Part shown: positions 1 to 64,000 of the stretch, one piece after another
Numbering within the stretch: position 1 is the first letter of the stretch
How the letters are laid out: the number at the start of each line of letters is the position of its first letter
The notes under the pieces: model-generated
The model's database searches: none
Told to the model about the DNA's origin: nothing
The model's input: only the letters and a program-made list of their open reading frames with translations
Assembly: GCA_027486585.1 (NCBI GenBank)
Contig: JAIXOU010000119.1
Location: 17,061-81,060 of the forward strand
DNA: 64,000 nt
Source of the DNA: Verrucomicrobiaceae bacterium
GTDB taxonomy: Bacteria; Verrucomicrobiota; Verrucomicrobiia; Verrucomicrobiales; Verrucomicrobiaceae
Direction: 5' to 3'
Program-made: the position numbers and the translations under genes

Positions 1-843
1 GGTCAAGGTAAAGGTGCCACCGCTGATGTCCGTCGTGGCACCACTGTTCACACGGCCCATTGCAGTGAGCGTATTGCTGCCAATGCCTGAAATCGGGAGG
101 TAAACAAAGGCCACCGGATCCTGCTCATAGGATGCTCCATTCGAGCCGTTGTCATGCACCCACACGGTGAAGGAGCCATCGGCATTCGCACGGGACAGAG
201 CGTAGTTGTCTTCGTTCTTCGCATGGTTCACTAGCAGGATGCCATTCGCGGAACTGCCACCGAGGGATGTGAGATTCACTGTAGAGATACCCGTCGTCGC
301 ACCATCCACGAAGTGCGTGCCCAGCGTGATGCCGGGGCTGGCAGTCAGCGCGTTGTTCGCGCCACCATTCGTGCCGGTCGAGTTGCGAACAAAGCCACCA
401 AGGAAGGTGTTATAGGGGAACCAGACGCACGCGACGTTTATATTTGTCTCATCACCGACGGCATTACGGAAGATAGGCACCCAATAACGGCCCACGTTCG
501 CACTGCCGACGAAATCAGTGGCGCTTGAGGCGTAAAACAAACCGATGGTGTCCCCGCTGGCCGTATTATCGCGTCCATTCTGAGAGACCGCAGTGAGCAT
601 CAAGCCACCTGTGACGTCATTGGCTGTGCCGAAGGTGACATCATAGTCGCCGCGATTGCCGCCAAGCACATTGAAGCCGGTCGAGCTACCCGGGCCTTTG
701 GTCAAAGTGACCGACGTCGCATTGTTGCCGGAGTCGTTTTGTTGAACAAGAACATTGCCGAACTGAACGGTTTGGGCCGAAGCAAGGATCGGAGAGAAGA
801 GCAGCAGTGCTGCGAGTCGTCGAAGAGTGTTGATATTGAACAT
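1..843 (-). CDS. 5' part of a secreted beta-rich protein with tandem ~110-aa repeats; runs off the left edge
   Basis: Manual translation, absent from the ORF track because no stop lies in the window. ATG at 843 and an open frame to base 1: MFNINTLRRLAALLLFSPILASA|QTVQFGNVLVQQNDSGNN...FTVWVHDNGSNGASYEQDPVAFVYLP... Sec signal peptide; 33 bp downstream of the TPR gene on the same strand. Confidence 0.85.
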   Translation of the reverse strand, partial: MFNINTLRRLAALLLFSPILASAQTVQFGNVLVQQNDSGNNATSVTLTKGPGSSTGFNVLGGNRGDYDVTFGTANDVTGGLMLTAVSQNGRDNTASGDTIGLFYASSATDFVGSANVGRYWVPIFRNAVGDETNINVACVWFPYNTFLGGFVRNSTGTNGGANNALTASPGITLGTHFVDGATTGISTVNLTSLGGSSANGILLVNHAKNEDNYALSRANADGSFTVWVHDNGSNGASYEQDPVAFVYLPISGIGSNTLTAMGRVNSGATTDISGGTFTLT

Positions 844-876
844 TGGGGGAGGGCTTGGGGATTGGAAAAGTTGAAA

Positions 877-1746
877 TCAGCGAGCCGCCGGAGGCGCGAC
901 GACGGGAGCGATGGCCTTGATGCCAAGTGTCTGGCGCGACTCCGTGAGCAGCGCCATCATGAGGGCCGTTCCGCGTTGCAGACTGGGCATGGCCGAGAGT
1001 CTGGAGTGCAACGCAGTCCAGGCTGTGCGCGCATCCGCGTCACGGCCTGCCTTGGCAAGAAGCCGCGCACGACGTGCCATCCAGGGCTCTGGCTGCAACG
1101 CCTGACGCTCCATTTGCGCGATAAGCGTCAGCGCATCATCAGGCTCGGGCGCGGACTCAGCCTGAGCCAATAGCTTCGCCACGATCTCAGGATCTGCACC
1201 ATCACGGAAGGCATTAGCGCGCATCAAACGAGTGGCTTCGTCATTCAGTCCTGATGCTTGCATCGCCTCTACCGTTTCGAGAATAAGATCCGCCTTTGGT
1301 AGATTCAAACGTGCGAGCACGAACTCATAGTCAGTCACGGCCGCCTTGTGCTCATGTAGTTTCACTAGAACGCGCGCCCTTTGCTGATGCGCGCCCACAT
1401 GCTCAGGCTTCTCCCGTAGAAAGGCATCCAACACACCTCGCGCCGCCTTCAAATGCCCACCCGCAGCCAGCGCCTGACCTTGCACATAAGCCGTCTCAAA
1501 TTTCTCTGGAGCCAAACGGTCCACGATTTCCAGTTCCTCCAAAGCAGCGGTCCACTCGCCATGCTCTTGATGCGCACAGGCAAAACGAAAATGAAGCGCA
1601 GGATCATTTGGCGCGCTTTCCAGTTCCTTTGTCACCTCCGCCACGACATCATGGTAAGCACCATGCCCCATGACGAACGGAACACCGGCCCCATTCATAA
1701 CAAGCAGTGCCAGATAAAGCGGGAGTCGAAATCTTGAGCGTAGCAT
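877..1746 (-). CDS. Exported tetratricopeptide-repeat (TPR-like) protein
   Basis: Signal or TM segment, then HGAYHD, then helical TPR-like repeats (ALHFRFACAHQEHGEWTAALEEL; AYVQGQALAAGGHLKAARGVL; AHQQRARVLVKLHEHKAAVTDY). ATG 1746 preferred over GTG 1767. Confidence 0.75.
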   Translation of the reverse strand: MLRSRFRLPLYLALLVMNGAGVPFVMGHGAYHDVVAEVTKELESAPNDPALHFRFACAHQEHGEWTAALEELEIVDRLAPEKFETAYVQGQALAAGGHLKAARGVLDAFLREKPEHVGAHQQRARVLVKLHEHKAAVTDYEFVLARLNLPKADLILETVEAMQASGLNDEATRLMRANAFRDGADPEIVAKLLAQAESAPEPDDALTLIAQMERQALQPEPWMARRARLLAKAGRDADARTAWTALHSRLSAMPSLQRGTALMMALLTESRQTLGIKAIAPVVAPPAAR

Positions 1747-1789
1747 GATACCGCATTTCATAAGCACGCCTGCGAGTTTCGCCCGCTAA

Positions 1790-1811
1790 CTAGCGTGACA
1801 TTTGCGCTACT
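1790..1811 (-). promoter_or_regulatory. Candidate 11-bp-period direct-repeat operator (Pho-box-like)
   Basis: Minus strand reads AGTAGCGCAAA-TGTCACGCTAG about 45 bp upstream of the TPR gene. The TGTCAC half-site resembles the E. coli Pho box half-site CTGTCA(T/C). Confidence 0.25.
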
Positions 1812-1868
1812 GATTTATTCGTCACCAAATTTAATGTAACATGCTTCCGTGTCATCAGATCGTCTGAT

Positions 1869-1982
1869 CGGCCTTCGCGCCAAACGTGTGGACATTGATC
1901 CGAAGAACGCTGCTGGAGGACTAAATTGATTCAGCTGCGAGCGAACTGCCGAGCATGGCAAATTCAGCAGAAGTGAAGGCCG
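1869..1982 (+). other. Nested inverted-repeat element (possible structured RNA)
   Basis: Outer stem 1869-1878/1973-1982 (10 bp, one G-U), inner stem 1910-1917/1963-1970 (8 bp, one G-U), hairpin TGCC-gagcat-GGCA at 1947-1960; intergenic. Confidence 0.3.
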
Positions 1983-2042
1983 TGCGGCGGGGTCTCAACC
2001 TACGGTGTGCCGTTGCAGCTTAGCCGAGCGAGAAAGCATACC

Positions 2043-3329
2043 TCACTGATTCGTCGCGGCAGGTGATGGCTCCTTGAAAGCGGTCGGAAGGCGCTTGAAG
2101 CAGATCGCTACTGAAATGATCAACAGCACGAGCGCGGAGAACAAAAGCGCCGAGGATGTGATCACGAAGAAACCGAGGAACTGTTCCCGTCCTGGAAATA
2201 GGCCGCGTCCGAGCATCACACCGACGTAGCCGAGGTAACCGATGGCATCGGCGAGATACATGAGGAAGCCAAGGTTTCCGCGTTCGCGCGTCAGGGCGAT
2301 GAACCGCTCGAAGATGGTGGTGTGCACGGCAACGTACGGAACATACATGCCGACACCGAGGAGCACCATGAAAGCGAATGGAGGAATGATGTTCCGGTGA
2401 TGAGCCCACAGCGCCAGCAGACCGAGACCGAGCCCAGCGATGGAGAGCAGCAGCCCGGTGAAGAAGGCGCGGCGGTTGTCCTTTATGAGCACAAGCGCAC
2501 CATTGGCGATGACGACGACGAGTGTGACCCACAGCTCGGATTGAGTGAAGATGGCGGGTTGCGATGCATGGCCGAGTCCGGACCAGATCTCGGGTGCGAA
2601 GTCGGCACGCAGGCTGCGCAGGATGGTGATGAGTAGATAGGCCAGGACGATCCCCAGCAGGCCGAGACCATGACGCCGCAGGAGCGTGATACGCTCGGCT
2701 GCGGTCATAGGCGTGCGGCAAGAGCGGGCAGCTTCATCGTCCTGACTGGGCGGCGGGATCTGCTGGAGCATCCACACAAACACCAGGAGCGGTGCCAGAA
2801 AGAGCAGCCCGGCAGTGAACGGCATCCAGCGCTCGGTGATGCCGTTTTGTAAAAGCAGCGCACCGGCTGATTTCGACACGCCATCGGCGAGGATGAAGCT
2901 GGCGCACAATCCGGCAACGAACACCTCAGTCATGCAGCGGCCTTCCACAAAACCGAGCACCAGTCCGAACACCATGCCGAGGGCGAGACCATTCAAAAAC
3001 AAACACACGGCATCCAGCGGTGCAGGCACGATGGCAAACAGCAGCAGCACGAGATGCGCGATGCCAATGAGGCAGAGAAAGGCCCGTGCGCGCCCGGTGG
3101 TGGTCATTTCAGCAATGACTTTGATACCGATGAACTTCGACAGCATGTAGCCGATCACTTGTGCGGTCACGAGCCACGCCTTGGTCTCAGCGCCACCGAA
3201 TCCGGCTGCGGTGAAGGGCTTGCGAAAGCCATACATGCACGCATACGCACCGAACGCGGCCAGCACGCACCACAGCGTGAAGAACCAGGGCCGCGCCATC
3301 CAGCGCGTGAGCAGCGGGTGATGGCTCAT
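2043..3329 (-). CDS. DUF5690-family MFS-like membrane protein, probable phosphonate permease
   Basis: About 11-12 hydrophobic helices; N-terminal YACMYGFRKPFTAA and AQVIGYMLSKFIGIK typical of DUF5690; ATGA overlap with the HD gene; last gene of the phosphonate cluster. Confidence 0.75.
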   Translation of the reverse strand: MSHHPLLTRWMARPWFFTLWCVLAAFGAYACMYGFRKPFTAAGFGGAETKAWLVTAQVIGYMLSKFIGIKVIAEMTTTGRARAFLCLIGIAHLVLLLFAIVPAPLDAVCLFLNGLALGMVFGLVLGFVEGRCMTEVFVAGLCASFILADGVSKSAGALLLQNGITERWMPFTAGLLFLAPLLVFVWMLQQIPPPSQDDEAARSCRTPMTAAERITLLRRHGLGLLGIVLAYLLITILRSLRADFAPEIWSGLGHASQPAIFTQSELWVTLVVVIANGALVLIKDNRRAFFTGLLLSIAGLGLGLLALWAHHRNIIPPFAFMVLLGVGMYVPYVAVHTTIFERFIALTRERGNLGFLMYLADAIGYLGYVGVMLGRGLFPGREQFLGFFVITSSALLFSALVLLIISVAICFKRLPTAFKEPSPAATNQ

Positions 3330-3880
3330 GCGGCAGCGCGGACAAAGGTTTGCAGCAGCGGGATGAACGAGTCGAGGTCCGGCGTCGACATCTCGGGCAC
3401 CTTGCCCATGTCGTCATAGCGGCGCACTCGCACGGCGAGGTCAAAGTGCGGTTCGCTCTCGAACTCGCGCGCTTCGTCCGCGTTCATCGGCCCGCCTTGC
3501 AGATGCAGGCTCGAGCGCGAGGCATCGGAGAGACCATCATGATAGGCCGGTTCCTTCCAGCAGAGATAACGCTTCGCCGCGACATGCAATCGGCACGCAT
3601 CGACGATGTCATCGGTGAAGAGCGGCTTGAGCTTTTGATAGCCGACGTGCTCATGCCGGGCATCCACGCCATGATTTGCGATGTCTTCTCCGAGCTGATG
3701 ACAAAGGTGACCGTAGTCGTGCAGTAGCGCGGCAGCGATGACGACCGGAGGATCGCCAGCTTGCTGGGCGAAGGTCGCGCATTGCAGAGCATGCTGAAGC
3801 TCCGTCACGTCCTCGCCATAGTGACGATGACCGTGCTCACGATAGGTTCGCAGCAGGTCGTCGAGGTTGTTTGGATTCAT
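3326..3880 (-). CDS. phnZ: HD-domain phosphonate oxygenase, PhnZ-like
   Basis: YGEDVTELQHALQCA, AALLHDYGH, HEHVG, LHVAAKRYLC, RRYDDMGK: the PhnZ di-iron ligand pattern, in a phosphonate gene context. Confidence 0.8.
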   Translation of the reverse strand: MNPNNLDDLLRTYREHGHRHYGEDVTELQHALQCATFAQQAGDPPVVIAAALLHDYGHLCHQLGEDIANHGVDARHEHVGYQKLKPLFTDDIVDACRLHVAAKRYLCWKEPAYHDGLSDASRSSLHLQGGPMNADEAREFESEPHFDLAVRVRRYDDMGKVPEMSTPDLDSFIPLLQTFVRAAA

Positions 3881-3920
3881 GATAAAGAATGTTGAAGTTT
3901 GAATCCCAGGTCAAAGAAGT

Positions 3921-3942
3921 TTGCCGCAACAAGTCCGTGACA
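3921..3942 (-). promoter_or_regulatory. Candidate Pho-box-like direct repeat in the 63-bp gap upstream of phnZ
   Basis: Minus strand TGTCACGGACT-TGTTGCGGCAA: 11-bp period, 6 of 8 identity between half-sites. Confidence 0.35.
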
Positions 3943-3943
3943 T

Positions 3944-4969
3944 TCACCGGTTCATCGAGATCGCGACCCGCGCCCAGCGGCGCGTCGCTGATAGCGCAAA
4001 GCCTTCGTCCAAATGCGCCAGTGGCAGCGGCGAACTGACGAGCGAAGCCCAGGGCAGCGCCGATTGCGTGAGGAATGCCACGGCCATGTCGAGGTGACGC
4101 GGCGCGTAGTTGTGAAAGCCTCGCACGCTCACGCAGCCGCGAATGATGGTCTCACCGGTGATGTTCAACGCAGAATCTGGATGCACCATGCCGACAAAAA
4201 GATAGTGCCCGCCGGGGCGCAACATGCGCAGCCCTTCGTTTACGATAGATGGTACGCCCGCCGCCTCGATCACTACATCCGCGCACTTCGCAGGCACATC
4301 CGCGCTTAGCATCGCCTCGCCGCCAAACTCCGCCACAAGTCCGAGCCGCGCTTCATCGGTGTCCACCACGATCACGCGCTCAACACCTGCCGCCCGCAGC
4401 AGCGCGCAGCCGTGCAGCCCCAGCAAACCGGCACCCTGCACCACCGCTACATGGCACGGCGATGGCAGATGCTCGGTGACATTCGCCATCGTCGCGAGCG
4501 AGCAGTTCGCCGCTGCCGCTACGGCATCCGCCACGTTTTCAGGCACCTCCACGAGATGCGTGCCGGCTCGGAGAACGATGTGCGTGGCGTAGGTGCCATG
4601 CAGCCCGCTGGCCTCATGCAGCGTGGCGTGACCATATTTGAAAACACGCTCGCATTTCTGCGGCAGATCCCACTGCGTGCATGCCGTGCATTGCCCGCAA
4701 CTATCCGCCGAGCTCCAGGTGACACGTCTGCCCATCCATCGCTCGCGCCCGGCACCCGCCGCGATCACTCGCCCTACGCCTTCATGGCCCAGCACGCATG
4801 GCGACGGCTCCATGCGCCTGCCGGAGTGCGTGTGCAGGTCAGAGCCACAGATTGTTGCCAGCGCAATCTCCACGATCATCTCACCTGCCTGGAGCGCCGA
4901 TGGCAAAAGCAGCTCCACCATGCGGAACGCTGTTCCTGCTTGGTCGAAGATGGCGGCGTGGGCGTTCAT
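3944..4969 (-). CDS. Zinc-binding alcohol dehydrogenase, phosphonate-catabolism-associated type (TIGR03366-like)
   Basis: ICGSDLH and GHEG catalytic Zn motifs; CGQCTAC...C structural Zn; GAGLLG Rossmann fold; ATGA overlap with phnX. Confidence 0.85.
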   Translation of the reverse strand: MNAHAAIFDQAGTAFRMVELLLPSALQAGEMIVEIALATICGSDLHTHSGRRMEPSPCVLGHEGVGRVIAAGAGRERWMGRRVTWSSADSCGQCTACTQWDLPQKCERVFKYGHATLHEASGLHGTYATHIVLRAGTHLVEVPENVADAVAAAANCSLATMANVTEHLPSPCHVAVVQGAGLLGLHGCALLRAAGVERVIVVDTDEARLGLVAEFGGEAMLSADVPAKCADVVIEAAGVPSIVNEGLRMLRPGGHYLFVGMVHPDSALNITGETIIRGCVSVRGFHNYAPRHLDMAVAFLTQSALPWASLVSSPLPLAHLDEGFALSATRRWARVAISMNR

Positions 4970-5745
4970 GCAGCTTGGGCTTCAATCCAAGCTGGCAACT
5001 CCGCGATGCTCTTCAGTACCACATCCGCTCCGGCTTCTTTGAGACGCTTTTCAGCCAGCTCGATTCTTTGCTGCCGTTCCTCGGCTGATAGCGATTGCAG
5101 CGTTTCCAGGCTCAGTCCCACTTCGTTGCCGCACTCGCTCAGACCGATGCAGATCATGCCCGCGTTGCGCCCTTCAGCCATGTCGGCGGGTGTGTCGCCG
5201 ACCTTGATGCAGCGTGACAACGGATACACGCCGCATTGTTCCGCGATGCGGAAGCAAGCCCACGGGGCAGGGCGGCCTTGCGGCACTTCATCAGCACAGA
5301 TCACCACTTCAGGATAAATGCCCGATGCGCGGGCGACTGGCTCAAGCACATCCATCATCGCGCGAATGTAGCCCGTGGTGCTGCCGATGCGGATGCCACG
5401 CTCGCGCAGCCAATGCAAGGTTTCAACAGCACCCGGAATCGGTGCCGCATGAACGAGCAGCTCGGCGGGTAGCAGTAGCGCAAAGTCGTCATAGATGGCC
5501 TGCACGAGTGTTTCGTCGGGCTCGCGCTTCAGCTCTGATCGCACGCGCGTAGCGATCTCGGGGTAGTGCAGGATTTCGCGAACATGATCGCGTTTGTGCG
5601 CCCCCATCGGCTTGCGAGCGGTCTCGTCGCTAATCGGCAGGCCCGCGTTTTCAAACGCACGATGAAATGCCGCGAGCGGCGCACAGCAGCCGAAGTCCAC
5701 CAGGGTTCCAGCCCAGTCGAATATGATGAGGCCAGGCAGGTTCAT
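4966..5745 (-). CDS. phnX: Phosphonoacetaldehyde hydrolase (phosphonatase, HAD family)
   Basis: IIFDWAGTLVDFG (HAD motif I), PMGAHKRDHVR (Schiff-base Lys), GRPAPW, KVGDTPADMAEGRNAG. Confidence 0.92.
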   Translation of the reverse strand: MNLPGLIIFDWAGTLVDFGCCAPLAAFHRAFENAGLPISDETARKPMGAHKRDHVREILHYPEIATRVRSELKREPDETLVQAIYDDFALLLPAELLVHAAPIPGAVETLHWLRERGIRIGSTTGYIRAMMDVLEPVARASGIYPEVVICADEVPQGRPAPWACFRIAEQCGVYPLSRCIKVGDTPADMAEGRNAGMICIGLSECGNEVGLSLETLQSLSAEERQQRIELAEKRLKEAGADVVLKSIAELPAWIEAQAA

Positions 5746-6863
5746 GAGTTCCAGGATTGAATCGTTCGTTGGGCCAGACCCCAGCTCAGCGTCATGCCGA
5801 GTCCTCCCATCGCCGTGACCATGGTCACACGCTCACGAGGATGCAGCACCACCTGCGTTTGGCCGATTCTGCTCTTCAAGTAAATGCCCTGCCAGCGGGA
5901 AGCGATGCGCAGGTCAGGGATGATCGCAAAGTCTCGCAGTGCGCCGAGGATCAGTTCGTCCACCTCCGGTTGGCTGCCGGGCGGCAGGTCCAGGCCATAC
6001 TCGTGCGAGTCGCCCAGTGTCAGCGTGCCATCGTGATGCTGCGCCGCGATGACATGCACGCCCCAGCGATGATGCTCCGGCAGCTCAGCCTCCAGGCGTG
6101 TGCGTAGCTTTGCCGTGCTGGGGCAGTCCCGGAAGGCTGGGTAGTGGCACAGCGTCAGGTCGCTGACAAAAATGGCACCGAGGTCATAGCCCGCCCGCTG
6201 CGGCACCGTGCGCATCATTTGCAGACGGCATGGTTGAATTTGCGCGGAAGCCAATTCCTCTGGGAAGAAAAGCCGCATCTCCTCACCCGCAGCGATGACG
6301 AGCTGATCAAAGGCAAACGTCCGACCATCCGCCGTGTCCACGCTGTCCGCATGGATCTTCACCGCAGGCGTGCCGAAGTGAATCGTCACCCCGAGCTGCC
6401 TCGCGTAATCCGTCAGCGCCGGGATCGCCGAGGGCGTGTGGATGACCGTTTCCTCCTGGCTGAACAAAGCCCCGCGTAGACCCTGCGGATTCGCCGCCGG
6501 AAAGCGCCGCGTTACCTCTCCAGCCTCCAGTAGCTCAAAGTCGCCATTCGCAGCGCCAAACTCATTCAGCACACTCCACGCCTCCTCGCGGTAGGCGAGA
6601 CTCAGCGACCCTTTAGCACTGTGCCAGATACCTGCCGCTGCCGCGATCTCTTTCCACCGCTTCACCCCAAACAGCGCCTGATCACGCTCCGGCCCGAACG
6701 CACAGCCAATCGGCCACAGCGTGCCGAAGTTCCGAATCGAAGCCCCAAGCGCTCGGCCATCGCGCTCCAGGATCGTGACGCTATGCCCGGCCTCTCTCGC
6801 CGTGATGGCATGGGTGAGACCGATAACGCCTGCGCCGATGATGAGAACTCGCTGTGATGACAT
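5742..6863 (-). CDS. FAD-dependent oxidoreductase of phosphonate clusters (TIGR03364-like; probable aminophosphonate amine oxidase)
   Basis: IIGAGVIG dinucleotide fold, GASIRNFG, LTLGDSHEYG, WQGIY, GGLGMTLS; ATGA overlap with phnX. Confidence 0.85.
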   Translation of the reverse strand: MSSQRVLIIGAGVIGLTHAITAREAGHSVTILERDGRALGASIRNFGTLWPIGCAFGPERDQALFGVKRWKEIAAAAGIWHSAKGSLSLAYREEAWSVLNEFGAANGDFELLEAGEVTRRFPAANPQGLRGALFSQEETVIHTPSAIPALTDYARQLGVTIHFGTPAVKIHADSVDTADGRTFAFDQLVIAAGEEMRLFFPEELASAQIQPCRLQMMRTVPQRAGYDLGAIFVSDLTLCHYPAFRDCPSTAKLRTRLEAELPEHHRWGVHVIAAQHHDGTLTLGDSHEYGLDLPPGSQPEVDELILGALRDFAIIPDLRIASRWQGIYLKSRIGQTQVVLHPRERVTMVTAMGGLGMTLSWGLAQRTIQSWNS

Positions 6864-6951
6864 GCTTGAAATGGAATGGCCGAATCAGTGGCTCACATGT
6901 CGCCGATGTCCAGTGTCAGCAAGCTTGAAATGCTACCTCGGCTTTGATGTT

Positions 6952-8193
6952 TTATTGGCTCATTCGGCGTTGCGTGGGATTGCTCACTCCAAGGAAATCA
7001 TGAATGCCCTTTGCGATGCCAGGGAACGCGGCCATGCTTTCCCAATTGAAGATGCAGACGTAGCGGCATCGCGGATCAGCGAGCGTCTTCGTCAAGGCAT
7101 CGTGCCATGCCTTGGCATCGCCAGAAGCCAGCCAATACTCGCACGCGGCCCAATGTGGAGCGTCGTAGCGCGCGAGGTTGCGCTGCACGCCGGTGTCGAG
7201 TCGTGGGTCGGAGGCGTGTTTGTAAAAGCTCCAGGCGGGGCAGGAGTCAGGATTCACGGGCACATCGTAAAGCAGTTCGCCGTCCTTCCAGCCGACACCG
7301 TGAGCGAAGAGCTTGTCATGCGACACGCCGAGTTGCGCGGCCTCGCGGCAGAGTGTGGCGAGATAGCGCTGGCAGACATTGCGTAAGTCGCTTTCCACGA
7401 GGCTGCCGCTGGTGCGAATGCCGGAGGTTTTTACCGCTGCATAACCAATTTGGGCCCGGCCACGCGAGAGCACGTTTTCGGCATCGAAGAGCAGCACCGG
7501 ATCATCCGCCAATGGCTTGCCGAGTAGTTCATTGCCGCTTTCAAAATGATATGCGCTGCCGCCGATGGAGGTCTCGTGCCCAAGCTTGATGCCAATGAGC
7601 AGATGCTTCTTCTCTGCTGGCAACTTGCCATGCCAGTCTAGCACGATGGGAATCAGTCGCCGCAGCTCCGCTTTACACGCCTCGACATAGCGTGGGCTCG
7701 CCAGATTCGGCTGTGGCAGCACCCGCACCTGCTTTCCCCAGTCTCGCCAGGCGATTTTGATAGCATTCTCTGGCGCCCAGCCGGTCCACTCAACATTCTC
7801 ACGATTCGTCGGATCGTAGCCGGGCTTTGTCGCGTCCCACCAATTCCAAAGATCGGGACGCGCCTCCCACCAGTGCTCCGTGTCGATCTGAACCACCACC
7901 GGCGTGCTCGTCTGCTCCGATGCTTCGAGAAACACCCTCAGCGCCTTCACCGTCGTCTCTGGCGGCGTGCGGAAGGCTGAGAAGATGTGACTCACCGCCG
8001 TCTGCACTGGCTTATCCGGCGCATTCGGAAACATCGCGAGCACTTCGTCGAATGCCTTCTGCCCTAGCGAAGCGGGTTCTCCCTGATACACGCCCTGGCC
8101 TGGTGCACGGTTGAAGACGACGTATTGCGTGGTGTCGGTGGCGAAGACAGAGCATCCCCACAAAGTTAAGACAAACAGAAGCGCAGTTTTCAT
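6952..8193 (-). CDS. Secreted hypothetical protein with a GH-A-clan-like (beta/alpha)8 pattern
   Basis: Signal peptide; beta-strand-like segments ending in GHETS (possible acid/base Glu) and WAACEYW (possible nucleophile Glu), C-terminal YVCIFNW. Fold is inferred. Confidence 0.5.
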   Translation of the reverse strand: MKTALLFVLTLWGCSVFATDTTQYVVFNRAPGQGVYQGEPASLGQKAFDEVLAMFPNAPDKPVQTAVSHIFSAFRTPPETTVKALRVFLEASEQTSTPVVVQIDTEHWWEARPDLWNWWDATKPGYDPTNRENVEWTGWAPENAIKIAWRDWGKQVRVLPQPNLASPRYVEACKAELRRLIPIVLDWHGKLPAEKKHLLIGIKLGHETSIGGSAYHFESGNELLGKPLADDPVLLFDAENVLSRGRAQIGYAAVKTSGIRTSGSLVESDLRNVCQRYLATLCREAAQLGVSHDKLFAHGVGWKDGELLYDVPVNPDSCPAWSFYKHASDPRLDTGVQRNLARYDAPHWAACEYWLASGDAKAWHDALTKTLADPRCRYVCIFNWESMAAFPGIAKGIHDFLGVSNPTQRRMSQ

Positions 8194-9257
8194 GGTTTCG
8201 CGGGAACGGACGCAACGGTCTGGCGAAGAAAGGCGATTAGTTTCTTCAAACTCTCATTCGCTTCGCCAGGCTGGGTGCCAGTCGGGACTTTGGTCGAATC
8301 GCCGAGTTCAAAGGTGCCAGCGGGCAGGTTGAAGAAATACCACGCAGGCTCGAACTGAATGAGACGGCAGTTTTTGTCTAGGGCACTCTGCGTCCAGGCG
8401 ATGATCTCTTCGGGCTTGGTGTCCATGTAGGTGAAGTTGTGAAGCCAACTTTGGTTTGAGAGGCCGTAGCCTGCGGCTCCGTTTTGGGGGAAGGGCTCGA
8501 CGGCGGTGTGCCAGGTGCTGAGGCGGGGGATGGAGGCTTCGTTGGGCTCGTTGTTGTTGTAGGTCACGGTGACGACGCCGAGATGTTGGCGGAGTAGCGC
8601 TTTCACTTGCTCGGTGTAACGCGGCATCTCCTTGTCCCACGGTGAAAAGGGCATCCAGCCAAAGTCGGCCCACTGCACAAACATGGCGTGCTCTTTGGCG
8701 AAACGGATGAAGCTCTCCGCGAGATCGGGGCGGAAGAAGGTGTCGGCAGGCAGCTTGTCGCCAGGGCGTTTTAGCTCTGGATTCGTCGTCTTCATCGATC
8801 GGATGCCGTAGTCCTGACCAAAGATCTCCATGAATCGCAAACCAATGAGCCACGCGCCATACGTTTCTTTAAATACCGCCAGTTGCTCCACGGAGATGGA
8901 TTGCCCATGACTCGAATCAAACGGCGCATTCGCCGGACCATTTGCGCCGAGTGTGAAGCTGTCTGAAGAATACACATCGAAAACAAATGGCATCTTCTGC
9001 GCCACCAGCGCGTCCAGCATGAGCTTCAAGTGATCCATGTCTTTGATCATCGGATTCAGCAACACACACACCTGATACTTGGCCCGCAGCGGCTCCAGCG
9101 CGGTCACCATTCGAGTCATTGCGGCCACATTCCCAGTCGCAACGATGCCATTGCCGAAACCTTGGTCGATGGAGAAGAGTAGGCGGGCTTTCGGCTCTGC
9201 GGCCAGTGATTGGCCAACGAGAAGTGCCAGGAGTGCGAATGCGAGGAAGAGCTTCAT
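8190..9257 (-). CDS. Secreted hypothetical protein (possible TIM-barrel hydrolase)
   Basis: Signal peptide MKLFLAFALLALLVGQSLA; alternating strand and helix pattern (LLFSID, VCVLLN, FVFDVY, IGLRFME, FVQWAD, LIQFEP); ATGA overlap with the next gene. Confidence 0.6.
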   Translation of the reverse strand: MKLFLAFALLALLVGQSLAAEPKARLLFSIDQGFGNGIVATGNVAAMTRMVTALEPLRAKYQVCVLLNPMIKDMDHLKLMLDALVAQKMPFVFDVYSSDSFTLGANGPANAPFDSSHGQSISVEQLAVFKETYGAWLIGLRFMEIFGQDYGIRSMKTTNPELKRPGDKLPADTFFRPDLAESFIRFAKEHAMFVQWADFGWMPFSPWDKEMPRYTEQVKALLRQHLGVVTVTYNNNEPNEASIPRLSTWHTAVEPFPQNGAAGYGLSNQSWLHNFTYMDTKPEEIIAWTQSALDKNCRLIQFEPAWYFFNLPAGTFELGDSTKVPTGTQPGEANESLKKLIAFLRQTVASVPAKP

Positions 9258-9291
9258 GATTCACTCAGATTATCCCGCATCACGGTCTTGC

Positions 9292-9318
9292 CCTTCGCCT
9301 TGTTGATCACGGCGAAGG
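9292..9318. other. Perfect 8-bp hairpin in a divergent intergenic region
   Basis: CCTTCGCC-N11-GGCGAAGG, 35-60 bp upstream of the minus-strand gene starting at 9257. Confidence 0.4.
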
Positions 9319-9527
9319 CGGTGCGGCGGGTGATGAAGGAGGCTGGATGATTCATGTTTGAAGCCAACGCTTTGGATTTCCCACGGCTGGCAGGTTTATC
9401 TTTGCTGGATTGGGGCTATCTCAAACCTACGCAACTCGCAAAGCTGATCACACATCGCTGATCCAATGTGAAGAACACGTCGCACGGCATTTTGTGACCT
9501 CTGCAAAAAAGTGGCGATGGATGAAGA

Positions 9528-12500
9528 ATGGTGCGCCTTCCTTTTTTCGTTGTTCTGCTCTTGTTTCCCCTGGCTCTTTTAGCCCAGCCTGCGGTGACAC
9601 TGCCGGCGATTCATCGCATCACGACAGAGCATGGCGAGCGGGTGTATGAAGTGGCCACAGATGAACTAGCGGTCGAAGATGCCAGCGGTCAGCAGCAGGT
9701 GCAAAAACAGACGACGATAGCGAATGCGCAAGCGGCGCGGTTGAGGGCGGTTGCCTTGATGGGTGATCTTGTGTTGTATGAGCAAGGCAGGCCGCGCGAC
9801 GATAGTTCCCGCCGCATCGTGCGGAAGCAGCTCGCGGTGCGGCTCCGTCCTGGAGCGGATGCGCTGGCCTTGGCGGCAGCCATGGGATTGCGGGTCGTGG
9901 GAGCGCACCCGAGCGCGCCGGGCTATGTCATGTTTGAGGCGGCGGACTCGGGTGCGGCACTGCTGGCGGTAGCAATGCTCCGTAACAGACCCGAGGTAGC
10001 GGTGGTGGAGCCGCAACTGGCTCGCCAGCAGAAGAAGCGCTTCATTCCCAATGACACACTCTTCACCCAGCAGTGGCATTTGCTGAACACCGGGCAGGGC
10101 AGTGGCCTTGCTGGCGCGGATGTGAATGTGACGAGCGTTTGGGACAGCTACAAAGGCGCTGGATTGCGCATTGGCGTGGTGGATGATGGTTTGCAGACCG
10201 CGCACCCCGATCTCAGCGCGAATGTGGACACGGTGAACGATCGTGATTGGAACGACGGCACGCCGGATGATCCAAACCCATTGCTCACCGTAGATTTTCA
10301 CGGCACGTCCTGCGCTGGTGTGGCGGCGGGTCGCGGTAACAACAATCTCGGCATCAGCGGCGCGGCACCGGAGGCGACGCTGGTGGGTCTGCGTCTGATC
10401 GGCGCGGCGACGACTGATTCACAAGAAGCGGAGGCGATGGGCTGGAAGAATGACATCATTCAGGTGAAGTCCAATTCCTGGGGACCGAATGACGATGCGA
10501 TGAGGCTAGAAGGTCCGGGCATGCTCACTCTGGCAGCGCTGCAAACGGCGGTGACGAGTGGCCGCGGCGGCAAAGGCACGATCATCCTCTGGGCTGGTGG
10601 CAATGGCGGCAATGTGGGCGATGACTCAAACTACGACGGCTATGCGAACAGCATTTACACCATCGCCGTGGCTGCGCTGGGCAATAGCGGCACGCAGGCT
10701 TATTACAGCGAGCCCGGCGCGAATCTCATTGTCACCGCGCCCTCCAGCGGCGGCACGCTGGGCATCGTCACGACCGATCTTGTCGGCACCAGCGGTTACA
10801 ACACCGGCAGCGTCGCGGGTGAACTCTCGGATACAAACTACACGAATGATTTCGGCGGCACCTCGTCCGCCACACCGCTGGCCGCAGGTTGTGTGGCGCT
10901 GCTGCTCCAGGCGAATCCAAACCTCGGCTGGCGTGATGTGCAGGAGATCCTCATCCGTAGTGCCACGAAGAACCATGCAGCTGATACAGACTGGGTGGAC
11001 AATGCGGCGGGCATCCACTTCAATCACAAATACGGTGCAGGTCTGATCAACACGCAGGCCGCTGTCACCATGGCCTCGACATGGACGAATCTCGTGTCGC
11101 AAACGAGCACCAGCAGCGCGCAGACAGCCCTCAGCGTTGCCATTCCTGACAACAACGCCACTGGCATCACGCGCAGCTTCGACCTCAGCGCTTCCAATCT
11201 CCGGGTGGAGCAGGTTACGCTCACTTTGAGCGCTACGCATATCTCGCGCGGGCAACTTGCCGTCACGCTGACCTCGCCCTCCGGCATGGTCAGCAGGCTG
11301 GCGGAGCGCCATCCAGACACGGGCGACCATTACAGCGCTTGGACCTTTAGCAGTGTGCGCTGCTGGGGTGAAAACTCGCAGGGCATCTGGACGCTGCGCG
11401 TGAGTGATCTTACCAGCGGCACCACGGGAACGCTCACCGCCGCCACGCTCACGGTGCATGGCACGACTGCCGGTCCGGTGAATCAGCCCCCAGTGATCGC
11501 CTCCGCGTCGCTTTCCGCCAGCGGCATGGCTTTCATGGATCAAAGCGTGAGCGTCAGCTCCGTCGCCGCCAGCGATCCCGAAGGCCTGCCCGTGACGCTC
11601 GCTTATCAATGGCAGCAAACCACCGACAACCTCACCTTCACCGACATCGCTGGTGGCACGACTTCGAGCTTGGCGCTGTCGGAAAGCTTGGCTGGCCGCC
11701 TCTTGCGCTGCCGCATCACACCATCAGCGGGTGGTCAAAATGGCGCGGCATTCACCACCAGCACGCTCGCGGTGAATCGTCGCCCAGCGCGCTGGGCACG
11801 GGTGGGCAGCAGCTACAGCCACGATTCGGAACTCTTCCTCGCCAGCTCCGCCACCAGCTTCGGGCGTGAGTTGATCATCAATGAATTCAGCCAGGGCAAT
11901 GGTGGCAGCAAAGAGTGGGTCGAGCTGCTCGTGCTGAAGACTGCCGACTTGCGCGGATGCACGCTCTCAGATCGAACAGGGACTTATGCCACTTTTGCCA
12001 GCGTGGCTCTTTGGAGTGCCGTCACTCCCGGCACTTTCATCATCGTCTATAACAATGCTGACCGCGACACGCTGCTGCCCGCCACACAGGATCTCGATCC
12101 TAGCGATGGCGTGATGGTCATCGCTCATAACAATGCCAGCGCCTTTACCGCAGGCACCTGGGGCGGCTTGAGCAATACAAACGCCGAGAGCATCATCATC
12201 AAAAATCCTGCCGCGCAGATCATCGACGCCCTTTCGCTTAACAATGAAAACGTCTATGACCCGAAGCTCACCGCTGTCGGCAGTACCAAGGCTGCCTTTT
12301 ACAGTGGCGACAGCGAAACTGGAGTGGATTCCCCGGCGCAATGGACCATCGGCAATGCCAGCGCCGCCACACCGGGCGCGGGCAATGGCGGCATCAACAC
12401 CACCTTCGTCAGCAATCTGCGCAGCGGAGCCTTCAACGTGCAGCCGCAGTTCCGCCTCGGCTCCACTGGCGATGCGGTGCCCGGCCTCAGCATTCAGGCC

Positions 12501-13169
12501 ACCTCGGGCCTCCTATCCGGTACACCGACTGCCGCAGGGCTGTATCAGGTCGTCATCGAGCGTTTCCTCAGCAGCGAAGTCGTTAGCCACAGCTTTCCCC
12601 TGCTGGTGCTCGATGCTAGCGGCTCAGGCATCGTGCCCGTCGGCAAAACTTGGACACTGGATGCCGCCGTCACGCTGCCCGGCAGCCTCACGGTTCAGGG
12701 CGCGGTGAACATGGGCTCCTACGTGCTCACCATTCCCGGCACTTTGGCGCTATCAGGCACGCTGCTGAATCCCTCTGGCACCTTGACGTATTTGAACCGC
12801 ACCGGTGCGCTGCCGCCTGGCCAGATTACGCTCGTGTCGAATCCCATCAACGATGCCGCCGACGATGATGGCGACGGTTTGGCCAATCTGATCGAGTTCA
12901 GTCTCGGCACTGATCCCTCCTCAACCTCCACCTTGCCGACGACGAGCCAGATTACCGGTGGGCACTTGGAGTTCACCCTCCAGCAGCCCGCAGGCATCAC
13001 TGGCGTCAGCACCACCGTCGAGGTCAGTGGTGATCTCAGCACCTGGCAGTCTGGCCCGGGCCACACGCAAGTGATTAGCAACACCACCAGCAGCGCCACA
13101 CGCACCCTCGTCGTGCGTGACGAGCACACCGGCGCTCAGCGCTTCATCCGCCTCCGCGTCACGAGGTAG
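9528..13169 (+). CDS. Secreted kexin/furin-like S8 serine peptidase with P-domain, lamin-tail-like domain, Ig domain and C-terminal domain
   Basis: Triad VVDDG / FHGTSCAG / GGTSSATP and oxyanion AGGNGG; NSWGP, WRDVQEIL, FNHKYGAG; P-domain (VEQVTLTL...LTSPSG...WGENSQGIWTLRV); LIINEFSQG...EWVEL (LTD-like); SGLLSGTPTAAG (putative Ig); DDDGDGLANLIEF...GTDP. Confidence 0.9.
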   Translation: MVRLPFFVVLLLFPLALLAQPAVTLPAIHRITTEHGERVYEVATDELAVEDASGQQQVQKQTTIANAQAARLRAVALMGDLVLYEQGRPRDDSSRRIVRKQLAVRLRPGADALALAAAMGLRVVGAHPSAPGYVMFEAADSGAALLAVAMLRNRPEVAVVEPQLARQQKKRFIPNDTLFTQQWHLLNTGQGSGLAGADVNVTSVWDSYKGAGLRIGVVDDGLQTAHPDLSANVDTVNDRDWNDGTPDDPNPLLTVDFHGTSCAGVAAGRGNNNLGISGAAPEATLVGLRLIGAATTDSQEAEAMGWKNDIIQVKSNSWGPNDDAMRLEGPGMLTLAALQTAVTSGRGGKGTIILWAGGNGGNVGDDSNYDGYANSIYTIAVAALGNSGTQAYYSEPGANLIVTAPSSGGTLGIVTTDLVGTSGYNTGSVAGELSDTNYTNDFGGTSSATPLAAGCVALLLQANPNLGWRDVQEILIRSATKNHAADTDWVDNAAGIHFNHKYGAGLINTQAAVTMASTWTNLVSQTSTSSAQTALSVAIPDNNATGITRSFDLSASNLRVEQVTLTLSATHISRGQLAVTLTSPSGMVSRLAERHPDTGDHYSAWTFSSVRCWGENSQGIWTLRVSDLTSGTTGTLTAATLTVHGTTAGPVNQPPVIASASLSASGMAFMDQSVSVSSVAASDPEGLPVTLAYQWQQTTDNLTFTDIAGGTTSSLALSESLAGRLLRCRITPSAGGQNGAAFTTSTLAVNRRPARWARVGSSYSHDSELFLASSATSFGRELIINEFSQGNGGSKEWVELLVLKTADLRGCTLSDRTGTYATFASVALWSAVTPGTFIIVYNNADRDTLLPATQDLDPSDGVMVIAHNNASAFTAGTWGGLSNTNAESIIIKNPAAQIIDALSLNNENVYDPKLTAVGSTKAAFYSGDSETGVDSPAQWTIGNASAATPGAGNGGINTTFVSNLRSGAFNVQPQFRLGSTGDAVPGLSIQATSGLLSGTPTAAGLYQVVIERFLSSEVVSHSFPLLVLDASGSGIVPVGKTWTLDAAVTLPGSLTVQGAVNMGSYVLTIPGTLALSGTLLNPSGTLTYLNRTGALPPGQITLVSNPINDAADDDGDGLANLIEFSLGTDPSSTSTLPTTSQITGGHLEFTLQQPAGITGVSTTVEVSGDLSTWQSGPGHTQVISNTTSSATRTLVVRDEHTGAQRFIRLRVTR

Positions 13170-13426
13170 TCACCACGTTTTTGCAGCCCCAGTCTCACAT
13201 CCGCCTTATTCCTTGTCATACCGCCGAAATGGAAGTCCCACGCTCAATCAACCGAGTTAATTGAGGGCTTTACAAGATGGCGGAATAGACCGAATTTTCA
13301 CTCAACCCTTGAGCCCCTTCACCAATCGACACGCAACCGACAGATACCCCAGAAGTTAGCGAGCCAGCACCTCGTGCTCGGACCCGAGGGGCATTCGAGA
13401 CCGGGGATGTTCAACTCGATAATTTC

Positions 13427-13540
13427 TTGAAGTGGCGTCGAAAAACGTATCGTTTGAGGCATAAAGGCGGGCCGATACTTGCATTCATTGGAATCGTGAT
13501 TGCAGCTATTTTGATTTGGTATTGCAGCACTCGGAGTTAG
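13427..13540 (+). CDS. Candidate small single-pass membrane protein (37 aa from TTG)
   Basis: (M)KWRRKTYRLRHKGGPILAFIGIVIAAILIWYCSTRS*: basic stretch plus hydrophobic helix; frame open from 13313, no ATG. Confidence 0.35.
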   Translation: MKWRRKTYRLRHKGGPILAFIGIVIAAILIWYCSTRS

Positions 13541-13620
13541 GGCATCAGATCACGGTGATGTGAGGATAAAGTCACCTAACGTCGAGTGATAATTAAAAAG
13601 AAGAAGCAATCAATTTATTG

Positions 13621-14370
13621 ATGAAACCTTCTGAGTGTACTGAGCACCGTGATGACCTATCTAGACGCGGCTGGATCAAGCGTTTCCTGTTTGGATCTGC
13701 TGTCTCACCTTCTTGCGCAGCGCTGTTTTTGTCAGAGGTGACCGAGGCTGCGCAAAGCGGGCCAGGTGTGTTAAAGTTAAACGTGGCTACCTATCCTGCC
13801 TTGGCAACGGTAGGCGGCTCGGTGCAACTGAACTTCAGCCCGATCTATAAACCGCTAACAATCAACCGAGCCACTAGCACAGTGTTCGTGACACTGGATT
13901 CTGTCTGCACGCATGCAGGCTGCACGGTGAACAAGTTTCTGTCGGCAAACGGTTCTATGAGATGCCCTTGTCATGGCTCGCGTTACGATGTCTATGGCCG
14001 GGTTATCGGTGGACCTGCAGATGCAGATCTAGTTTCTTACAAGACGGCTTTTTCACCAAGTTCAAACATCATCACAGTGGAGGTGCCTTCACTGGGATTG
14101 AATGTGAATTCCGTCAGCTTCTATTCACGCTCGGGAAATACCACGCGACTAAAACTGACGTTTCAGGTCACTGCCTTTAGCACTTATGAGGTGCATTACC
14201 AGAGTAGTCTAACGGGCGCCTATACCGTCGTGCCCTTTGCGATGACTCCGACCGGCGCAGCAACGGAGACGTCGCTAGAGCATTTCGATGACGGCGAGCG
14301 CACGGTGTATGTGGATGCGACGGGAAATCAGGGTTTCTTTGTCGTGGCTGTGGTGCTGTCAGAAGTGTGA
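13621..14370 (+). CDS. Tat-exported Rieske [2Fe-2S] protein with a C-terminal beta-rich extension
   Basis: SRRGWIKRF Tat-like motif; CTHAGC and CPCHGSRY Rieske boxes; about 80 extra C-terminal residues. Confidence 0.85.
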   Translation: MKPSECTEHRDDLSRRGWIKRFLFGSAVSPSCAALFLSEVTEAAQSGPGVLKLNVATYPALATVGGSVQLNFSPIYKPLTINRATSTVFVTLDSVCTHAGCTVNKFLSANGSMRCPCHGSRYDVYGRVIGGPADADLVSYKTAFSPSSNIITVEVPSLGLNVNSVSFYSRSGNTTRLKLTFQVTAFSTYEVHYQSSLTGAYTVVPFAMTPTGAATETSLEHFDDGERTVYVDATGNQGFFVVAVVLSEV

Positions 14371-14379
14371 AGGAGTCTT

Positions 14380-15078
14380 TCAATCAACTAAGCTGCCACT
14401 GCGGATTTGGGCGATCTCCTGAGCATCGAAACCGAGCTGTTGAAGTTGTGACTCGCTCACCTTATTTTGCCGAACTTGGTGTGCATAAAGAAGCATTACA
14501 GTGGCGCGGCGCGTGGCCTCATCTGGGATCGACTCCGCCCAGACGAGTGCCGTTTCTGCGTGGCCTGCTGAGGCAATATTTTCACTGATGGATCTGAGAC
14601 TATTACCGAGTTCATCAAAGCGTGCCGTTTGGTTGAGCCACTCCGTCGCTTGGTCTGGAGCTATGCTAAACCAGAGAACAATTTGTGCATTCAAGAGCGC
14701 GGCATTTTCTGGCGTAGAAGGCGTGCCTTCCAGCTCAGAGATGCGGCTAGCGACTTCGGCTGCGGTGATGCCTGCACCTGTGCTGACAGGGATGATGGCT
14801 GGTTTTGGCAGACGTGGACTTGCTGGCTCCGGCACGACGGCGCTGAGCCAGAAGGGCGGTTCATCTTTGGGTGCCCGTAGCAGGCGGTCGCGCAGAGCTA
14901 CACTCGCGGATGCTGGTACATGGTTGACTGCGGCAGCTGCGGAGTCGGTCGCCGCGTTAACATGAGCATGACTGATCTCAGGCGCACCGATGCGGTAGCC
15001 AATCCAGCTAGCGCAGAAGATCACGCCGATGAGTGCAGCCAACTTTGTCGGTTTGGATTGCAGCAGCGCAGCATTCAT
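14380..15078 (-). CDS. Hypothetical membrane-anchored protein, last gene of the SPFH-ATPase operon
   Basis: N-terminal TM helix, Ala/Pro-rich linker, helical C-terminus (APDQATEWLNQ, TALVWAESIPDE); ATGA overlap with the ATPase. Confidence 0.65.
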   Translation of the reverse strand: MNAALLQSKPTKLAALIGVIFCASWIGYRIGAPEISHAHVNAATDSAAAAVNHVPASASVALRDRLLRAPKDEPPFWLSAVVPEPASPRLPKPAIIPVSTGAGITAAEVASRISELEGTPSTPENAALLNAQIVLWFSIAPDQATEWLNQTARFDELGNSLRSISENIASAGHAETALVWAESIPDEATRRATVMLLYAHQVRQNKVSESQLQQLGFDAQEIAQIRSGSLVD

Positions 15079-17006
15079 GCGACAGCAGTAGGCACGGTGA
15101 CGACGCTTTCTATCGCCGTATTTTCAGGTGAAGCGGCGGCTACTTCCATACCATCAAAGCGCAGCAGGCGGGCGCTATTGAAGATCACGAAGAAGGCGCT
15201 GAACTCGTGCAGGAAGGCGGCAAGCACTGGATTGACTAGACCAAGGCTGGAGGCCGTGACAGCGGCGATGATGAAGATGAAGCCACACAGCAGGTTTTGA
15301 TTGATGATGCCAACCGTGCGTGCAGAAAGCACCAGCAGATCAGCCAGACGGCGCAGGTCGCCAGACATGAGGGCGACGTCGGAAGTGTGGACGGTGATGT
15401 CGTTGCCCAGTGCCCCCATGGCGACGCCGAGATCGCCTTCCTTCAGCGCAGGCGCATCATTGAGACCATCGCCCACGACGAGCACGCGGTGGCCTTGCTG
15501 CTTGAGCAGGCGGATACGGGCGACTTTGTCCTCAGGCAGGCACTCGGCTTGGAAGTCGGTGATGCCGATGCTGCTGGCGATGTGCTGCGCGACTTCAGCG
15601 CGATCTCCAGTGAGCATGATGAAGTCGTTGATACCAAGACTGCGCAAGCGAGTGAGTGTTTCAGCAGCTTCATCACGGATACGGTCAGCGAGTAAAAATG
15701 TCGCGGTGTGTCGGCCATTCACACTCAGCAGGACAAGGCTGTGACGCGTCAGCAGTGAGGGATCGAGTGCGATCTCCATGCCATGACCACGTAGCCATGA
15801 CAGGCGGCCAATTTGGATTTTTTTTCCTTCGACTATGCCTTCAAGTCCGAGGCCGGGATGCTCGATGAGGTCGGTGACTTCAGGCAGCGCCAATGATTCG
15901 CCTGCATGAGCGATGGCGCGTGCCACGGGATGATTAGAGCTGCTTTCCAATGCGGCGGCGAGCCGTAGCGCGTCGTCTTTACTGATGGCAGCATCATGCA
16001 ACAGCACGTCTTCCAGATCGAGCCTGCCGACTGTGAGCGTGCCGGTTTTATCAAAGACGACGGTATCGACGAGGCGAGCTGATTCCAGATGGCGCACGCT
16101 TTTGATCAGCAGCCCCATCCGAGAACCTGCGGCGATGGCAGAGACCATGGCGCTGGGGCTGGCGAGCACGAAGGCGCAGGGAATGCTAACCACAAGCACG
16201 GCGATGGCTCGATCAATATCCTGAGTGAAGAAGAACACACTCACGGCGATGAGCATGATGAGCGGCGTGTAGTAGCGTGCGTAATCCTCTGCCATGCTGA
16301 TGATGGGAGCCTCGCTGGACTTCGCCTCCTCAATGATGCTCTGCACGCGCCCCATGACGGTGTCAGTGCCAGCGCCCGTGACGCGCGCGGTGAGAGCGCC
16401 GTTGAGATTGAGCGTGCCGGCAAAGATGTCGCTGTTCGTGCTGGCCTCCACGGGTGCTGATTCGCCCGTGATGCGGCTTTGATCCATCATGGCGCTGCCT
16501 GTGAGGATAACCGCATCCGCAGGCACGACCTCACCGGGACGCAGCACGATAATGTCGCCGAGATGCAGCTCAGCAGCTTCGACTTCCTCTTCCAACTCAC
16601 CGCGACGGCGGCGGGCGATGAGGCGATTTAGCTGACGTAGTTTGGATAGCGCCAGCTCAACACCGACGGTGGTTCTCTCCTCCATCATCTGACCAAAAAC
16701 GAGGATCACAGCGACGATTCCGCCGGTGAGGTAGCGCCCAGTGGCAAGGCATGCTGCCAGTGCGAGCACGACGTATTGATCCATATAAAACTGCGTGGCC
16801 GCGAAGCCACTGGCGCGGATGGCTTTGATCACGCCAAGCACGATGGGCAGCGCGACGATGAGCACGCCAGCTAGCGCGAGCAATGCTGGTAAAGTGGGCT
16901 GCTCTGGCCGTAGCCATGTCGTCAGAGCAGATGCTGTGAGCAGCGCTGTAGCAGCAAAGAGAAGCCGCAGTCGGCTCAGCGTTTGGCGGTCGAGATCGGC
17001 GTGCAT
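15075..17006 (-). CDS. P1B-type heavy-metal-translocating P-type ATPase with atypical IPC motif
   Basis: TGES, DKTGTLT, SNHP, GDGLNDAPAL; TM motif VVSIPCAFVLASP; C-terminal LHEFS...FNSARLL; no N-terminal metal-binding domain. Confidence 0.92.
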   Translation of the reverse strand: MHADLDRQTLSRLRLLFAATALLTASALTTWLRPEQPTLPALLALAGVLIVALPIVLGVIKAIRASGFAATQFYMDQYVVLALAACLATGRYLTGGIVAVILVFGQMMEERTTVGVELALSKLRQLNRLIARRRRGELEEEVEAAELHLGDIIVLRPGEVVPADAVILTGSAMMDQSRITGESAPVEASTNSDIFAGTLNLNGALTARVTGAGTDTVMGRVQSIIEEAKSSEAPIISMAEDYARYYTPLIMLIAVSVFFFTQDIDRAIAVLVVSIPCAFVLASPSAMVSAIAAGSRMGLLIKSVRHLESARLVDTVVFDKTGTLTVGRLDLEDVLLHDAAISKDDALRLAAALESSSNHPVARAIAHAGESLALPEVTDLIEHPGLGLEGIVEGKKIQIGRLSWLRGHGMEIALDPSLLTRHSLVLLSVNGRHTATFLLADRIRDEAAETLTRLRSLGINDFIMLTGDRAEVAQHIASSIGITDFQAECLPEDKVARIRLLKQQGHRVLVVGDGLNDAPALKEGDLGVAMGALGNDITVHTSDVALMSGDLRRLADLLVLSARTVGIINQNLLCGFIFIIAAVTASSLGLVNPVLAAFLHEFSAFFVIFNSARLLRFDGMEVAAASPENTAIESVVTVPTAVA

Positions 17007-18109
17007 CAGCGGGAAAATTGGGGTGCAGGCTCGACCAAGATGGAGGGCGCGGTAGTGGACATGGGCACCAGCGTGCGGGAGTAGATCTGACTCATGGCAG
17101 CATCCAGAGACTCGCGCAGGATGCGCTGCGCGACGAGTTCTGGCTGGAGCTGGTAGTTCGCCAAGAGGGAGGTGAAGGCGCTGGCTTCACCGCGTGCGAC
17201 GGCGATGAGATCGGCACTGTAACCCTGTGCCCGCTGCAGGATGGCGGCGGCGTCACCTTGATACTGGGTGACGGTCTCGCCCTGATATTGCAGAGAGTTT
17301 TCTGCCAAAGTTTTGGCAAACTGACGGGCATTGACCACGTCTTCAAAAGCCGCAAGCACTTGCTTCGGTGGAGATAGTTCCACGATGTCGATACTGCTGA
17401 TGCGGATGCCAAGGTGCAAGTGGGTGACAGATTCTTGCAGGCTGGTTGCAGCTGCCTTTGCCACATCGCTGCGGGCTTCTGTTAGGCTGGCGTCGATCTT
17501 CCGCGCTGCGAGCTGGACAGCGAGACTGCGGCGCGTGAGGCGTGTGAGGAGTGTGCGGATGTCTGCACCGCCAGAAGTATAGGCAAAAGGTTCGGCGATG
17601 CGGTAGCGCAGAGTAAAGCGGCCCTGAATGACGTTGTAGTCGGCTGTTAGCGTGTAGCCATGTCTCACGGGATCAAGTGTCATGTTTTCATACATTGGAA
17701 ACTCTGCGCCTTCAATTTCCCTGGTGGCGAGTTCAGCGCTGAGCTGCGCGTCTGTCTTTTCGATGGGTTTGTCGGGATCGCCGATCTTGGTGCCGATCAG
17801 CGCCCAATCATTGAGTGGCAGGCTGAGATCACGACCCGTATCGAATCGTAGCACTTCATCAAACGGTGCCGGTAATCCGATGAGTAGGCCTGGGCCATGC
17901 AACTGTGTTTGCAGCCGACCCAGCCTGCGCACCAGCGCACTTTCCTGCGGCTGGATGCTGTGGATTCCGGAGATGGCATAGAGCGCCAGTAAGACGGCAA
18001 AAACCCAGCGCGCATGAGCGGTGAGCTGCTTGAGAAAAAGCAGCAATGCCTCGACGAGGTGGCCGTCGTTGCGCAGGGGTGTTTGAGCTGGTTTCATTGC
18101 AGGCATCAC
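17006..18109 (-). CDS. SPFH/band-7 protein, HflK-like
   Basis: TM anchor, then LVRRLG..GPGLLIGLPAPFD, LTADYNVI, YRIAEP, IVELSPPKQVLAAFEDV and a coiled-coil tail. Confidence 0.85.
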   Translation of the reverse strand: MMPAMKPAQTPLRNDGHLVEALLLFLKQLTAHARWVFAVLLALYAISGIHSIQPQESALVRRLGRLQTQLHGPGLLIGLPAPFDEVLRFDTGRDLSLPLNDWALIGTKIGDPDKPIEKTDAQLSAELATREIEGAEFPMYENMTLDPVRHGYTLTADYNVIQGRFTLRYRIAEPFAYTSGGADIRTLLTRLTRRSLAVQLAARKIDASLTEARSDVAKAAATSLQESVTHLHLGIRISSIDIVELSPPKQVLAAFEDVVNARQFAKTLAENSLQYQGETVTQYQGDAAAILQRAQGYSADLIAVARGEASAFTSLLANYQLQPELVAQRILRESLDAAMSQIYSRTLVPMSTTAPSILVEPAPQFSR

Positions 18110-19092
18110 GGATTGCGGTCGATGATGATGGCAGTTGGCGCACTTGGCGCGGACATCTCGATTGGCTTTACGGGATTGCCGTCGCCTTCTTTGGCCTTCA
18201 GCCAGTGAAAGGGGGCTACGCTGGTATCGAGCACGACGGTGGTGTTTTTATCCACGACGGTACGCAGACTTTGAAGCTCACGCAGGAAGCGGTAAAAGGC
18301 GGGATCTTTGCCATGCGCCGTAGCATAGACTGCGGCGGCCTCAGCTTCGGCTTTGCCACGTAGTTCCTCGGCCTCACGTTTGGCGTCGGCGATGAGAAAG
18401 GTGGCTTGCTTATCGGTTTCTGCCTTCATCTCGGCAGCCTTGGCACGCCCTTCAGCGCGGTATTGTGTGGCCTCACGCTTGCGCTCGGATCTCATGCGGC
18501 GGAAGACGGATTCAGTATTGGCCTCGGGTAACTGGATTTGGGTGATGCCAGTGGTGATGAGCTCGATACCGAGCTGCTGGGCTGCATCTGCTGCGGCCAG
18601 AGTGAGTATTTCTTTTTCCAAAGCAGGGATGGAAGCTCCAATACGCTCATCACCGACCAGATCAGCGAAGTCATGGCGGCCAAGCATGGTATTGCGCGCG
18701 CTGGTGATGAGTGCATCAAGTTTTTGTCGAGCAGGTTCAAAGTCGCGCACGGAAGTGTGAAATATCAGCGCCTCCTGCACGCGCCAAGTGAAGAATACGG
18801 GAACGATGACATTGCGCTGATCACGTGTGAGCGTCTCACTGAGGCGGATCTCGGCGTGTTGCAGGCGCTTGTCGATACGCACGATGTGCTCCAGCGGCAC
18901 GGGCAGTCGGAAGTGTAGGCCGGGTTGCTCGATGGCGCGCATGGGTTTACCGAAACGCATCACCAAAACGTGCTCGGCTTCATTGACCAAAAAGCAGCAG
19001 GCGAAAGCGAGGACGAGCAGCGCAGCTGCGGCGATGGAGACGAGGCGTAGGGTGACGGTGCGACTAATGCTGACAGGGGAGATTTCACTCAT
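18106..19092 (-). CDS. SPFH/band-7 protein, HflC-like
   Basis: LVMRFGKP..PGLHFRLP, LTRDQRNVIV..FTWRV, VFRRMRSERKREA, DPAFYRFLRELQS: HflC hallmarks. Confidence 0.88.
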   Translation of the reverse strand: MSEISPVSISRTVTLRLVSIAAAALLVLAFACCFLVNEAEHVLVMRFGKPMRAIEQPGLHFRLPVPLEHIVRIDKRLQHAEIRLSETLTRDQRNVIVPVFFTWRVQEALIFHTSVRDFEPARQKLDALITSARNTMLGRHDFADLVGDERIGASIPALEKEILTLAAADAAQQLGIELITTGITQIQLPEANTESVFRRMRSERKREATQYRAEGRAKAAEMKAETDKQATFLIADAKREAEELRGKAEAEAAAVYATAHGKDPAFYRFLRELQSLRTVVDKNTTVVLDTSVAPFHWLKAKEGDGNPVKPIEMSAPSAPTAIIIDRNP

Positions 19093-20909
19093 GGCTTTGG
19101 CATCGGGCTGGGGTTTTGAAGGAGGTTGTCGGTGTCAGGAGGGGCCATGTTCGGTGCGGGGATTTCACCTTTGCCCATGCGCACATAGCCTTCGATTTCC
19201 TGGTCAAAGGCTTCGAGAGATTTACCTGGTTTTGGGATGAGTGACTGGAGTGCAGGCGCGGCGCTGCTGGTGAAGTCTGGGTTCAGCACTTTTCTCAGAT
19301 CAAGCTGCGCTGGTAGGCGTGTCTGGAGGCTGTCATCGACAATGGCTTTCTTCGTTCCTCCGAGTGCCTCATCCAGGACGCGAAAGCCTTCGCGCCATTG
19401 ATACAGTGTCGGCTGCAAGGCCCAGGCGGCGCGGCGGCTTTCGAAGCGCGCCACTTGACCATTGACTTGGGCTTGGCGGTTCTGTGCCACGGACTCCGCA
19501 CCTGTCAGTGCGGCACCGGCATAGGCTTTGGCATTGTAGAGACTGTCTGTGTTGTTTGATTCGGCTTCATAGATGGCAGCTTCTTTATCCTCCATGGCAG
19601 AAATCACTTCTTGGAAGGTCTGAGCGACACTGACAGGCGGGTGGATGTCACGCAACAGCACATCTGTGATAGTGATGCCTGAGTTCAGGGAATCGAGTGC
19701 TGTCTGCAAGCGCTGACGAAACAGCGCACGCATTTCTTCGCGTGCCTCAGTCATGATTTGCTCTGCCTTGAGCGGTAATGCTAGGGCAAGTAGAACGCGC
19801 TGGGCTTCCTGTGCTAGCAGTGCCTCAGGCTGTGCGAGGGTGCGCAGATAGCGCACAGGATCACTGATGCGAAAAAGAATGGGCACGCTGATGGAAAGGA
19901 AGTCATCGCCACCGCCGACGAGGGACTGCTGCTCGCCTTCATAATGCGCACGCTCCCAGAGGATGGGCTGGCCAGGATCGGTGCGGAAGCCGAGCACGAC
20001 CTCACGAACCAGACTGGTATTCACGACTTCCACAGTGCCCAGTGGCCATGGCAAAGAAAGGTGTAAACCCGGCGCGAGTGGCTGGGACTGCCAGATACCT
20101 AAATGCTGGCGCACTCCATGGCTGCTCGCTGGCACTTCATGCAGGCAGGAATTAGCCCAGACACAGAAAGAAATCGTCGCCAACAATGACGGTAAGCTGT
20201 CGCGCACGATGGGCCACATCCACATGTCAGCGAGTTTCAGTGAGATATGCTCTTCGATCTCAGCAGTATTCTTTTCAGGCACGCAGGCACGCCACTCGCC
20301 ACGGAGCCAGGGATAAAAGAAAAACACTCCTGGTTGCGGCATCTGTGACCAGTGTCGGCGAGGCGTGTAAAGCTGCGCCGTGAGTCGGAAGAAAGTGTCG
20401 GTAGTAAGTAGCAGACAGAGACCAGCTAGCGCTGTCGCTAACCAACCATGCAGAGGCAACTGCAAATATAGTGCGGCGAGTAGCACACCGGCGCTGATAA
20501 AATGAATCAACACGACTCCATGCAACAGACAACGGGAGATGGGCGGCCATGCTTTTTTCCCAGTTGCTGCTAGGATGCCTGCAAAGGACAGTGCGGCTCC
20601 GATAAGCAGTCCGCCGATGGGCCAAGCAGGAACGAGAAGATCAGCAGGCTGCCATCCGTTACCTGTGATGATCCATGCGGCCAAACTGATGGCGGCGAGT
20701 AAGACGCCCGTGGCAGGTCGGGCAATGAGCAGCCCTGCGCCGAGCATCACCAGAGCTACTAGCGGCAGTAACCAGAAAGTTTTCCAAACCAAGATCAAGA
20801 CCAGTAAACCCACGGCTTCAATGCCCAACAAAGCAGGCGGTAGGGAGGGAGAGTTTGCGGGTTTTGACATGAAAGCCAGAGAATGAAAGTCCCGGCCACG
20901 CGCTCGCAT
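19089..20909 (-). CDS. Polytopic membrane domain fused to an HflK-like SPFH domain
   Basis: About 6-7 N-terminal TM helices, then PGLHLSLPWPLG, FRISDP, LLRDIHPPVSVAQTFQEV and a coiled coil. True start may be MSKPANS at 20870. Confidence 0.8.
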   Translation of the reverse strand: MRARGRDFHSLAFMSKPANSPSLPPALLGIEAVGLLVLILVWKTFWLLPLVALVMLGAGLLIARPATGVLLAAISLAAWIITGNGWQPADLLVPAWPIGGLLIGAALSFAGILAATGKKAWPPISRCLLHGVVLIHFISAGVLLAALYLQLPLHGWLATALAGLCLLLTTDTFFRLTAQLYTPRRHWSQMPQPGVFFFYPWLRGEWRACVPEKNTAEIEEHISLKLADMWMWPIVRDSLPSLLATISFCVWANSCLHEVPASSHGVRQHLGIWQSQPLAPGLHLSLPWPLGTVEVVNTSLVREVVLGFRTDPGQPILWERAHYEGEQQSLVGGGDDFLSISVPILFRISDPVRYLRTLAQPEALLAQEAQRVLLALALPLKAEQIMTEAREEMRALFRQRLQTALDSLNSGITITDVLLRDIHPPVSVAQTFQEVISAMEDKEAAIYEAESNNTDSLYNAKAYAGAALTGAESVAQNRQAQVNGQVARFESRRAAWALQPTLYQWREGFRVLDEALGGTKKAIVDDSLQTRLPAQLDLRKVLNPDFTSSAAPALQSLIPKPGKSLEAFDQEIEGYVRMGKGEIPAPNMAPPDTDNLLQNPSPMPKP

Positions 20910-20949
20910 GGCCGGGATGAAGGGTGAACTGCTGAGTTGAGGATTAGCC

Positions 20950-22620
20950 TTATGGTTTCGGACGAACGAGCAAGACCTGGCCGTCTTCGGCGAACTCCAG
21001 CAATGCCTGTGCTTTGGTCAGGAAGCCGCCAGATCCGTTGGGTGCATTGGAGCGGTGTGCTGCTGCACCGTATGGATGGGCCTGGATATTGATCAGGAAG
21101 GTACCAGCGCCAAAGATGGCGTCTGTGCTGATGACACCCGAGCTCTCCCAGAGACCTGCGGAATAGGCGCTGGTCAAGTTACCGTCGCGACCAGCCACAT
21201 AGCCGTAGTTGAAGGTGGATTGCAGCTTTGCTGCGTAGGCGTTGTTGCGATTGAGGGTCCACATACCGGCGTTGCGGGCCTTGGCTGTATAGACGGCATT
21301 GGCTGGGGAATTGGTGTCTTCACAAACCACGATGAAATCCTTCGTGACAGCGATGTTGTCGATGCTCACTGGATAGTCTGGGCCAGTAAGGTCACCCTGT
21401 GTGTAGGTGCCAATGGCACCCGTGACTGGAGCGGTTAGGCGACCTGTGCTCGCGCCAGAATAGCTGCCTGCTGGGTAAATAATGGTGTCTGCATTATAGA
21501 CGATGTTCAGCGTGCCATTGGCCAGTGGGTTCACTGGATTCATGGTCAATTCATAGAGACGACCAAGGCGGTTCGGGCCCGAACCACCTGTAGTGGCAAG
21601 GAAAACGCTGCGAGTAGGCTGCGTGGGGTCAAATTCTGCGTCCTCGACACGCACTAGGCCGAAACCACCAACGACGTCTGCCTGAATGGAAAGTTGGGTC
21701 CCAGTGAGATTGGCTGCATTTGGGATCTCGACCCACTTCGTGGCAAGGCTGCCAGAGGTGAAGGTGCCTTCATTGTGCTGGGCTGCGTTTCCGCAGAGGA
21801 CATAGAGCTTACCACCCGTGAGACCATTTTTATCGAGCACGCTATTGGAGCGACGGAGCTTGGTGCCCACATACATATAAGTGTAGGAGACAGGGCTGGC
21901 GCTAGGTGCAGGGCCGTCTTCGGTAAAGATGACGACTGTTTTGTCATCACGACGCGGCTGCACGATAGTGGTCTCGCGGGCTGCACGGCCCATGGCTGGA
22001 ATCGTGTACATTTTGCCATCAGCAACGACCACGACTTGGGAACCATTTGCATTGTAGTTGCCAGTGCCAGACTCCTCGTTGGTGAAGTAGAGCGGGCGAT
22101 CCATGCCGTGCTCACGTCCGGCAAAAGAACCGGAGCAGAAACGGGTGAAGCCAGCGGTATCACCTTCGAGTGGTGGGCGCGTTCCCAGTGTGCCAGCGGC
22201 CTGGGTGTTTTCCAGGAACAGTTCTTTGTGAGCGACCGTACCATTAAGGATAGCGCCAGTGGTGCTATTCATGGAAAAGCGTGAAACGAAGGCACCCTTG
22301 TAGCGTGTCGAACCCGCGAATGGGCGGCTATTGCTAGTGCTATTGATTTCGTGGGCTACGAAAAGAATATTCTCATTCGTCACGCTATCTTTGTAGATGC
22401 CCATGGCATCAGGAATGCCACAGAAGGTGTAGTCAGTGGCTCCCACTGGGCCAGTGCCGGACGTCAGAGGAACACGATCACCCACAGTCACGATCGGGGT
22501 GAACGTGAAGTCTGAGGTCGGGGTGGCGCTGAGGTAGGAAGACTCGGAAGTCAGCACGCCCTGAGCGAAGGCGGATGTCGAGGCGAGCGCAAGGCCGGCC
22601 AGAAGTTTGGAGAAGTGCAT
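20950..22620 (-). CDS. phoX: PhoX-family (DUF839) alkaline phosphatase
   Basis: Ligand-pattern motifs in order: GIPDAMG, VAHE, RFCSG, TNEE, ARE, TED, RVED, IDNI, VCED, WESSG, NIQAH. Sec-type signal, no twin-Arg. Confidence 0.78.
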   Translation of the reverse strand: MHFSKLLAGLALASTSAFAQGVLTSESSYLSATPTSDFTFTPIVTVGDRVPLTSGTGPVGATDYTFCGIPDAMGIYKDSVTNENILFVAHEINSTSNSRPFAGSTRYKGAFVSRFSMNSTTGAILNGTVAHKELFLENTQAAGTLGTRPPLEGDTAGFTRFCSGSFAGREHGMDRPLYFTNEESGTGNYNANGSQVVVVADGKMYTIPAMGRAARETTIVQPRRDDKTVVIFTEDGPAPSASPVSYTYMYVGTKLRRSNSVLDKNGLTGGKLYVLCGNAAQHNEGTFTSGSLATKWVEIPNAANLTGTQLSIQADVVGGFGLVRVEDAEFDPTQPTRSVFLATTGGSGPNRLGRLYELTMNPVNPLANGTLNIVYNADTIIYPAGSYSGASTGRLTAPVTGAIGTYTQGDLTGPDYPVSIDNIAVTKDFIVVCEDTNSPANAVYTAKARNAGMWTLNRNNAYAAKLQSTFNYGYVAGRDGNLTSAYSAGLWESSGVISTDAIFGAGTFLINIQAHPYGAAAHRSNAPNGSGGFLTKAQALLEFAEDGQVLLVRPKP

Positions 22621-22668
22621 TTTGAGGATGGGTATTTGGGTTGACTGCGGGTTGAAGGCAGAAAGGGT

Positions 22669-23517
22669 TTAGGCGACGCGGCGGCGGCGGAAGAGGAGGC
22701 CCACAAAGGCCATGCCGACAAGCACTGCGCGTGAAGGCTCTGGGATTGCGGCGATGGAATGGACGCCTACACCCGAACCGAAATTGCCTACTGATGTGGC
22801 AGCGCCTGTCAGCGCGTCGATCGAGTACAGGGAAGAGGTGGCTCCATCTGTGGAGAGCGTGCCCCAGAGATTACCATTGGCATCCACTCCGAGACCGCCA
22901 AAGGAAACAATATCCAGGCCCAGTCCACCGACCGTGAAGAGTTCACTGAAATTCGGGTCGATGCTTCTCACCAGTGTATTCAGATTGGCATCAATAAAAT
23001 AGGTGCTACCGAAATCTGGGTCGATACCAAGCGCGAAGATTACTGGTGCGGTGCCGAAGTTTGCGTCACCAACACCATAGACTAAATTGCCATTGGTTGT
23101 GCGTGTGCCATTGGTGGAAAAGAGGACGTTTTCCCCGACATCACTCGCGAAGAGCATTTTATCAGTGATCGGGTCATAGGCAAAACCAGCGGCAAAACCC
23201 AGAGTGCTGAAAGTGCTGCTGATAAGAGTCGCAGCACCGCCTCTTGTGACGGAATAAAAGTTTGAGTTCGAGTCAATGCCGTAATGGGTGTCTGAGCTGG
23301 CGTGGTAGGTTAGGTTCAGCAGAACAGCGCCTGCATCGTTAGTTATACCGTCACTTGCCTTCAAGCCTGTGATGGCTGTGCTTGTGATGAAGGTAGCTGG
23401 AGCAGTCGTGTCAAAAGACACGAGATTATTGTCGGTGGTGACACCGAAGAAGGTAGCAGCCTGAGAAGAGACTGTGAGTGCCACGCAGGCAGCACTGAGG
23501 AAGAAGGAACGGTTCAT
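22669..23517 (-). CDS. PEP-CTERM-anchored DUF4394-like beta-propeller protein
   Basis: Signal peptide; FFGVTTDNNLVSFDT, GFAYDPITDK, SLYSIDALTGAAT; C-terminal IPEPSRAVLVGMAFVGLLFRRRRVA. Confidence 0.8.
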   Translation of the reverse strand: MNRSFFLSAACVALTVSSQAATFFGVTTDNNLVSFDTTAPATFITSTAITGLKASDGITNDAGAVLLNLTYHASSDTHYGIDSNSNFYSVTRGGAATLISSTFSTLGFAAGFAYDPITDKMLFASDVGENVLFSTNGTRTTNGNLVYGVGDANFGTAPVIFALGIDPDFGSTYFIDANLNTLVRSIDPNFSELFTVGGLGLDIVSFGGLGVDANGNLWGTLSTDGATSSLYSIDALTGAATSVGNFGSGVGVHSIAAIPEPSRAVLVGMAFVGLLFRRRRVA

Positions 23518-23831
23518 GACTTGAGAGCGGGATGGATGGGAGTTAGCAAATCACCAGCAGAAAAATCATTCTGCCGACGATAGCTTTTTAACGTCCTGTC
23601 TAAAGACTTGGCAAAAAGACGAACGAAACAATTTTGCCATGCGTCAAAGATGTCACAAACTTTGAGATAACATCAAACTGACGCGACTCAGGCTTTGCTC
23701 ATCATCAGTGCTCATCACAAAGACTCCGTTGTGATTCATTAGCTCTACTTCGGGGAAAAATATCCCGATGGATCTTTGCGTCGTGGACCTTGGTTTCGTT
23801 ACCGGTTCGGAGAAACTCCGAGTGATTCATT

Positions 23832-26800
23832 TTAGCGACGACGACGGCTCAACAGACCAATCAAACCCAATGCGAAGAGTAGCGCGCGTGTCGGTTCAGG
23901 CACGACTGCTACAGAGATGGTTCCAGCGGTGTAGAATTGGCTCAGATCCCAGCCCAGCAATCCGGTCAGCGTGGGTAGCTCCATTAGCGCGGTGTCAAAG
24001 GTGCCTGTCGGTGCTGTGCCGGCTAGAGTGTTCCAGTCCAATAGCCGCCAACGATCATTGGCTGCAAAGCCTGTCATCGCGCTGGTCACTTTCAATTTAA
24101 CACCGGTGCTGATGTTGAAAAGGCCACCTGTGCGGAAGAGATCGGCTGCGGCAAGATTGCCCGTCTGATCCCCCAGACCTGCGCCTGAAAAAAGATCAAA
24201 CTCCAAGGTGCTGCCACTCTGGAAAAAAGTGGTGATGCTGCCATTGGCAGGGGTGAAGGTCAGGATATTTCCACTCGTGTCACCAGAGGCATTTCCCACA
24301 CTCACTTTGGCTCCGCTGCCGATGGTCACCGTGCCACCTGATGCTGGCTGGATGAAGCCTGTGCCAAGAATCACGCTGCCAGAGTTTGCCTGCACATTGC
24401 CAGTGCTAGTAGCAGAACCCGTGGTGTTGGTGACGACCAACTTACCGCCATTGTTGACGGTGGTAGGACCGTTGTAGGTGTTGGCATTGGCAAGCGTCAC
24501 CGTGGTATCCTCGATCACGAGATCTGAGTTGGCCGATGCGCCTGTGATGACGCTGCCAACTTTAATCGGCTGTGTGCCACTGAAGGTGAGCGTGCTGCCG
24601 TCCTTTGAAATCGGTCCTGTGAGTAGAAGCTCGCCTGAACCGCTGTTCTGAATGGTACCCGTGCTGCCAGTGGTGACGGTGATGCCACGATCCCAGTTCA
24701 CGCCGACACCTGTGTAGCTGAGCCGACCACCTGAGGAAAGGGCGACAGGTGTGGTAGCCTGGCCGAGTGGCTGCGCCACAGTGCTAGCGGCCACTGTAGC
24801 GACGGCGAGCGTGCCACCGGTCACCTTGACGTCCCCAGTGAATGTGTTGGCTCCAGTCAAAGTCGTGGTTCCCGCACCCGTTTGTGTGAGCGATCCTGTG
24901 CCCGAGATCACAGGTGTGACAGTGATGGAATCGCTGCGATTGATGGCCAGCGCTGCGTTGTTCGTGACTGCACTTGTGCTGCCGAGTGTGCCTGTCGTGC
25001 CGCCATTACCGACTTGTAGGGTGCCGCCGCTGATCGTGGTGCCGCCGGAATAGGTGTTGGCCCCCAAAAGGGTCAGGGTGCCAGTGCCCTGTTTTATAAG
25101 CGGACCACTACCAGTGACCTCATTGGTAAGGCTGATGCTGTTTCCATTCGTGTCCAGCGTGCCACCGCCGGAGCCTAGGGTGATGCCTCGGTTGCTGTTG
25201 AAGCTGATGCTGCCGGTTGCCTTCACGCCGCCGCCATCGAGCGTGATCTGATCCGCCGAGAAGCTGCCCGGATTCGTTCCAAAGATGCTCTCTCCGCTAC
25301 CAGCAATAAACCCACCCGTGATGCTGGTCTTACCAGTGTAGGCGTTTGCTTCGCCAAATGTCTGCGTGCCGCTGCCGCTCTTGACCAAGGTGATTGATCC
25401 AGTGATGACGCCGGAGTTTGCGTCTGTGCCATCGCCATAGCTGTAGCTTCCACTGCCGCCGAGAGTCAGCGTAGCCGCCGTGGAGGACGTGACGGTGTTA
25501 TTGGTGGCCGTGGCATTCGTTCCGGTGACGGAGTTCAGTCCGGCGATCTGCTGACTACGTCCGTTGAGGTCTAGAATGCCGAGGTTGGCGCTCGCCGCTT
25601 GTCCCAGGCTGACCGTCGTGGTCGTGGGCAGGCGGTCATTGCCCGTCGTGAGCTGCACCGTGCCGTTGTTGATCGCGGTGTCACCCGTGTAAGTGCTCAC
25701 ACCGCCCAAAGCCAGCGTGCCACCACCCTGTTTGGCCCATGCGCCAATTTCACCGATCTTGTTGGCAATGGCACCGTTATAGCTGAGCACTCCAGCGCCA
25801 GGTGTGCTGATCGAGGTTCCTGAGGCGTCTCCCACGAAAATCTGGCGTCCACCACCGAGCGTGTAGCTGGCGCCACTGAGCGTCGCAAAGCGACCACCAT
25901 CAATAATGATGTCGTTCGCGGCATTGCCGAGGCTGCCATCGGCGGTAAAGCGCACTTCGCCACCGGTGACCGTGATGTCACCCGTGAAAGTGTTGGCGGC
26001 ATTCGTGATGTCAAAACGTCCGTCTGTTCCAGACAGCGCCGCAAAGGTGATCCCACCGCTTCCCGTGTTGCTGATGACACCGGTAAAGCCGTGCGACCCA
26101 TTGTTGCCCTGCATTAGCGTGCGGCTCGCAGCTCCGAGACTCACATTGTTATCGAAAACAAGGTTCGCCGTGCTGCTGGAAAGGCTCACCTCGGTGGCCA
26201 GTGCCCCGAACTGTACATTCCCACCGATGGTGATTCCGTTTGGGAAACGAGTATTGACGAAGGTTCGACTTCCGTTCGCTGCCATCGTCCCGCCATTGAG
26301 GGTCAACGTGTTTGTGCCACCACTGCCCAAACCCGTTGTGCCACGTGCGATGACTGTCCCGGCATTGAGAGTAAAACCCCCAGTGAAATTACCCGCGCCA
26401 GTTCCAAAAACACCGCTGCCGTTTTTGATAAAACCGGTGCCTGCCGCAGTGGACAAGGCGTTTTGATTCAAATCAAACAAGCCGCCAGCCCCGACATCAA
26501 TGGTTCGCACTGCACCTCCCGTGGCATAGGTGCTTCCGATGGATGCAAAGTTCACCGTCACACCACTCGCCACCGTGACATTGCCCACATTTGTCGAAGC
26601 ACCCATGCCTGCAAATGTGTAAGTGCCTGAGGTGAATGAAACAGCGTTGTTCGCAGTGAAGGTGCTGGTATAGGGCGCGACATCTGTGGTGTTGTTCCAT
26701 CGCGCTGCATTCCAGGCAGTCGTGGCGGTGGTAGACGTGTAGGACTGCGCTGATGCCATAGCGCACATCAGAAGAAAGGAGACAAAACCAAAGACATAGA

Positions 26801-26855
26801 TCGCGACCGCGCGAACGAAGACGTTGTTAGTGACGGAGTGGGAAATTGGGGGCAT
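23832..26855 (-). CDS. PEP-CTERM surface protein with autotransporter-associated beta-strand (PATR) repeats
   Basis: About 7 repeats of type LxKxGxGTLxLxGxNTYxGxTxIxxG; C-terminal VVPEPTRALLFALGLIGLLSRRRR; no beta-barrel. Confidence 0.88.
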   Translation of the reverse strand: MPPISHSVTNNVFVRAVAIYVFGFVSFLLMCAMASAQSYTSTTATTAWNAARWNNTTDVAPYTSTFTANNAVSFTSGTYTFAGMGASTNVGNVTVASGVTVNFASIGSTYATGGAVRTIDVGAGGLFDLNQNALSTAAGTGFIKNGSGVFGTGAGNFTGGFTLNAGTVIARGTTGLGSGGTNTLTLNGGTMAANGSRTFVNTRFPNGITIGGNVQFGALATEVSLSSSTANLVFDNNVSLGAASRTLMQGNNGSHGFTGVISNTGSGGITFAALSGTDGRFDITNAANTFTGDITVTGGEVRFTADGSLGNAANDIIIDGGRFATLSGASYTLGGGRQIFVGDASGTSISTPGAGVLSYNGAIANKIGEIGAWAKQGGGTLALGGVSTYTGDTAINNGTVQLTTGNDRLPTTTTVSLGQAASANLGILDLNGRSQQIAGLNSVTGTNATATNNTVTSSTAATLTLGGSGSYSYGDGTDANSGVITGSITLVKSGSGTQTFGEANAYTGKTSITGGFIAGSGESIFGTNPGSFSADQITLDGGGVKATGSISFNSNRGITLGSGGGTLDTNGNSISLTNEVTGSGPLIKQGTGTLTLLGANTYSGGTTISGGTLQVGNGGTTGTLGSTSAVTNNAALAINRSDSITVTPVISGTGSLTQTGAGTTTLTGANTFTGDVKVTGGTLAVATVAASTVAQPLGQATTPVALSSGGRLSYTGVGVNWDRGITVTTGSTGTIQNSGSGELLLTGPISKDGSTLTFSGTQPIKVGSVITGASANSDLVIEDTTVTLANANTYNGPTTVNNGGKLVVTNTTGSATSTGNVQANSGSVILGTGFIQPASGGTVTIGSGAKVSVGNASGDTSGNILTFTPANGSITTFFQSGSTLEFDLFSGAGLGDQTGNLAAADLFRTGGLFNISTGVKLKVTSAMTGFAANDRWRLLDWNTLAGTAPTGTFDTALMELPTLTGLLGWDLSQFYTAGTISVAVVPEPTRALLFALGLIGLLSRRRR

Positions 26856-26949
26856 AACGAACTAGGGGGTTATCGTTCGCAGCTATAGGTGCTGCTAATT
26901 TTGCCTCCGTCGCATCTCTTATGGCGACATTTTTGGCAGTGAGTTTTTC

Positions 26950-26982
26950 GTCACACATGCGGCCTATGACTGGCACACATGA
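26950..26982. repeat. Imperfect direct repeat, 11-bp period (GTCACACATG / GGCACACATG 22 bp apart)
   Basis: gtcacacatgc-ggcctatgact-ggcacacatga, 95-127 bp upstream of the PATR gene; next to a 10-bp hairpin at 26991-27017. Confidence 0.4.
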
Positions 26983-27363
26983 TGTTAGGTGTGGGGTTTG
27001 CTGAGCTCAAACCGCACGTGAAAGTTGAGATAAAGATGGCTCAAAACATGTTCGACTTCATAACCCGTCACCGCGCCAGTCGCCCATTAACGGCAGCAAA
27101 CATTTGTGGGTAATCATCATTACATTGAATGTTGAAGGTTGGAATGAGGGGCTGTCCGCTCGAACTATGATCTAAGTTTTGACGACACGAAGCCCTATGT
27201 GAGGAAGGTTTCACATGGCTGAAACGTCACTCATTTGGATGTAACGCCAGCACTCCAGCTGAATCCATGCAGTCGTGTTAGAACTACCTCACAGAGGGTT
27301 GAACCATAGAACGTCTCAATCGCGCGTACTCATTTAAACAGACACGTATTCAGTAGCGCCTGG

Positions 27364-28344
27364 TTACTTTGGCTTTGCCCATTGCGGGCGTTCTTCGATC
27401 ACATAATCGGTAACCAAGTATTCCGTACCATTCCGCAGGATCATGAGTTTCACGGGATGGCCGACGCCATACATGTAGAGCCACTTTTGGAAGTCGCCGA
27501 CGCTGAGGATGCGGTTGTAGGAGAACTGTACCAGGATGTCACCAGCTTGGATGCCGAGTTTCTCTGCTGGGCTGTTTTCCCAAACATCTTCAATGGCCAC
27601 GCCGCCGTGGTGTTTTTTTGCTGTTGGGAAAAGTTGCTGCTCTTGTTCATTCAGAGGTCGAACGGAGAAGCCTGTCCACGGTGATTTAAGGCTGCGCTTG
27701 GTTTTGAGGCTCTCATAAATGTTAAAGCACAGATTGATCGGCAGGAGATGCGTCTCGCTTGTGTCCTCGGCATGGCCTTGTTCCACTTCAGGCTTGTAGC
27801 CTGTAAATAGCGCTGCCACCTCGCCAGTGTCAGCATAAAAGACGGGTCCGCCGAGTGATGCAGCAGGGATCGTGATCTTCGCCCGAAACATGGTGGAGCC
27901 GAGGCTATGCTGATAACAGAGCTTCGTATTAAATGCAGTCACCTGACCGTCGATTGATTTTAAAGAACTACCTTCAAACAAAACAGCCTGCAATAACATG
28001 CCTGGAGCGATGTCACGCTTCACGGCACAAGTGACCGGTGTGAAGGTTTCCTCGGTTTCGAGTTTTAGGATGCCCATGTTGATCGTCGGTTCGACGCCGA
28101 TGATTTCTGCGTCATAACTCTTCATTCCAGACGTGACCTCAAATTTTTCTAAAAGCAGCCCATCTGGCTGCGAAATGAGATTGTCATAGTGCGTAAGCAC
28201 AAAGCCTTCCTTCTCGACGATAAACCCAAGGCAGCGATTGACCACCTGACCATTCTTTAAACCTGCGATGCTGACGACTCCGCGATTAGGCGTTTGAGCG
28301 ATCAACGATGCGGTCGTGAGCAATAAACAGATAACAAATTTCAT
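27364..28344 (-). CDS. HtrA/DegP-like trypsin-fold + PDZ protein lacking the catalytic triad
   Basis: Ungapped match to HtrA motifs, but His->Asp (VLTHYDNL), Asp->Asn (PTINMGILKL), Ser->Leu (PAASLGGPVF); PDZ (NSPAEKLGIQAGDIL). ATG 28344 gives a signal peptide and an ATGA overlap. Confidence 0.82.
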   Translation of the reverse strand: MKFVICLLLTTASLIAQTPNRGVVSIAGLKNGQVVNRCLGFIVEKEGFVLTHYDNLISQPDGLLLEKFEVTSGMKSYDAEIIGVEPTINMGILKLETEETFTPVTCAVKRDIAPGMLLQAVLFEGSSLKSIDGQVTAFNTKLCYQHSLGSTMFRAKITIPAASLGGPVFYADTGEVAALFTGYKPEVEQGHAEDTSETHLLPINLCFNIYESLKTKRSLKSPWTGFSVRPLNEQEQQLFPTAKKHHGGVAIEDVWENSPAEKLGIQAGDILVQFSYNRILSVGDFQKWLYMYGVGHPVKLMILRNGTEYLVTDYVIEERPQWAKPK

Positions 28345-28832
28345 GGTTGGAATGATTGGTTGAAGGGGTTCACCTCGGTGCCGCGCGTGATGCGGATGAA
28401 TGGATGTAGCGTGGCTGCATGGCAGGCATTGCAACTCTGGATGACTGTATCCAGTGCCGTGAGCATCTGTTGTTTGTCTTTGGTATTCACGGCCTCTTGC
28501 ATCGTCGCATACGTAGGTAGTCCCATGCGATCCATCAGCAGCGCCACGGGCTGGCCTTCATATTCAGGCACCTCGGTTTGGATCTTCTTCATCTGCTCCA
28601 GAGACTCATGCATGTAAAAGTTTGCCAGCTCTGCATTCCCCGCGTCTGCGGATAGGGCCATCTTATGCGTCAGTCTTTGTAGCTCTCCCATGAGTAAGGC
28701 TAACTCGGGCGGAGAGCTTTCTAGGCTTAAGGGCTCTAACTTCGCAGCCTCACCGCTGGAAGTTTTCAGGACGATAACCGCGAAGAGAGCCACACTGAGA
28801 AGTGCTAATGAAGTGGATGTGTGTGCTCGCAT
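28341..28832 (-). CDS. Exported mono-haem c-type cytochrome, cytochrome c'-like helical bundle
   Basis: Signal or TM segment, all-helical body, single C-terminal CNACH motif; ATG 28832 preferred over 28883. Confidence 0.7.
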   Translation of the reverse strand: MRAHTSTSLALLSVALFAVIVLKTSSGEAAKLEPLSLESSPPELALLMGELQRLTHKMALSADAGNAELANFYMHESLEQMKKIQTEVPEYEGQPVALLMDRMGLPTYATMQEAVNTKDKQQMLTALDTVIQSCNACHAATLHPFIRITRGTEVNPFNQSFQP

Positions 28833-29075
28833 AGAAAAGGCAAAGGTACTCTCTAAGTCACAAGCCTGATGCAATCTCAGCAACTCATTGAGAGTGACAA
28901 TTATGGTTCATCAATGGCCCAGTCGTTAGGATGGTCGTTACCCTGATTCTCAATGACGATAGGCTTTGTGTGACGGGCCTGAAACATAAAGCGAAGTTCA
29001 ACAAAAAGGTCACATTGAAATGAGAGCGCTCATGAAAAGAGCCTCCATAAATCGCCGCGATTCAAAACGACATTT

Positions 29076-32000
29076 ATGAAATTAAGATCCTTGCTCCTCA
29101 AATCCTTGGCGGTCTCAGCCGGTTGCTTGCTCAGCCAAGCATTGAATGTGCAAGCTGCGCCGTTCACTTCTGGTAATCTGGTTGTGCTGCGCGTGGGCGA
29201 CGGCGGCACAACGCTCGGCACCGCTGCATCTGCGGTAAGTCTGGCGGAATACACGACAGCCACCAGTCAAGGTTCACCCGTGCAGACAATTAGCGTGGAT
29301 TCCACTGCTGCGGGTCTTACCTTGACTGGGAACTCAGCCACTCAAGGGACTCTCAATCGCTCTACTGATGGCACTCTTCTAACCTTCGGTGGGTATCGCA
29401 AAGCTGCGGGTGGTACCAACCCACAAAGCGATACGACAGCGACCACCAACCGTGTCGTCGGTTACATCGGAGTTAGCGGAAGCACTCCAAACGTGGCCAC
29501 CGCCGTCACCGATGGCTTTAGCGCGGACTCCTTTCGTAGCGTGATTACGGTGAATGGCAGCTCCTTCTACCTTTCCGGCGCAGGAGCTAGCGCCTCGGGT
29601 GGCGTGCGCTATTTGGGGACCGTAGGGTCGGCTACGACCTCTGTGCCGATCAATAATGGTAACACAGGCAATCCAAACACCCGACAGATCCTCATCCTCG
29701 GAGGTAACATCTACCTTTCATCTGGTGCTGGGAATCCAGGGATTGGAGTTCACAAAGTCGGCGCTGGATTGCCCACATCGGGTCCCCAGACATACACTGG
29801 GAGCATCACGACTACAGCGCAGATCCAATCATTTTATTTCACCAATCTTGGCAGCGGTAATAACTGGGCTTCCAGTGGCTTCGACACGGTTTACACGGCA
29901 GATGGTGCGAACCTTTCTAAGTTCTCGTTTAATGGCACGTCCTGGGCACTGAACAACGCAGTGGCAGTCACAGGCATCGGTAACATCATCGGCACGACGA
30001 GTGGTAGCACAGTCACCTTGTATGGCACAGACACGACGGCATCCACTGGCAGGATTATTTCCCTGACTGATACTGCTGGGTTCAATGTCAATAATAACGG
30101 CTCTGCCACCACACTCGCTACGGCTGGCACCAACTACGCATTCCGTGGCATCTCCTTTGCTCCTGTCGCAGTCGTCACTCCGGTCATCACTGGTACCGCG
30201 ACAGCAGCGGCTTTCACCACGACCTATGGCACTGTATCTGAGGTGCAGACTTTCCCTGTCACGGGCAGCAATCTCAGCGCTAACATCACCGCTACGGCGC
30301 CTGCGGGTTTTGAGGTCTCCAGTGACGGCACGGCCTTCGCAAGTACTGCCAGTTTCGTTCCATCTAGCGGCAGCGTGACCGGCTCACTCTCAGTTCGCTT
30401 GAGTGCCAACGCCGCTGTGCTTGGCAACTTGAATTCACAGATCATCGCGCTCACAAGCGCAGGTGCCACAACGGTAAACGTCACCACAGCAGCCACTGGT
30501 AACATCGTCTCAGCGAAAGCACTGACCGTCACGGCAAACGATGTCAGCAAGAATCTTAACGTCACGCTCACCGGCGGCGCTGGTTCCACAGCTTTCACCA
30601 GCAGCGGGCTGGCAAACAGCGAAACGATTGGCACTGTGACGATCACTTATGGCGCTGGCGCAGCGGCGGCTGATCCAGCGGGCACTTACGCGACTTCGGT
30701 CGTCGCATCGCTAGCTACAGGTGGCAGCTTCACGTCCTCCAATTACGCCATTACTTACATGGCTGGAACGATCACCGTGAATCCAGCGGCCTCACTGACG
30801 ATCAGTGGTTTAACTGCAGACAACAAACCATATGACCGAACCATCAGCGCAACGTTGAGTGGCACGCCAACTTTAGTGGGAGTGCTTCCAGCTGATGTCG
30901 GTAATGTCACGCTGAGCGGTACGCCGGTCGCCACTTTTGCATCGGCTGGTTTCGGCAATGGCATCGCAGTTACCGTTACGGGCTACACACTGTCCGGTTC
31001 TGCAGCAGGAAGCTACGTGCTGTCTCAGCCCACGGGTCTGAGTGCAAACATCACGCAGCTTGCGCTCACAGTCTCAGGCGCAGCTGTGACGCCAAAGCCC
31101 TTTGATGGCAACACGAACGCCATCATCACTGGCACGCTAACAGGTGTCATCGCCCCCGATGTCGTGACCTTTAATGGCAGCGGTAACTTTGTATCATCCG
31201 CCATCGGAACCGGCATTGCGGTGACTTCAACGAGCACCATCGGAGGTGCTAATGCAGGTAACTATGTTCTCACTCAACTTACTGGTCTCACTGGCGATAT
31301 CACCGCGCCCACATTAACCTCAGTGGACCTTTCTAACTATGTCCGTGTGGGTCGCCATAACTTGCCGGAGTATCGGCGCACGGCGCTGCCGGCAGGCACG
31401 CCAGTGAGCAATCTGCTATGTGATGAAGCTTCTGGGGTGGCCTACAATTGGGATACCGACACGCTCTTCATCTGCGGTGACGGTGGCCGTGCCATCACGC
31501 AAGTGACCAAGTCAGGCCAATTGGTGGACACGATGACACTGGAACTCAACGCAGCTAAACCACAGGGCACCGAGTTTTACGATCCAGAGGGCATCACCTA
31601 CATAGGCGGTGGTCAGTTTGTTTTCAGTGAGGAGCGTGAACGTCAGTTGGTGAAGTTCACCTATATGGGCGGCACTACACTGACTCGTGCAGCAGCACAG
31701 ACCGTGGATCTCGGCACCTTTGATGACAACACTGGGACTGAAGGCATGTCTTGGGACCCGCAAACTAATGGATTCATCGTGTTGAAGGAAAAGACACCGA
31801 TTGGTGTTTTCCAGACGAGCATTGATTGGAATGCAGGAACAGCGACCAATGGCTCGCCTACGACGGTGAACTCGACCAACCTCTTTGATACCACGCTGCT
31901 CGGCATGACGGATGTAGCGGATGTCTTTGCGCTCTCCAATTTGCCTTCCATGACGGGCCAAGCACAGGCTGGAAACCTGCTCATCCTGGGCCAAGAGAAT

Positions 32001-35000
32001 GCGCGTGTCGTGAATGTTGACCGTGCAGGAAACATCGTCAGCACACTCAACATCACTTCGGACGTGGGGAATCCTTTGAGTGCCGCTGACCAGCAGCCTG
32101 AAGGCATCACGATGGACCGCGCGGGCAACATCTATGTCGTCAATGAAAACGGCGGCGGCAGTATCGAGTTCCCACAACTTTGGGTCTATGCGCCTTCCAC
32201 AGTGCCGAATGCAGCTCCGACAGCCGTGGTGCTGAACAACGCAGTCAATTCTCTCCAGGAAAACACCAGTACGGCCTCACCGATCAAGGTGGGCGACATC
32301 GTCGTGACCGATGACGGACTTGGCACCAACGCGCTGAGCCTCACTGGAGCCGATGCGGCCTCCTTCCAGATCACTGGTAGTGCCCTGTATCTCAAATCGG
32401 GTGCCGTGCTCGATTTCGAGACGAAGACCAGCTACGCCGTCACCATCAATGCGGACGATACAACCGTTGGCTCTACGCCAGACGTCACGGTCAACTATAC
32501 GCTAAGCGTGACAGATCAGGTCGTCGAAACACCTGCGCCTCCTGCCCTCATCGTTACCGAAGTGGCTCCCTGGGCCAGCAGTAACGGCATAGTCGGCGGT
32601 GATTGGTTTGAAGTCACCAACGTCAGTGCCAACGCCGTGGACATCACCGGTTGGAAGATTGACGACAGTTCGAACGCTTTCGCAACCTCGCTCGCACTCA
32701 CTGGCATCACCAGCATCGCTGCGGGTGAGTCTGTGATCTTCCTCGAAAGCACCGTGGCCAATCAAGCCACCATCGTGGACACTTTCAAAACGGTGTGGTT
32801 CGGCGGCAGTCCTCCTGTGGGTCTGCAAGTCGGCACTTATCAAGGCTCCGGAGCCGGCCTCAGCACCGGTGGTGATGCGGTAAACCTCTTCACCGCTGGT
32901 GGCACACGTCACTCTGGCGTCAGCTTCGGTGCAGCCGATGTCGCGACGCCTTTCCAGACCTTCGACAACACCGCTGCGGCAAACGACACGGCCATCGCCT
33001 TGTTAAGCACAGTGGGAGTGAACGGAGCCTTCGCCGCTGCCACCAGCTCGGTTGAAATCGGCTCACCCGGCATCTCAAATCCTGGCGTGCTCCGCGTCAC
33101 GGAAGTCGCTCCCTGGAGCAGCGGCAACAGCCCTGTGGTCGCCGATTGGTTTGAAGTCACCAACACAGGCGCACGTGCCGTGGACATCACGGGTTGGAAA
33201 GTGGACGATAGCTCGGAGTCTCCTGCTGCTGCGCTCGCACTCGTTGGTATCACCAGCATCGCTCCGGGTGAATCCGTGATCTTCCTCGAGTCCGCCACAC
33301 CTGTGACCACCAAGGCCGCGTTCCTCTCGAACTGGTTCGGCGCAAGTCCTCCAGCCTCTCTGCAAGTCGGCAGCTACACTGGCGGCGGCATCGGCCTCAG
33401 CACGGGTGGTGACGCGGTTAATCTCTACGACACCAACAACGTGCGCCAAGCAAACGTGTCTTTCGGACTTTCACCTTCCACAGCTCCCTTCACGACCTTT
33501 GATAACGCGGCGGCAGCCAACGTCGCCGCTCTCACCCAGTTCAGCGTCGTCGGAGTCAATGGAGCCTTTGTTGCCGTCAATAGTGCGACTGAAGTCGGTT
33601 CACCTGGTGGACTCGCGTCGGCACCGATTGGAGCCTCGGTTGTGAGTATTGCCGCTGCCTCAGTCAATGAGGGTAATAGCGGCACGATTATCCTGAATCT
33701 ACCAGTGACGAGGACGAACACCTCCTCTGTTTTTACCGTGAACTATGCGGTCACTGGTGGCACCGCTACGGCTGGCACGGACTATACGCTGGCTGCTGGC
33801 ACGCTCAGCTTCACCTTCAATGGTGCTGCCACACAAGATATCGCCGTCACGGTGAATGGTGATACCACTATCGAGAGCAATGAAGTCGTCACCGTCACGC
33901 TGTCTGGAATCGTTAATGCCAATGGCACGACCACCCTCGGCACCGCTGCGGCGAATGGCACTGTCACCAATGACGACACCGTGCCGAACTCATTCCCGAG
34001 CAACGGCAGGATCACTTCTACGGTGAAAGGCTCCATCGATCTGGATGCCGCTCCTCTCGCTAGCACCAATGGTGCGGAAATCCCAGCCTTTGACCCGCTT
34101 TCTAAACGCGCTTTCACTTCATCCAACTCCGGCATCCAGGTGATCAATCTCACCAATCCAGCCGCCCCAGCTTTCATCAATACCATCGCTCCTGCCTCGC
34201 TCGGAGTCGCGGGGCTCACCAGCAATGATGTTTCCTCCGTGACGGTCAGAAAAGGCACCGGCGGAAATCCAAGCGTTCTCGCCGCTGCGATCATTTCCTC
34301 GCCTAAGTCCGCGCTTGGTTTTGTGATCTTTATCAATCCTGCCACTGGTGCCTTGATCGGTTCCAGTCAGGTCGGCGCGAATCCAGACCATATCGCTTTC
34401 AGCCCAGATGGCACGAAACTGCTCGTCGCTAATGAAGGTGAGCTGGATGCCGTAAACGCTGCACCCACCGTGATCGCAAGCGATACAACGATCGGCTCTG
34501 TGAGCATCATCAGTGTGCCGGTCGTCATCACCGGTGTGCCGACTTCGCTGCCTACCGCCACTGCAGATTTCACCGGCTATGATAGCCAATCAGCAGCCCT
34601 CAGCGCAGTAGGTGTCCGCATTTTCCAAGGCGGCAAGCCCTCCACTGATTTCGAGCCTGAATACTTTGCCATCAGCGCAGATAGCACCAAGGCGCTCGTT
34701 ACCCTTCAGGAGGCAAACGCTGTCGCCACTCTTGATCTCGCCACTGCCACTTTCACTTCCGTGGTGCCGCTTGGAAAAAAGAACTTCGCCACTGGCCGCC
34801 ACGATTTTAGCGATCGCGATGGTCTTACTGCCGCAGGCGCTGCTACCACGCTGGTGAATCCAACCACTGGCAGTCCTGTCTTTGGCCTCTATATGCCAGA
34901 TGCTGTAGCCTCCTACTCCGCCGCTGGACAGACCTACTACATCACCGCCAATGAGGGTGATGATCGCAACGATTTCTTTAATCCCGATGAAACCACCACT

Positions 35001-38000
35001 GTGGGTGCCGCTACTGGTTATACTCTCGATCCCACCGTATTTCCAAATGCCGCCGCGCTGAAAAACCAAGCCAGCCTTGGCCGCCTTACCGTTTGTAATT
35101 CCCCCGGCCTGCGCGGCGATACCGATGGTGATGGCGACATCGACGAGATCCTCAGCTACGGCGGTCGTTCCTTCTCCATCCTTGACTCCACTGGAGCCAT
35201 CATCTGGGATAGCGGTGACATGATCGAAAACATCATCGCTTCGCAGTTCCCAGCGAATTTTGATGACGGCCGCAGCGACAATAAAGGCCCCGAACCAGAA
35301 GGTGTCACCGTCGCCACCCTCGGCAGCCGCACCTACGCCTTCATCGGCCTGGAGCGCTCGCACATGACTCTCATGTTCGACGTCACCAATCCCGCCGCCG
35401 TCACCTTTGCCGGTGGACTGGTCCGCAGCGGCGATCTCAACCCCGAAGGCCTCGTGGTGGTTTCCGCCGCCGATAGTCCGACTGGCAAACCGCTCGTTCT
35501 CCAAGCCAGCGAAGTTTCCCAAACTCTCACCGTTTTTGAACTGAATCAAACCACCGACTACACCCTCCAAGTCCTCCACTACTACGGTGAGAGCGGCCTG
35601 CTCGGTATCCAGACCGCGCCGATCATGGGCGCGATGATCGACAGGTTCGATGACCAGTATGCGAACACGGTCGTCATCGGTGAGGGCGATAGCTTCATCC
35701 CTGGCCCTTGGCTGGTTGCTGGCGCTGATCCGGCCTTCAATGCGCTGCTCCACACCACAGCTCAAGTCTATTCCGGCAACAACGGTGCACTCGGCGTGGC
35801 AGGCACTTTCAATGCCACCGCGACAGCGACGACCGCTGTGCCCTTTGCCCGCGCTGACATCGCAATCATGAATGCCTTTGGCACTACTGTCTCGGCTCTC
35901 GGTAACCATGAGTTTGACCTTGGTTCACCCGTGCTAGCCAGTGCCATTTATCCTGCAACAACAACAGGCAGTAGCGCTGTGGGCAACTGGGTCGGTGCCA
36001 AGTTCCCGCACATCACAGCTAACCTCGACTTCTCCGCAGATAGCAGCCTGCGTGGTCGGGCTGACCTCAGTCTTGGCGGCGTAGCTGGCACGGCAAACAA
36101 TGCACCCAATGTGAATGCCATCACGGCAGGCACCATCGCCAATCTTGAGGTCACTAGTGTGAACATGCAGGCCAAGATCGCCCCCTATGCCATCAAGACG
36201 ATCAATGGCCAGCGCATCGGTTTTGTTGGAGCCACGACCTTTGACCTACTCTCGAAGTCTTCACCTAATGGCACGGTGCCAAAGGATGATGCCAATGCTT
36301 CCACCAGCGATCTTCAAGAAGTCGCCGCTTATCTGCAAGCTGCCGTCAATTCCCTGCAAGCACTCGGTGTGACCAAGATCATCCAAGTTGATCAGCTAGA
36401 TACCCTGCAACGCAACAAGGACCTCGCACCGCTCGTCTCCGGTATCGACATCGTCGTTGCTGGTGGTGGTCATGAACGCATGGGAGATGCCACGGATGTA
36501 CCTGTCGGATTCAATGGACACGATGCCGACTTCGTTGCTGATGCCTATCCAATCGTCACAGCTGGTGCCGATGGCCGCCCAGTGCTCATCGTCACCACCG
36601 ACACCGAGTACACATACCTCGGTCGCCTCGTCGCCGACTTTGATGCCGACGGCACCTTGATTGTGCCCAATCTGAATCCTGTGGTAAATGGAGCTTATGC
36701 TTCCACCGAAGCCAATCTTCAGGTTGCCTATGCTACCGCAAACAGCGCCGCTTCCATTATCGCCAGCAGCACTATTGGCAGTCAGGTCAAGACTATCATC
36801 GATGCGATCAACACAGTCGTCGTCACAAAAGACAGCAACGTCTATGGATATACCAACGTGTATCTTGAAGGTGATCGTGTTTTTGGTCGCACACAGGAAG
36901 TGAATCTCGGCAACATCACCGCTGATGCCAACGCCTGGAAGGGACGTAACGCGCTCGGCCTTGGCCTTGGGGATGCGGTATTCTCGCTGAAGAACGGCGG
37001 TGGCATCCGCGCCTCACTTGGCTCGGTGCTGGCGAATGGCACCAAGGTTGCACCGATCGCCAACCCGCTCACCGGCAAACTTGCAGGCGGCATTTCTCAG
37101 CTCGATGTCGAAAACGCGCTCCGTTTCGATAACAAGCTGATGGTCTTCGATGCTACCCCGCTCGGCCTCAAGAACATCCTCGAATTCGCTTCTGGCCTCA
37201 GTAGCGGGCCGACTGTCCAGAGTGGAGGTTACGCCCAAGTGGGTAACATCCGTTTCTCCTACAATTCTGCGCTGACTTCCGGCTCCAGACTGCGCTCCGC
37301 CGCCCTCGTCAATGAAGCCGGACAGATCGTCGCAAAAATCGTCGAGAATGGCGTAGTGCTTCCCACCGCTCCGGCCACTATCAAGTGCGTCGCACTCAGC
37401 TTCACTGCCAATGGCGGCGACAATTACCCGATCAAGTATCTCAACCCGCCGACCAATACGACTGTGAACAGCGAGACTTCGAACTTCCGCTTGTTGCTCA
37501 CCAATGGCGGTCTATCCGATCCGGTCGCTAGAAACTTAGACTTCACTGCCGCCAGTACCTACACCAGTCTTGGCATCACGGCGGCAGATGTGCTCGGTGA
37601 ACAAAAAGCCTTCCAGGACTTCCTCGCCGCACGTCATCCGAACCTTGCGACTGCTTACAATATCGTTGACACAACAGTGGCCCAGGACACGCGCATCCAG
37701 CAACTCGCCTTCCGCAGTGACACAGTCCTCAGCGGCCCGGCTACCTTTGCCTCATGGCTTGCGGCCAATGGTTTCTCTGGAAATGCTAGTGGTGACAGCG
37801 ACAATGATGGGGTGCCAGACTCACTGGAATACTTCTTCAATGCCAATCCAAACAGTAGTGCAGACCGTGACAACCTGCCTGCGCTCGTGACGAACGGCAG
37901 TGATTTGGAGTTCCGTTTTACTTACCTAAATACGACCACCTTGACCGGATTCCTCCAGTGCTCAGCCGATCTCACCAATTGGGTGAACGCGACACCTGGG

Positions 38001-38135
38001 GTGGATTATGAAGTCATCAGTGAAACCGTAAACGGTGTCGAGACAACGGTGCGTTATCGAGTCTTTAGTGATCCTGCTCCTGTTGGTTCAAACCCAGCCA
38101 AGTTCTTCAAGATTGCCGTTCCTGGCGCACCCTAA
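29076..38135 (+). CDS. Giant (3019 aa) secreted multi-domain phosphatase/5'-nucleotidase
   Basis: Signal peptide; N-terminal propeller-like region; MBG/YDG-like stalk repeats; SdiA-regulated-like propeller (EASGVAYN, DPEGIT); cadherin-like; two lamin-tail-like domains; Calx-beta-like; choice-of-anchor-I-like (GAEIPAFDP, VANEGE, DDGRSDNKGPEPEG); 5'-nucleotidase N and C (GNHEFDLG, GGGHE, EVNLGNITAD, KNGGGIRAS); DSDNDG C-terminal domain. Confidence 0.88.
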   Translation: MKLRSLLLKSLAVSAGCLLSQALNVQAAPFTSGNLVVLRVGDGGTTLGTAASAVSLAEYTTATSQGSPVQTISVDSTAAGLTLTGNSATQGTLNRSTDGTLLTFGGYRKAAGGTNPQSDTTATTNRVVGYIGVSGSTPNVATAVTDGFSADSFRSVITVNGSSFYLSGAGASASGGVRYLGTVGSATTSVPINNGNTGNPNTRQILILGGNIYLSSGAGNPGIGVHKVGAGLPTSGPQTYTGSITTTAQIQSFYFTNLGSGNNWASSGFDTVYTADGANLSKFSFNGTSWALNNAVAVTGIGNIIGTTSGSTVTLYGTDTTASTGRIISLTDTAGFNVNNNGSATTLATAGTNYAFRGISFAPVAVVTPVITGTATAAAFTTTYGTVSEVQTFPVTGSNLSANITATAPAGFEVSSDGTAFASTASFVPSSGSVTGSLSVRLSANAAVLGNLNSQIIALTSAGATTVNVTTAATGNIVSAKALTVTANDVSKNLNVTLTGGAGSTAFTSSGLANSETIGTVTITYGAGAAAADPAGTYATSVVASLATGGSFTSSNYAITYMAGTITVNPAASLTISGLTADNKPYDRTISATLSGTPTLVGVLPADVGNVTLSGTPVATFASAGFGNGIAVTVTGYTLSGSAAGSYVLSQPTGLSANITQLALTVSGAAVTPKPFDGNTNAIITGTLTGVIAPDVVTFNGSGNFVSSAIGTGIAVTSTSTIGGANAGNYVLTQLTGLTGDITAPTLTSVDLSNYVRVGRHNLPEYRRTALPAGTPVSNLLCDEASGVAYNWDTDTLFICGDGGRAITQVTKSGQLVDTMTLELNAAKPQGTEFYDPEGITYIGGGQFVFSEERERQLVKFTYMGGTTLTRAAAQTVDLGTFDDNTGTEGMSWDPQTNGFIVLKEKTPIGVFQTSIDWNAGTATNGSPTTVNSTNLFDTTLLGMTDVADVFALSNLPSMTGQAQAGNLLILGQENARVVNVDRAGNIVSTLNITSDVGNPLSAADQQPEGITMDRAGNIYVVNENGGGSIEFPQLWVYAPSTVPNAAPTAVVLNNAVNSLQENTSTASPIKVGDIVVTDDGLGTNALSLTGADAASFQITGSALYLKSGAVLDFETKTSYAVTINADDTTVGSTPDVTVNYTLSVTDQVVETPAPPALIVTEVAPWASSNGIVGGDWFEVTNVSANAVDITGWKIDDSSNAFATSLALTGITSIAAGESVIFLESTVANQATIVDTFKTVWFGGSPPVGLQVGTYQGSGAGLSTGGDAVNLFTAGGTRHSGVSFGAADVATPFQTFDNTAAANDTAIALLSTVGVNGAFAAATSSVEIGSPGISNPGVLRVTEVAPWSSGNSPVVADWFEVTNTGARAVDITGWKVDDSSESPAAALALVGITSIAPGESVIFLESATPVTTKAAFLSNWFGASPPASLQVGSYTGGGIGLSTGGDAVNLYDTNNVRQANVSFGLSPSTAPFTTFDNAAAANVAALTQFSVVGVNGAFVAVNSATEVGSPGGLASAPIGASVVSIAAASVNEGNSGTIILNLPVTRTNTSSVFTVNYAVTGGTATAGTDYTLAAGTLSFTFNGAATQDIAVTVNGDTTIESNEVVTVTLSGIVNANGTTTLGTAAANGTVTNDDTVPNSFPSNGRITSTVKGSIDLDAAPLASTNGAEIPAFDPLSKRAFTSSNSGIQVINLTNPAAPAFINTIAPASLGVAGLTSNDVSSVTVRKGTGGNPSVLAAAIISSPKSALGFVIFINPATGALIGSSQVGANPDHIAFSPDGTKLLVANEGELDAVNAAPTVIASDTTIGSVSIISVPVVITGVPTSLPTATADFTGYDSQSAALSAVGVRIFQGGKPSTDFEPEYFAISADSTKALVTLQEANAVATLDLATATFTSVVPLGKKNFATGRHDFSDRDGLTAAGAATTLVNPTTGSPVFGLYMPDAVASYSAAGQTYYITANEGDDRNDFFNPDETTTVGAATGYTLDPTVFPNAAALKNQASLGRLTVCNSPGLRGDTDGDGDIDEILSYGGRSFSILDSTGAIIWDSGDMIENIIASQFPANFDDGRSDNKGPEPEGVTVATLGSRTYAFIGLERSHMTLMFDVTNPAAVTFAGGLVRSGDLNPEGLVVVSAADSPTGKPLVLQASEVSQTLTVFELNQTTDYTLQVLHYYGESGLLGIQTAPIMGAMIDRFDDQYANTVVIGEGDSFIPGPWLVAGADPAFNALLHTTAQVYSGNNGALGVAGTFNATATATTAVPFARADIAIMNAFGTTVSALGNHEFDLGSPVLASAIYPATTTGSSAVGNWVGAKFPHITANLDFSADSSLRGRADLSLGGVAGTANNAPNVNAITAGTIANLEVTSVNMQAKIAPYAIKTINGQRIGFVGATTFDLLSKSSPNGTVPKDDANASTSDLQEVAAYLQAAVNSLQALGVTKIIQVDQLDTLQRNKDLAPLVSGIDIVVAGGGHERMGDATDVPVGFNGHDADFVADAYPIVTAGADGRPVLIVTTDTEYTYLGRLVADFDADGTLIVPNLNPVVNGAYASTEANLQVAYATANSAASIIASSTIGSQVKTIIDAINTVVVTKDSNVYGYTNVYLEGDRVFGRTQEVNLGNITADANAWKGRNALGLGLGDAVFSLKNGGGIRASLGSVLANGTKVAPIANPLTGKLAGGISQLDVENALRFDNKLMVFDATPLGLKNILEFASGLSSGPTVQSGGYAQVGNIRFSYNSALTSGSRLRSAALVNEAGQIVAKIVENGVVLPTAPATIKCVALSFTANGGDNYPIKYLNPPTNTTVNSETSNFRLLLTNGGLSDPVARNLDFTAASTYTSLGITAADVLGEQKAFQDFLAARHPNLATAYNIVDTTVAQDTRIQQLAFRSDTVLSGPATFASWLAANGFSGNASGDSDNDGVPDSLEYFFNANPNSSADRDNLPALVTNGSDLEFRFTYLNTTTLTGFLQCSADLTNWVNATPGVDYEVISETVNGVETTVRYRVFSDPAPVGSNPAKFFKIAVPGAP
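32559..33640 (+). repeat. Tandem duplication of a lamin-tail-like domain (543-bp period) inside the giant gene
   Basis: EVAPW...DWFEVTN...VDITGWK.DDS...GLSTGGDAVNL occurs twice, starting at 32559 and 33102, with obvious DNA-level similarity. Confidence 0.85.
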
Positions 38136-38186
38136 GTTTTCTGGAATGGAACTGAGCTTCAGCATCGCCTGTCATCAGCTACGCTC

Positions 38187-38840
38187 ATGCATTGCACAGC
38201 CAAAGCCAACTCCGTTGACTCAGTTGACTCAGTTGATTCCAAATGGGATCGTCTGTATCAGCGTCATCAGTTGAGTCTAGTAAGGTATGCATGTCTGCGA
38301 GGTTGTGACGAACACGAGGCCTGGGATGTTGTTCAGGAACTCTTCCTGAGAGTTCATCGACGTGGCATGCTGGTGTCGTTAATGGCAAAGTCAGAAGAAA
38401 TGCAGCGTGCTTGGCTCATGCGGACGTTGCTTTGGATGATTCATAACGCACGTCGCCATAAGCTTGCCATTCGGCGTTCGGGTGGCTATATCGCTGAGTC
38501 GCTCGATTCATTGATGGAATCTGGCCAAGAAGTAGCCAGTCATAGCACTCCTGCCTCTGAGTATGATCGTGCATGGGCCGCTTCAGTCATGGAGCGCGGC
38601 ATTTGCCGATTACGCGGCCTTTTGACATCCAGTGCCTGGCAAAGCATCGAGCCCTCTCTGTTAGGGCAAAGCGCTAGCGAAATTGATCAACATCCTAACC
38701 CTAAACTACGTGTTGCTGTTCATCGAGCTCGCAATCGTCTCCGCGGGCTGCTAGCTATTGAGGCTGGGGCTGGATCCAATTTGAGTTTTGGTAAATCACT
38801 GCTTTTGCAGGCAGCGGCAGATCATTTTCATTTCTGCTGA
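38187..38840 (+). CDS. ECF-type sigma-70 factor (PVC-type), possibly degenerate
   Basis: EAWDVVQELF (region 2), EYDRAWAASV, LRVAVHRARNRLR (region 4); short HTH spacing; N-terminal VDS repeat. Confidence 0.65.
   Translation: MHCTAKANSVDSVDSVDSKWDRLYQRHQLSLVRYACLRGCDEHEAWDVVQELFLRVHRRGMLVSLMAKSEEMQRAWLMRTLLWMIHNARRHKLAIRRSGGYIAESLDSLMESGQEVASHSTPASEYDRAWAASVMERGICRLRGLLTSSAWQSIEPSLLGQSASEIDQHPNPKLRVAVHRARNRLRGLLAIEAGAGSNLSFGKSLLLQAAADHFHFC
38214..38240 (+). repeat. 9-bp tandem microrepeat (GTTGACTCA x2 + GTTGATTCC), in-frame VDS x3
   Basis: Seen directly in sequence. Confidence 0.85.
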
Positions 38841-38944
38841 GACACTTAACCGAGTCTTCTGCGATCAAGACACCACGCCGAAAAAGCCAGAGGCCAATCC
38901 TGGCTGACTCATTCAGCTCAAAGCTTCAGCAAATAACTTCACGT

Positions 38945-40867
38945 TTAAGCGGCTGGTTGCGGCGGCATCATCTTTGCCATGATCCACAGCAACGCGCCGA
39001 CGACCAAGGCAAGCGCGGTCCAGAGCCACGGCGAACTCTTGCCTCGTTGAAGGCGATCAGCCTGGTCGCCTGAGAGTTTTTGTTCGTTGCCGAGGCTGGC
39101 CGCGACTTTGGTGGCGGTTTCGAATTCCTGGCGCACGAGTTGGAGATCGTAATGGGCGAGGGTGGCTCGTTGGTTGCCGTAACAGAGGTGAACAGGAGCG
39201 GTGTCGGGCACGCGGAAAAGTAGCCGCACGACGGGATACACGGCTCGTACGGAGGTGAGCTTCAAGGGTGCATTGTCGCCGTTGTCAGTCGTAAGTTGGA
39301 TCGTCGGAGACTTGGGCGTGGTGTAGAGGGCCAGGCGGAAGCTATTGGTTGACTGACCAGGTTTACGCTGCCAGTTCTCGGAGCCAAGGTGACGTTCAAG
39401 GTGGCCCTGTTCACTATCATGCTGCTCGTTGACGCTGAGCGTGCGCATGAACAATGGCGTGGGTGAATCGAGCAGCAGTTCAGTCGCTGGAAAGTTGGGA
39501 AATGGCAGCGAGATGTCCCACTTCGAAAGCGTGGGAGTCTTGGAATCAGGCATTTCAGCAAAGGGGACTTCCACTTCATGTTTCAGGCCTGGTTTGGTGA
39601 CGATAAATGGAATCTGGTGGCCATCACGCAAGATGCGCAGGTCGCGCAGATCGTTGGTAGAACGTGCGAGCACAGTAGGATCGAGTTCAATTTCAACCAC
39701 ACCCGCTTCTTTGAATTGCACCGCTTTTTGAAAAGACCATGCGGAAATATCCAGCGCGGCACCGGTTTCGCCGACTTCAGGTGCGGTGGCAGTTTTGCGA
39801 AACGCCGTGTTTGCTTCGATGGCGCTAGTCGTTGCCGAGTTTGCTGTCGCGTCACGTAGCTTGTCGCTGAGCGCGGCGATGTCATACCGCGGCGCAGCAG
39901 CCTGTGCATTGCCGATGAAGAGCTGCCAATCGCCAGTGGCATCGGCTTGAAATACGATGGGTACGGGATGGCGCGTGGCTTCGATGCTGTCGATTCGCAG
40001 CGGTGGACTGTCGCCGTTGCGAATGATGAGTTCGACCTCGCGTATGGTGGCGAGTTGATGCACTGCGATGTCGAGATACTCGGCGCTGCTGCCTTCGTGT
40101 TGCAGTCGAAAGAGTGTGGCCTGGGTGTTGAGTAGCGTGACCTCACGTTGGAACACAGGTTCAGGCGTGTGAAGGTGCACCTGGCCGAGCAAGCTGTTGG
40201 CGGTGCCAAGATCGAGAGTGAGGTGCGTTTCGTTCTTTATTTCCCTGCGGGCACGAATCGTCACAGGCTGATCGAGAGTGCGCAGTTCAGGCAGATCACG
40301 ACGGATCTGGGCACCGGTGAAGGCAATAGGTGTGGTGCGTGTGTCGTCGATGCTGACGCGGAAATGCGCCCATGCATCCGGAGCGAAAACGAAGTGCAGA
40401 CGTTCCGTGCCGTTCTGGCGGCAAATGAGTTCGTTGCTGGCCAGCGGCTGCCAGTTCGTACCATCTTTGCTCGCATCAAGCGTGGCAGCCTTGATGAAAA
40501 TGGATGCGTTGGTTTGCAGCAGTACTTCGCTAATCGTGTCGCGTGTCGGCGACTGAAATTCGAGCACGGTGGTCCTCGGATTCAGGGTGGCTTTGAATAC
40601 GCTGGCATCGAGATACTCCGGTTGTATGAGTCGTGGTAAGACGACGATGTAGGGTGTCTCGATGCCTGTGGGACTGATCACACGAAGATCATGAAACGAT
40701 GCACCTCCGCTTGTGCGTGAGGCATCGAGCAATGCAGGTTCAAGCTCGGTGCGTGTGAGGCCGGGCTGCGTGATGCGCACGGTTTGATGGTGTGTCCACG
40801 CCGCAAAATCGGCGGCGCTGGCGACCGTGGACAGACATAGGGCGAGGAAGAGAGGATGCGTTTTCAT
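38945..40867 (-). CDS. DUF3999-like exported protein with two similar halves and a C-terminal TM anchor
   Basis: Signal peptide; duplicated DLR(V/I)...PY/PF, NGD(S/N)(P/A)PL, YG(N)..A..(P/A)(R/H)YD motifs; C-terminal WLWTALALVVGALLWIM; ATGA overlap with DUF2339. Confidence 0.7.
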   Translation of the reverse strand: MKTHPLFLALCLSTVASAADFAAWTHHQTVRITQPGLTRTELEPALLDASRTSGGASFHDLRVISPTGIETPYIVVLPRLIQPEYLDASVFKATLNPRTTVLEFQSPTRDTISEVLLQTNASIFIKAATLDASKDGTNWQPLASNELICRQNGTERLHFVFAPDAWAHFRVSIDDTRTTPIAFTGAQIRRDLPELRTLDQPVTIRARREIKNETHLTLDLGTANSLLGQVHLHTPEPVFQREVTLLNTQATLFRLQHEGSSAEYLDIAVHQLATIREVELIIRNGDSPPLRIDSIEATRHPVPIVFQADATGDWQLFIGNAQAAAPRYDIAALSDKLRDATANSATTSAIEANTAFRKTATAPEVGETGAALDISAWSFQKAVQFKEAGVVEIELDPTVLARSTNDLRDLRILRDGHQIPFIVTKPGLKHEVEVPFAEMPDSKTPTLSKWDISLPFPNFPATELLLDSPTPLFMRTLSVNEQHDSEQGHLERHLGSENWQRKPGQSTNSFRLALYTTPKSPTIQLTTDNGDNAPLKLTSVRAVYPVVRLLFRVPDTAPVHLCYGNQRATLAHYDLQLVRQEFETATKVAASLGNEQKLSGDQADRLQRGKSSPWLWTALALVVGALLWIMAKMMPPQPAA

Positions 40868-43800
40868 GATTTGTCGTCCGTGAGGAAGCGTTGATACAGG
40901 AACGAAGTGGCGAGCGCGATGATGGCCACCACGATGAGAGCACCGATGCGGAAGATGCTTTCGATGTTGGCGAGGTCATGGAAGAACAGTTTTAGCAATG
41001 CCACAGCCAGCAGACTGATGCCCGCGTAGCGCGTGTGAGGGTGGCTCTTCCAAATGCCAAGCACGAGCAGTGCCAGCGCAAACAAGGCCCAGGCAATGGT
41101 GTAAGTCATGTCGCGGGCAAAGTTGCCTCCGAAGTCGAAGACAATCGAGTGACTGCCAACAGGCGTGAAGGCATCAGCGATTTCAATATTGAGCAGAAGG
41201 AAGAGCAAGATACCGCCAAGCGAGCAGAAGAGGCCGCGCAGGTTAAATTTGTTCCAAAGATGAGTCGGAGGCGTGAGCCAAGCGGCGGCTAAGAACATCG
41301 CCAAGGCTGAGAGGCTGTAAGCATAGAGCTGCCAGTTGAGGATCGCGACATCGCCGCGTGTTTGATACGCCAGCACGGCGGGATTAAACGCGAGACGAAC
41401 GAAGGCGGCGACTAGCAACACCGTCCCGGTGCCACGCAGTCCAGGATGTGGCACGCGGCGGAAGAGCCAGCACAATGCAGCCCCTTCCAGCGCCCAACCG
41501 AGCGTGATCCATTGCTTCTCGAACTGGATCGGAAAGACGAGCGTAATGAAAAACAAGGTCACACCACCGAACCAAGCGAGTTGGGTGAGACGCGCGGGAT
41601 TGTCGGCATCGTGTCGTTTCAAAACGAAGACGAGAGAGAACAGTGGCGCGATGGCAAAGGCAACGGGCAGCAATCCCATCATGTGATTCCGCCATGCTGC
41701 ATCGACGAGGTGATACACGAGACCAAAGGTGCCTAAACCAGCTGCGGCTGCGGCGATCCATGGCAGTTGGCGTTTGGCAAAGAGGTTTTGGAATACTAGC
41801 GGGAAGGCCGTGAAGAGCAGGTAAAAGCCGAGATACCAGAGTAGCGGCGTGATCGGCTGGGCAGCGCTAAAACTTTGCTGATGCCATGACCATTCAAGTG
41901 CCAGCACACAGACAAGCGCTGTCGGAACCAGCACTGTGATGCTACTGACGCGTGCGAGACCGAGTAGGAATACCGTAAGCAGCAAGGCGAGTCCAAACAC
42001 GGAGGAAGGATCGGTCACACGTAGATGCGAAGTGGCGAGAATGAGCAGCACAAAGGGCATAACAGCCGAGCTGACTGGCAGTATCGAAGCGAAGGCCACC
42101 TTGGGCATTTTGCGCGAGATGAACGTACTGGCGATGCCAAAGAGCACCGCGAAGCCGCCGAGTACGAGCAGGAACTGGCTCAAGCTGCCTGTAGTGTTCA
42201 TGGGAAGACGGAACAACCAAGCACCAGCCGTCAGCAACGTCAGTGCAAGTGCTGCGAGCACTGGCACCCATGCACCCGTGAAGATCGCGAGACCAATGAT
42301 GAGCAGATCGACGAGCAGGATTGCCGGCCAGATCATGAGACTGATGGAATCGAGGCAGAGCACAGGCATGAGCAGCAGCACGAGCGTAATGACCGGCGTC
42401 CAGCCCAAGAACGGTGTCGTGTTCCGACCCCGCCGTTGCCACAGCACGGCAAACGCGGTGTGCAAGATGCCAAAGCCGAGATAGATCCCCAGCGCATACG
42501 GCAACAACTCGGAGGTGAGCCTGGAGGTTGTCCAGATCGAGAGATGCAGAAAGGTTAGTGAGGCGATGATGCCCTGAGCAATCGCGACACGCGGTTGCTG
42601 CCATACGACAAGCATCACAACGGCATTGATGCCCAGAACAAGGCTGTAGAACAGCGTTGGACGTTCTGTGATGGCACCGAAGCCGAGAAACACAAACGCT
42701 GTGAGCATGGCGCTACCACAAAGGGCCAAGGCAGAGCCAGCAGGAAAGGCATCTTCATCATCGCGTTGCCGCGACCACCATGCGGCAAGCATGAACAGGA
42801 TTGCGAAGCCGAGAAACACGATCACGGGCGTCCAGGTAGCCGAACCGATGAAGTATCGCGAGGAGTAAAAGAACTTCGTCATCCAGCCGCCTTGCATGAG
42901 GATTGTGCCTGCGGCCGCCAAAGCCGTGAGGTGCAGCCAGCGTTTGTGTTTAGCAACAGCGAGCACGCCGACGTCTAGCAAGGCGATGTAACTGAAAAGG
43001 CCCACAGGATTGTCATGGCCAGTGGAGCAGAGGATCGGTGTCAAGAAGCCGCCGAGCATGCCCAGCACTGCGATGACTTGCGCATGCATGCGAACCGCGA
43101 GTAAGAAGGCCGCTGCGGTGATGAGCGTCATCATGCCAAAGGTCACGAGCGCATGGTCGAAGGGAGGAATATGATAGAGCGCATGCGCGGCAAAGCTCAC
43201 GCCATAGAGAACCACAATGCCAGTGGCACAGAGTGTGTGCGCAAGGGTGGCATAAGGTTTGCGCTGCTGCATGAAGACACCAGCTCCCATGAGGCCGATA
43301 CCCATGACAAAACCCATGGCGGTGCGCAGTTCGGGTGAAATCCAGCCGCGTTCGATGCTGAGCTTCACGAAAAAGAGGATGCCAAGGAACAAGGCAAGTC
43401 CGCCGACCCAAGCAAAGAGCTTCGCGCCCATGAATTGTTCGAAATTGATGCTGGGAGTAGGCGCAGGCGCTGGACGGATCGCTGCGGACTGGCTGCGAAA
43501 GAGATCGGGTGTTTTTGGGAGAACTGGCGCAGCCTGAGGAATCGGAGGTGGCACTGGAGTTTCGGGAACGGGCTCAAAGATGGCTTGCGGAGCCGCCGAC
43601 GAAATGAACTCGTGGGGTGCATCTGGTGGTGCGACAATGGAGGCTGTCTTAACCCCCGCTTCCTGTTGGGAGAGGGGCGTTTTGTGCGCCGCTTCCAGTA
43701 ACTCAATGCGCTGGATAAGACGTGCTTCGCGTTCGGTCGTGCGCAATTGCTGCTCGCGCAGAGAGCTGATATCATGGCTCAATAGGCTGACTTGGCGATT

Positions 43801-43875
43801 CGCGCGGCGGGCGATGACGATGGCGCTGATGGGCAGTGCAAGGGCCAGCAGGACTAGGACTATAAGATCTTCCAT
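40864..43875 (-). CDS. DUF2339-family polytopic membrane protein
   Basis: N-terminal TM + coiled coil + Pro-rich linker, NFEQFMGAKLFAWVGGLALFLG, more than 20 TM helices, C-terminal KLFFHDL..RIGALI. Confidence 0.85.
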   Translation of the reverse strand: MEDLIVLVLLALALPISAIVIARRANRQVSLLSHDISSLREQQLRTTEREARLIQRIELLEAAHKTPLSQQEAGVKTASIVAPPDAPHEFISSAAPQAIFEPVPETPVPPPIPQAAPVLPKTPDLFRSQSAAIRPAPAPTPSINFEQFMGAKLFAWVGGLALFLGILFFVKLSIERGWISPELRTAMGFVMGIGLMGAGVFMQQRKPYATLAHTLCATGIVVLYGVSFAAHALYHIPPFDHALVTFGMMTLITAAAFLLAVRMHAQVIAVLGMLGGFLTPILCSTGHDNPVGLFSYIALLDVGVLAVAKHKRWLHLTALAAAGTILMQGGWMTKFFYSSRYFIGSATWTPVIVFLGFAILFMLAAWWSRQRDDEDAFPAGSALALCGSAMLTAFVFLGFGAITERPTLFYSLVLGINAVVMLVVWQQPRVAIAQGIIASLTFLHLSIWTTSRLTSELLPYALGIYLGFGILHTAFAVLWQRRGRNTTPFLGWTPVITLVLLLMPVLCLDSISLMIWPAILLVDLLIIGLAIFTGAWVPVLAALALTLLTAGAWLFRLPMNTTGSLSQFLLVLGGFAVLFGIASTFISRKMPKVAFASILPVSSAVMPFVLLILATSHLRVTDPSSVFGLALLLTVFLLGLARVSSITVLVPTALVCVLALEWSWHQQSFSAAQPITPLLWYLGFYLLFTAFPLVFQNLFAKRQLPWIAAAAAGLGTFGLVYHLVDAAWRNHMMGLLPVAFAIAPLFSLVFVLKRHDADNPARLTQLAWFGGVTLFFITLVFPIQFEKQWITLGWALEGAALCWLFRRVPHPGLRGTGTVLLVAAFVRLAFNPAVLAYQTRGDVAILNWQLYAYSLSALAMFLAAAWLTPPTHLWNKFNLRGLFCSLGGILLFLLLNIEIADAFTPVGSHSIVFDFGGNFARDMTYTIAWALFALALLVLGIWKSHPHTRYAGISLLAVALLKLFFHDLANIESIFRIGALIVVAIIALATSFLYQRFLTDDKS

Positions 43876-43909
43876 AAGGTCACGAACTATCTCAGGGTCG
43901 GCGGGTAAT

Positions 43910-43924
43910 GGAAATTGATTTTCC
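43910..43924. promoter_or_regulatory. Palindrome GGAAA-N5-TTTCC in the DUF2339/LysR divergent promoter
   Basis: Seen directly; lies between divergent starts 43875 and 43967, where LysR operators are usually found. Confidence 0.35.
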
Positions 43925-43966
43925 AGGTGGCATCATTGATAAAACATATAGGCTTTAACCAAGCGC

Positions 43967-44839
43967 ATGAACGTCCATCACCTCGAGCTCTTCTATTATG
44001 TGGCAAAAAATGGCGGTGTGAGTGCCGCCTCGCGTGCTATGCCCTATGGCATCCAGCAGCCAGCGATTAGCGCACAGATTCTGCAGCTCGAAGATGCGCT
44101 CGGCGTCATGCTGTATCAGCGGCGGCCGTTTCAACTCACCCGTGAAGGCCAGACGCTGTATGATTTTATCTTGCCTTTCTTCAGCGGGTTGACGGAAATA
44201 AGTGATCGTCTGCGTGGCGGCGGTGAAAACCGGCTACGCATCGCAGCAGCGGAGATCGTACAGCGTGATTACCTGCCGGAGCTGCTGGCGCGCATGAGGC
44301 GAAAGGTGAAGGGCTTTCATTTCACGCTCACGCATGGTCGGCAGCACGAGATTGAGGCCCTGCTCGCCGCACAAGAGATAGACATCGGACTTAGCACGCT
44401 GATGGACAAGACCTCCGCGAACATCGAGTCTGTCGAATTGCTACGACTTGAGATGGTGCTGCTCGTGCCAAAGACCAGCGGCATCTCGAAAGCCGATCAG
44501 ATTTTTGATCAGGACCGCATCGATCTGCCGCTCGTGGCCCTGGAGGCAAAGGACGTGCTCTCGCGGGCGTTTCAGGCCGAACTGCGACAGCGTGGTGTAG
44601 AGTGGATTCCGACTCTTGAAGTCGGCAGCCTTGATCTTGTGCTACGCTATGTCGCCGAAGGCTTTGGTGCCGGTCTGGCGCTGCGTCATCCGCGTGTTGA
44701 GCTGCCCGCCAGTGTCAAAGCCCTGTCGCTCGATGATTTTCCGCCGGTGCGCTTCGGTGCGTTGTGGACAGGATGCCTGTCACCTCTCGGTGAAGCTTTT
44801 CTCGCCGAAGCAACGGCGTTGTCAGGGGAACTAGTGTAG
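43967..44839 (+). CDS. LysR-family transcriptional regulator
   Basis: MNVHHLELFYYVA..GVSAAS..QPAISAQILQLEDALG HTH, followed by a substrate-binding domain. Confidence 0.93.
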   Translation: MNVHHLELFYYVAKNGGVSAASRAMPYGIQQPAISAQILQLEDALGVMLYQRRPFQLTREGQTLYDFILPFFSGLTEISDRLRGGGENRLRIAAAEIVQRDYLPELLARMRRKVKGFHFTLTHGRQHEIEALLAAQEIDIGLSTLMDKTSANIESVELLRLEMVLLVPKTSGISKADQIFDQDRIDLPLVALEAKDVLSRAFQAELRQRGVEWIPTLEVGSLDLVLRYVAEGFGAGLALRHPRVELPASVKALSLDDFPPVRFGALWTGCLSPLGEAFLAEATALSGELV

Positions 44840-44991
44840 CGGGGAGAGGAAAGTCAGCTTCGCTGGCCTCGTGGGCATAGACACCAAAGACGCGCTCCAC
44901 CATCTTCAGACGAAGTCAGTGTCAGTAAAGTTATTTGACCAACAATCAAATAAACGAAAAAGAAGCTGTATCGTTGCGTTCCCAAGAACGC

Positions 44992-47340
44992 ATGACATCA
45001 AAAATCACTCGTCGCAGCAGTTTTAAACTCATCACGGCCGGGACACTCGCAGGCATCGCGGGCCGACAGACTCCTGCGACTGCCGCTGAAATAGTTAAGA
45101 CTGACTGGGCCAAAACCCAGGATCGCGTGTTTCTCGGTGGCGAATTTTGGGCGAACCCGATGGAGGACTGGCGTGTGAGTGACGGCGGTGCTGAGTGCTT
45201 GAATTCAGGGGCTGGTCGCAGTGTGCATTCGCTCACTCATCAGATGACCCAAAAGGGTGCTTTTACCATGGCGGTCACACTCACTCGGCTAGAGGTGAAG
45301 AATACGGATGGCGGGGCTGGCTTCCGCATTGGGATTCGTAGTGAGCTGAATGAACATCGCAGCAATTGTTTTGTGCTCAAAGGCTTCGATGCAGGCTGGC
45401 AGGGTGATCAACTCATCCTGGGCACCCAAAAGACGGACGTTCCAGATGGCGCGAAGCTCAATCAAATGCGCCTCACCCTCAAAGGCGCGCCTGAAGGCGA
45501 GAAATGTGTTTTAACGCTCATCGCTACAAACACAAAGAACGGCAAAGAAATTGCCACACTCACTCAATCTGTCTTGGCCGAAAAGCTGCTCGGCAATGTC
45601 TCGCTAGCCAACAATTTCAACGAAGGTGCCGCCGGTGCCGCAAAGAAAAAGCGCAAGGGCAAAGAGCCAGCCAATATGGGCGGTGGTCGCTATCGTTTTC
45701 AAAATTGGACACTTGAAGGTGACGCCTTCACTGTGAGTGAGACGAACCGCTTCGGTCCCATCTTATGGTCCATGTATTCGCTAAGTGACTCACGCACGCC
45801 GGAAGGCTTTGTGATGAAAATCAGCGTTCTCACCGGACCCATGGGTGCAAAGGACAGCCAAGATGTCGAGCTTCACGTTCAGCAGAACGGAGCTTGGAAG
45901 TCGCTAGGCAAGGCCAAGCTCGATCCTGATGCCTGGGTGGCCACCTTTCGTGTTGCGAACTGGGATGCAAAGACGGCCACGCCCTACAAGCTCGTGTATC
46001 GCGAAAAGCATAAAGATGGCAGTGAAACACCGAATGAATGGACCGGCACCATTAAAGCCAATCCTGAAGGTCGCCCATTGCGCATGGCCGCACTGACTTG
46101 CCAGAACGATTACGGTTTCCCTTATGCGCCCGTGGCTGAAAATTTGGTTAAACTTGATCCTGATCTCGTCTTCTTTTCAGGCGATCAGATCTATGAGAAC
46201 CACGGTGGTTTTGGACTCATTCGTGAACCCGCAGAACTCGCGATCCTCAACTACTTGCGTAAATTTTATCAGCACGGCTGGGCTTTCCGTGAAGTCATGC
46301 GCAATGCACCGACGCTTTGTCTGCCCGATGACCATGACGTTTTCCAAGGCAACATCTGGGGTGAAGGCGGTAAGAAGATGGACGTGGGTGACAGCGGAGC
46401 TTCCTCCAAGGGTGGCTACATCGAGCCGGCACGCATGGTCAATGCCGTGCACAAAACGAATGTTGCACATCACCCCGACGCCTTTGATTCAAAACCCATC
46501 TTGCAAGACATCAGCGTCTATTATGGCGACATGGTTTATGGTGGCGTGAGCTTTGCCATCATCGCGGATCGTCAGTGGAAAAGTGGTCCTGAACATGTCG
46601 AAACAGGTGGCGGCAGAGCTGACCACGTCACCGATGCAAACTTCGATACGGATGCGCTCGACAAACCAGGGCTTGTCATGCTGGGCGAGCGTCAGGAAGC
46701 CTTTCTCAAACAATGGTCAGAGGACTGGCGCGGTCACACTCTTAAAGCGCTGCTTAGTCAAACCGTTTTCATCAATGCCGCTACGCATCATGGCAGCGAG
46801 GATGGCTATTTGAAAGCGGACCTCGATTCAGGTGGCTGGCCGCAAACACCGCGTAATCGCGCCATCGACATCCTCCGCCCTTCCATGGCTTTGCACATCA
46901 ATGGTGACCAGCATTTGACTACACTGGCTCAATACGGCGTAGATAAACAGCGCGACAGCAATTGGTCCTTCTGCACACCTGCCATCTCCGCGGGTTATCC
47001 GCGCTGGTGGCGGCCTGACGACATGAAAATGCCGCACTCGAATCGGCCCAAACATGGACAGGAAAACACCGGCGAATATCTCGATGGACTCGGCAACAAA
47101 GCCTACATTTACGCCGTCGGAAATCCACAAGTCGGTAAAGCCCCAAATCGCTATGACAAAGCTCATGAAAAGGCCAGTGGTTTTGGCTTTATCACCTTCG
47201 ATACCGATAAAAAGACTTACTTCATCGAGTCCTTCCGCTTTCTCATTGATGCCACTGATGGCAAACCGACTAACCAATTCCCAGGTTGGCCGGTAACCAT
47301 TCATCAAAAGGAAAACCGTGGTGAAAACATCCTGGGTTGA
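44992..47340 (+). CDS. Tat-exported PhoD-family metallophosphatase with N-terminal extension
   Basis: ITRRSSFK Tat motif; CQND, GDQIYE, PDDHDV, INGDQH PhoD ligand motifs. ATG 44992 preferred. Confidence 0.82.
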
Positions 47341-47360
47341 TCCAGCAGCTTCGATTGTCC

Positions 47361-50030
47361 ATGCGTTTTATTGCTATCAGCCTGCTAACAGTCTTCAGTG
47401 CTTCAGCCGCTGACATTCAGCCCTTGCTGAAGACCTATTGCTTTGACTGCCACAACTCTGAAAAACACAAAGGCGATGTTGATCTGACACATTTCGGTTC
47501 CCCTCAGAGTGTGCAGAAAGACTTTAAGTTATGGCAGGCCATGTTGCAGCAGGTCGAGGAAGAGGAGATGCCGCCAAAGAAGCCGATGCCGTCTTCGGCA
47601 GAGCGTGAGAAAATTGTCGAATTTTTGCGTCAGGGACTGGCTTCGATTGATTGGAGTCAGCAGAAGGGCATTGAACACATCACGCTTCCTCGCCTCACAA
47701 AGAGTGAATACAACAACACACTGCGTGATCTACTTGGCATCGACTTTGAGCCTGGAAAGCTCCTTCTTGATGACGGCCCAGGCCTTTCCGGTTTCACCAA
47801 TGACCGTGATGCGCTCTTCATCTCACCAGCGTTGGCTGAGCAGCTTTTTGACGCAGCGGATTATGCTCTGGGTGCGGCACTCGCTTTGAAGCAACCACCG
47901 ATGCAGAAGCATTATGAAGCCGAAGGCATGCTCATGACAGAGCGTGGCTCGAAACCTGAGGAATTGCCAGGCGGCGGAGTCGGTTATTCGCTCGCTGGGG
48001 CAGGTCAGCGTACGCTTTATGACGAAGTCATTGTTCCTGTCGATGGCTGGTATCGCATGGTCGTAAAGCATGTTGGTCGAGGGGGGGACAGTGGCTTGAG
48101 GTTGCGCATCGATAATGAATCACGCGCTTATTTCCTCTGCGTTGATGATAAGCCCCAAGAGCAGGCCGTTGAGTTACTGCTGCGTGCTGGATCGCATCAG
48201 ATGACTTGGAATATTGACAATGGAAGCCTCCCCGCTGCTAAACCCCAAGCGCCTCGCAGGAGTCGAAAAGCGTCCAAGGGTAATTATCCCGCATTCGATC
48301 AGAAAAAGGCCGCGCCATTGGTCGCCGAGGCATCAAAGCAGAATGCACCGAAACTCGTCGCTTCTGCAAGTGCATCGGCTGACATCAAAAGGCTGATGGA
48401 TTTGTTGAATCGTAACTTTCAAAGCATGCAGATGCGCATCGAGTATCTCCGTGCAGTCACACCTGAAGGCCATCCCACTGAACTCCGCAGCTTTTACGGC
48501 TTACTTCCAGAACGCACCGCCAACATGGTCGCAGTCAAACATCAGCTTGCCAAGGCCATGCAGGTCTCAGTAGCGGAGATCGATCAACAAATCGAGGCGG
48601 CTAACGTGGCTAAGCTCGCAAGCAATCGCAAAGTCGTTGGTGATTCACTCGAAGTGCTTCAGGTGCCCTTTGATCCTGCTTCGCTCATTGGCAGCGCCGC
48701 CGCAAAAGAGGTCGCTAAACCGCAACGCAACGGTGCTCCTGGCGTTGATTGGATCAAAGTTGAAGGGCCGATTTCACCCTCAGGCTCAAATCTACGCGCT
48801 ATCTTCCAATCCGATGCCCGTGAGGCTCTCGTAGCCTTTTTGCCAGACGTCTTTCGTCGTCCGGTTCGTGAAGGCGAACTACTTAAACACATGCAGCTTT
48901 ATGGCAAAGCCAAAGCACGTGGTGAATCGCATGACCAAGGCCTCAAACTTGCATTCACGGCTGCATTGACTTCGCCGAGCTTTCTTTTCCGCGATGAACT
49001 GACCTCAGGAAAACTCACGGACCATCAACTTGCCAATCGTCTCAGTTATTTCCTCTGGATGACCATGCCCGATGACGAACTCCGAGTCCTCGCTGACGCC
49101 GGCGAGCTCCATGATGACTCCACGATTAAGTTACAAGTGAAGCGCATGCTTGCCGATCCGAAGTCACGCGCCTTTGTCAGTGCTTTCCTCGGCCAATGGC
49201 TCGGCTTTGATGGCCTAGGCACCGAGCACGTTCCCGATGCCAAGAAGTTTCGCGACTTCACACCCACGCTTGCCCAAGCTATGAAGCTGGAGCCTGTGCT
49301 CGTCTTTGAAAATCTCCTGCGCGGCGGTGGTAGCCTCACGCGCTTGCTCGACAGTCGAGAGACCTTTGCCAATGCTGAACTTGCGAAGCTTTATGGCTTT
49401 GACCTAACCGGTGATGCCATGCAGCCCGTCAAATACGTGAATGATCAACGTGCTGGCCTTCTCGGCATGGCTGCCGTGCTCACGGCATCTTCCACGCCGA
49501 ACCGCACGAGCCCTGTGATTCGTGGTAAGTGGGTGCTAGAAAACTTGTTAGGTCGTAAACTCGCCGAACCTCCCGCCGACGCCGGCCAACTCGACGACAA
49601 GGCCGGTGAACGTGGCAAAACCTTGCGTGAAGAACTCGCTGCGCATCGGCGGAATGAAAGTTGTGCCAGTTGCCATGATAAGATCGACCCCATTGGCTTT
49701 GGCTTGGAGAATTTTGACGCCATCGGTCGCTTCCGCATCGAAGAGGCCGGTAAACCCGTGGATGCGAGCGGCACGCTCCCTGGTGGTATCACCATCCAAG
49801 GCCCCGCCGAGCTCCGAGGCGCCATCCAATCGCGCCATGAAGACGAATTCCTCCTTAACCTTACCCGTCGCCTCACTGCCTTCGCTCTCGGACGTGCTCT
49901 AAAGCCCCAGGATGAAGGTCTCATTCGTTCATTGATGTCCGATTTGAAAAATGCTGGCTATCGGGCCGATGCACTTGTCGAAGCCATCGTGATGAGTGAG
50001 GCGTTTCGGACGCAGGGAAACTCAAACTGA
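47361..50030 (+). CDS. DUF1592/DUF1587/DUF1595/DUF1588/DUF1585 protein with planctomycete cytochrome c domain
   Basis: YCFDCH, RLTKSEYNNTLRDL, LANRLSYFLW..PD.EL, TSPVIRGKWVL, CASCHDKIDPIGFGLENFD. Confidence 0.88.
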   Translation: MRFIAISLLTVFSASAADIQPLLKTYCFDCHNSEKHKGDVDLTHFGSPQSVQKDFKLWQAMLQQVEEEEMPPKKPMPSSAEREKIVEFLRQGLASIDWSQQKGIEHITLPRLTKSEYNNTLRDLLGIDFEPGKLLLDDGPGLSGFTNDRDALFISPALAEQLFDAADYALGAALALKQPPMQKHYEAEGMLMTERGSKPEELPGGGVGYSLAGAGQRTLYDEVIVPVDGWYRMVVKHVGRGGDSGLRLRIDNESRAYFLCVDDKPQEQAVELLLRAGSHQMTWNIDNGSLPAAKPQAPRRSRKASKGNYPAFDQKKAAPLVAEASKQNAPKLVASASASADIKRLMDLLNRNFQSMQMRIEYLRAVTPEGHPTELRSFYGLLPERTANMVAVKHQLAKAMQVSVAEIDQQIEAANVAKLASNRKVVGDSLEVLQVPFDPASLIGSAAAKEVAKPQRNGAPGVDWIKVEGPISPSGSNLRAIFQSDAREALVAFLPDVFRRPVREGELLKHMQLYGKAKARGESHDQGLKLAFTAALTSPSFLFRDELTSGKLTDHQLANRLSYFLWMTMPDDELRVLADAGELHDDSTIKLQVKRMLADPKSRAFVSAFLGQWLGFDGLGTEHVPDAKKFRDFTPTLAQAMKLEPVLVFENLLRGGGSLTRLLDSRETFANAELAKLYGFDLTGDAMQPVKYVNDQRAGLLGMAAVLTASSTPNRTSPVIRGKWVLENLLGRKLAEPPADAGQLDDKAGERGKTLREELAAHRRNESCASCHDKIDPIGFGLENFDAIGRFRIEEAGKPVDASGTLPGGITIQGPAELRGAIQSRHEDEFLLNLTRRLTAFALGRALKPQDEGLIRSLMSDLKNAGYRADALVEAIVMSEAFRTQGNSN

Positions 50031-50092
50031 ATCCTAGTTAGATTCCATGTAAGGTGGCTGGGAGGCCAGTCGTTATGAGCCCAATATAAAAA

Positions 50093-51394
50093 ATGAATAC
50101 TCGAATTGAACGCCGCACTTTTCTTCGTGGAGTCGGAGCCACGTTGGCTTTGCCTTGGCTTGAAATCATGACGACTAGGGCTCGTGCGGCGCAAAAGTTA
50201 CCGCCCCGGCGGTTCGTCACCTTTTTCCAACCGAACGGAGTTTTCCCGAAGGCGTGGAATGTGAAGGGTGAGGGCAGGGACTTCGCGCTGTCACCGATTT
50301 TAGAGCCATTGGCGGAGTTTAAGAACGACATGGTGGTGCTCAGTGGCATTGACAGTTGCGGCAAAGGCCATGTGAAACTCACGGGTGCCTTTCTGACGGG
50401 AACCTCGATCGAAAATGGGATGAATGGCATCTCGGTTGATCAAGTCATCGCGCGGCAGATTGGCAAGGGAACGCGTTTTTCGAGTCTTGAGCTCGGAACA
50501 GAGCCTCCACGTCAAGGCATGGCCGGTGAAGATCCTATTGCACTTGCGAATACGGTTTCATGGAGCAGTGCCACGCAGCGTATCTCTCCGGAAATCAGCC
50601 CGCGTGCGGCGTTTGATCGGTTGTTTCGCGATCCGGCCTCACCAGAGGCACGACGTGCAGCGGAGAATCGCCGCAGTGTGGTGGATCTTGTTTTGGAGGA
50701 TGCCAAGGCGCTTCAAAAAATTGCCAGTGGTCGGGACAAAGAGAAGATCGACGAATACCTCGATGGCGTGCGCGGTGTGGAGCAGCAGATCGAGCGCACG
50801 ATGAATCCACTTGCGCCGGAATGGACCGCGCTCACTGCGCCTGACATGAAGCGACCTCCTGCAGGCATCCCGCTGAATAAAGATGAGCACATGCGTCTCA
50901 TGCTCGATGTCATGGTGTTGGCCTTGCAAACGGATACGACCCGCGTGGCCACCTTCATGAGTGCGCATGGTTTCAGCCGCCAGAACTTCACCTTTCTGGA
51001 TGGCGTGAAGAACGATCACCATGGCATGAGCCATCACAAAAATCAGGAGGCACTGGTTAAAGAATATACCACCGTGAGCCGCTGGTATGCTCAGCAGGTG
51101 CAGTATTTGCTGACGAAGATGCGCGGCATCGATGAAGGCAATGGATCGCTTCTCGACAACAGCATCGTGCTCTATGGCAGCGAGATGAAGGACGGTAATG
51201 GCCACATCAAGGAGGATCTGCCTCTCGTGTTAATTGGCAAAGGCCAAGGCAGGGTAAAGACGGGGCAGCATCTTGCTCTCGATAAAGGCACACCATTGGC
51301 CAATTTGCATCTAACCATCGCGCAACAGTTTGGTGCGGAGATACCGAGCTTTAACAACGTGAGCACAGGCACTCTGAACGGTCTGTTTGTTTAA
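50093..51394 (+). CDS. DUF1552 (HXXSHH) protein
   Basis: RRTFLRGVG..LPWLE, ISVDQVIA..IG..TRFSSLELG, HHGMSHH, LLDNSIVLYGSEMKDGNGH; usual partner of DUF1592. Confidence 0.9.
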   Translation: MNTRIERRTFLRGVGATLALPWLEIMTTRARAAQKLPPRRFVTFFQPNGVFPKAWNVKGEGRDFALSPILEPLAEFKNDMVVLSGIDSCGKGHVKLTGAFLTGTSIENGMNGISVDQVIARQIGKGTRFSSLELGTEPPRQGMAGEDPIALANTVSWSSATQRISPEISPRAAFDRLFRDPASPEARRAAENRRSVVDLVLEDAKALQKIASGRDKEKIDEYLDGVRGVEQQIERTMNPLAPEWTALTAPDMKRPPAGIPLNKDEHMRLMLDVMVLALQTDTTRVATFMSAHGFSRQNFTFLDGVKNDHHGMSHHKNQEALVKEYTTVSRWYAQQVQYLLTKMRGIDEGNGSLLDNSIVLYGSEMKDGNGHIKEDLPLVLIGKGQGRVKTGQHLALDKGTPLANLHLTIAQQFGAEIPSFNNVSTGTLNGLFV

Positions 51395-52869
51395 TGTGTG
51401 TGATGCACCTCAAACACCTCCTCGTTGCGATATCACTCGTCGCTGTGGCGTGCAGCGCCGCGCCTCCGAACATTGTCTGGATCATCGCGGATGACATGTC
51501 GCCAGACACTGGGGCGTATGGCCTGGCGCAGGTGAAGACACCGCATCTGGACCAGCTCGCAGCAGACGGGCGGCGCTACACGCGGGCTTACTCGACAGCG
51601 CCGGTTTGCAGCTCCTCGCGCTCGGCTTTTATCCTCGGTTGTTATCAAACGACGACGGGTCTGCATCCGCATGACACGGAGAACCCGCAGCCCTTACCTG
51701 AGCCCTACAAACCACTGCCGACGATCCTGCGTGAGGCTGGCTGGTTTGTCACAAACGCGGCCGCGCCGGGCAGCATTCGCAGCGGGAAGAAGATCACCAA
51801 AGGCAAAACGCATTACAACTTTGCCCACGATGCAAAGCAGCTCTTCGATGGCGATGACTGGCGGAAGCGGAAGCCTGGACAGCCATTTTTTGCGCAGTTT
51901 CAGATCACGGAGCCACATCGTCCGTTTCCTATTCCACAGTCGTTTGATGAAGACGCTCTCGCCGCGATCCAGTTGCCGAAAAACTACCCCGACCATCCGC
52001 TCGTTCGACGTGATTGGTATGCGTATCAGCGCAGTGTGGAGGTCGTGGATCAGCGAGTGGGAGCCATTCTCGATCAGCTCCAAGAGGAAGGTGTTCTCGA
52101 CAATACCATCGTGCATTTTTTTGCCGATCACGGTCGCCCCATGCCCTGGGGCAAGCAATGGCTCAGCGTCGAAGGTTTGCAGGTGCCGCTGATCGTGCGC
52201 GGACCAAAAATCTCGGCGAATCAGGTGGAGGAACGCCTCGTGAGCCTTATCGATCTCGCGCCATCAGCGTTGAAGATCGCTGGTCTGCCTGTGCCGGAGT
52301 GGATGCAGGGCAAAGCCATCCTCAGTGGCGACTTCCCGGCCCGTGAGCAGCTGTTCGCCGCGCGAGATCGCTGCGGCGATGCCATGGATCGAATCCGCGC
52401 AGTCATCACAAAGGATCATTGGTTCGTGAGAAATTTCATGCCCAAGCTGTCTCGGTTGAACTGGTCCGGTTATAAAGAGGATCAATACCCCGGCATGCCG
52501 TTGCTACGTGAGTTGCAGCGTGAAGGTGCCCTTGCACCCTTTCCCTCACAATGGCTCGCCTCCACGCGACCTGAAACAGAGCTGTTCGACCTCAAAACCG
52601 ATCCACAGGGTCTTCACGCCATCACCGAACCCCAGGTGACTGCCGACTTCACACAACGCCTCGATACTTGGATCGCCGAAACCAAAGACCAAGGTGCAAA
52701 AGGTGATCCCGGCACCGAACCGCCACTTGCCGAAATCCAAAAAAACAAGCGTGCTGACTACCAGCGCACCTGGAGCAAGCGTCTCAGCAAACCTGAGCCA
52801 TCGGATGCTGAAAAACTTGCGTGGTGGATGAAAAGCTATCACTTGGATGCAGAGCGTGCGGTGCCGTGA
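51394..52869 (+). CDS. Sulfatase (S1 family)
   Basis: PNIVWIIADD, APVCSSSR, EPHRPF, FADHG, VSLIDLAPS, ELFDLKTDP. Confidence 0.9.
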   Translation: MCVMHLKHLLVAISLVAVACSAAPPNIVWIIADDMSPDTGAYGLAQVKTPHLDQLAADGRRYTRAYSTAPVCSSSRSAFILGCYQTTTGLHPHDTENPQPLPEPYKPLPTILREAGWFVTNAAAPGSIRSGKKITKGKTHYNFAHDAKQLFDGDDWRKRKPGQPFFAQFQITEPHRPFPIPQSFDEDALAAIQLPKNYPDHPLVRRDWYAYQRSVEVVDQRVGAILDQLQEEGVLDNTIVHFFADHGRPMPWGKQWLSVEGLQVPLIVRGPKISANQVEERLVSLIDLAPSALKIAGLPVPEWMQGKAILSGDFPAREQLFAARDRCGDAMDRIRAVITKDHWFVRNFMPKLSRLNWSGYKEDQYPGMPLLRELQREGALAPFPSQWLASTRPETELFDLKTDPQGLHAITEPQVTADFTQRLDTWIAETKDQGAKGDPGTEPPLAEIQKNKRADYQRTWSKRLSKPEPSDAEKLAWWMKSYHLDAERAVP

Positions 52870-53044
52870 ATTAATCTGAGTTGCCAAGATGCGTTAGCAA
52901 AGTAGCCATCTCGCTCCCCGAAATGTGCAAAGAGCTTCCATTAAAAGTGTCCAATGACCGAACTTGAACAGTGCTCTACCTAGCCGCTGAAAGAACCAAA
53001 GATGTTCTGGAGATGAGACCTGTTTGTCGATTAGGCTGCCATCA

Positions 53045-53968
53045 ATGAATGATTCCTCTACGAACCCCGAACCACCTAAAGCCAAAGGTTGTATCATACT
53101 TCTGGCATTGGGATGTTTGGTTTTGCTCGCGGGCTGGCTCTTTCCACCTCTTCAACTCATGGGCTGTGCAGTCACTCCCTCACGTCTCATTGGTCAAGTG
53201 CTTGATCAAGATGGGAAGCCTATACCTGAGGCAACCATTATCATCAGGCGACACCTTTCACCCCTCAGCGAAAAGGGAGATAAAAGCACCACAGCTTCAG
53301 ACGCATCGGGCAGATTTTCCTACTATGGGGTCCACGGCTTTTTTTTATTCATTTCGGCGAATAAGGAAGGCTATTATCCGGTTCATGAAGATCTTCCTGA
53401 ACGTGGGCTAAGTCGTTCTGAACGAAGCTTTGGCCAGTTTGACGGCGGATTCCCCAATCCTAAGCATCCCGAAGTGTTTCATCTGTTTCGGCCCCCTACC
53501 CCAGAGACGCTGATCCCACAGCGATCACGCGATTACCTAATTGCCAGAGATGGATCACCCATTGTCGCACGGCTCAATCCGTCCGACTTTGGTCCGCAAC
53601 CCGAGATCGAGTTACGGTGCTGGACGAGTGTGCCTAAAGGTCAGGAAAGTAGGCGCTATGAATGGCACGCAGAGATTCGTCCACGCAATGGTACCCTAGT
53701 GCGAAGGAAAGACCCGTTTGATTTGATTGCTCCGACAGATGGCTACACACCTGTCATCGAAATCAAAATGCCAGTCCACATCGATCAAGATGTGAACCCG
53801 CAATGGAGCAGTGACGTTGAGGTAGATGCCTTTTACCATTTCGAGGGTGATTTCTACGCCCGTGCGAAAGTGAGGTTTATTGCAGGAGGTGGTCATTTCG
53901 TTGTCTTCGAATCCCAACTGAATCCGAAAACAGGCTCACGAAATCTGTCCACCCTGCCGAAACCTTAG
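53045..53968 (+). CDS. Membrane-anchored protein with a carboxypeptidase-regulatory-like Ig domain
   Basis: N-terminal TM helix; GQVLDQDGKPIPEATI..SDASGRFSY..ISANKEGYY. Confidence 0.65.
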   Translation: MNDSSTNPEPPKAKGCIILLALGCLVLLAGWLFPPLQLMGCAVTPSRLIGQVLDQDGKPIPEATIIIRRHLSPLSEKGDKSTTASDASGRFSYYGVHGFFLFISANKEGYYPVHEDLPERGLSRSERSFGQFDGGFPNPKHPEVFHLFRPPTPETLIPQRSRDYLIARDGSPIVARLNPSDFGPQPEIELRCWTSVPKGQESRRYEWHAEIRPRNGTLVRRKDPFDLIAPTDGYTPVIEIKMPVHIDQDVNPQWSSDVEVDAFYHFEGDFYARAKVRFIAGGGHFVVFESQLNPKTGSRNLSTLPKP

Positions 53969-54058
53969 ATACAGTTCTTCCGCTTTGGAAAATTGCACAT
54001 TCATAATCAGCAACATGCAACATCCGCAGCCTGCCTATCGTTTCGCGGATTCCAGATC

Positions 54059-55789
54059 ATGAAATTCATCTTCAGCCTTCTCCTGTTTTCTCCTAGCCTG
54101 CTCTTTGCTGAGCTGAGTGTGCCACATTTCTTCAGTGATCACATGATCCTTCAGCGGGAGCGCACAGCCGCGATTTGGGGCAAGGCGGATGCGGGAGTGG
54201 AAGTGAGCGTGAGTTTCAAAGGCAAATCGACATCGACCCAAGTGGGTGCGGATGGCAAATGGCGGGCGCAGATCGAAACCGGTGCGGCGGATGCGAAGGG
54301 CGCGGTGCTGACAATCACGGCAGGCGCCGAAAAGATCGAAATCCAAGATGTGCTCGTGGGCGAGGTGTGGTTCGCGTCCGGTCAGTCGAACATGTTTTAC
54401 ACGATGAATCGCTCGCCGGAGTATGCGGGGCTCATCGCGGAGTCGAATCATCCGGCGCTGCGAATGTTCAACGCACCGCTGGTGACGGCAGAAGCCAATC
54501 AGGATGACATCGAAGGCTCCTGGAAGGCAGCGACGCCGGAGACGGTGCCGGATTACTCGGCGGTGGCGTTTTTCTTTGCGCGGAAGCTGCATCTAGAGCT
54601 CGGCATCCCTGTTGGTGTGATCAAATCAGCTTGGGGCGGCAAGCCTGTGGAGACTTTTACCAGTCGCGAGGCGCTGAACACGCTGCCGGGCACGAAGGAG
54701 CTCGTCGATGCAATGTTGAAGGATGAGGCGAGCTACGATCAATCCAAGGCGGATGCGGCTTATGCGACCAAACTGGAGCAGTGGAAAGCCACCATGGCTG
54801 CGGCGAAGGGCAAATCGGCCGAAGAGCGTAAGCGCCTTCCGAAGAAACCTGATGTTCCGAAGCGTCCACTGCTCACCGAGGGTAAGCCTGGCGTCCTTTA
54901 TGCGGCGATGATTCATCCGTTTGTCGGTTACACGATGCGCGGGGCGATCTGGTATCAGGGCGAAGGCAATGCACGGCCCGGCGCGGTGCCTTATGATCAG
55001 ACGCTGCCACTGATGATCAATGACTGGCGAAAGCGCTGGGCGGATGAATTCAGCTTTTATTATGTGCAGCTTGCCAGTTACCACGCGCCATCGACCGAGC
55101 CTGGAACGCCGGATTCATGGGCGCTTACGCAGGAGCGCATGCGCCTCGTTTTGGGCACAACGCCGAAGACGGGCATGGCGATCACCAATGACGTTGGCGA
55201 AGCGAACGACATTCATCCGAAGAACAAAAAAGATCCAGGCGAGCGACTTGCACGCTGGGCTTTGGCGAAAGACTATGGCAAGGAGCTGACCTATAGCGGC
55301 CCGCTCTTTAAATCGAGCGCTGTGCAGGACGGCACGATCCGTGTGACCTTTGAACAAAGCGGCGTGGGCCTGAAATCCCGCGATGGCGGCGCTTTGAAGC
55401 GCTTCGAGATCGCCGGAGCCGACAAAGTGTGGAAGTGGGCGGAGGCCAAGATTGACGGCACCGACAGCGTGATCGTTAGCAGCACTGAAGTGAAAGCTCC
55501 AGTAGCTGTGCGCTATGCCTGGGCAGCGAATCCCGAGGGTGCAAACCTCATGAACAGCGACGGTCTGCCAGCCTCTATCTTCCGTACGGACGATTGGGAC
55601 GATGTGGAGATCAAAGTGGATAACGCAGCTCAACAAGCCGCCAGCGAGCGTCGAGTGCTCGGGGACCAAATCAAAGCCATTGCAGCAGAGCGGAACAAGC
55701 TTGATAAAAAGAGCCCTGAATACCGCGAGCTACAAAAAAAGTTTCTGCCACTGATGGAAAAGTATAAGGCGACAGCGCCGAAAAACTAA
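54059..55789 (+). CDS. Sialate O-acetylesterase-family (SGNH) carbohydrate esterase
   Basis: VLVGEVWFASGQSNM, WYQGEGN, DIHP, VRYAW. ATG 54059 gives a signal peptide. Confidence 0.88.
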   Translation: MKFIFSLLLFSPSLLFAELSVPHFFSDHMILQRERTAAIWGKADAGVEVSVSFKGKSTSTQVGADGKWRAQIETGAADAKGAVLTITAGAEKIEIQDVLVGEVWFASGQSNMFYTMNRSPEYAGLIAESNHPALRMFNAPLVTAEANQDDIEGSWKAATPETVPDYSAVAFFFARKLHLELGIPVGVIKSAWGGKPVETFTSREALNTLPGTKELVDAMLKDEASYDQSKADAAYATKLEQWKATMAAAKGKSAEERKRLPKKPDVPKRPLLTEGKPGVLYAAMIHPFVGYTMRGAIWYQGEGNARPGAVPYDQTLPLMINDWRKRWADEFSFYYVQLASYHAPSTEPGTPDSWALTQERMRLVLGTTPKTGMAITNDVGEANDIHPKNKKDPGERLARWALAKDYGKELTYSGPLFKSSAVQDGTIRVTFEQSGVGLKSRDGGALKRFEIAGADKVWKWAEAKIDGTDSVIVSSTEVKAPVAVRYAWAANPEGANLMNSDGLPASIFRTDDWDDVEIKVDNAAQQAASERRVLGDQIKAIAAERNKLDKKSPEYRELQKKFLPLMEKYKATAPKN

Positions 55790-55808
55790 CGGAAGTCTTA
55801 TTCTTCTC

Positions 55809-57071
55809 GTGCGTTATCTCATCGTCCTCTTTTTATGGGCTCAAGCCTCAGCGGCAGAGCTTACGGTCTCCGCTTATCCAACGATCCAGGCTGCGTTGGA
55901 TGCAAATCCGAACCGTATGCTTTTTGTCCCAGCAGGTGATTATCCCATCACGGAGAAGATCCGCATTCGTGGTCAGCGCAGTGGGCTTTTTGGCCCTGGG
56001 CGCATCATTCAGCAGAACGCAGCTCAGCCGATTGTGGAGATCGAGGAAGCAACAGAGGCGGAAATCCGCGATCTGACGCTTACGCGGCCGGAGGGGAAGA
56101 TGGAGACTAGAAACGAAGGCATCGTGGCGATCAAATGCCGCGACCTCGTGATCGAAAATGTGCGTGTCATCGATAATCGCAGCTCTGCCGGTGCCATCAC
56201 GCTGCGCGAAAGTCAGAATTGCCGTATCAGCCGATGCCTTGTTAGAAACTACATGCGCGTCAGCATCGATGACCGAACCAAAAGCCCTGAGTGGGGTTAT
56301 GCCTTTAACTGCACTGATGGCACCGGCATTAGCATTAGCTACAGCACAGGCACGCTCGTTGAGGGCAACCGCATCATTGAAGAAAACTTGCGCCCCACAC
56401 CCGAGAACAAAGCCAAATACAAGCTGGGCGACTTCGTGAAAAAGAACCCGACCAAAGGCACGATCATGAACCAAAAAACTTGGGATGCCGGCTACACCGA
56501 CAATTGGCAGCAAGGCAGTGGCCTCATTGTTACTGCCCCCCAGGTCAGCGATCTCACCCGCATTCTTGGTAACCACATCGAAAATGCAGCCCAAGGCATC
56601 GACCTGCACTCCGATCATGTCATCGTCTCAAACAATATCATCACCAATTCTTTCATGGGCATGAAGGCCATGCATGGCAGCCGCAACGTCCTCATCACCG
56701 GTAACCAATTCAGCCGAAACTGCCTGTGGGCCATCGGCCTCATGCCTGGAGCAGCAGCTCATGCGGAGAATGCAGATGGTGGCTCCATCATCGCCAACAA
56801 CATCATTTCCGATTTTGGTCACGGGGATGCTCACTGGATTTGGGGTACTGAGCGTTCTCCTTTCAAGTTTGACACGGGTCAGCAGCCTGATGATCCACCC
56901 TTAACGGATGTCATTGTTACCGGTAATATGGTCCAAAGCGTAGGTGCGCCTCGCTATAAATATGCCGTTATCCTGCCAGCCGGCCCCAATGCCCCACGCG
57001 GCATGCATTTCTCAAACAATCTGTTTCATGCCGGCACTGAAGGTGAGACTAACCGAGACCTGCCCAAGTGA
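55809..57071 (+). CDS. Secreted right-handed parallel beta-helix protein
   Basis: TIQAALDA..LFVPAGDY.I start and repeated (V/I)xxNxI PbH1-like motifs; GTG start with signal peptide. Confidence 0.75.
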   Translation: MRYLIVLFLWAQASAAELTVSAYPTIQAALDANPNRMLFVPAGDYPITEKIRIRGQRSGLFGPGRIIQQNAAQPIVEIEEATEAEIRDLTLTRPEGKMETRNEGIVAIKCRDLVIENVRVIDNRSSAGAITLRESQNCRISRCLVRNYMRVSIDDRTKSPEWGYAFNCTDGTGISISYSTGTLVEGNRIIEENLRPTPENKAKYKLGDFVKKNPTKGTIMNQKTWDAGYTDNWQQGSGLIVTAPQVSDLTRILGNHIENAAQGIDLHSDHVIVSNNIITNSFMGMKAMHGSRNVLITGNQFSRNCLWAIGLMPGAAAHAENADGGSIIANNIISDFGHGDAHWIWGTERSPFKFDTGQQPDDPPLTDVIVTGNMVQSVGAPRYKYAVILPAGPNAPRGMHFSNNLFHAGTEGETNRDLPK

Positions 57072-57091
57072 TTGAGCTAGAGTGGTCGAGG

Positions 57092-58210
57092 CTAAGGATG
57101 ATATTCGCGGAAAGTCAGGCGCAGGGTCTTTTCTAGCTCAGGGATTCGCCATTTTTCTTTGGGATCGACGAGAGCTACAGAGACACCTTTTTTGCCGGCA
57201 CGGGCAGTTCTTCCGCTGCGGTGGGTGTAATATTCCAGCTGGTCAGGAAGCTGATGGTGAATCACAAAGGTCAGGCCTGCGACATCAATCCCGCGTGCGA
57301 CTACATCCGTAGCGATCATGAATTGTACGCGTTCTTTTTTAAAGGCACGCATGATTTTATCCCGCTCTTTTTGCATGAGATCTCCCTGCAAAACATCGAC
57401 GGATAAGCCTGCGGCAGTCAGCTCTCTACCCAGATCGACAGCACCCGCACGAGTGCGGCAAAAGATGAGGCCACGTGCGTCTTTTTGACGTCTGAGAAAA
57501 TCAGTGATGAACTCTGTTTTGTCCTCACGTTTGCAAATGGCAAAACGATGATCGATGTCTCGATTGACGATGTTACCTTGATCAATCTTGATCGACTTCG
57601 CGCTTGCCGACATGCAGCCTTTGATGAGCTGTTGGATTGCTTCGGGGAAGGTGGCGGAAAAAAGCCAGGTGCTGCGCCTGTTAGCGGCTAATTTTAGGAT
57701 CTCATTGAGTTGCTTTTTGAAGCCAAGACTGAGCATTTCATCGGCTTCATCCAGCACTAGGTATTGAATCGTTTCTAGGCTGAGTGATTCACGCTCGATT
57801 AGGTCAAGCAGGCGACCCGGTGTAGCGACGATGATGTGGGTCGGTCTGCGTAGTGATTCTTCTTGGCGGTCGATGTTATCGCCACCGCAAAGGACTTCGA
57901 TGAAGATTTTCTCGGTATATTTGGTGAAGCGAAAGAGCTGTTTGCCGATCTGCTTCGCTAACTCTCGAGTGGGGGCCACGACCAGTCCCTGAATCTCACG
58001 CTTGGTGGGGTCAATTTTTGTCAGTAGCGGCAGGCCAAAGGCAGCGGTCTTTCCTGTGCCTGTCTGTGCCTGGGCGATCAGGTCGCTACCGTCATCAATC
58101 AGAAAGGGAATAACGGTTTGCTGAACTTTGGTCGGCTTACTAATGCCTAGTTCTTCCAGACCACGAATCATGGTGGATGGAATTCCAAGCTCTTTAAAGG
58201 GGTGCATCAT
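57092..58210 (-). CDS. DEAD-box ATP-dependent RNA helicase (core only)
   Basis: Q motif, AQTGTGKT, PTRELA, TPGRLLD, DEAD, SAT, ARGID, HRSGRTARAG. Confidence 0.95.
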   Translation of the reverse strand: MMHPFKELGIPSTMIRGLEELGISKPTKVQQTVIPFLIDDGSDLIAQAQTGTGKTAAFGLPLLTKIDPTKREIQGLVVAPTRELAKQIGKQLFRFTKYTEKIFIEVLCGGDNIDRQEESLRRPTHIIVATPGRLLDLIERESLSLETIQYLVLDEADEMLSLGFKKQLNEILKLAANRRSTWLFSATFPEAIQQLIKGCMSASAKSIKIDQGNIVNRDIDHRFAICKREDKTEFITDFLRRQKDARGLIFCRTRAGAVDLGRELTAAGLSVDVLQGDLMQKERDKIMRAFKKERVQFMIATDVVARGIDVAGLTFVIHHQLPDQLEYYTHRSGRTARAGKKGVSVALVDPKEKWRIPELEKTLRLTFREYHP

Positions 58211-58339
58211 ACTCTGCTTTCCATCACAATACGATGAAATGCTAGCAGAATGAGTCAGGGGGTGAGTCCGATCTGGCCTAAATTTTGTCTTTCCCATTCA
58301 GCGGAGGGCAGGCTATAACCGTAAACTTATCTTCCCATC

Positions 58340-59464
58340 ATGCCTACCAAGAAACTCAATATTGCCGTCGTCGGCCTCGGATTCGGGGCAGAGTTCATCC
58401 CGATCTGGCAGCGTCATCCAAACACGAACTGCTATGCCATTTGTCAGCGTGACCCGAAAAAGCTGAAAACGATTGGAGACGCCTTTGGCATTGAAGTTCG
58501 GTATACGGACTTCCGTGAAATGCTGAAGGATCCAAAGATTGATGCTGTGCATATCAATTCCCCCATCCCCGATCATGGTTGGATGTCGATCGAGGCCTTG
58601 AAAGCTGGCAAACATGTCGCCTGCACAGTGCCGATGGCGACGAGTATCGAGGATTGCAAAAAGATCTGTGATCTTGTGAAGAAGACCGGCCTGAAATACA
58701 TGATGATGGAAACCGTCGTCTATGCCCGTGAGTTCCTCTTCATGAAGGAGCAATATCAAAAGGGCAAACTGGGTAAGCTACAGTTCCTCCAGTCGAGCCA
58801 TCAGCAGGATATGGATGGCTGGCCAAATTACTGGCCTGGCCTGCCGCCAATGTGGTATGCCACCCATTGTGTGGGTCCAGTCGTGGCTTTGGCAGGCACG
58901 CCTGCGGAATACGTGAGCTGCTTTGGCTCAGGCACCATCCGTCCTGAATTGGCCAAGCAATATGGCTCTCCTTTTGCGGTCGAAACGGCCCATGTGAAGT
59001 TCAAGGACAGCGACCTCAGCGCCCGCGTGATTCGCAGCCTCTTTGATACGGCTCGTCAGTATCGTGAAAGCATTGATGTCTATGGTGATAAGGCCTCCAT
59101 CGAGTGGCCGCTTATCGAGCATGAGCCGCTGGTTTTCCACACGGCCAAGCTGCCTGAGCATAAAATCCCAAAGCTGGTGAAGTCTCCTGATTACGCCAAA
59201 CTGCTGCCTAAGAGCATCCGAGATTTTACCACCAAGGGTGTCTATGATCTTGGCAAAAAAACCCATTTGAGTTTCGTCCAAGGCAGTGGTCACGGCGGCA
59301 GTCATCCTCACCTTGCCCACGAGTTTGCCATGGCTCTGACAGAAGGTCGTGATCCCTTCCCGAACGCTAAGCAGTCAGCGAACTGGACCTGTGTCGGCCT
59401 CTGTGCCCATGAGTCCGCTTTGGCGGGTGGCAAGATCGTTAAGCTTCCTGCTTTTACGGTTTAA
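58340..59464 (+). CDS. Gfo/Idh/MocA-family NAD(P)-dependent oxidoreductase
   Basis: IAVVGLGFG, DAVHINSP..H, AGKHVACTVPMA, YATH, GGSHPHL. Confidence 0.88.
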   Translation: MPTKKLNIAVVGLGFGAEFIPIWQRHPNTNCYAICQRDPKKLKTIGDAFGIEVRYTDFREMLKDPKIDAVHINSPIPDHGWMSIEALKAGKHVACTVPMATSIEDCKKICDLVKKTGLKYMMMETVVYAREFLFMKEQYQKGKLGKLQFLQSSHQQDMDGWPNYWPGLPPMWYATHCVGPVVALAGTPAEYVSCFGSGTIRPELAKQYGSPFAVETAHVKFKDSDLSARVIRSLFDTARQYRESIDVYGDKASIEWPLIEHEPLVFHTAKLPEHKIPKLVKSPDYAKLLPKSIRDFTTKGVYDLGKKTHLSFVQGSGHGGSHPHLAHEFAMALTEGRDPFPNAKQSANWTCVGLCAHESALAGGKIVKLPAFTV

Positions 59465-60912
59465 ACTGACTTTGGAATCAGCATTTCAATTGTCAGCCCA
59501 TTGGGCTGGCGGAGTTTTGCTGTCACCGTGCCGCCGCAGGCTTCAATGCAGCGCTTAACAATGGCGAGGCCGAGACCACTGCCACCTGTGTTTCTGCCGC
59601 GTGCGGCTTCTGGCCGGTAGAATGGCTCGAAGAGGCGTGGCAAGGTCTCTGGCGGCACACCAGGGCCTTGGTCGAGAATTTGAATGCAGAGGTGGTTGTC
59701 TCGGGTTCCAGCTTTGATTTCAATGCCTGATGCGTAACGCACGGCATTGCGTAAAACATTGCCAAAAGCTCGATCCAAGGCAGACCGAAGTGTGCGTATT
59801 TCTAGGTCATCGACTTCCAGTTGGATTTCAATATCTGGGGCCTCGCGGGTAATGACCTCATGGATGAGCTCACGTAAATGGATGTTCTCAGGTGCCTCGC
59901 GCTCGGGCAGAGTTTCGGCTTTTGAAAAAGCCAGGACTTCTTCGACGAGTTTGGCCATGTGCTGGAGTTCATTGTCGAGCTTCTTCAGGTAAGCCTCCTG
60001 ATCTGGTGTGCTACGCAGCTCTACCACACCAAGCGCCATTTGCATCCGAGCGATGGGGCTACATAACTCGTGGGCGACATCTGCCGTGATGCGGCGTTGT
60101 TGAGCGACGTAGTCACCCAGTTGAGCCGCCATGGTGTTTACAGATGTGGCTAGTTCACCGAGTTCGTCGTGGCGCACGCGAGTGATGCGTTCGTCGAATT
60201 TGCCATGAGCAATGCGACCAGCGGCTTCGTTAAGACCTCGGATGAAACCACTGATGCCACGCACAAAAGGCATCCAGATCAATCCTGAGATGAGTAGTGC
60301 AGCGACGATGAGTCCCAACCATGGACGGAGATCAAAGAATAAGCCGCCACCGCTGATCGAATCTGAAGCCATGACCAATGTCAGTGTTTTACCATCTTGC
60401 TGAACGAGGTCGAGGTGAATGCCCGCCCAATATCGCACGGGAGTCCCTGCGCGCATCATGAAACGCGGTTTCGGAGGTGCATCGGCAGGTCGTTTTGAAA
60501 TTGGGCCGGGCTGACGTCGGGGTGAGTTTTCTCCAGCAGGCCGACGGTCGATTAATTTCGGCAGAACTTCGCTTGGTATCTTAATCTTGGCACCATGAAT
60601 TTGCACGCCTTGCCTATCGAATAGGCCAAAGACGACACCATGTTCTTCATCGTGAACTCTGAGTCGAGCTTGCCACTCACTTTCCGGTAAACGAGAGAGT
60701 TCATGCGTCACACTTTCGCCAATGGCCGAGATTCGTTCGCCTGGCTCACCGGAGAGCATCCAGTCGAGACCGAGTTTGAACTCTGCTTTAAGGAAGCCAA
60801 AGCCCAACAGAGCTAAGACAAGGAGATTCACGATGAACCAGAGCAGGATCTTCGAATAAAGCGGGAGATGAAGCTTTGGCTTTCTAGGCTGGGCTTTGGG
60901 TAAAGCGTTCAT
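59461..60912 (-). CDS. HAMP-domain sensor histidine kinase (CpxA-like)
   Basis: Two TM helices, HAMP (DELGELA), ADVAHELCSP, NVLRNAVRY, DQGPG, GGSGLGLAI. Confidence 0.92.
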   Translation of the reverse strand: MNALPKAQPRKPKLHLPLYSKILLWFIVNLLVLALLGFGFLKAEFKLGLDWMLSGEPGERISAIGESVTHELSRLPESEWQARLRVHDEEHGVVFGLFDRQGVQIHGAKIKIPSEVLPKLIDRRPAGENSPRRQPGPISKRPADAPPKPRFMMRAGTPVRYWAGIHLDLVQQDGKTLTLVMASDSISGGGLFFDLRPWLGLIVAALLISGLIWMPFVRGISGFIRGLNEAAGRIAHGKFDERITRVRHDELGELATSVNTMAAQLGDYVAQQRRITADVAHELCSPIARMQMALGVVELRSTPDQEAYLKKLDNELQHMAKLVEEVLAFSKAETLPEREAPENIHLRELIHEVITREAPDIEIQLEVDDLEIRTLRSALDRAFGNVLRNAVRYASGIEIKAGTRDNHLCIQILDQGPGVPPETLPRLFEPFYRPEAARGRNTGGSGLGLAIVKRCIEACGGTVTAKLRQPNGLTIEMLIPKSV

Positions 60913-61607
60913 CGCGCTGGAATAACGAGTTGGTAGCCGTAGCCTCGAACAGTCTTAATAAAACTCGGGTTCTTGGGGTCGTCGCCGAGCTTTTTGCGAA
61001 GCGAGGAAATATGCATGTCGATGGCGCGGTCGAAGACATCCCACTCGCGGTCTGCGACTTCCTCGATGAGTTGTTCGCGTGTCTTTACTCGACCATGAGC
61101 CTTGGCCAATGAAAGCAAAAGGCCAAACTCAGCAGGCGTCACTTGCAGGGCCTCTGCACCCAGAATGACAGCATGAGACTCTGGATTGATTCGTAAGGGG
61201 CCGACAATGATCTCCTGCATCGGAGCCTGCGGGGCTGTCTCAGCGATCCAGCCTGTGCGCCGCAGCAGAGCCCGCAGTCGGGCGAGGAGCTCGCGAGACG
61301 AAAACGTCTTTGGCAAATAATCATCCGCACCTAGTTCTAGTCCAACGATGCGGTCCACTTCTTCGCCACGGCCGGTGAGCATCATCACGGGCACCTTCGA
61401 CTTTGCGCGAATGCGGCGGAGCACCTCAAAACCATCGCAGCCAGGCATCATGACATCTAGGATGATGGCAGCCCACTGTTCCGAGGTGGCGAGGTTAGCT
61501 CCGCGTCCGCCTTCGTGCTCCATTTCCACCTGGAAGCCCATTGGCTTGAGATAATCGGCCATGAGCTGGCAGAGTTCGGCGTCGTCGTCGATGATAAGGA
61601 TGCGCAT
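60909..61607 (-). CDS. OmpR-family response regulator (CpxR-like)
   Basis: ILIIDDD, LDVMMP, GADDYLPK, DMHISSLRKKL, TVRGYGY; ATGA overlap with the kinase. Confidence 0.95.
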   Translation of the reverse strand: MRILIIDDDAELCQLMADYLKPMGFQVEMEHEGGRGANLATSEQWAAIILDVMMPGCDGFEVLRRIRAKSKVPVMMLTGRGEEVDRIVGLELGADDYLPKTFSSRELLARLRALLRRTGWIAETAPQAPMQEIIVGPLRINPESHAVILGAEALQVTPAEFGLLLSLAKAHGRVKTREQLIEEVADREWDVFDRAIDMHISSLRKKLGDDPKNPSFIKTVRGYGYQLVIPAR

Positions 61608-61658
61608 GAGTCTCAGTGTGTCTGTTTTTGAATGCTGGGCTATCGTCTTTACCGTATG

Positions 61659-61676
61659 CTGACAAAGTTTTGTTAG
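61659..61676. promoter_or_regulatory. Imperfect palindrome CTGACAAA-GT-TTTGTTAG in a divergent promoter
   Basis: 7 of 8 arm symmetry, between the response regulator and the 2OG oxygenase. Confidence 0.3.
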
Positions 61677-61739
61677 TTTACGACTTGGGCGGTGAAAGAT
61701 TTGCCTCGCTATTGCTCTGATGCTCTCGCTGGTGGGCGA

Positions 61740-62336
61740 ATGATCGAGATGCTCAATGCAATAGACCAGTTTGGTTGGGCTTCGATGCCGGGTTGTCTCG
61801 ATGAAGCGGATTCATTACGCCTGAGAGCGGAGTGCGCGGAAGCCAATGAACGTGGTGATTTCAAACGTGCTGGTGTTGGGCGTGGGCTAAATTTACAGGT
61901 GCGTGAAGACATTCGGGGTGATCACGTGATGTGGCTGCAAACGGATGCCGCCTCGGTGGAACAAGTTGTCTATTTGGCAAAGCTAGAGGTACTGAGGCTC
62001 GCGCTGAATCAGCGGTTCTTCCTTGGCTTGTTCGAGTATGAGGGGCACTTTGCCATCTATCCTGAAGGCGCGTTTTATAGAGCGCATCTGGACCGTCATG
62101 CTGGCACGAATGACCGAATCGTGACGACCATTCTCTATTTAAATCCAGACTGGCAACCTGGTGATGGTGGCGAGCTGAAGCTCTGGACCACAGCGGGGGA
62201 CAAAGCAGGCGCTTTCATTCTGATTGAGCCCCGAATGGGAACCATGGTCTGTTTCATGGCTGGCGATTTTTGGCATGAAGTGATGCCAGCAAAGAAGACC
62301 AGGATGAGCATCACTGGCTGGTTCAGACAAAGGTGA
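61740..62336 (+). CDS. 2OG-Fe(II) oxygenase, prolyl-4-hydroxylase (EGLN/SM-20-like) type
   Basis: IRGD, HFAIY..GAFY..HLD, ILYLNPDW..GGEL, HEV, R.SITGWFR. Confidence 0.88.
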   Translation: MIEMLNAIDQFGWASMPGCLDEADSLRLRAECAEANERGDFKRAGVGRGLNLQVREDIRGDHVMWLQTDAASVEQVVYLAKLEVLRLALNQRFFLGLFEYEGHFAIYPEGAFYRAHLDRHAGTNDRIVTTILYLNPDWQPGDGGELKLWTTAGDKAGAFILIEPRMGTMVCFMAGDFWHEVMPAKKTRMSITGWFRQR

Positions 62337-62501
62337 GTTTAACCTGATTAAACGCCGACATTAGAACTTCAGGCTTTCGGTTTTCATTTGGTCTTGATGA
62401 TTATTTAACAAAAGACGCCATTTCTTCTCACCCATCCTTCCCAAGTCATACTGCAAAAACAATGCGTGTGATTCCGTCATTTAAACGTTAAGTCCCAGTC
62501 A

Positions 62502-63902
62502 TCAGCGCGGACTCAGAGGAAGCCTAAGTCTGAAGCTGCTGCCTTTGCCTATTTCACTCGTGACCTCGAGAGTAGCGTTGTGTTCTTCAGCGATGGCTTT
62601 GCAGATGGACAGACCAAGGCCTGCGCCGCCGGTCGTGCGATTACGCGATTCATCGGCGCGGTAAAAGCGATCAAAGAGATGTGGCAGGTGTTCTGGCGCA
62701 ATGCCGCAGCCGTTATCAGTGATGGTGAAGATGGCGTGATCGGAGTCAGAACGGGTTATTAGTTGGATCTGACCGCCATCCGGTGTGTGGTCGAGGGCGT
62801 TGCTCAAAAGATTGAGGACAACTTGGGAGAGACGGAGCGCATCGCCAGTGCAGAGCGCGGATGCAAGGTCGAATTGGAGCGCGATGTGCCTTTCTTCCGC
62901 AAGCGGCTGGAGAGGTTCCGCGGTTTCACGAACAATGATCGCGAGGTCGGCCGGCTCGTGTTTGACCTGAATCGCATCGCCATCGTGGGTGGCGAGGGTG
63001 AGCATGGATTCGGTGAGTTGATTAAGGCGGCGTGCGGCGCTGACGCAGGCTTCTAGAGTGCGCTGGTAGGTGGCGGCATCGCGTTCGCGAGTGAGTACTC
63101 GTTGCGCTTGCGAGAGGATGATGGCGACGGGTGTTCTCAGCTCATGCGCGGCATCGGCGGTGAAGCGTGACTGGCGGGCGAAGGTTGACTCAATCTGGGC
63201 GAAGGTGTCATTGAGGACGGTGGATAGGTGGCCCAGTTCGCTGCTGGCAGATCGCACGGGAATGCGCTCACTAAGATCACCGGTGGCAATGCGTTGGGCC
63301 GTGTCGACGATGCTGGTGATGGGGCGCAGAGCGCGTGAGGTGATCCACCAGCCGATGGCAAGAGCAAAGGCGAGCACCGAGGTGGCGATGATCGCAAGCC
63401 AACGTGCGTACTCACGCAGACTGTCTAATACAGGGGCAATGGAGCGGCCAACGAGTACGCATTCACCCGGTGGTGTGAAGGTGAAGATTTCGCGGAGATC
63501 ACTGCGGCTGCGCTCGCCTTGCAAGGGCTTATCTTCCTGCGGCCTCGGTGGGCGGTCAATCGGCAGCGGAGCTTTAGCAGAGCAGGCCCACTCGGTGCCG
63601 TCTCGGCGCCACACTGCGTAGTAGGAGTCCGTGCCATCACTGCCATCGAAGAGTGAGACTCGATTGGATGCGATTCGAAACTCGCGTTCTGCCCCCGGCG
63701 GAGGTGGGCGTGTGCCCTGTCCACGAGGAGCGATGAGTGAATCGGTGACGGCCCTCACTTTGAGTCGCAGTTCGGCATCCACTCGACGCAGTTCGTTGGC
63801 TGCCTGATAGCGATAAGCACCGACGGCAAAGCTTGTGAGCACGGCGGCGAGGAGAAAGCCATGCCAGAGTTGGATGCGGAGTCGGAGGGATTCAGGAAAC
63901 AT
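62502..63902 (-). CDS. Sensor histidine kinase (CusS/CzcS-like HAMP kinase)
   Basis: FTADAAHELRTP, NLLSNAL, DNGCGI, FDRFYRAD..R..GGAGLGLSI. Confidence 0.92.
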   Translation of the reverse strand: MFPESLRLRIQLWHGFLLAAVLTSFAVGAYRYQAANELRRVDAELRLKVRAVTDSLIAPRGQGTRPPPPGAEREFRIASNRVSLFDGSDGTDSYYAVWRRDGTEWACSAKAPLPIDRPPRPQEDKPLQGERSRSDLREIFTFTPPGECVLVGRSIAPVLDSLREYARWLAIIATSVLAFALAIGWWITSRALRPITSIVDTAQRIATGDLSERIPVRSASSELGHLSTVLNDTFAQIESTFARQSRFTADAAHELRTPVAIILSQAQRVLTRERDAATYQRTLEACVSAARRLNQLTESMLTLATHDGDAIQVKHEPADLAIIVRETAEPLQPLAEERHIALQFDLASALCTGDALRLSQVVLNLLSNALDHTPDGGQIQLITRSDSDHAIFTITDNGCGIAPEHLPHLFDRFYRADESRNRTTGGAGLGLSICKAIAEEHNATLEVTSEIGKGSSFRLRLPLSPR

Positions 63903-64000
63903 TATTCGATGGAGTAACCGAGCCCGCGACGGGTGGAGATGAGATCATGGCCGAGCTTCCGGCGCACGTTCGAGACATACACGTCGAGTAAATTGGAGAG
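63902..64000 (-). CDS. 3' end of an OmpR-family response regulator (partial)
   Basis: Manual translation ...SNLLDVYVSNVRRKLGHDLISTRRGLGYSIE*; TAA overlaps the kinase ATG (TAATG). Confidence 0.88.
   Translation of the reverse strand, partial: LSNLLDVYVSNVRRKLGHDLISTRRGLGYSIE

Follow-up and report, generated by a model that had tools for sequence, protein, structure and literature searches.

Gene organization of the locus

We analyzed a window of 64,000 nucleotides, the whole stretch of DNA considered here, and focused on a run of minus-strand genes and the features directly upstream of it. From upstream to downstream these are:

23607-23648, minus strand: conserved block preceding the DUF4394 gene, TTTGACGCATGGCAAAATTGTTTCG...TTTTTGCCAAG; its inverted arms are TGGCAAAA / TTTTGCCA
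22669-23517, minus strand: DUF4394 gene, first gene of the conserved gene block; signal peptide and C-terminal PEP-CTERM sorting tail
20950-22620, minus strand: PhoX-like gene; secreted beta-propeller of PhoX fold, 556 aa, Sec-type signal peptide
20890-20917, minus strand: terminator-like hairpin between the PhoX-like gene and g1; 12 bp, then CTTTCATTCT
19089-20870, minus strand: g1, long HflK-like protein; the longest ORF would begin at 20909
18106-19092, minus strand: g2, HflC-like SPFH protein, 328 aa
17006-18109, minus strand: g3, HflK-like SPFH protein, 367 aa, GTG start
15075-17006, minus strand: g4, P1B-type ATPase, 643 aa, 8 TM helices, without an N-terminal metal-binding domain
14380-15078, minus strand: g5, anchored protein; N-terminal TM helix, disordered Pro-rich linker of ~70 aa and helical-repeat (TPR-like) C-terminal domain

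The initial annotation described five minus-strand genes with overlaps of 1-4 bp, and both the ORF coordinates (19089-20909, 18106-19092, 17006-18109, 15075-17006 and 14380-15078) and the junction reads agree with this. Successive genes of the g1-g5 run overlap by 4, 4, 1 and 4 bases, at the junctions ATGA, GTGA, TGATG and ATGA. In order, the products are a long HflK-like protein with seven TM helices, one HflC-like and one further HflK-like protein, a P1B ATPase, and a helical-repeat protein with a membrane anchor. The original family calls stand for g1 and g3 (HflK-like), g2 (HflC-like) and g4 (P1B ATPase); g5 gave no match in Pfam or NCBIfam. The distance to the preceding gene had to be corrected. 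The run had been said to begin 40 bp past the phoX stop, but the gap is probably 79 nt, since a conserved hairpin covers the ATG at 20909 and most g1 orthologues (~593 aa) start at the ATG at 20870.

A block of seven genes is kept in this lineage, comprising DUF4394, PhoX-like, the SPFH trio, the pump and the anchor. The same order was found in 13 public loci (by record name Verrucomicrobiaceae, Akkermansiaceae, Prosthecobacter, Haloferula, a Chthoniobacterales MAG and isolate JB022), and because the flanks of these loci differ, the arrangement is far beyond chance. The PhoX-like gene adjoins the module in every locus of the lineage with enough flank. Of the 11 loci whose upstream flank is long enough, 10 have the DUF4394 gene (Pfam PF14339, 93 bits; a PEP...RRRR tail is readable in the sequence) upstream of the PhoX-like gene; L011 lacks it. 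At the other end, PhoX-type loci carry a small unassigned gene of 193-232 aa after the ATPase, and no g5-like genes were found in the loci of other clades. Residues 105-228 of g5 were modelled by AF2 at pLDDT >90, and this C-terminal domain is predicted to be periplasmic; Foldseek returned only weak TPR-like matches for the model (E >= 0.38).

The SPFH trio and its relation to HflK/HflC

In an orthologue alignment, g1 starts with about six TM helices of low conservation. These are followed by a loop on the cytoplasmic side, a TM helix of HflK type, the SPFH domain and a coiled coil, and the protein ends in a conserved tail. It scores 49 bits against Band_7 and 102.6 bits against TIGR01933 (below cut-off), and in the PDB it matches E. 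coli HflK best (E 5e-17); the family search matched nothing to its N-terminal domain. The second protein, g2, matches E. coli HflC (7vhp_G, E 2e-35) and passes the equivalog threshold of the hflC profile TIGR01932 (170.6 bits, cut-off 134.4). The third protein, g3, reaches 131 bits against TIGR01933, under the cut-off of 159.4, and matches E. coli HflK at E 4e-23.

HflK and HflC of E. coli modulate FtsH. The trio resembles the E. coli HflK/HflC-FtsH system (PDB 7vhp, 7wi3, 9cz1) by sequence, in the build of each protein (N-terminal TM helix, then SPFH domain and coiled coil) and in having adjacent, translationally coupled genes. It differs in comprising three paralogues instead of two, one of which, g1, has a 6-TM domain in addition and a conserved tail at its C-terminus, and in having a metal pump, not FtsH, as its encoded neighbor. 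We therefore weighed whether these are extra HflK/HflC paralogues that modulate FtsH, with the pump a mere substrate or neighbor. NCBI names g1 homologues 'protease modulator HflK', g2 meets the hflC cut-off as noted, and the genome has one FtsH. That gene lies on contig C139, and the window is without ftsH, as originally stated; no ftsH was found near the cassette at any locus, plasmid cassettes included. Moreover, a separate pair of adjacent SPFH genes is already present on contig C70, g1 and g3 fall under the hflK equivalog cut-off, and the partner indicated by the covalent fusions to SPFH in relatives is the pump. Taken together, we regard an FtsH-linked role as very improbable.

An unusual P1B-type ATPase encoded with SPFH proteins

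The catalytic motifs of g4 (DKTGT, TGES, GDGLNDAPAL) are intact, and its membrane motifs (M4 SIPC, M5 NQNLLCGF, M6 HEFSA) are invariant in 10 orthologues. It scores above cut-off against TIGR01525 (485.7 bits) and TIGR01512 (421.8 bits) and under cut-off against the Cu profile TIGR01511, and it aligns over its full length with sCoaT (7qbz), helices MA and MB included. Source annotations name the pump a Cd2+/Zn2+-exporting ATPase. The residues of the site, a Cys each in M4 and M5 and His-Glu in M6, would fit a divalent transition metal, for example Zn2+, Co2+ or Fe2+. The comparison with P1B-4 pumps was borne out insofar as P1B-4-like features are present: like sCoaT, CzcP, PfeT and CtpD/CtpJ, it lacks an N-terminal metal-binding domain and has xPC in M4 and HE in M6. 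In contrast to these ATPases, g4 has IPC rather than SPC and HEFSA rather than HEG(S/G)T. This likeness is probably convergent, since the nearest relatives of g4 are SPFH-associated pumps with CPC and H-N/Q; among the nearest 150 representative clusters, 3 have IPC and 117 CPC. Where those others carry CPC and H-N/Q, g4 has IPC and HEFSA, and no His-rich head.

The SPFH genes and the ATPase had been taken to belong together, and this held up well beyond the window. The order g1-g2-g3-ATPase is kept across Verrucomicrobiae and proteobacterial plasmids, and a g3-like SPFH gene stands directly upstream of the ATPase in 28 of 29 short loci of other genomes, the lone exception having no upstream flank. 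Among the closest relatives of the pump, five of six tested proteins of ~1000 aa have the ATPase and Band_7 domains joined in a single chain. These fusions argue for a physical complex, and we consider it highly probable that the SPFH proteins and the pump form a physical and functional unit. A comparable arrangement is offered by the mycobacterial PacL-CtpC/G/V 'effluxosomes', metal-efflux platforms in which P1B ATPases are co-expressed with a dedicated membrane scaffold partner (PMC13460109). PacL proteins differ in being small, they are not termed SPFH or flotillin in that review, and no secreted enzyme partner is described (PMC13460109).

A mobile core shared with the Pseudomonas hmtA locus

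The four-gene core (SPFH trio and pump) was present in 38 of 201 Verrucomicrobiae genomes, covering 27 of 109 genera. It also occurs on a conjugative Klebsiella plasmid and a Rhizobium plasmid, whose ATPases are 38-39% identical to g4. Plasmids with the cassette originate from tailing mud and contaminated soils, and in one case a Tn3 transposase is the neighbor. In a sister clade the core adjoins ZnuA, ABC-3 and Amidase_3 genes and the pump combines the SIPC/HE site with a long His-rich head; in another clade it sits with an ABC-2 transporter.

No characterized system of such composition had been known to the initial annotation, but the P. aeruginosa cluster PA2439-PA2434 has the same parts. 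Its listed genes encode an HflK-family protein, HflC, an HflC-family protein, a P-type ATPase (HmtA) and a hypothetical protein (PMC4542158 Table 2; PMC11761036), and PA2435-PA2439 are under Zur control and induced by zinc depletion (PMC4542158, PMC8531726, PMC11761036). The SPFH proteins of that locus, PaFlo5-7, show a patchy, HGT-like distribution, and their deletion in P. aeruginosa gave almost no phenotype (PMC13086221). The P. aeruginosa genes form a single co-regulated cluster without ftsH; the likeness to it is one of gene order and annotation only. The fetched Klebsiella and Rhizobium cassettes share its layout. The four-gene arrangement is thus not new; it is a conserved and mobile hmtA-type cassette. 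Specific to our lineage are the rare pump site without a His-rich head, the seven-gene block and a structure-conserved hairpin. The proteobacterial plasmid pumps, in contrast to g4 with its IPC and H-E, have a CPC and H-N site and a His-rich N-terminus, and no PhoX-like, DUF4394 or g5-type gene is reported at the P. aeruginosa locus.

This relationship raises the question of whether the pump is an importer that moves a Zn/Cu-type metal into the cytoplasm when it is scarce. The SPFH assembly in the periplasm, together with the anchored TPR-like protein and the secreted beta-propellers, would then help to capture or hand over the metal, or the PhoX-like enzyme would simply be a metal-sparing isoenzyme of the same regulon. 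HmtA, going by published gene order the only member that has been studied, belongs to a Zur-regulated, zinc-depletion-induced cluster of like composition and is described as an importer (PMC4542158, PMC8456098, PMC11761036). The uptake genes beside the sister-clade core also speak for import, as does one pump relative that is fused to a periplasmic SBP_bac_5 solute-binding domain. However, P1B ATPases are normally outward pumps, and the import claim for HmtA reportedly derives from heterologous accumulation data. The clade of the window has neither the His-rich head nor neighboring uptake genes, and no Zur- or Fur-like box was found upstream of the block. We consider import unlikely for this locus.

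A PhoX-fold protein co-inherited with the module

The gene upstream of g1 had been called phoX. This is right for the fold and wrong for the canonical enzyme: the product is a remote PhoX-fold relative. Against Pfam PhoX it scores 34.1 bits over a partial stretch (cut-off 24), a PDB search gave no sequence-level match, and hhalign against annotated PhoX proteins gave a probability of 71% (E 3.7e-5). The AF2 model (pLDDT 90.7), in contrast, found the beta-propeller of P. fluorescens PhoX (PDB 4a9v/3zwu) as its best and only strong match in Foldseek (E 6e-15, TM 0.59; next match E 2.5e-5). Several invariant motifs of canonical PhoX are kept, namely R-x-E-D, D-N, Q-x-H-P and a Cys followed by E-E. 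Yet identity to P. fluorescens PhoX is 13-14%, the invariant His of the RHEN motif is Arg, the Cys-to-EE loop is longer, and the signal is of Sec type where annotated PhoX proteins have a twin-arginine (Tat) signal.

The proposed association with PhoX holds in this clade, where the partner is constant, but not in the others. Of 201 genomes of the order, the nine with a high-identity PhoX-like gene are also the nine with a high-identity ATPase gene (9/9 co-occurrences), and the two lie adjacent; at least 20 genomes within the genus lack both. Judged from gene content, the seven-gene block comes and goes as a whole. PhoX-like homologues of lower identity (36-41%) occur without the pump. Since the same core in other clades is never found with a PhoX-like gene (0 of 20 loci), this gene is a lineage-specific add-on and not the module's purpose.

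If the locus were an ordinary detoxification cassette, exporting excess Zn, Cd or Co with SPFH proteins that stabilize the pump, the PhoX-like and DUF4394 genes would be passengers kept by descent. The source name of the pump, its TIGR01512 score, the plasmids from polluted sites, one of them with the transposase, and the patchy spread, like that of accessory genes, all fit such a cassette. The nine-for-nine co-gain and co-loss of PhoX-like gene and pump despite changing flanks does not, and neither does the induction of the Pseudomonas counterpart by zinc depletion instead of excess. In all 13 loci, the flanks of the block are free of MerR/ArsR-type metal sensors and of other resistance genes. 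We judge this explanation improbable.

A proposed model for an SPFH-pump unit serving exported proteins

The initial interpretation is supported in part. In the explanation that we prefer, and to which we give about an even chance as a whole, the two HflK-like proteins and the HflC-like protein would most likely combine into an SPFH hetero-oligomer at the periplasmic side of the inner membrane. This structure would contact the P1B ATPase physically and hold or regulate it. The pump would work outward, as is usual for its class, and its output would serve the exported proteins that are inherited with it. These, the PhoX-fold enzyme exported by Sec and the DUF4394 protein with its PEP-CTERM tail, would have to acquire metal after export; g5, TPR-like and anchored, may be a periplasmic adaptor. 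A functional link between the SPFH-pump unit and the PhoX-like gene is somewhat favored, and its constant presence in the lineage makes the PhoX-fold partner a testable candidate for what the pump serves. That the PhoX-like protein is metallated by outward pumping is doubtful. The description of HmtA as an importer, the opposite direction, counts against an outward pump. The Pseudomonas locus and the ZnuA-linked sister clade suggest, by analogy, that limitation of a zinc-type metal controls expression here more probably than phosphate does.

The block at 23607-23648, which was spotted by eye in the upstream sequences of the window, L001, L002, L003 and L005, may be a promoter or operator. A genome-wide search with its motif gave no informative second site.

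The hairpin at 20890-20917 is the best terminator-like site within 14000-24200 (dG -25.7 kcal/mol, z -5.2). Other orthologous loci have hairpins of different sequence at the same place, and the seven that were folded gave dG of -22 to -30 and z of -4.0 to -7.5. Only 19 nt separate the hairpin from the g1 start codon, which leaves no space for a separate g1 promoter. On a single transcript, the hairpin might raise the output of secreted proteins well above that of the membrane complex. If it were a full terminator, the PhoX-like and DUF4394 genes would be a unit separate from the SPFH genes; the 237-nt gap of L013 would have room for a promoter.

A coupled gene block with three SPFH paralogues

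We recovered all five minus-strand open reading frames of the initial annotation at the coordinates claimed for them. The junction sequences ATGA, GTGA, TGATG and ATGA show that successive frames of the five overlap by 4, 4, 1 and 4 bases.

Genes of the block in the window
22669-23517, minus strand: DUF4394 gene, first gene of the block
20950-22620, minus strand: PhoX-like gene
19089-20909, minus strand: g1, long HflK-like protein with a Band_7 domain; likelier start at 20870
18106-19092, minus strand: g2, HflC-like protein, above the hflC equivalog cut-off
17006-18109, minus strand: g3, HflK-like protein, under the hflK cut-off
15075-17006, minus strand: g4, heavy-metal P1B ATPase (the pump)
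14380-15078, minus strand: g5, anchored protein, no family match

The Band_7/SPFH family (PF01145) was matched by g1, g2 and g3 at 49-98 bits (cut-off 23.6). Against the NCBIfam equivalog models, g2 passed as hflC (170.6, cut-off 134.4), and g3 (131) and g1 (102.6) both fell under the hflK cut-off of 159.4. Among solved structures, g2 was closest to E. coli HflC, and both g1 and g3 were closest to E. coli HflK. We class g1 and g3 as probable HflK-like paralogues rather than equivalogs. As had been stated initially, ftsH is missing from the window; the sole full-length FtsH of the 6.5-Mb genome is located on another contig (C139), and a second pair of SPFH genes, adjacent to each other, is located on a third (C70). 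Since that pair is separate, the trio studied here is likely an extra paralogous set. In one rival explanation, the SPFH proteins would serve FtsH-linked quality control.

The g1 protein begins with ~6 weakly conserved transmembrane (TM) helices and a basic loop. An HflK-type TM helix comes next, followed by the SPFH domain and a coiled coil, and the C-terminal tail is conserved (DLRKVLNPDF...IPAP...D.DN). A Pfam scan assigned no family to the N-terminal 6-TM domain. The g1 frame does extend to 20909, but the 40-bp spacing after the phoX stop that was derived from this start probably does not hold. The majority of g1 orthologues are ~593 aa long, matching a start at ATG 20870, and ATG 20909 falls within a 12-bp GC-rich hairpin (20890-20917), so that the intergenic gap is probably 79 nt.

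The SPFH-pump cassette in other genomes and in the literature

Pump homologues (39-51% identity) were found in 38 genomes of 27 genera among the 201 Verrucomicrobiae genomes searched. An HflK-like gene was located immediately upstream of the pump in 28 of the 29 loci fetched from other genomes, the exception having no upstream flank, and wider fetches returned the order long-HflK, HflC, HflK, ATPase. This cassette order is common to the window, the Verrucomicrobiae loci, Klebsiella and Rhizobium plasmids and the PA2439-PA2435 list of Pseudomonas aeruginosa (PMC4542158); on the plasmids, one a conjugative Klebsiella aerogenes plasmid and the other from Rhizobium tumorigenes, the four-gene set is annotated alike. 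The initial view that no system of this composition had been characterised was mistaken as regards the gene arrangement, which is already in print for the P. aeruginosa hmtA locus. The system is real and conserved, and it is a variant of a cassette already in the literature, likened to the hmtA locus by its gene order.

In P. aeruginosa, PA2439 (HflK family), PA2438 (HflC), PA2437 (HflC family), PA2435 (HmtA, the pump) and PA2434 (hypothetical) all responded to mutation of znuA with 5.6- to 14-fold induction (PMC4542158), and the PA2439 promoter is bound by Zur (PMC8531726). Zinc depletion raised HmtA and PA2437-PA2439, the rise being significant for PA2438 and PA2439 (PMC11761036). A 2026 study of the SPFH proteins PaFlo5/6/7 described a slight deletion phenotype and made no mention of the pump (PMC13086221), and P-type ATPases are unmentioned in a 2009 survey of prokaryotic SPFH proteins. 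Metal import under starvation, the HmtA model, is the rival explanation that belongs to this locus, and the window cassette has a bearing on the direction, inward or outward, in which HmtA-type pumps move metal.

Several of the closest pump representatives are ~1000 aa long, and single-chain fusions of the ATPase with Band_7 were present in five of the six tested. Because the two are fused in these relatives, a Rosetta-stone argument suggests that the pump touches the SPFH proteins and that the two would be in physical contact. A further pump relative in the representative library (P0482, 961 aa) has a C-terminal periplasmic SBP_bac_5 solute-binding domain where the others have SPFH, an unusual arrangement that would be suited to capturing metal in the periplasm.

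A pump with intact motifs and a rare membrane site

The g4 protein contains DKTGT, TGES, GDGxNDxP and, in M4, xPC, as P1B-type ATPases do, and FDKTGTLT, ITGES, GDGLNDAPAL and SIPC were invariant across 10 orthologues. It scored 485.7 on TIGR01525 (cut-off 346), exceeded the threshold set for the Zn/Cd/Co subfamily model and fell short of that for the copper subfamily model. The first TM helix begins after only ~11 residues, among which there is neither a CxxC nor a His-rich stretch; g4 thus has no N-terminal heavy-metal-binding domain, a trait of P1B-4 pumps, and the P1B-4 pump sCoaT could be aligned to it end to end, both extra N-terminal helices included.

The P1B-4 group is defined by SPC in M4 and HEG(S/G)T (HEGxT) in M6 (PMC13460109; sCoaT alignment). 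We rejected g4 as a member, since it has IPC and HEFSA in place of SPC and HEGxT. The predicted chemistry of its membrane site (Cys, His, Glu) resembles that of P1B-4. The membrane motifs FYMDQY (M1), SIPC (M4), NQNLLCGF (M5) and HE(F/L)SAFF (M6) were invariant in the same 10 orthologues. In a rough pattern search of the nearest 150 representative clusters, CPC was found in 117 and IPC in 3, and the IPC/HE site appears to be a rare derived variant within a CPC/H-N/Q lineage. The inferred substrate is a divalent transition metal, which the pump most probably transports outward. Plain metal detoxification is a rival explanation.

The upstream gene encodes a putative remote PhoX-fold exoenzyme

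The upstream gene had been annotated as phoX; its product is a remote relative with the predicted PhoX fold, not a canonical PhoX. The Pfam PhoX family (PF05787) was matched at 34.1 bits (cut-off 24), limited to profile positions 232-370 of 515, and no PDB sequence match was found with the single sequence or with a 41-sequence profile. An AlphaFold model (41 homologues) reached a pLDDT of 90.7, and Foldseek matched this model to P. fluorescens PhoX (4a9v/3zwu) at E 6e-15, probability 1.0 and TM 0.59. This was the sole strong match, the next having E 2.5e-5. Since the sequence searches were empty, the link of this protein to PhoX in the PDB comes solely from fold comparison.

Annotated PhoX genes carried by plasmids of Deinococcus and Leptospira served for comparison, and one of these aligns to solved PhoX at E 3e-83. 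Profile-profile comparison (hhalign) of the window family with annotated PhoX gave a probability of 71% at E 3.7e-5, and placed canonical RHEN against R-R-E-T (His replaced by Arg, Glu retained), DRPED against VRVED and SPDN against SIDN. Invariant in the window family are C162-S-G, then Asn-Glu-Glu (E182-E183), and Q513-x-H515-P; these resemble canonical NC(A/S)GG...CEEN and QHP, and were left unaligned by hhalign. Many characterised PhoX proteins are exported by a twin-arginine signal. The annotated Deinococcus PhoX proteins carry such signals (TRRSAL / TRRGAI), and the PhoX-like protein of the window has a Sec-type signal peptide, MHFSKLLAGLALASTSAFAQG, with no RR. We call it a putative remote PhoX-fold exoenzyme. 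A search for canonical PhoX came up empty in the window's own genome; across 61 genomes of the phylum, only 2 gave a match. Upstream of the window, on its own contig (C130), there is a PhoX-like segment (6105-6860, 50.9 bits) within a 2135-aa open frame.

A lineage-specific block inherited as a unit

In 13 public loci, recorded as Verrucomicrobiaceae, Akkermansiaceae, Prosthecobacter dejongeii, Haloferula chungangensis, a Chthoniobacterales MAG and isolate JB022, the gene order was DUF4394, PhoX-like, g1, g2, g3, ATPase and a small gene (193-232 aa) at the g5 position. The block was intact and its flanks varied (NADH dehydrogenase genes, an RND pump, a TonB receptor, glycosidases or Fur-SufCBD). 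Among 201 genomes of the order, the high-identity pump and the high-identity PhoX-like gene occurred in exactly the same nine genomes, ~4 kb apart, and at least 20 congeneric genomes had neither, which argues that the block is gained or lost as a single accessory unit. The expected association of the module with PhoX stood in the window lineage (nine shared genomes) and failed elsewhere, as the PhoX-like or DUF4394 gene was found in 0 of 20 loci from other clades carrying the core. As a partner, the PhoX-like gene is specific to the window lineage; it does not represent the purpose of the cassette in general.

Other clades supply the core with other partners. In the sister clade (50% identity) these are ZnuA, ABC-3 permeases and Amidase_3, and the pump has the SIPC/HE site of the window plus a long His-rich N-terminus. 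In a clade at 40% identity they are an ABC ATPase and ABC-2 permeases. Two sister-clade loci, L049 (2125-4001 and 9973-10869) and L050 (13842-14792), have the core embedded among genes for ZnuA-type binding proteins and ABC-3 permeases, with a cell-wall Amidase_3 gene directly 3' of the pump and a pump His-rich head of ~40 residues.

The last gene of the block, g5, encodes an N-terminal TM helix preceded by basic residues, a disordered, Pro-rich linker of ~70 residues and a helical-repeat domain (residues 105-228) that was modelled with confidence. Foldseek returned weak TPR-like matches only, and a Pfam scan found no family. As no conserved Cys or His was found in g5, it is more likely an adaptor than a metallochaperone.

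A conserved hairpin before g1 and the question of control

The hairpin at 20890-20917 has a 12-bp stem with 9 GC pairs followed by CTTTCATTCT, and is the strongest terminator-like site within 14000-24200. A stable stem-loop with a T-rich tail directly follows the PhoX-like stop in every orthologous locus, with differing stem sequences, and eight loci folded with dG of -22 to -30 kcal/mol and z of -4.0 to -7.5. GC-rich stem-loop, T-rich tract and conserved position are the features of an intrinsic terminator; termination may be partial, since the T tract in the window is weak. In the window the g1 start codon follows the hairpin by only 19 nt, leaving no room for a promoter, and for this reason we read the hairpin as a leaky terminator, or else a 3'-stabiliser, which would keep the membrane genes at a lower expression level than the secreted ones. 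In L013, the Chthoniobacterales locus, the gap is 237 nt and an internal promoter is possible.

Upstream of the block in the window clade, no Fur-family box (Fur or Zur) and no Pho box was recognisable, and a Fur-family gene was the divergent neighbour in L013 only. Of metal and phosphate as controlling signals, metal is the more likely, given that the Pseudomonas locus and the ZnuA-linked sister clade both have a context of metal limitation. The Fur-family regulator gene of L013 (8450-9104) is followed by sufC, sufB and sufD, divergent from the DUF4394 gene, and the shared intergenic region holds a 7-1-7 palindrome (AAGAAT-A-ATTCTAA). A conserved block of ~42 nt in the window (23607-23648, minus strand), whose inverted arms read TGGCAAAA...TTTTGCCA, is located ~100 nt ahead of the DUF4394 gene. 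Five Verrucomicrobiaceae loci have this block, which may serve as an operator or as part of the 5'-UTR; a genome-wide regulon search with it gave uninformative matches within coding regions.

A possible role for the assembly

To our knowledge, natural clients of SPFH/HflKC-type assemblies are scarce beyond the modulation of FtsH. Three SPFH paralogues tied to one P1B pump, and fused to it in some relatives, provide a defined client. To this the lineage adds constant exported partners (the PhoX-fold enzyme, the DUF4394 protein and the TPR-like anchor) and a remodelled metal site, making the vague 'scaffold' idea experimentally concrete in Verrucomicrobia that are cultured and non-pathogenic.

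The initial annotation envisaged an SPFH cage around a metal pump, delivering metal to exported phosphatases under phosphate limitation, and this was supported in part. An HflK/HflC-type hetero-oligomer would hold or regulate the pump, and in the window lineage two proteins would benefit from it: the PhoX-fold enzyme, exported through Sec, and the DUF4394 protein. A literature search for DUF4394 returned nothing. A far more specific scheme, to which we give only a slim chance, is a 'metallation chamber' for exoenzymes: on the periplasmic side, the SPFH proteins would build a ring or dome that surrounds the IPC/HE pump and encloses a confined zone in which the unfolded PhoX-fold enzyme and DUF4394 protein, recruited by the long-tethered TPR-like g5, are metallated, with the hairpin tuning the stoichiometry of client to chamber.

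Neighbouring genes and an insertion

Convergent with g5, a gene for a 250-aa Rieske [2Fe-2S] protein (13618-14370, plus strand) keeps its position in five Verrucomicrobiaceae and Prosthecobacter loci, not in more distant ones. Adjoining the block on the other side, 23832-26855 encodes a PATR-repeat protein of 1007 aa that bears a PEP-CTERM tail, which suggests that several exosortase-sorted surface proteins cluster here. In an Akkermansiaceae MAG (L007, 12753-13546), two small opposite-strand genes (121 aa and 143 aa) that look like a VapBC-type toxin-antitoxin pair are inserted between the HflC-like and HflK-like genes, interrupting the usual tight gene coupling.

What the first reader, a model, noticed from the sequence alone, without database searches (positions are those of the whole stretch)
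16150..16200. P1B ATPase has IPC in place of CPC/SPC/CPH, with an HEFS helix
Seen: the DNA reads gtg gtt agc att ccc tgc gcc = VVSIPCA, so the first ligand of the metal-binding tripeptide is Ile, with a Ser one position earlier. The last TM segment reads LHEFSAFFVIFNSARLL, close to the P1B-4 HEG(T/S) signature. DKTGT, TGES, HP and GDGxND are intact, so the pump core is not decayed. Inference: altered substrate specificity or an unclassified P1B subclass.
Basis: partly seen in the sequence, partly recalled or inferred. Interest (0 to 1): 0.62.

Follow-up and report, generated by a model that had tools for sequence, protein, structure and literature searches.

The report
Ile-Pro-Cys metal pump tied to PhoX
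This metal-pumping ATPase really does carry Ile-Pro-Cys where its relatives carry Cys-Pro-Cys; the change is old and conserved, it marks a distinct branch of an uncharacterised pump family that always follows three scaffold (SPFH) genes, and here it is inherited together with a secreted PhoX-like phosphatase, so it probably supplies that enzyme's metal.

Summary
The 643-aa P1B ATPase (window 15075-17006, minus strand) reads VVS-IPC-AFVLASP in M4 and L-HEFS-AFFVIFNSARLL in M6, and all catalytic motifs are intact. It is not an error: all 120 closest homologues carry [S/A]IPC, and Ile is encoded by ATT, ATC and ATA in different genomes.

Trees place it outside P1B-1, P1B-2 and P1B-4. It sits in a strongly supported clade of pumps that always follow three SPFH (HflK/HflC-like) genes. 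That four-gene module also occurs in Rhizobium, Klebsiella, Pseudomonas and Aquitalea, and by annotation matches the zinc-starvation-induced HmtA cluster of P. aeruginosa. Most members carry CPC + H-N.

One subclade changed once to [I/L/M]PC + H-E, gained a Cys in M1 (C86) and often one in M5 (C574), and has no His-rich N-terminus. Inside it, the window's branch is fused to a divergent, Sec-type PhoX-family gene. In 401 class genomes, pump and PhoX-like gene occur in the same four genomes, always adjacent.

The best reading is a scaffolded exporter with a remodelled, P1B-4-like (Cys/His/Glu) site that supplies metal, probably Fe2+, to the exported enzyme. The metal and the direction of transport are inferred, not shown. 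This is a new variant of a known kind.

The parts
15075..17006 (-). P1B-type ATPase, 643 aa, eight TM helices, no N-terminal metal-binding domain
   Evidence: ORF and translation; Pfam E1-E2_ATPase + Hydrolase; TIGR01525 485.7 bits; AF2 model pLDDT 89.4, pTM 0.84, helices MA 7-32, MB 38-66, M1 71-88, M2 92-125, M3 234-261, M4 264-296, M5 553-587, M6 593-616; Foldseek best matches are P1B pumps
16176..16184 (-). Codons for I275-P276-C277, the M4 triplet (IPC) at the helix break
   Evidence: 121 of 121 close homologues have IPC; I/L/M in 30 of 30 clade members against C in 49 of 55 other SPFH-linked pumps
15198..15209 (-). Codons for H600-E601-F602-S603 in M6 (HEFS)
   Evidence: E601 in 30 of 30 clade members against N in 32 of 55 (otherwise T, A and others) in the other SPFH-linked pumps; it aligns with HEGS of the genome's own P1B-4 paralogue
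16749..16751 (-). Codon for C86, a Cys gained near the periplasmic end of M1
   Evidence: Cys in 28 of 30 [I/L/M]PC+HE pumps against 4 of 55 other SPFH-linked pumps; helix limits
15285..15287 (-). Codon for C574, a Cys gained in M5, four residues before the position of CopA Tyr688
   Evidence: Cys in 12 of 13 PhoX-linked and 9 of 17 other clade members, never in the 55 other SPFH-linked pumps; register taken from the LpCopA alignment
16038..16052 (-). DKTGT phosphorylation motif (319-323)
   Evidence: invariant in A2
17006..18109 (-). SPFH protein A (367 aa, HflK-like); its stop overlaps the ATPase start
   Evidence: Pfam Band_7; TIGR01933 131 bits, below cut-off; found immediately upstream of the pump in most loci of the clade examined
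18106..19092 (-). SPFH protein B (328 aa, HflC family)
   Evidence: Pfam Band_7 98 bits; TIGR01932 HflC 170.6 bits, above its cut-off of 134.4
19089..20909 (-). SPFH protein C (606 aa): about 240 aa of multi-helix membrane domain followed by an HflK-like SPFH domain
   Evidence: Pfam Band_7 at 264-451; no Pfam family for the N-terminal 240 aa; long HflK-type first genes (568-672 aa) also head the Rhizobium and Klebsiella modules
20950..22620 (-). Divergent PhoX-family beta-propeller protein (556 aa) whose N-terminus lacks a twin-arginine motif (Sec-type signal)
   Evidence: PF05787 34 bits, partial match; no sequence hit to the PDB; AF2 pLDDT 90.8; Foldseek top hit P. fluorescens PhoX 4a9v/3zwu, E 1.5e-15, TM 0.59, 13% identity; N-terminus MHFSKLLAGLALASTSAFAQG
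14380..15078 (-). 232-aa membrane-anchored protein with no known family; its start overlaps the ATPase stop
   Evidence: no Pfam or NCBIfam match; homologues or genes of about 200 aa at the same position in L125-L129 and L144
20890..20917 (-). 12-bp GC-rich hairpin with a T-rich tail between phoX-like and the first SPFH gene; probable terminator or attenuator

Best explanation
The gene encodes an active P1B-type transport ATPase. It belongs to an uncharacterised, cross-phylum family whose members are always co-transcribed behind three SPFH (HflK/HflC-like) scaffold genes; P. aeruginosa HmtA is, by gene order, the one studied member. In the ancestor of one verrucomicrobial subclade the membrane site was rebuilt. 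The first Cys of CPC became a hydrophobic residue (Ile, Leu or Met). The Asn after the invariant M6 His became Glu. A Cys appeared in M1 (C86) and often another in M5 (C574). The cytoplasmic entry region gained a short insertion and new polar residues, and members of the subclade have no His-rich N-terminal tail. The resulting ligand set, Cys277 + His600 + Glu601, converges on the Cys/His/Glu set of Fe2+/Co2+-exporting P1B-4 pumps. In the window's branch the whole module is inherited together with a Sec-type, PhoX-family phosphatase. I propose that the pump exports the enzyme's transition-metal cofactor, most likely Fe2+, from the cytoplasm into a periplasmic space organised by the SPFH assembly, so that the enzyme can be metallated after export. 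Shown here: the sequence state, its conservation, its single origin, the correlated substitutions, the SPFH linkage, and the co-occurrence with the PhoX-like gene. Inferred: the direction of transport, the identity of the metal, the cage-like role of the SPFH proteins, and the hand-over of metal to the PhoX-like enzyme.
For: Intact pump. Conservation: 121 of 121 IPC; synonymous Ile codons. Phylogeny: the SPFH-linked clade has SH-aLRT 100, separate from ZntA, SPC/HEGST pumps and CopA; [I/L/M]PC+HE clade 30 rows, 99; PhoX-linked subclade 13 rows, 100. Correlated changes: C275->I/L/M 30/30, E601 30/30, A604/F605 30/30, C86 28/30 against 4/55, C574 21/30 against 0/55, insertion at 67-70; no His/Cys-rich N-terminus in any of 40 IPC proteins against 25% of CPC relatives. 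SPFH module conserved in Verrucomicrobiota, Rhizobium and Klebsiella plasmids, Pseudomonas sp. 286, Aquitalea and a Verrucomicrobiales MAG. The P. aeruginosa PA2435-PA2439 cluster (HmtA + HflC/HflK-family genes) is induced by Zn depletion (PMC4542158; PMC11761036). PhoX linkage: same gene order in Prosthecobacter, Luteolibacter and Haloferula, G252, G177 and G445. In 401 class genomes the pump at >=60% identity and the PhoX-like gene occur in exactly the same 4 genomes, about 4 kb apart (Fisher p = 9e-10). At least 33 contig lengths are shared between the two homologue lists. The PhoX-like protein has the PhoX fold and no twin-arginine motif. P1B-4 site = SPC + HEGxT, with His essential (PMC8880997). 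PhoX depends on an iron-calcium cofactor (Yong et al. 2014, as cited in PMC8812569).
Against: No experiment and no expression data were available. The [I/L/M]PC+HE change predates the PhoX linkage: 17 clade members have no PhoX-like gene and instead sit beside ZnuA-type binding proteins, ABC-3 permeases, an ArsP_1+DUF1980 pair, a TonB-dependent receptor or a COG0523 GTPase. So the motif change is not explained by PhoX, and it could still serve zinc. HmtA, the only studied relative, was reported as a Zn/Cu importer (PMC8456098). The PhoX-like protein is only 13% identical to the solved PhoX, and conservation of its Fe/Ca ligands was not tested. M. tuberculosis CtpG works with APC in M4 (PMC13460109), so a non-liganding first residue need not change specificity. 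A hairpin between the phoX-like gene and the SPFH genes may separate their transcription. Spatial proximity of C86 or C574 to C277 could not be measured, because model coordinates are not exposed.
Confidence: 0.5

Rival explanations
1. It is still a zinc pump of the HmtA type, serving zinc acquisition or allocation under scarcity. IPC is then a tolerated variant of CPC that does not change the substrate, and the PhoX-like neighbour is merely co-regulated or co-transferred.
For: The nearest non-PhoX clade members lie in ZnuABC-type, COG0523 and TonB-receptor loci. The P. aeruginosa HmtA cluster is induced by Zn depletion. CtpG uses APC and still transports Cd. The adjacent binding proteins score slightly better against the zinc AztC model than against MntC.
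Against: The change is a coordinated package, not one substitution: Cys lost, Glu gained, two Cys gained, entry region rebuilt. PhoX-family enzymes are not known to use zinc. The co-occurrence with the PhoX-like gene is perfect across 401 genomes and six genera or families. The binding-protein scores are far below their cut-offs and nearly tied.
Confidence: 0.27
2. It carries a different cargo altogether, such as Mn2+, Co2+, Ni2+ or a non-metal, or it acts mainly as a regulatory or structural partner of the SPFH assembly with little transport.
For: The M4 triplet is unusually variable across the SPFH-linked family. It includes forms with no Cys at all (IPS, YPD, FPD, FPA, VPT, GPS), which suggests relaxed or shifting ligand requirements.
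Against: Within the IPC clade, C277, H600, E601, the exit-path Glu109 and every catalytic motif are invariant. That argues for a working ion site and cycle.
Confidence: 0.15
3. It is a divergent member of the P1B-4 (SPC/HEGxT) subfamily.
For: xPC + HE; H600 and E601 align with the H and E of this genome's P1B-4 paralogue.
Against: Two trees separate it from the SPC/HEGST clade by strongly supported branches. Its closest relatives carry CPC + HN. Gly->Phe and Thr->Ala break HEGxT. The genome already holds a canonical P1B-4 (L001).
Confidence: 0.03
4. It is a sequencing error, a strain-private mutation or a decaying pseudogene.
For: None found.
Against: 121 of 121 homologues carry IPC; synonymous codon variation; two substitutions are needed from a Cys codon; the ORF and motifs are intact.
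Confidence: 0.01

Closest known systems
HmtA (PA2435) of Pseudomonas aeruginosa and its PA2437-PA2439 HflC/HflK-family neighbours
   Same: A P1B ATPase without a classical ferredoxin-like metal-binding domain, encoded in one cluster with three HflK/HflC-family SPFH genes and a small hypothetical gene. The cluster belongs to a metal-scarcity response. A Pseudomonas sp. 286 homologue with the same four-gene module falls in the sister clade in the tree.
   Different: The proteobacterial members examined here carry CPC + H-N-x-S/T, and the Rhizobium and Klebsiella ones have His-rich N-termini. This protein has IPC + H-E-F-S, gained Cys86 and Cys574, no His-rich tail, and a PhoX-like partner. HmtA was reported as an importer of Zn and Cu. 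The PAO1 sequence itself could not be fetched, so its placement rests on gene order plus the Pseudomonas sp. 286 homologue.
P1B-4 ATPases (sCoaT, CzcP, PfeT, CtpD/CtpJ)
   Same: xPC in M4 plus His-Glu at the same M6 positions; no classical N-terminal metal-binding domain; the conserved exit-path Glu in M2 (E109 here, E120 in sCoaT); eight TM helices.
   Different: Not the same clade. Ile instead of Ser, Phe instead of Gly, Ala instead of Thr in HEGxT. Extra Cys in M1 and M5. Obligatory SPFH operon partners.
CtpG of Mycobacterium tuberculosis (APC in M4) and the PacL-Ctp 'effluxosomes'
   Same: A P1B pump with a non-liganding first residue before Pro-Cys that is still functional, and P1B pumps that depend on co-encoded membrane scaffold proteins.
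   Different: PacL proteins are small DUF1490-type proteins, not SPFH proteins. CtpG is classed as P1B-2 and exports Cd. There is no exported enzyme partner.
P1B-6 subfamily / CtpC (hallmark N-x18-H-N-x-S/T)
   Same: The CPC relatives of this pump share the H-N-x-(S/T) half of that hallmark in M6.
   Different: In the sequences examined the M5 Asn lies 28, not 18, residues before the His. The IPC clade has H-E, not H-N. No P1B-6 reference sequence was available for a tree.
HflK/HflC-FtsH complex of E. coli
   Same: One partner passes the HflC equivalog model and two resemble HflK. All are membrane-anchored SPFH proteins encoded as overlapping genes.
   Different: Three SPFH genes instead of two. 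The first carries an extra multi-helix membrane domain of about 240 aa. No ftsH lies in the operon; a P-type ATPase occupies the client position.

Membership tests
P1B-type (heavy-metal) P-type ATPases | DKTGT, TGES, HP and GDGxND motifs; a Pro-containing M4 triplet; eight TM helices (MA, MB, M1-M6) | tested here: met
   (TIGR01525 485.7 bits, above its cut-off of 346)
P1B-4 | SPC in M4 | tested here: not met
   IPC; Ile in 121 of 121 close homologues
P1B-4 | HEGxT in M6 | tested here: not met
   HEFSA: His and Glu are present, but Gly->Phe and Thr->Ala
P1B-4 | Groups with SPC/HEGST pumps in a tree | tested here: not met
   Separated by branches with SH-aLRT 99-100
P1B-2 (ZntA type) | CPC in M4, Lys in M5, Asp in M6 (ADTG) | tested here: not met
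   IPC, I579 and H600 at the aligned positions; ZntA lies outside the clade
P1B-1 (CopA type) | CPC, YN in M5, MxxSS in M6, CxxC N-terminal domain | tested here: not met
   F578-I579 and HEFSA at the aligned positions; no N-terminal domain; TIGR01511 scores below its cut-off
P1B-5 / P1B-6 / P1B-7 | PCP, SCA or CSC in M4 (as listed in PMC13460109); for P1B-6 also N-x18-H-N-x-S/T | tested here: not met
   IPC and H-E; no reference sequences for a tree, so a deeper relationship of the whole SPFH-linked family to P1B-6 remains open
SPFH-linked (HmtA-like) P1B pumps | Encoded directly behind three SPFH genes (long HflK-like, HflC-like, HflK-like) | tested here: met
   for the window; the same order in most loci of the clade examined, from three phyla; in a few loci the third gene, or in Aquitalea (L046) two of the three genes, was not detected by tblastn
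SPFH-linked (HmtA-like) P1B pumps | Monophyly with other SPFH-linked pumps | tested here: met
   clade support SH-aLRT 100 in both trees
SPFH-linked (HmtA-like) P1B pumps | Includes P. aeruginosa HmtA itself; responds to zinc scarcity | not testable with these tools
PhoX alkaline phosphatase (the neighbouring gene) | PhoX beta-propeller fold | tested here: met
   Foldseek 4a9v/3zwu, E 1.5e-15, TM 0.59; next hit E 1.7e-4; PF05787 34 bits against a cut-off of 24
PhoX alkaline phosphatase (the neighbouring gene) | Conserved Fe/Ca cofactor ligands and phosphatase activity | not tested
   13% identity and no residue-level alignment to the solved enzyme was available; an invariant Cys162 and many invariant Asp/Glu residues exist, but they were not mapped onto the active site

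The most novel reading that the evidence does not exclude
SPFH-linked P1B pumps are periplasmic metallation modules. The three HflK/HflC-like proteins would build a cage around the pump, as HflK/C does around FtsH. The pump would discharge a scarce metal into that enclosed periplasmic space, so that exported apo-enzymes are loaded without losing the metal to the environment. The IPC/HEFS branch would be the version retuned from zinc to Fe2+ and dedicated to a Sec-exported PhoX-family phosphatase. That would link iron allocation directly to phosphate scavenging, and it would reinterpret the puzzling 'importer' HmtA as an allocation pump.
Probability: 0.25. Interest if true: 0.85.

Novelty: new variant of a known kind. 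Interest (0 to 1): 0.66.

Why it matters
P1B ATPases are classified, and their substrates predicted, from the M4 triplet and the M5/M6 signatures. This work defines a conserved signature, [I/L/M]PC + HE(F)S with a relocated Cys, that is on none of the published lists. It also shows that the signature arose once inside a large, almost unstudied family of pumps that are obligately encoded with three SPFH scaffold genes.

That family includes HmtA. Its reported import activity has never fitted the accepted P1B mechanism, and the literature read here notes its HflK/C-like neighbours only in passing.

The strict co-inheritance with a Sec-type PhoX-family enzyme gives a concrete, testable case of a pump dedicated to loading one exported metalloenzyme. 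It also gives SPFH/HflK-C assemblies a possible client other than FtsH. If PhoX-type phosphatases in abundant freshwater and soil Verrucomicrobiota depend on such a pump, that bears on how iron and phosphorus limitation interact.

Tried and rejected
- **Sequencing error or private mutation:** rejected by conservation and synonymous codon variation.
- **P1B-4 membership:** rejected by two trees.
- **The Ser before IPC as a substitute ligand:** rejected, because Ala replaces it in 46 of 121 sequences.
- **Exact P1B-6 hallmark N-x18-HNx[ST]:** not found in any of 97 sequences. The alignment shows a spacing of 28 residues.
- **Typing the ZnuA-like binding proteins next to non-PhoX IPC modules as Zn or Mn/Fe:** inconclusive. 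The AztC and MntC models score close to each other and far below their cut-offs.
- **Fetching P. aeruginosa HmtA for the tree:** The Lewinson 2009 and Yong 2014 papers are not held.
- **The listing of cluster members for organism names of the 50% representatives:** almost no names returned.
- **Sequence-level link of the PhoX-like protein to solved PhoX:** none with phmmer or a 7-sequence profile. Only the fold comparison worked.
- **Measuring distances between C86, C574 and C277 in the model:** impossible, because coordinates are not exposed.
- **Promoter and terminator scan:** nothing above the shuffled background except the phoX-proximal hairpin.
Full report
**1. The observation**

The minus-strand ORF 15075..17006 encodes a 643-residue protein. 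Residues 271-286 read VVSIPCAFVLASPSAM. The codons ATT-CCC-TGC for I275-P276-C277 lie at window 16184..16176, inside the coordinates given. The last helix reads LHEFSAFFVIFNSARLL, with H600-S603 at 15209..15198.

TGES (180-183), DKTGT (319-323), H359-P360 and GDGLND (512-517) are present, and they are invariant in a 57-sequence alignment. Pfam finds E1-E2_ATPase and the HAD hydrolase domain. NCBIfam's P1B model TIGR01525 scores 485.7 bits against a cut-off of 346. An AlphaFold2 model is confident (pLDDT 89.4, pTM 0.84). It shows eight membrane helices, with M4 broken at residues 274-276. Foldseek matches CopA, ZntA and sCoaT about equally, at 28-30% identity.

**2. Not an error and not a private mutation**

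The 120 best homologues among 5.8 billion proteins (68-94% identity) come from Prosthecobacter, Luteolibacter, Haloferula and many verrucomicrobial MAGs. All carry IPC, and 120 of the 121 sequences (query included) have HEFSA. The residue before IPC is Ser in 75 and Ala in 46, so that Ser is not a conserved ligand.

Across 22 genomic loci of the clade, 18 read IPC, with Ile encoded by ATC (11), ATT (6) and ATA (1); 2 read MPC and 2 LPC. The amino acid is held while the codon drifts. A Cys codon is two substitutions away from ATY. It is no longer needed.

**3. Where the protein belongs**

This genome holds three other P1B pumps:
- SPC + HEGST, a canonical P1B-4;
- TPCP + QEIID, P1B-5-like;
- CPC + MPLSS, P1B-1-like.

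I built a maximum-likelihood tree of 117 P1B sequences. It included these paralogues, E. coli ZntA and CopA, plasmid-borne pumps and 50%-identity representatives. The window's protein falls in a clade of 67 rows with SH-aLRT 100, and that clade excludes ZntA, the SPC/HEGST pumps and CopA. A second tree of 97 rows with more clade members gives the same picture. The likeness of HEFS to the P1B-4 signature is real at the level of columns: His and Glu align with those of the genome's own P1B-4 paralogue. It is nevertheless convergent, and Gly->Phe and Thr->Ala break HEGxT.

**4. The family is defined by three SPFH genes**

In the window the pump is the fourth of five genes whose junctions overlap by 1-4 bases. 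The order is:
- a 606-aa protein with a membrane domain of about 240 aa and an HflK-like SPFH domain;
- a 328-aa protein that passes the HflC equivalog model;
- a 367-aa HflK-like protein;
- the ATPase;
- a 232-aa anchored protein with no known family.

tblastn and annotation tables show the same three SPFH genes directly upstream of the pump in most of the loci examined from this clade. In a few loci the third gene was not detected by tblastn, and in the Aquitalea locus (L046) two of the three were not. The loci are:
- about 40 loci from many verrucomicrobial families;
- a Rhizobium tumorigenes plasmid;
- a Klebsiella aerogenes conjugative plasmid;
- Pseudomonas sp. 286, Aquitalea and a Verrucomicrobiales MAG.

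Pumps outside the clade lack these genes (Enterobacter, Chelativorans and Phycisphaera plasmids).

The published P. aeruginosa cluster PA2434-PA2439 has the same make-up: hypothetical, HmtA, [PA2436], HflC-family, HflC, HflK-family. It is induced by zinc depletion at both RNA and protein level (PMC4542158; PMC11761036). HmtA is described as an atypical Zn/Cu importer (PMC8456098). I could not fetch the PAO1 sequence. HmtA's membership therefore rests on gene order and on the Pseudomonas sp. 286 homologue, which sits in the sister clade.

**5. The M4 triplet in this family**

Most members carry CPC, with an invariant M6 His that is usually followed by Asn (LHNxGS or LHNxST). The triplet is unusually variable, however: CPG, CPI, CPS, IPS, YPD, FPD, FPA, VPT and GPS also occur.

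The [I/L/M]PC forms make one clade of 30 rows (SH-aLRT 99). That clade is sister (97) to the CPC clade holding the proteobacterial modules. So the change happened once.

Column-by-column comparison shows that it was a package:

| Change | [I/L/M]PC+HE clade | Other SPFH-linked pumps |
|---|---|---|
| C275 -> I/L/M | 30/30 | Cys in 49/55 |
| N601 -> E | 30/30 | Asn in 32/55 |
| T/S604 -> A, and F605 | 30/30 | mostly T or S at 604, Leu at 605 |
| Cys at position 86 (M1) | 28/30 | 4/55 |
| Cys at position 574 (M5) | 21/30 | 0/55 |

In addition there is an insertion of three to four residues at 67-70 between MB and M1, and there are new polar or aromatic residues at the start of M1 (T71, Q77, Y/F78). 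None of 40 IPC proteins has a His/Cys-rich N-terminus, whereas a quarter of the CPC relatives do. C277, H600, the exit-path Glu109 and all catalytic motifs stay invariant. This is the pattern of a rebuilt site, not of decay.

By helix register, C574 lies four residues before the position of CopA Tyr688. It is also about as deep in the membrane as C277 (helix limits), and C86 lies near the periplasmic end of M1. Whether either Cys contacts the site could not be measured, because model coordinates are not exposed. That step is inference.

**6. What the site resembles**

In P1B-4 pumps the proposed high-affinity site is built from SPC and HEGxT. The His is essential and serves as a built-in counter-ion. 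The Glu swings to release the ion, and an M2 Glu lines the exit (PMC8880997). The IPC clade keeps exactly these elements: Cys, His, Glu and the M2 Glu. P1B-4 pumps export Fe2+, Co2+ and related ions (PMC10654040).

Losing one thiolate and gaining a carboxylate is the direction expected for a shift from thiophilic Zn/Cd/Cu toward Fe2+/Co2+/Mn2+. There is also a counter-precedent. M. tuberculosis CtpG has APC and still needs it for Cd export (PMC13460109). So a hydrophobic first residue does not by itself prove a new substrate.

**7. The PhoX-like partner**

Forty bases upstream of the first SPFH gene ends a 556-aa exported protein (20950-22620). Its Pfam match to PhoX is weak and partial (34 bits). 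Neither the sequence nor a 7-sequence profile finds any solved structure. Its AlphaFold2 model (pLDDT 90.8), however, matches P. fluorescens PhoX with E = 1.5e-15 and TM 0.59, eleven orders of magnitude better than any other fold. It is a divergent member of the PhoX family (13% identity). I did not test whether the iron-calcium site is kept.

The four readable N-termini in the cassette lack a twin-arginine motif. From my own knowledge, the characterised proteobacterial PhoX enzymes are Tat substrates, exported already folded.

The same order (PhoX-like, three SPFH genes, IPC pump, a gene of about 200 aa) is found in:
- Prosthecobacter dejongeii, a Luteolibacter and Haloferula chungangensis;
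- two genomes of other families, G252 and G177;
- a congener, G445.

In a sample of 401 genomes of the class, the pump at >=60% identity occurs in four genomes. The PhoX-like gene occurs in four genomes. They are the same four, and in each the two genes are about 4 kb apart on one strand (Fisher p = 9e-10). At least 33 contig lengths are shared between the two independent homologue lists.

The cassette is patchy. Only one of four other genomes of the genus has it, and none of four other genomes of the family. G177 carries a second module with LPC that has no PhoX-like gene.

**8. A limit on that inference**

The 17 clade members outside the PhoX-linked subclade also have [I/L/M]PC + HE, but their genomes have no PhoX-like gene. 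Their neighbours are ZnuA-type binding proteins, ABC-3 permeases, ABC ATPases, an ArsP_1 + DUF1980 pair, a TonB-dependent receptor and a COG0523 GTPase. These are metal-acquisition loci, as for HmtA.

So the site was rebuilt first, and the PhoX-like gene was captured later. Substitutions private to the PhoX-linked subclade are Q72, Y78, M107, S283 and S289. Attempts to type the neighbouring binding proteins as Zn or Mn/Fe were inconclusive.

**9. Most likely mechanism**

- **Shown:** an intact P1B pump with a conserved, singly derived, multi-residue remodelling of its membrane site; obligate genetic coupling to three SPFH proteins; and, in this branch, strict co-inheritance with a Sec-type PhoX-family enzyme.
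- **Inferred:** the pump works as an exporter, like the characterised P1B pumps other than HmtA; its Cys/His/Glu site prefers a borderline metal such as Fe2+; the SPFH proteins assemble around it, by analogy with HflK/C around FtsH and with PacL scaffolds around mycobacterial Ctp pumps; and the exported ion loads the PhoX-like enzyme after Sec export.

PhoX activity depends on iron (Yong et al. 2014, cited in PMC8812569). I put this reading at about 0.5. The main rival is a zinc-handling HmtA-type pump whose PhoX neighbour is incidental, at about 0.27. Another cargo or a mainly structural role comes to about 0.15.

**10. Novelty and verdict**

Full-text searches found no paper that describes an IPC signature, an SPFH-defined P1B family, or a PhoX-linked P-type ATPase. 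The SPFH neighbours of HmtA are mentioned only in passing.

The finding is a new variant of a known kind: a new signature and a new genetic context within the P1B ATPases. It is computationally well supported as a real and distinct entity, and it is unresolved as to metal and direction of transport.

Noticed in passing
window 20890-20917 (minus strand): A 12-bp GC-rich hairpin followed by a T-rich tail overlaps the annotated ATG of the first SPFH gene. It could be the terminator of the PhoX-like gene, an attenuator, or a structure that hides the start codon. The true start of the SPFH gene may be the Met 13 codons downstream (MSKPANS...).
   Followed up: no
window 13618-14370 (plus strand): A 250-aa Rieske [2Fe-2S] protein with a twin-arginine-like N-terminus (SRRGWIKRF) lies convergent to the cassette. 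Homologues at 41% identity sit at the same place in Prosthecobacter dejongeii (L125) and in G445 (L144), but not in the Luteolibacter or Haloferula loci. An exported iron-sulfur protein beside a putative iron-delivery cassette may be relevant.
   Followed up: partly
window 14380-15078 (minus strand): A 232-aa membrane-anchored protein with no Pfam or NCBIfam family, translationally coupled to the ATPase stop codon. A gene of about 200 aa occupies the same position in every PhoX-linked cassette examined. It is a candidate adaptor or metallochaperone.
   Followed up: partly
window 19089-20909; also L038 1634-3652 and L040 1915-3621: The first SPFH gene of the module always carries an extra N-terminal multi-helix membrane domain (about 240 aa here, no Pfam match). 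The protein is 568-672 aa long in the Rhizobium and Klebsiella modules as well. This domain is conserved across phyla and has not been described.
   Followed up: partly
proteins P0137, P0181, P0155, P0170, P0148; locus L014/L132: Some members of the SPFH-linked pump family have no Cys at all in the M4 triplet (YPD, FPD, FPA, VPT, GPS, IPS), yet they keep the M6 His. These may transport something other than soft metals.
   Followed up: no
L129 and L130 (genome G177, contig 1, about 2.82 Mb and 3.18 Mb): One genome carries two complete SPFH x3 + pump modules: one IPC/HEFS with the PhoX-like gene, and one C-LPC/HETS without it. This is a natural pair for comparing the two states.
   Followed up: partly
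L040 (Klebsiella aerogenes plasmid pYD-K10_1, 65.5-79.2 kb): The CPC-type module sits on a conjugative plasmid, with a DUF4198 gene upstream and a Tn3-family transposase downstream. So the module is horizontally mobile in Enterobacteriaceae.
   Followed up: no
L126 3520-4359 and L127 3458-4288: A DUF4394 gene directly precedes the PhoX-like gene in the Luteolibacter and Haloferula loci, but not in the window.
   Followed up: no
G000 contig C61, 30287-31900 (L003): The same genome encodes a P1B pump with TPCP in M4 and QEIID in M6 (P1B-5-like). With the canonical P1B-4 (L001) and a CcoI/CopA-like pump (L004), that makes four different P1B signatures in one genome, and no ZntA-type pump.
   Followed up: partly
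L131 12424-13608 and L153 614-2691: A COG0523 (CobW-type) GTPase and an ArsP_1 permease + DUF1980 pair flank LPC and IPC modules that lack the PhoX-like gene. Gene sets like these are typical of zinc-starvation regulons.
   Followed up: partly

Follow-up and report, generated by a model that had tools for sequence, protein, structure and literature searches.

A catalytically degenerate HtrA homolog paired with a putative small c-type cytochrome in a Verrucomicrobiaceae genome

DegS, DegP and DegQ, members of the HtrA family (MEROPS S1C), are proteolytic and possess a two-barrel trypsin-like fold, at least one PDZ domain and a full His-Asp-Ser triad (TNxHV ... D ... GNSGGP). Pseudoproteases have arisen several times from HtrA stock, among them MamO of the Magnetospirillum magnetosome (Hershey et al. 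2016, PMC4794232). MamO combines an HtrA/trypsin-fold domain and a degenerate active site, in which His and Asp are kept and Thr occupies the nucleophile position, with a non-proteolytic job tied to iron. Its metal ligands are H148 and H263. A TauE transporter domain is fused to it, it has no PDZ domain of its own, and its gene lies in the magnetosome island; it works alongside the haem (magnetochrome) and PDZ proteins MamE and MamP.

Periplasmic haem proteins are coupled to iron handling in the cytochrome c-FTR1 (cFTR1) permeases and in the EfeUOB/imelysin-di-haem peroxidase systems; imelysin/di-haem peroxidase operons are under Fur control and have been implicated in iron uptake (PMC3143127). 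In the class II cytochromes (c', c556) four helices form a bundle; helix 1 has a conserved Met close to its start, and CXXCH is found where helix 4 ends. Lastly, the phosphatase PhoX requires two Fe3+ and three Ca2+; it is usually exported by the Tat route, and its iron is thought to be acquired in the cytoplasm (PMC4223295).

Here we describe a locus in a 64,000-nucleotide stretch of a Verrucomicrobiaceae contig (JAIXOU010000119.1), hereafter the window, in which the gene for an HtrA-like protein (pseudo-HtrA) follows that for a putative small cytochrome (Table 1). The two are referred to below as the pair. As with DegS, DegP and DegQ, the fold, the domain order and the carboxylate-binding-loop region in the PDZ are present, and it is the L3-PDZ communication surface of these proteases that is conserved in pseudo-HtrA; unlike them, it has none of the three triad residues. 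With MamO it shares a degenerate triad in an HtrA-derived domain and a haem/PDZ setting, but the triad positions read D54/N89/L164, the family has Ile or Leu at the equivalent of H148 (just before N89), so that the di-His site, as judged at that position, is missing, and a PDZ domain and phosphate-scavenging neighbours take the place of the TauE fusion and the magnetosome island. With the NCBIfam MamO model the score is 32 bits, where the cut-off is 800. Membership of the MamO family was rejected on this score, the Ile/Leu at the H148 position and the lack of TauE; the clade to which pseudo-HtrA belongs has an origin separate from MamO and a Cys-Tyr-Gln (CYQ) signature of its own.

Table 1. 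Features of the locus, in coordinates of the window
Feature	Position	Strand	Remarks
P-type ATPase and three SPFH proteins	15075..20909	-	same strand as the pair; L057 has this array after the pair too
PhoX-like enzyme with Sec signal, 556 aa	20950..22620	-	same strand as the pair
Pseudo-HtrA gene	27364..28344	-	326 aa; Sec signal, trypsin-fold domain, one PDZ, conserved C-terminal IEERPxWAKPK
PDZ domain of pseudo-HtrA	27400..27684	-	SPWTGF and DFQKWLY kept clade-wide
H191-x-E193-x3-E197-x-H199, His/Glu-rich, L2-loop region	27748..27774	-	conservation and alignment to a DegP-like chain
L164 codon, nucleophilic Ser position (GNSGGP to ASLGGP)	27853..27855	-	never Ser in 119 homologs
C143-Y144-Q145, clade-defining motif	27910..27918	-	region equivalent to HtrA sensor loop L3
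N89 codon, catalytic Asp position	28078..28080	-	alignment; 119 homologs
D54 codon, catalytic His position (TNxH to THYD)	28183..28185	-	never His in 119 homologs
Small four-helix protein (P0002), 163 aa, secreted or anchored, C-terminal CNACH	28341..28832	-	stop overlaps the pseudo-HtrA start
C-terminal tail of the small protein, IRITxGTEVNPFNQSFxP	28344..28412	-	flexible, highly conserved
CNACH, predicted haem c attachment motif, end of helix 4	28419..28433	-	conservation and AlphaFold2 model
Secreted multi-domain protein, 3019 aa	29076..38135	+	divergently transcribed

Architecture and loss of the catalytic triad

The pseudo-HtrA reading frame is unbroken, with neither stops nor frameshifts, and begins with a Sec-type signal (MKFVICLLLTTASLIAQ). 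Pfam matches exceeding the gathering score place Trypsin_2 at residues 39–179 (E 1.3e-8) and PDZ_2 at residues 243–308 (E 7e-9), and the AlphaFold2 model (pLDDT 89.4) has DegS, MucD and DegQ as its top Foldseek matches (probability 1.0), in agreement with a two-barrel trypsin-like fold and at least one PDZ domain. The initial annotation, made from the DNA alone, had described an intact signal, fold and PDZ without stops or frameshifts, all of which is borne out. Against the NCBIfam HtrA models the protein scores 20–66 bits (cut-offs 400–750). The several cysteines noted earlier are also there, namely C6 (in the signal peptide), C38, C106, C143 and C206.

The active site was mapped by HMMER alignment to DegP-like PDB chains and by MAFFT alignment with canonical HtrAs, and both confirm the three substitutions originally proposed (His to Asp, Asp to Asn and Ser to Leu) as D54, N89 and L164. 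The TN.HV motif aligns with T51-H52-Y53-D54-N55, placing the catalytic His opposite Asp54 when ungapped, or opposite Asn55 with the one-residue gap introduced by HMMER; since neither register has a His, the position is without one. D..D.A aligns with E85..N89.G. The GNSGGP motif lies opposite A162-S163-L164-G165-G166-P167, so that Ser is replaced by Leu164; the GGP of the oxyanion-hole loop is retained.

Conservation was followed in a close-family set of 119 homologs (54–93% identity). Position 89 is Asn in 90 of these, Asp in 23, Gly in five and Ser in one, and position 164 is occupied by Leu, Ile, Val, Lys, Thr and others. The loss of His and Ser is thus conserved without exception in the family (Table 1). 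The nucleophile position is 164 and not 163, where Ser is kept in 108 of the 119 close members and is replaced by Ala, Gly or Thr in most distant ones. H52, two residues upstream of position 54, is present in only 2/119 sequences, and no conserved His occurs near the active site in this set. As far as sequence can tell, this conservation pattern rules out a shifted yet complete triad, settling the sequence part of a question left by the initial annotation. The pseudoprotease status of the gene is therefore firm: with His, Asp and Ser all substituted, the protein should be unable to act as a serine protease. Among 70 representatives of the wider clade a single one retains H-D-S. Database entries for these proteins read "serine protease Do" or "S1C family serine protease"; because the catalytic residues disappeared long ago, such names are wrong for the whole clade.

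The relaxed selection that the initial annotation had named as a refuting sign was not seen. The dN/dS ratio is 0.105 relative to the nearest ortholog (at a dS of 0.375) and 0.08–0.14 overall, indicating purifying selection, and approximately 64 alignment columns are invariant across the 119 close homologs. Pseudo-HtrA is a specialised paralog: no fewer than five canonical HtrAs, intact at TNxHV and GNSGGP, are encoded in the same genome.

The CYQ clade and its haem-protein partners

The C143-Y144-Q145 motif is invariant in the 119 close and in 66 distant members. A single branch with an SH-like support of 100 divides this CYQ clade, which has one origin, from the canonical HtrAs; its members are found in Verrucomicrobiota, Planctomycetota, Acidobacteriota, Myxococcota and several candidate phyla. 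Conserved throughout the wider clade are also the SPWTGF and DFQKWLY segments of the PDZ, corresponding to the carboxylate-binding-loop region and the groove helix, respectively. The H191-x-E193-x3-E197-x-H199 stretch is a candidate metal site; its invariance or near-invariance is confined to the close family, and no His is invariant clade-wide. Of the cysteines, only C143 and C206 are invariant among the 119 homologs. A conserved disulfide was considered as a clade feature and rejected, C206 being invariant in the close family only and Ala in most distant members.

The stop codon of the small-cytochrome gene and the start codon of pseudo-HtrA overlap in an ATGA. Of 120 sampled family genomes, 15 are positive for pseudo-HtrA, and each of these has a small CNxCH gene directly upstream of it; a sixteenth has the cytochrome gene at a contig edge. 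Every metagenomic locus examined shows the same order, and the linkage to a cytochrome is thus conserved along with the triad loss. Across 118 homologs of the small protein, at least 95% keep CNxCH, and conservation extends to M48 and H56. The AlphaFold2 model has helices at residues 44–63, 67–87, 96–117 and 120–140, with CNACH at 134–138. Judging from this motif the protein probably carries haem, and the genome encodes CcsA-type cytochrome c assembly genes. As in the class II cytochromes there is a four-helix bundle with a C-terminal CXXCH and a Met near the start of helix 1, but sequence similarity to them is below threshold (PF01322, 18.9 bits; gathering score 26.5) and a conserved 23-residue C-terminal tail is added, which may be a peptide that docks in the PDZ groove or the dead cleft. 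Sequence searches gave no relatives in the PDB, Foldseek with the model gave E-values of 0.06 or weaker, and no source database has a name for the protein.

Elsewhere in the clade the haem partner is of another kind. An N-terminal mono-haem cytochrome c is fused to the protein in 20 of 70 wider-clade representatives, and this module matches the N-terminal part of cytochrome c-FTR1 permeases at 38% identity over 266 aa (E 5e-52); the loci of these fused relatives were gathered with a fusion-only alignment. Imelysin and a di-haem oxidoreductase (DHOR) are encoded directly adjacent in 19–20 of 27 non-fused loci (Planctomycetota, Eisenbacteria and others). The clade therefore has three types of haem partner (cFTR1-type fusion, adjacent imelysin with DHOR, and small cytochrome), and these are mutually unrelated. 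Homology between the small cytochrome and the fused module was rejected, the profile-profile match consisting of CXXCH alone (probability 6%). Their unrelatedness makes the recurrent tie to haem proteins a strong pointer to a common redox-linked job.

While distant members thus share partners with known iron systems, the window gene has no FTR1, imelysin or DHOR partner and is accompanied by the unrelated four-helix protein. None of the 19 verrucomicrobial loci in the first set encodes imelysin (PF09375), DHOR (PF06537) or FTR1 (PF03239), and FTR1 is missing from this genome. The evidence suggesting an iron role for the clade is gene association. The iron-linked relatives are just 27–35% identical to the window protein, and function may have shifted between them; what the haem partners have in common could also be electron transfer to a non-iron target.

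Phosphate-scavenging islands and the proposed function

Both in the window and in L057, genes for PhoX, three SPFH proteins and a P-type ATPase run in the same direction as the pair. Of the 19 Verrucomicrobiota loci in the first set, 10 have a PhoX-family gene within approximately 7 kb of the pair, and a giant PhoX-bearing protein is encoded adjacent to the pair in two (L132 and L140) of six further loci from a genome-contig scan. The family of the 3019-aa secreted protein adjoins the pair in six loci, and other neighbours include phosphonate, nucleoside-transport, BtaA/BtaB-like and PlcP/Agt-like genes. The verrucomicrobial pair sits in phosphate-starvation islands. The giant PhoX-bearing protein is found in 11/16 genomes with the pair versus 2/104 of the others (Fisher p 3e-10), although such co-occurrence counts are approximate since the Pfam PhoX scan misses some PhoX-like genes (G387, G410) that were found by locus clustering. 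The giant protein occurs without the pair in one or two genomes, and three of the 16 pair-positive genomes have no PhoX-type gene.

The PhoX-like proteins near the pair bear Sec signals, whereas twin-arginine motifs are encoded by each of six canonical PhoX genes from family members that lack the pair. A general dependence of Sec-type PhoX-like enzymes on the pair was rejected, as a third family of Sec-type proteins (ca. 520 aa) is present in genomes lacking it.

The initial annotation had suggested selection for a non-proteolytic job and this is supported; the chaperone, sensor or scaffold that it listed was generic, and we would narrow the job to one that is haem-partnered and probably related to iron. 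Our most specific proposal, which we favour tentatively, is a non-proteolytic, haem-partnered iron module that serves PhoX-like enzymes with Fe(III). Pseudo-HtrA has been retained for a job other than proteolysis and would be made together with the small cytochrome from a translationally coupled two-gene unit. The two proteins probably join in a periplasmic complex, in which the cytochrome would be gripped by its floppy conserved tail, and the socket receiving it is likely to consist of the strongly conserved PDZ groove and the Cys-Tyr-Gln loop next to it. From the cFTR1 fusions and the imelysin/DHOR neighbours of the relatives we infer iron handling at the haem, where the module may oxidise Fe(II) and then hold or pass on Fe(III). 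Since the pair lies in phosphate islands beside Sec-exported PhoX-like enzymes, these are the presumed clients, which would receive Fe(III) after export. A further-reaching version, which we consider unlikely, makes the pair a dedicated periplasmic metallation machine and the CYQ clade a class of protease-derived iron chaperones present in several phyla, with interchangeable haem partners. In it the neighbouring P-type ATPase, scaffolded by the SPFH proteins, would export Fe(II); this would be oxidised at the haem, held on the Cys-Tyr-Gln/PDZ surface or the His/Glu-rich L2 loop, and finally loaded as Fe(III) into PhoX-type phosphatases, which this lineage would export unfolded via Sec and not folded via Tat.

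Other explanations must be weighed against this iron module. Protease-dead DegP binds unfolded clients, and pseudo-HtrA, having kept the HtrA fold along with its GGP loop and PDZ groove, might likewise be a non-catalytic chaperone or holdase whose cleft and PDZ bind unfolded clients and aid the folding or export of the adjacent giant (2000–6000 aa) proteins, the cytochrome serving for redox tuning only. Giant secreted proteins (PhoX/EEP/Endonuclease_1, the 3019-aa protein, PATR) do adjoin the pair in most loci, but such a role would leave unexplained both the invariant Cys-Tyr-Gln and the cFTR1-type fusions and imelysin/DHOR adjacency, which occur in loci without giant secreted proteins; we regard it as improbable. 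A regulatory pseudoenzyme, sensing peptides or redox state through its PDZ and cytochrome and switching an active HtrA paralog or another partner, has a precedent in the activation of MamE by MamO (PMC4794232). The position of the invariant motif in the L3 sensor-loop region beside the PDZ would suit it, as would the five or more active-looking HtrA paralogs of the genome. However, none of the 19 verrucomicrobial loci first examined links an active HtrA gene to the pair, and partnership is conserved with haem proteins and not with proteases, so that this role is quite doubtful.

Hydrolysis by non-canonical residues, for instance C143 or S163 together with H191, H199 or H245, would fit the clade-wide invariance of C143 and the frequency of S163 among close homologs, and trypsin-fold cysteine proteases exist in the form of the viral 3C proteases. 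It is nevertheless very improbable, as C143 is off the nucleophile position, S163 gives way to Ala, Gly or Thr in most distant members, and a suitable His is wanting both clade-wide and at H52 (2/119). As for a decaying HtrA pseudogene, to which the replacement of all three triad residues might point, the intact frame, the dN/dS of about 0.1, the invariant columns and the confidently predicted model (pLDDT 89) refute it, leaving a negligible probability.

Were the favoured reading of an iron module correct, the CYQ clade would represent a second conversion, after MamO, of an HtrA to a non-catalytic and probably metal-handling protein, independent of the first and far more widespread. If the link to PhoX is right, it would explain how iron-calcium phosphatases can mature outside the cytoplasm, a question relevant to how iron limitation and phosphorus limitation are coupled in natural waters and soils.

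A search for Pho boxes gave a mixed picture. Intergenic regions of the window are not enriched in GTCA[CT]-type sites. Hexamers of this type are found upstream of the cytochrome gene at several loci, and at one of these (L060) they form the classic repeat with 11-bp spacing.

The pseudo-HtrA protein and its catalytic positions

The trypsin-fold and PDZ protein, here called pseudo-HtrA, begins with MKFVICLLLTTASLIAQ, a Sec-type signal. An alternative TTG start would give 356 residues, but the 326-residue reading starting with MK is preferred because the homologs begin there and because an ATGA overlap joins it to the upstream stop codon. Pfam recognized Trypsin_2 (residues 39–179) and PDZ_2 (243–308), both above their gathering scores, and the NCBIfam HtrA, DegP and DegS models matched weakly (20–66 bits; cut-offs 400–750). 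An AlphaFold2 model computed with 119 homologs as input had a mean pLDDT of 89.4, and its top PDB matches in Foldseek were DegS, MucD, DegQ and DegP, each with a probability of 1.0. These matches and the Pfam domains identify the protein as a genuine HtrA homolog with a single protease domain and a single PDZ domain.

The triad was mapped using HMMER alignments to DegP-like chains and a MAFFT alignment with canonical HtrAs from the representative search, and the two agree. T51-H52-Y53-D54-N55 lies opposite TNxHV, N89 (in EPTINMG) opposite the triad Asp, and A162-S163-L164-G165-G166-P167 opposite GNSGGP; the three substitutions claimed in the initial annotation (His to Asp54, Asp to Asn89 and Ser to Leu164) are therefore real, and the triad loss is conserved. 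None of the 119 aligned homologs has His at position 54 or Ser at position 164; the residue at 164 is L (40), I (39), V (22), K (7), T (5) or one of a few others. At position 89, 90 of them have N and 23 have D. The homolog alignments gave no sign of a shifted but complete triad. H52, two residues before the His position, is found in only 2 of the 119, and S163, one residue ahead of the nucleophile position, is kept in 108 of these close-family members and is A, G or T in most distant members of the wider group sharing Cys-Tyr-Gln at C143-Y144-Q145 (the CYQ clade).

More than 120 homolog clusters share 54–93% identity with pseudo-HtrA, and every organism-named match among them is from the Verrucomicrobiota (Prosthecobacter, Akkermansiaceae, "Verrucomicrobiae bacterium"). 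Approximately 64 alignment columns are invariant in 119 sequences. Relaxed selection was looked for and the opposite was seen: codon-level dN/dS between the window copy and 14 orthologs is 0.08–0.14, and 0.105 against the nearest ortholog, where dS (0.375) is unsaturated. Since the source genome also carries at least five HtrA paralogs with intact TNxHV and GNSGGP, pseudo-HtrA is a specialised paralog and not the housekeeping HtrA. Judged from sequence, it can firmly be called a catalytically dead HtrA held by purifying selection, which supports the initial view that it is kept for a non-proteolytic job.

Positions of the genes and clusters discussed (L-numbers denote related loci in other genomes or metagenomic contigs)
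Feature	Locus	Position	Strand	Remarks
Pseudo-HtrA	window	27364..28344	(-)	326 aa
Small cytochrome	window	28341..28832	(-)	163 aa; hydrophobic N-terminus; directly upstream of pseudo-HtrA
Partial second cytochrome copy	L046	G416:C46:13713-13904		two in-frame stops
PhoX-like gene, Sec signal	window	20950-22620		next to the pair
PhoX-like gene, Sec signal	L053, L054, L057, L060			next to the pair
DUF4394 protein	window	22669-23517	(-)	PEP-CTERM-like end
DUF4394 protein	L057	8529-9446		PEP-CTERM-like end
DUF4394 protein	L059	10992-11840		PEP-CTERM-like end
Lipid-gene candidates	L054	13387-17290
Lipid-gene candidates	L059	3035-7512
Lipid-gene candidates	L060	1660-3692
Imelysin/DHOR/CYQ-HtrA cluster	L076	7905-11643
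Imelysin/DHOR/CYQ-HtrA cluster	L080, L083, L085, L092, L097, L100, L101, L104
Cytochrome c-FTR1 permease	L111	7923-9857
Cytochrome c-FTR1 permease	L130	7968-9896

The small cytochrome partner

The AlphaFold2 model of the small cytochrome (pLDDT 85.6) has helices at residues 44–63, 67–87, 96–117 and 120–140, with CNACH (134–138) closing helix 4 and a poorly ordered tail (141–163). This modelled four-helix topology matches that of the class II c-type cytochromes. Sequence does not establish class II membership: the Pfam Cytochrom_C_2 score (18.9 bits) is below the cut-off of 26.5, no sequence relative was found in the PDB, and Foldseek returned weak generic four-helix-bundle matches only, several cytochromes c' among them. 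In 118 homologs, all without a name in their source databases, CNxCH, Met48 (PELALLM), His56 (LQRLTHK) and the tail GTEVNPFNQSFxP are at least 95% conserved. Genes for CcsA-type cytochrome c assembly are present in the source genome, and haem is presumably attached to the protein.

Pseudo-HtrA is present in 15 of 120 same-family genomes sampled, and in all 15 the small cytochrome lies directly upstream, which bears out the expectation that this linkage is conserved; in a sixteenth genome the cytochrome sits at a contig edge. Metagenomic contigs show the same gene order, as do more distant Verrucomicrobiota (49% identity). The small CXXCH protein is thus firmly an obligate partner of pseudo-HtrA. 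The pair is an accessory unit, found in 2 of 301 genomes sampled phylum-wide and in 13 of the own-genus genomes sampled. One genome carries elsewhere a partial second cytochrome copy (L046), likely what is left of a cassette that was lost or moved.

Approximately 60–75 nt 5' of the cytochrome start the block TCGTCGAAAnnGTTGCA is conserved in nine loci (L049–L052, L055, L057, L058, L060 and L001). The window's own subgroup lacks this block and has another conserved one in its place, TGTGACCTTTTTGTTGAAC ... CGTCACACAAAGCCTATCG. These blocks may be regulator sites.

The CYQ clade and its haem partners

Searched exhaustively with HMMER, a set of 1.8 billion representatives yielded 38 clusters at E ≤ 1e-30, rising to 741 at E ≤ 1e-10. 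Seventy of the best 150 matches have an invariant Cys-Tyr-Gln at C143–Q145, which we take to be the L3 sensor-loop region of HtrA proteins. Only one of these 70 keeps H-D-S, and most have Y, F, L, I, V or W where the nucleophile would be. Across 67 diverse members P86, C143, Y144, Q145, S221, P222, G225, G248 and R319 are invariant and E85, W223, F285, Q286, L289, Y290, R304 and P320 nearly so. Using established HtrA structure knowledge and the secondary structure of the model, and assuming the usual HtrA PDZ layout, SPWxG would be the carboxylate-binding-loop region and DFQKWLY the peptide-groove helix; their conservation and that of CYQ indicate that the L3 loop and PDZ groove are the parts retained by the clade. 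In a FastTree phylogeny of 116 sequences a branch with SH-like support of 100 separates all canonical GNSGG HtrAs from all CYQ proteins, the window's family included, consistent with a single origin of this multi-phylum clade.

The closest known case is MamO, likewise a repurposed HtrA pseudoprotease, from which the CYQ clade is distinct, differing in residues, domain make-up, context and origin. MamO membership tests were negative for pseudo-HtrA and that identity was rejected.

Twenty of the 70 CYQ representatives are fusions of 550–680 residues whose pseudo-HtrA part is preceded by a helical domain together with a mono-haem class I cytochrome c (PF13442/PF00034). Scanning one genome from each species located them in the Acidobacteriota, Myxococcota, Binatia, Krumholzibacteriia and others, and revealed that cytochrome c-FTR1 iron permeases have this N-terminal module, on its own, as their N-terminus (38% identity over 266 residues, E 5e-52, between the fused protein P0148 and one permease). 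At locus L096 the module and pseudo-HtrA are encoded by separate adjacent genes. In the permeases a helical domain of ca. 100 residues, with the motif LVFLLxYIGxDYxxAV...EYxEM and no match in Pfam, precedes the cytochrome c, and the same helical and cytochrome c module is reused in the fusions. According to bioRxiv 10.1101/2021.11.08.467730, the cFTR1 permease prefers Fe(III) and may act once Fe(II) has been re-oxidised.

In 19–20 of 27 non-fused loci (Planctomycetota, Phycisphaerae, Eisenbacteria, Gemmatimonadota and one Verrucomicrobiia MAG) the pseudo-HtrA clade member directly adjoins a di-haem oxidoreductase (DHOR, PF06537) and an imelysin (PF09375). This conserved three-gene cluster occurs in Planctomycetota, Eisenbacteria and others; the imelysin operon descriptions in PMC3143127 include no HtrA-like member. 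The third partner type is the small CN[AE]CH cytochrome of the Verrucomicrobiota. The three types are mutually unrelated; what is firmly constant across the clade is a c-type haem protein, and two of the three partner kinds come from recognised iron-handling systems. The cytochrome tail may form a physical complex with the PDZ/L3 surface of pseudo-HtrA, and the pair may oxidise or bind iron.

The phosphate neighbourhood and PhoX

In the first 19 Verrucomicrobiota loci the neighbours of the pair are overwhelmingly phosphate-scavenging genes. A secreted protein of ca. 2000 residues with Big_5, PhoX, Exo_endo_phos and Endonuclease_1 domains, or a PhoX-like enzyme of 556–616 residues, occurs in 10 of the 19, within ca. 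7 kb in the fetched stretch and often adjacent. The giant protein adjoins the pair in two (L132, L140) of six further loci from a genome-contig scan. In the family sample it was found in 11 of 16 pair-positive vs 2 of 104 pair-negative genomes (Fisher p 3e-10), counts to be read as approximate, since some copies escaped the Pfam scan. Other neighbours are a 3019-residue multi-domain protein family, phosphonate catabolism genes, a nucleoside transporter, and DUF4394 and PATR surface proteins. The window has nine co-strand genes (cytochrome, pseudo-HtrA, PATR, DUF4394, PhoX-like, three SPFH and a P-type ATPase), and L057 the same run of eight without PATR. In Verrucomicrobiota the pair can thus firmly be placed in phosphate-starvation islands.

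PhoX holds two Fe3+, three Ca2+ and an oxo bridge, and PhoX and PhoD are normally Tat substrates, which has been argued to reflect a need for cytoplasmic insertion of their iron (PMC4223295). The PhoX-like proteins beside the pair have plain Sec signals and no twin arginine; S/T-R-R-x-F motifs are present in all six canonical full-length PhoX genes from pair-negative genomes of the same family (L142–L147). One verrucomicrobial family contains both twin-arginine full-length PhoX without the pair and divergent Sec-type PhoX-like proteins beside it. An enzyme exported unfolded would need its iron supplied and oxidised outside the cytoplasm, and a metal-exporting ATPase, a cytochrome and a protein scaffold encoded alongside would be the parts expected. 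The most specific reading, that the pair supplies such iron to the Sec-exported PhoX-like enzymes as its putative clients, is a speculative one that we consider rather unlikely to be correct. It is weakened by three pair-positive genomes in which no PhoX-type gene was detected, by a single genome that has the giant PhoX protein but lacks the pair, and by the occurrence in same-genus genomes without the pair of a third, Sec-type PhoX-like family (ca. 520 residues, L148–L153), in which Pfam PhoX matches the C-terminal half only.

A DUF3419 gene with a SAM methyltransferase, and a GT4 glycosyltransferase with a metallophosphoesterase, also lie near the pair. The former are probably BtaA/BtaB-like betaine-lipid genes and the latter Agt/PlcP-like lipid-remodelling genes, which suggests that phosphorus-sparing lipid remodelling genes share the island with the pair. 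Lastly, in three loci the DUF4394 protein between the pair and the PhoX-like gene has a PEP-CTERM-like end.
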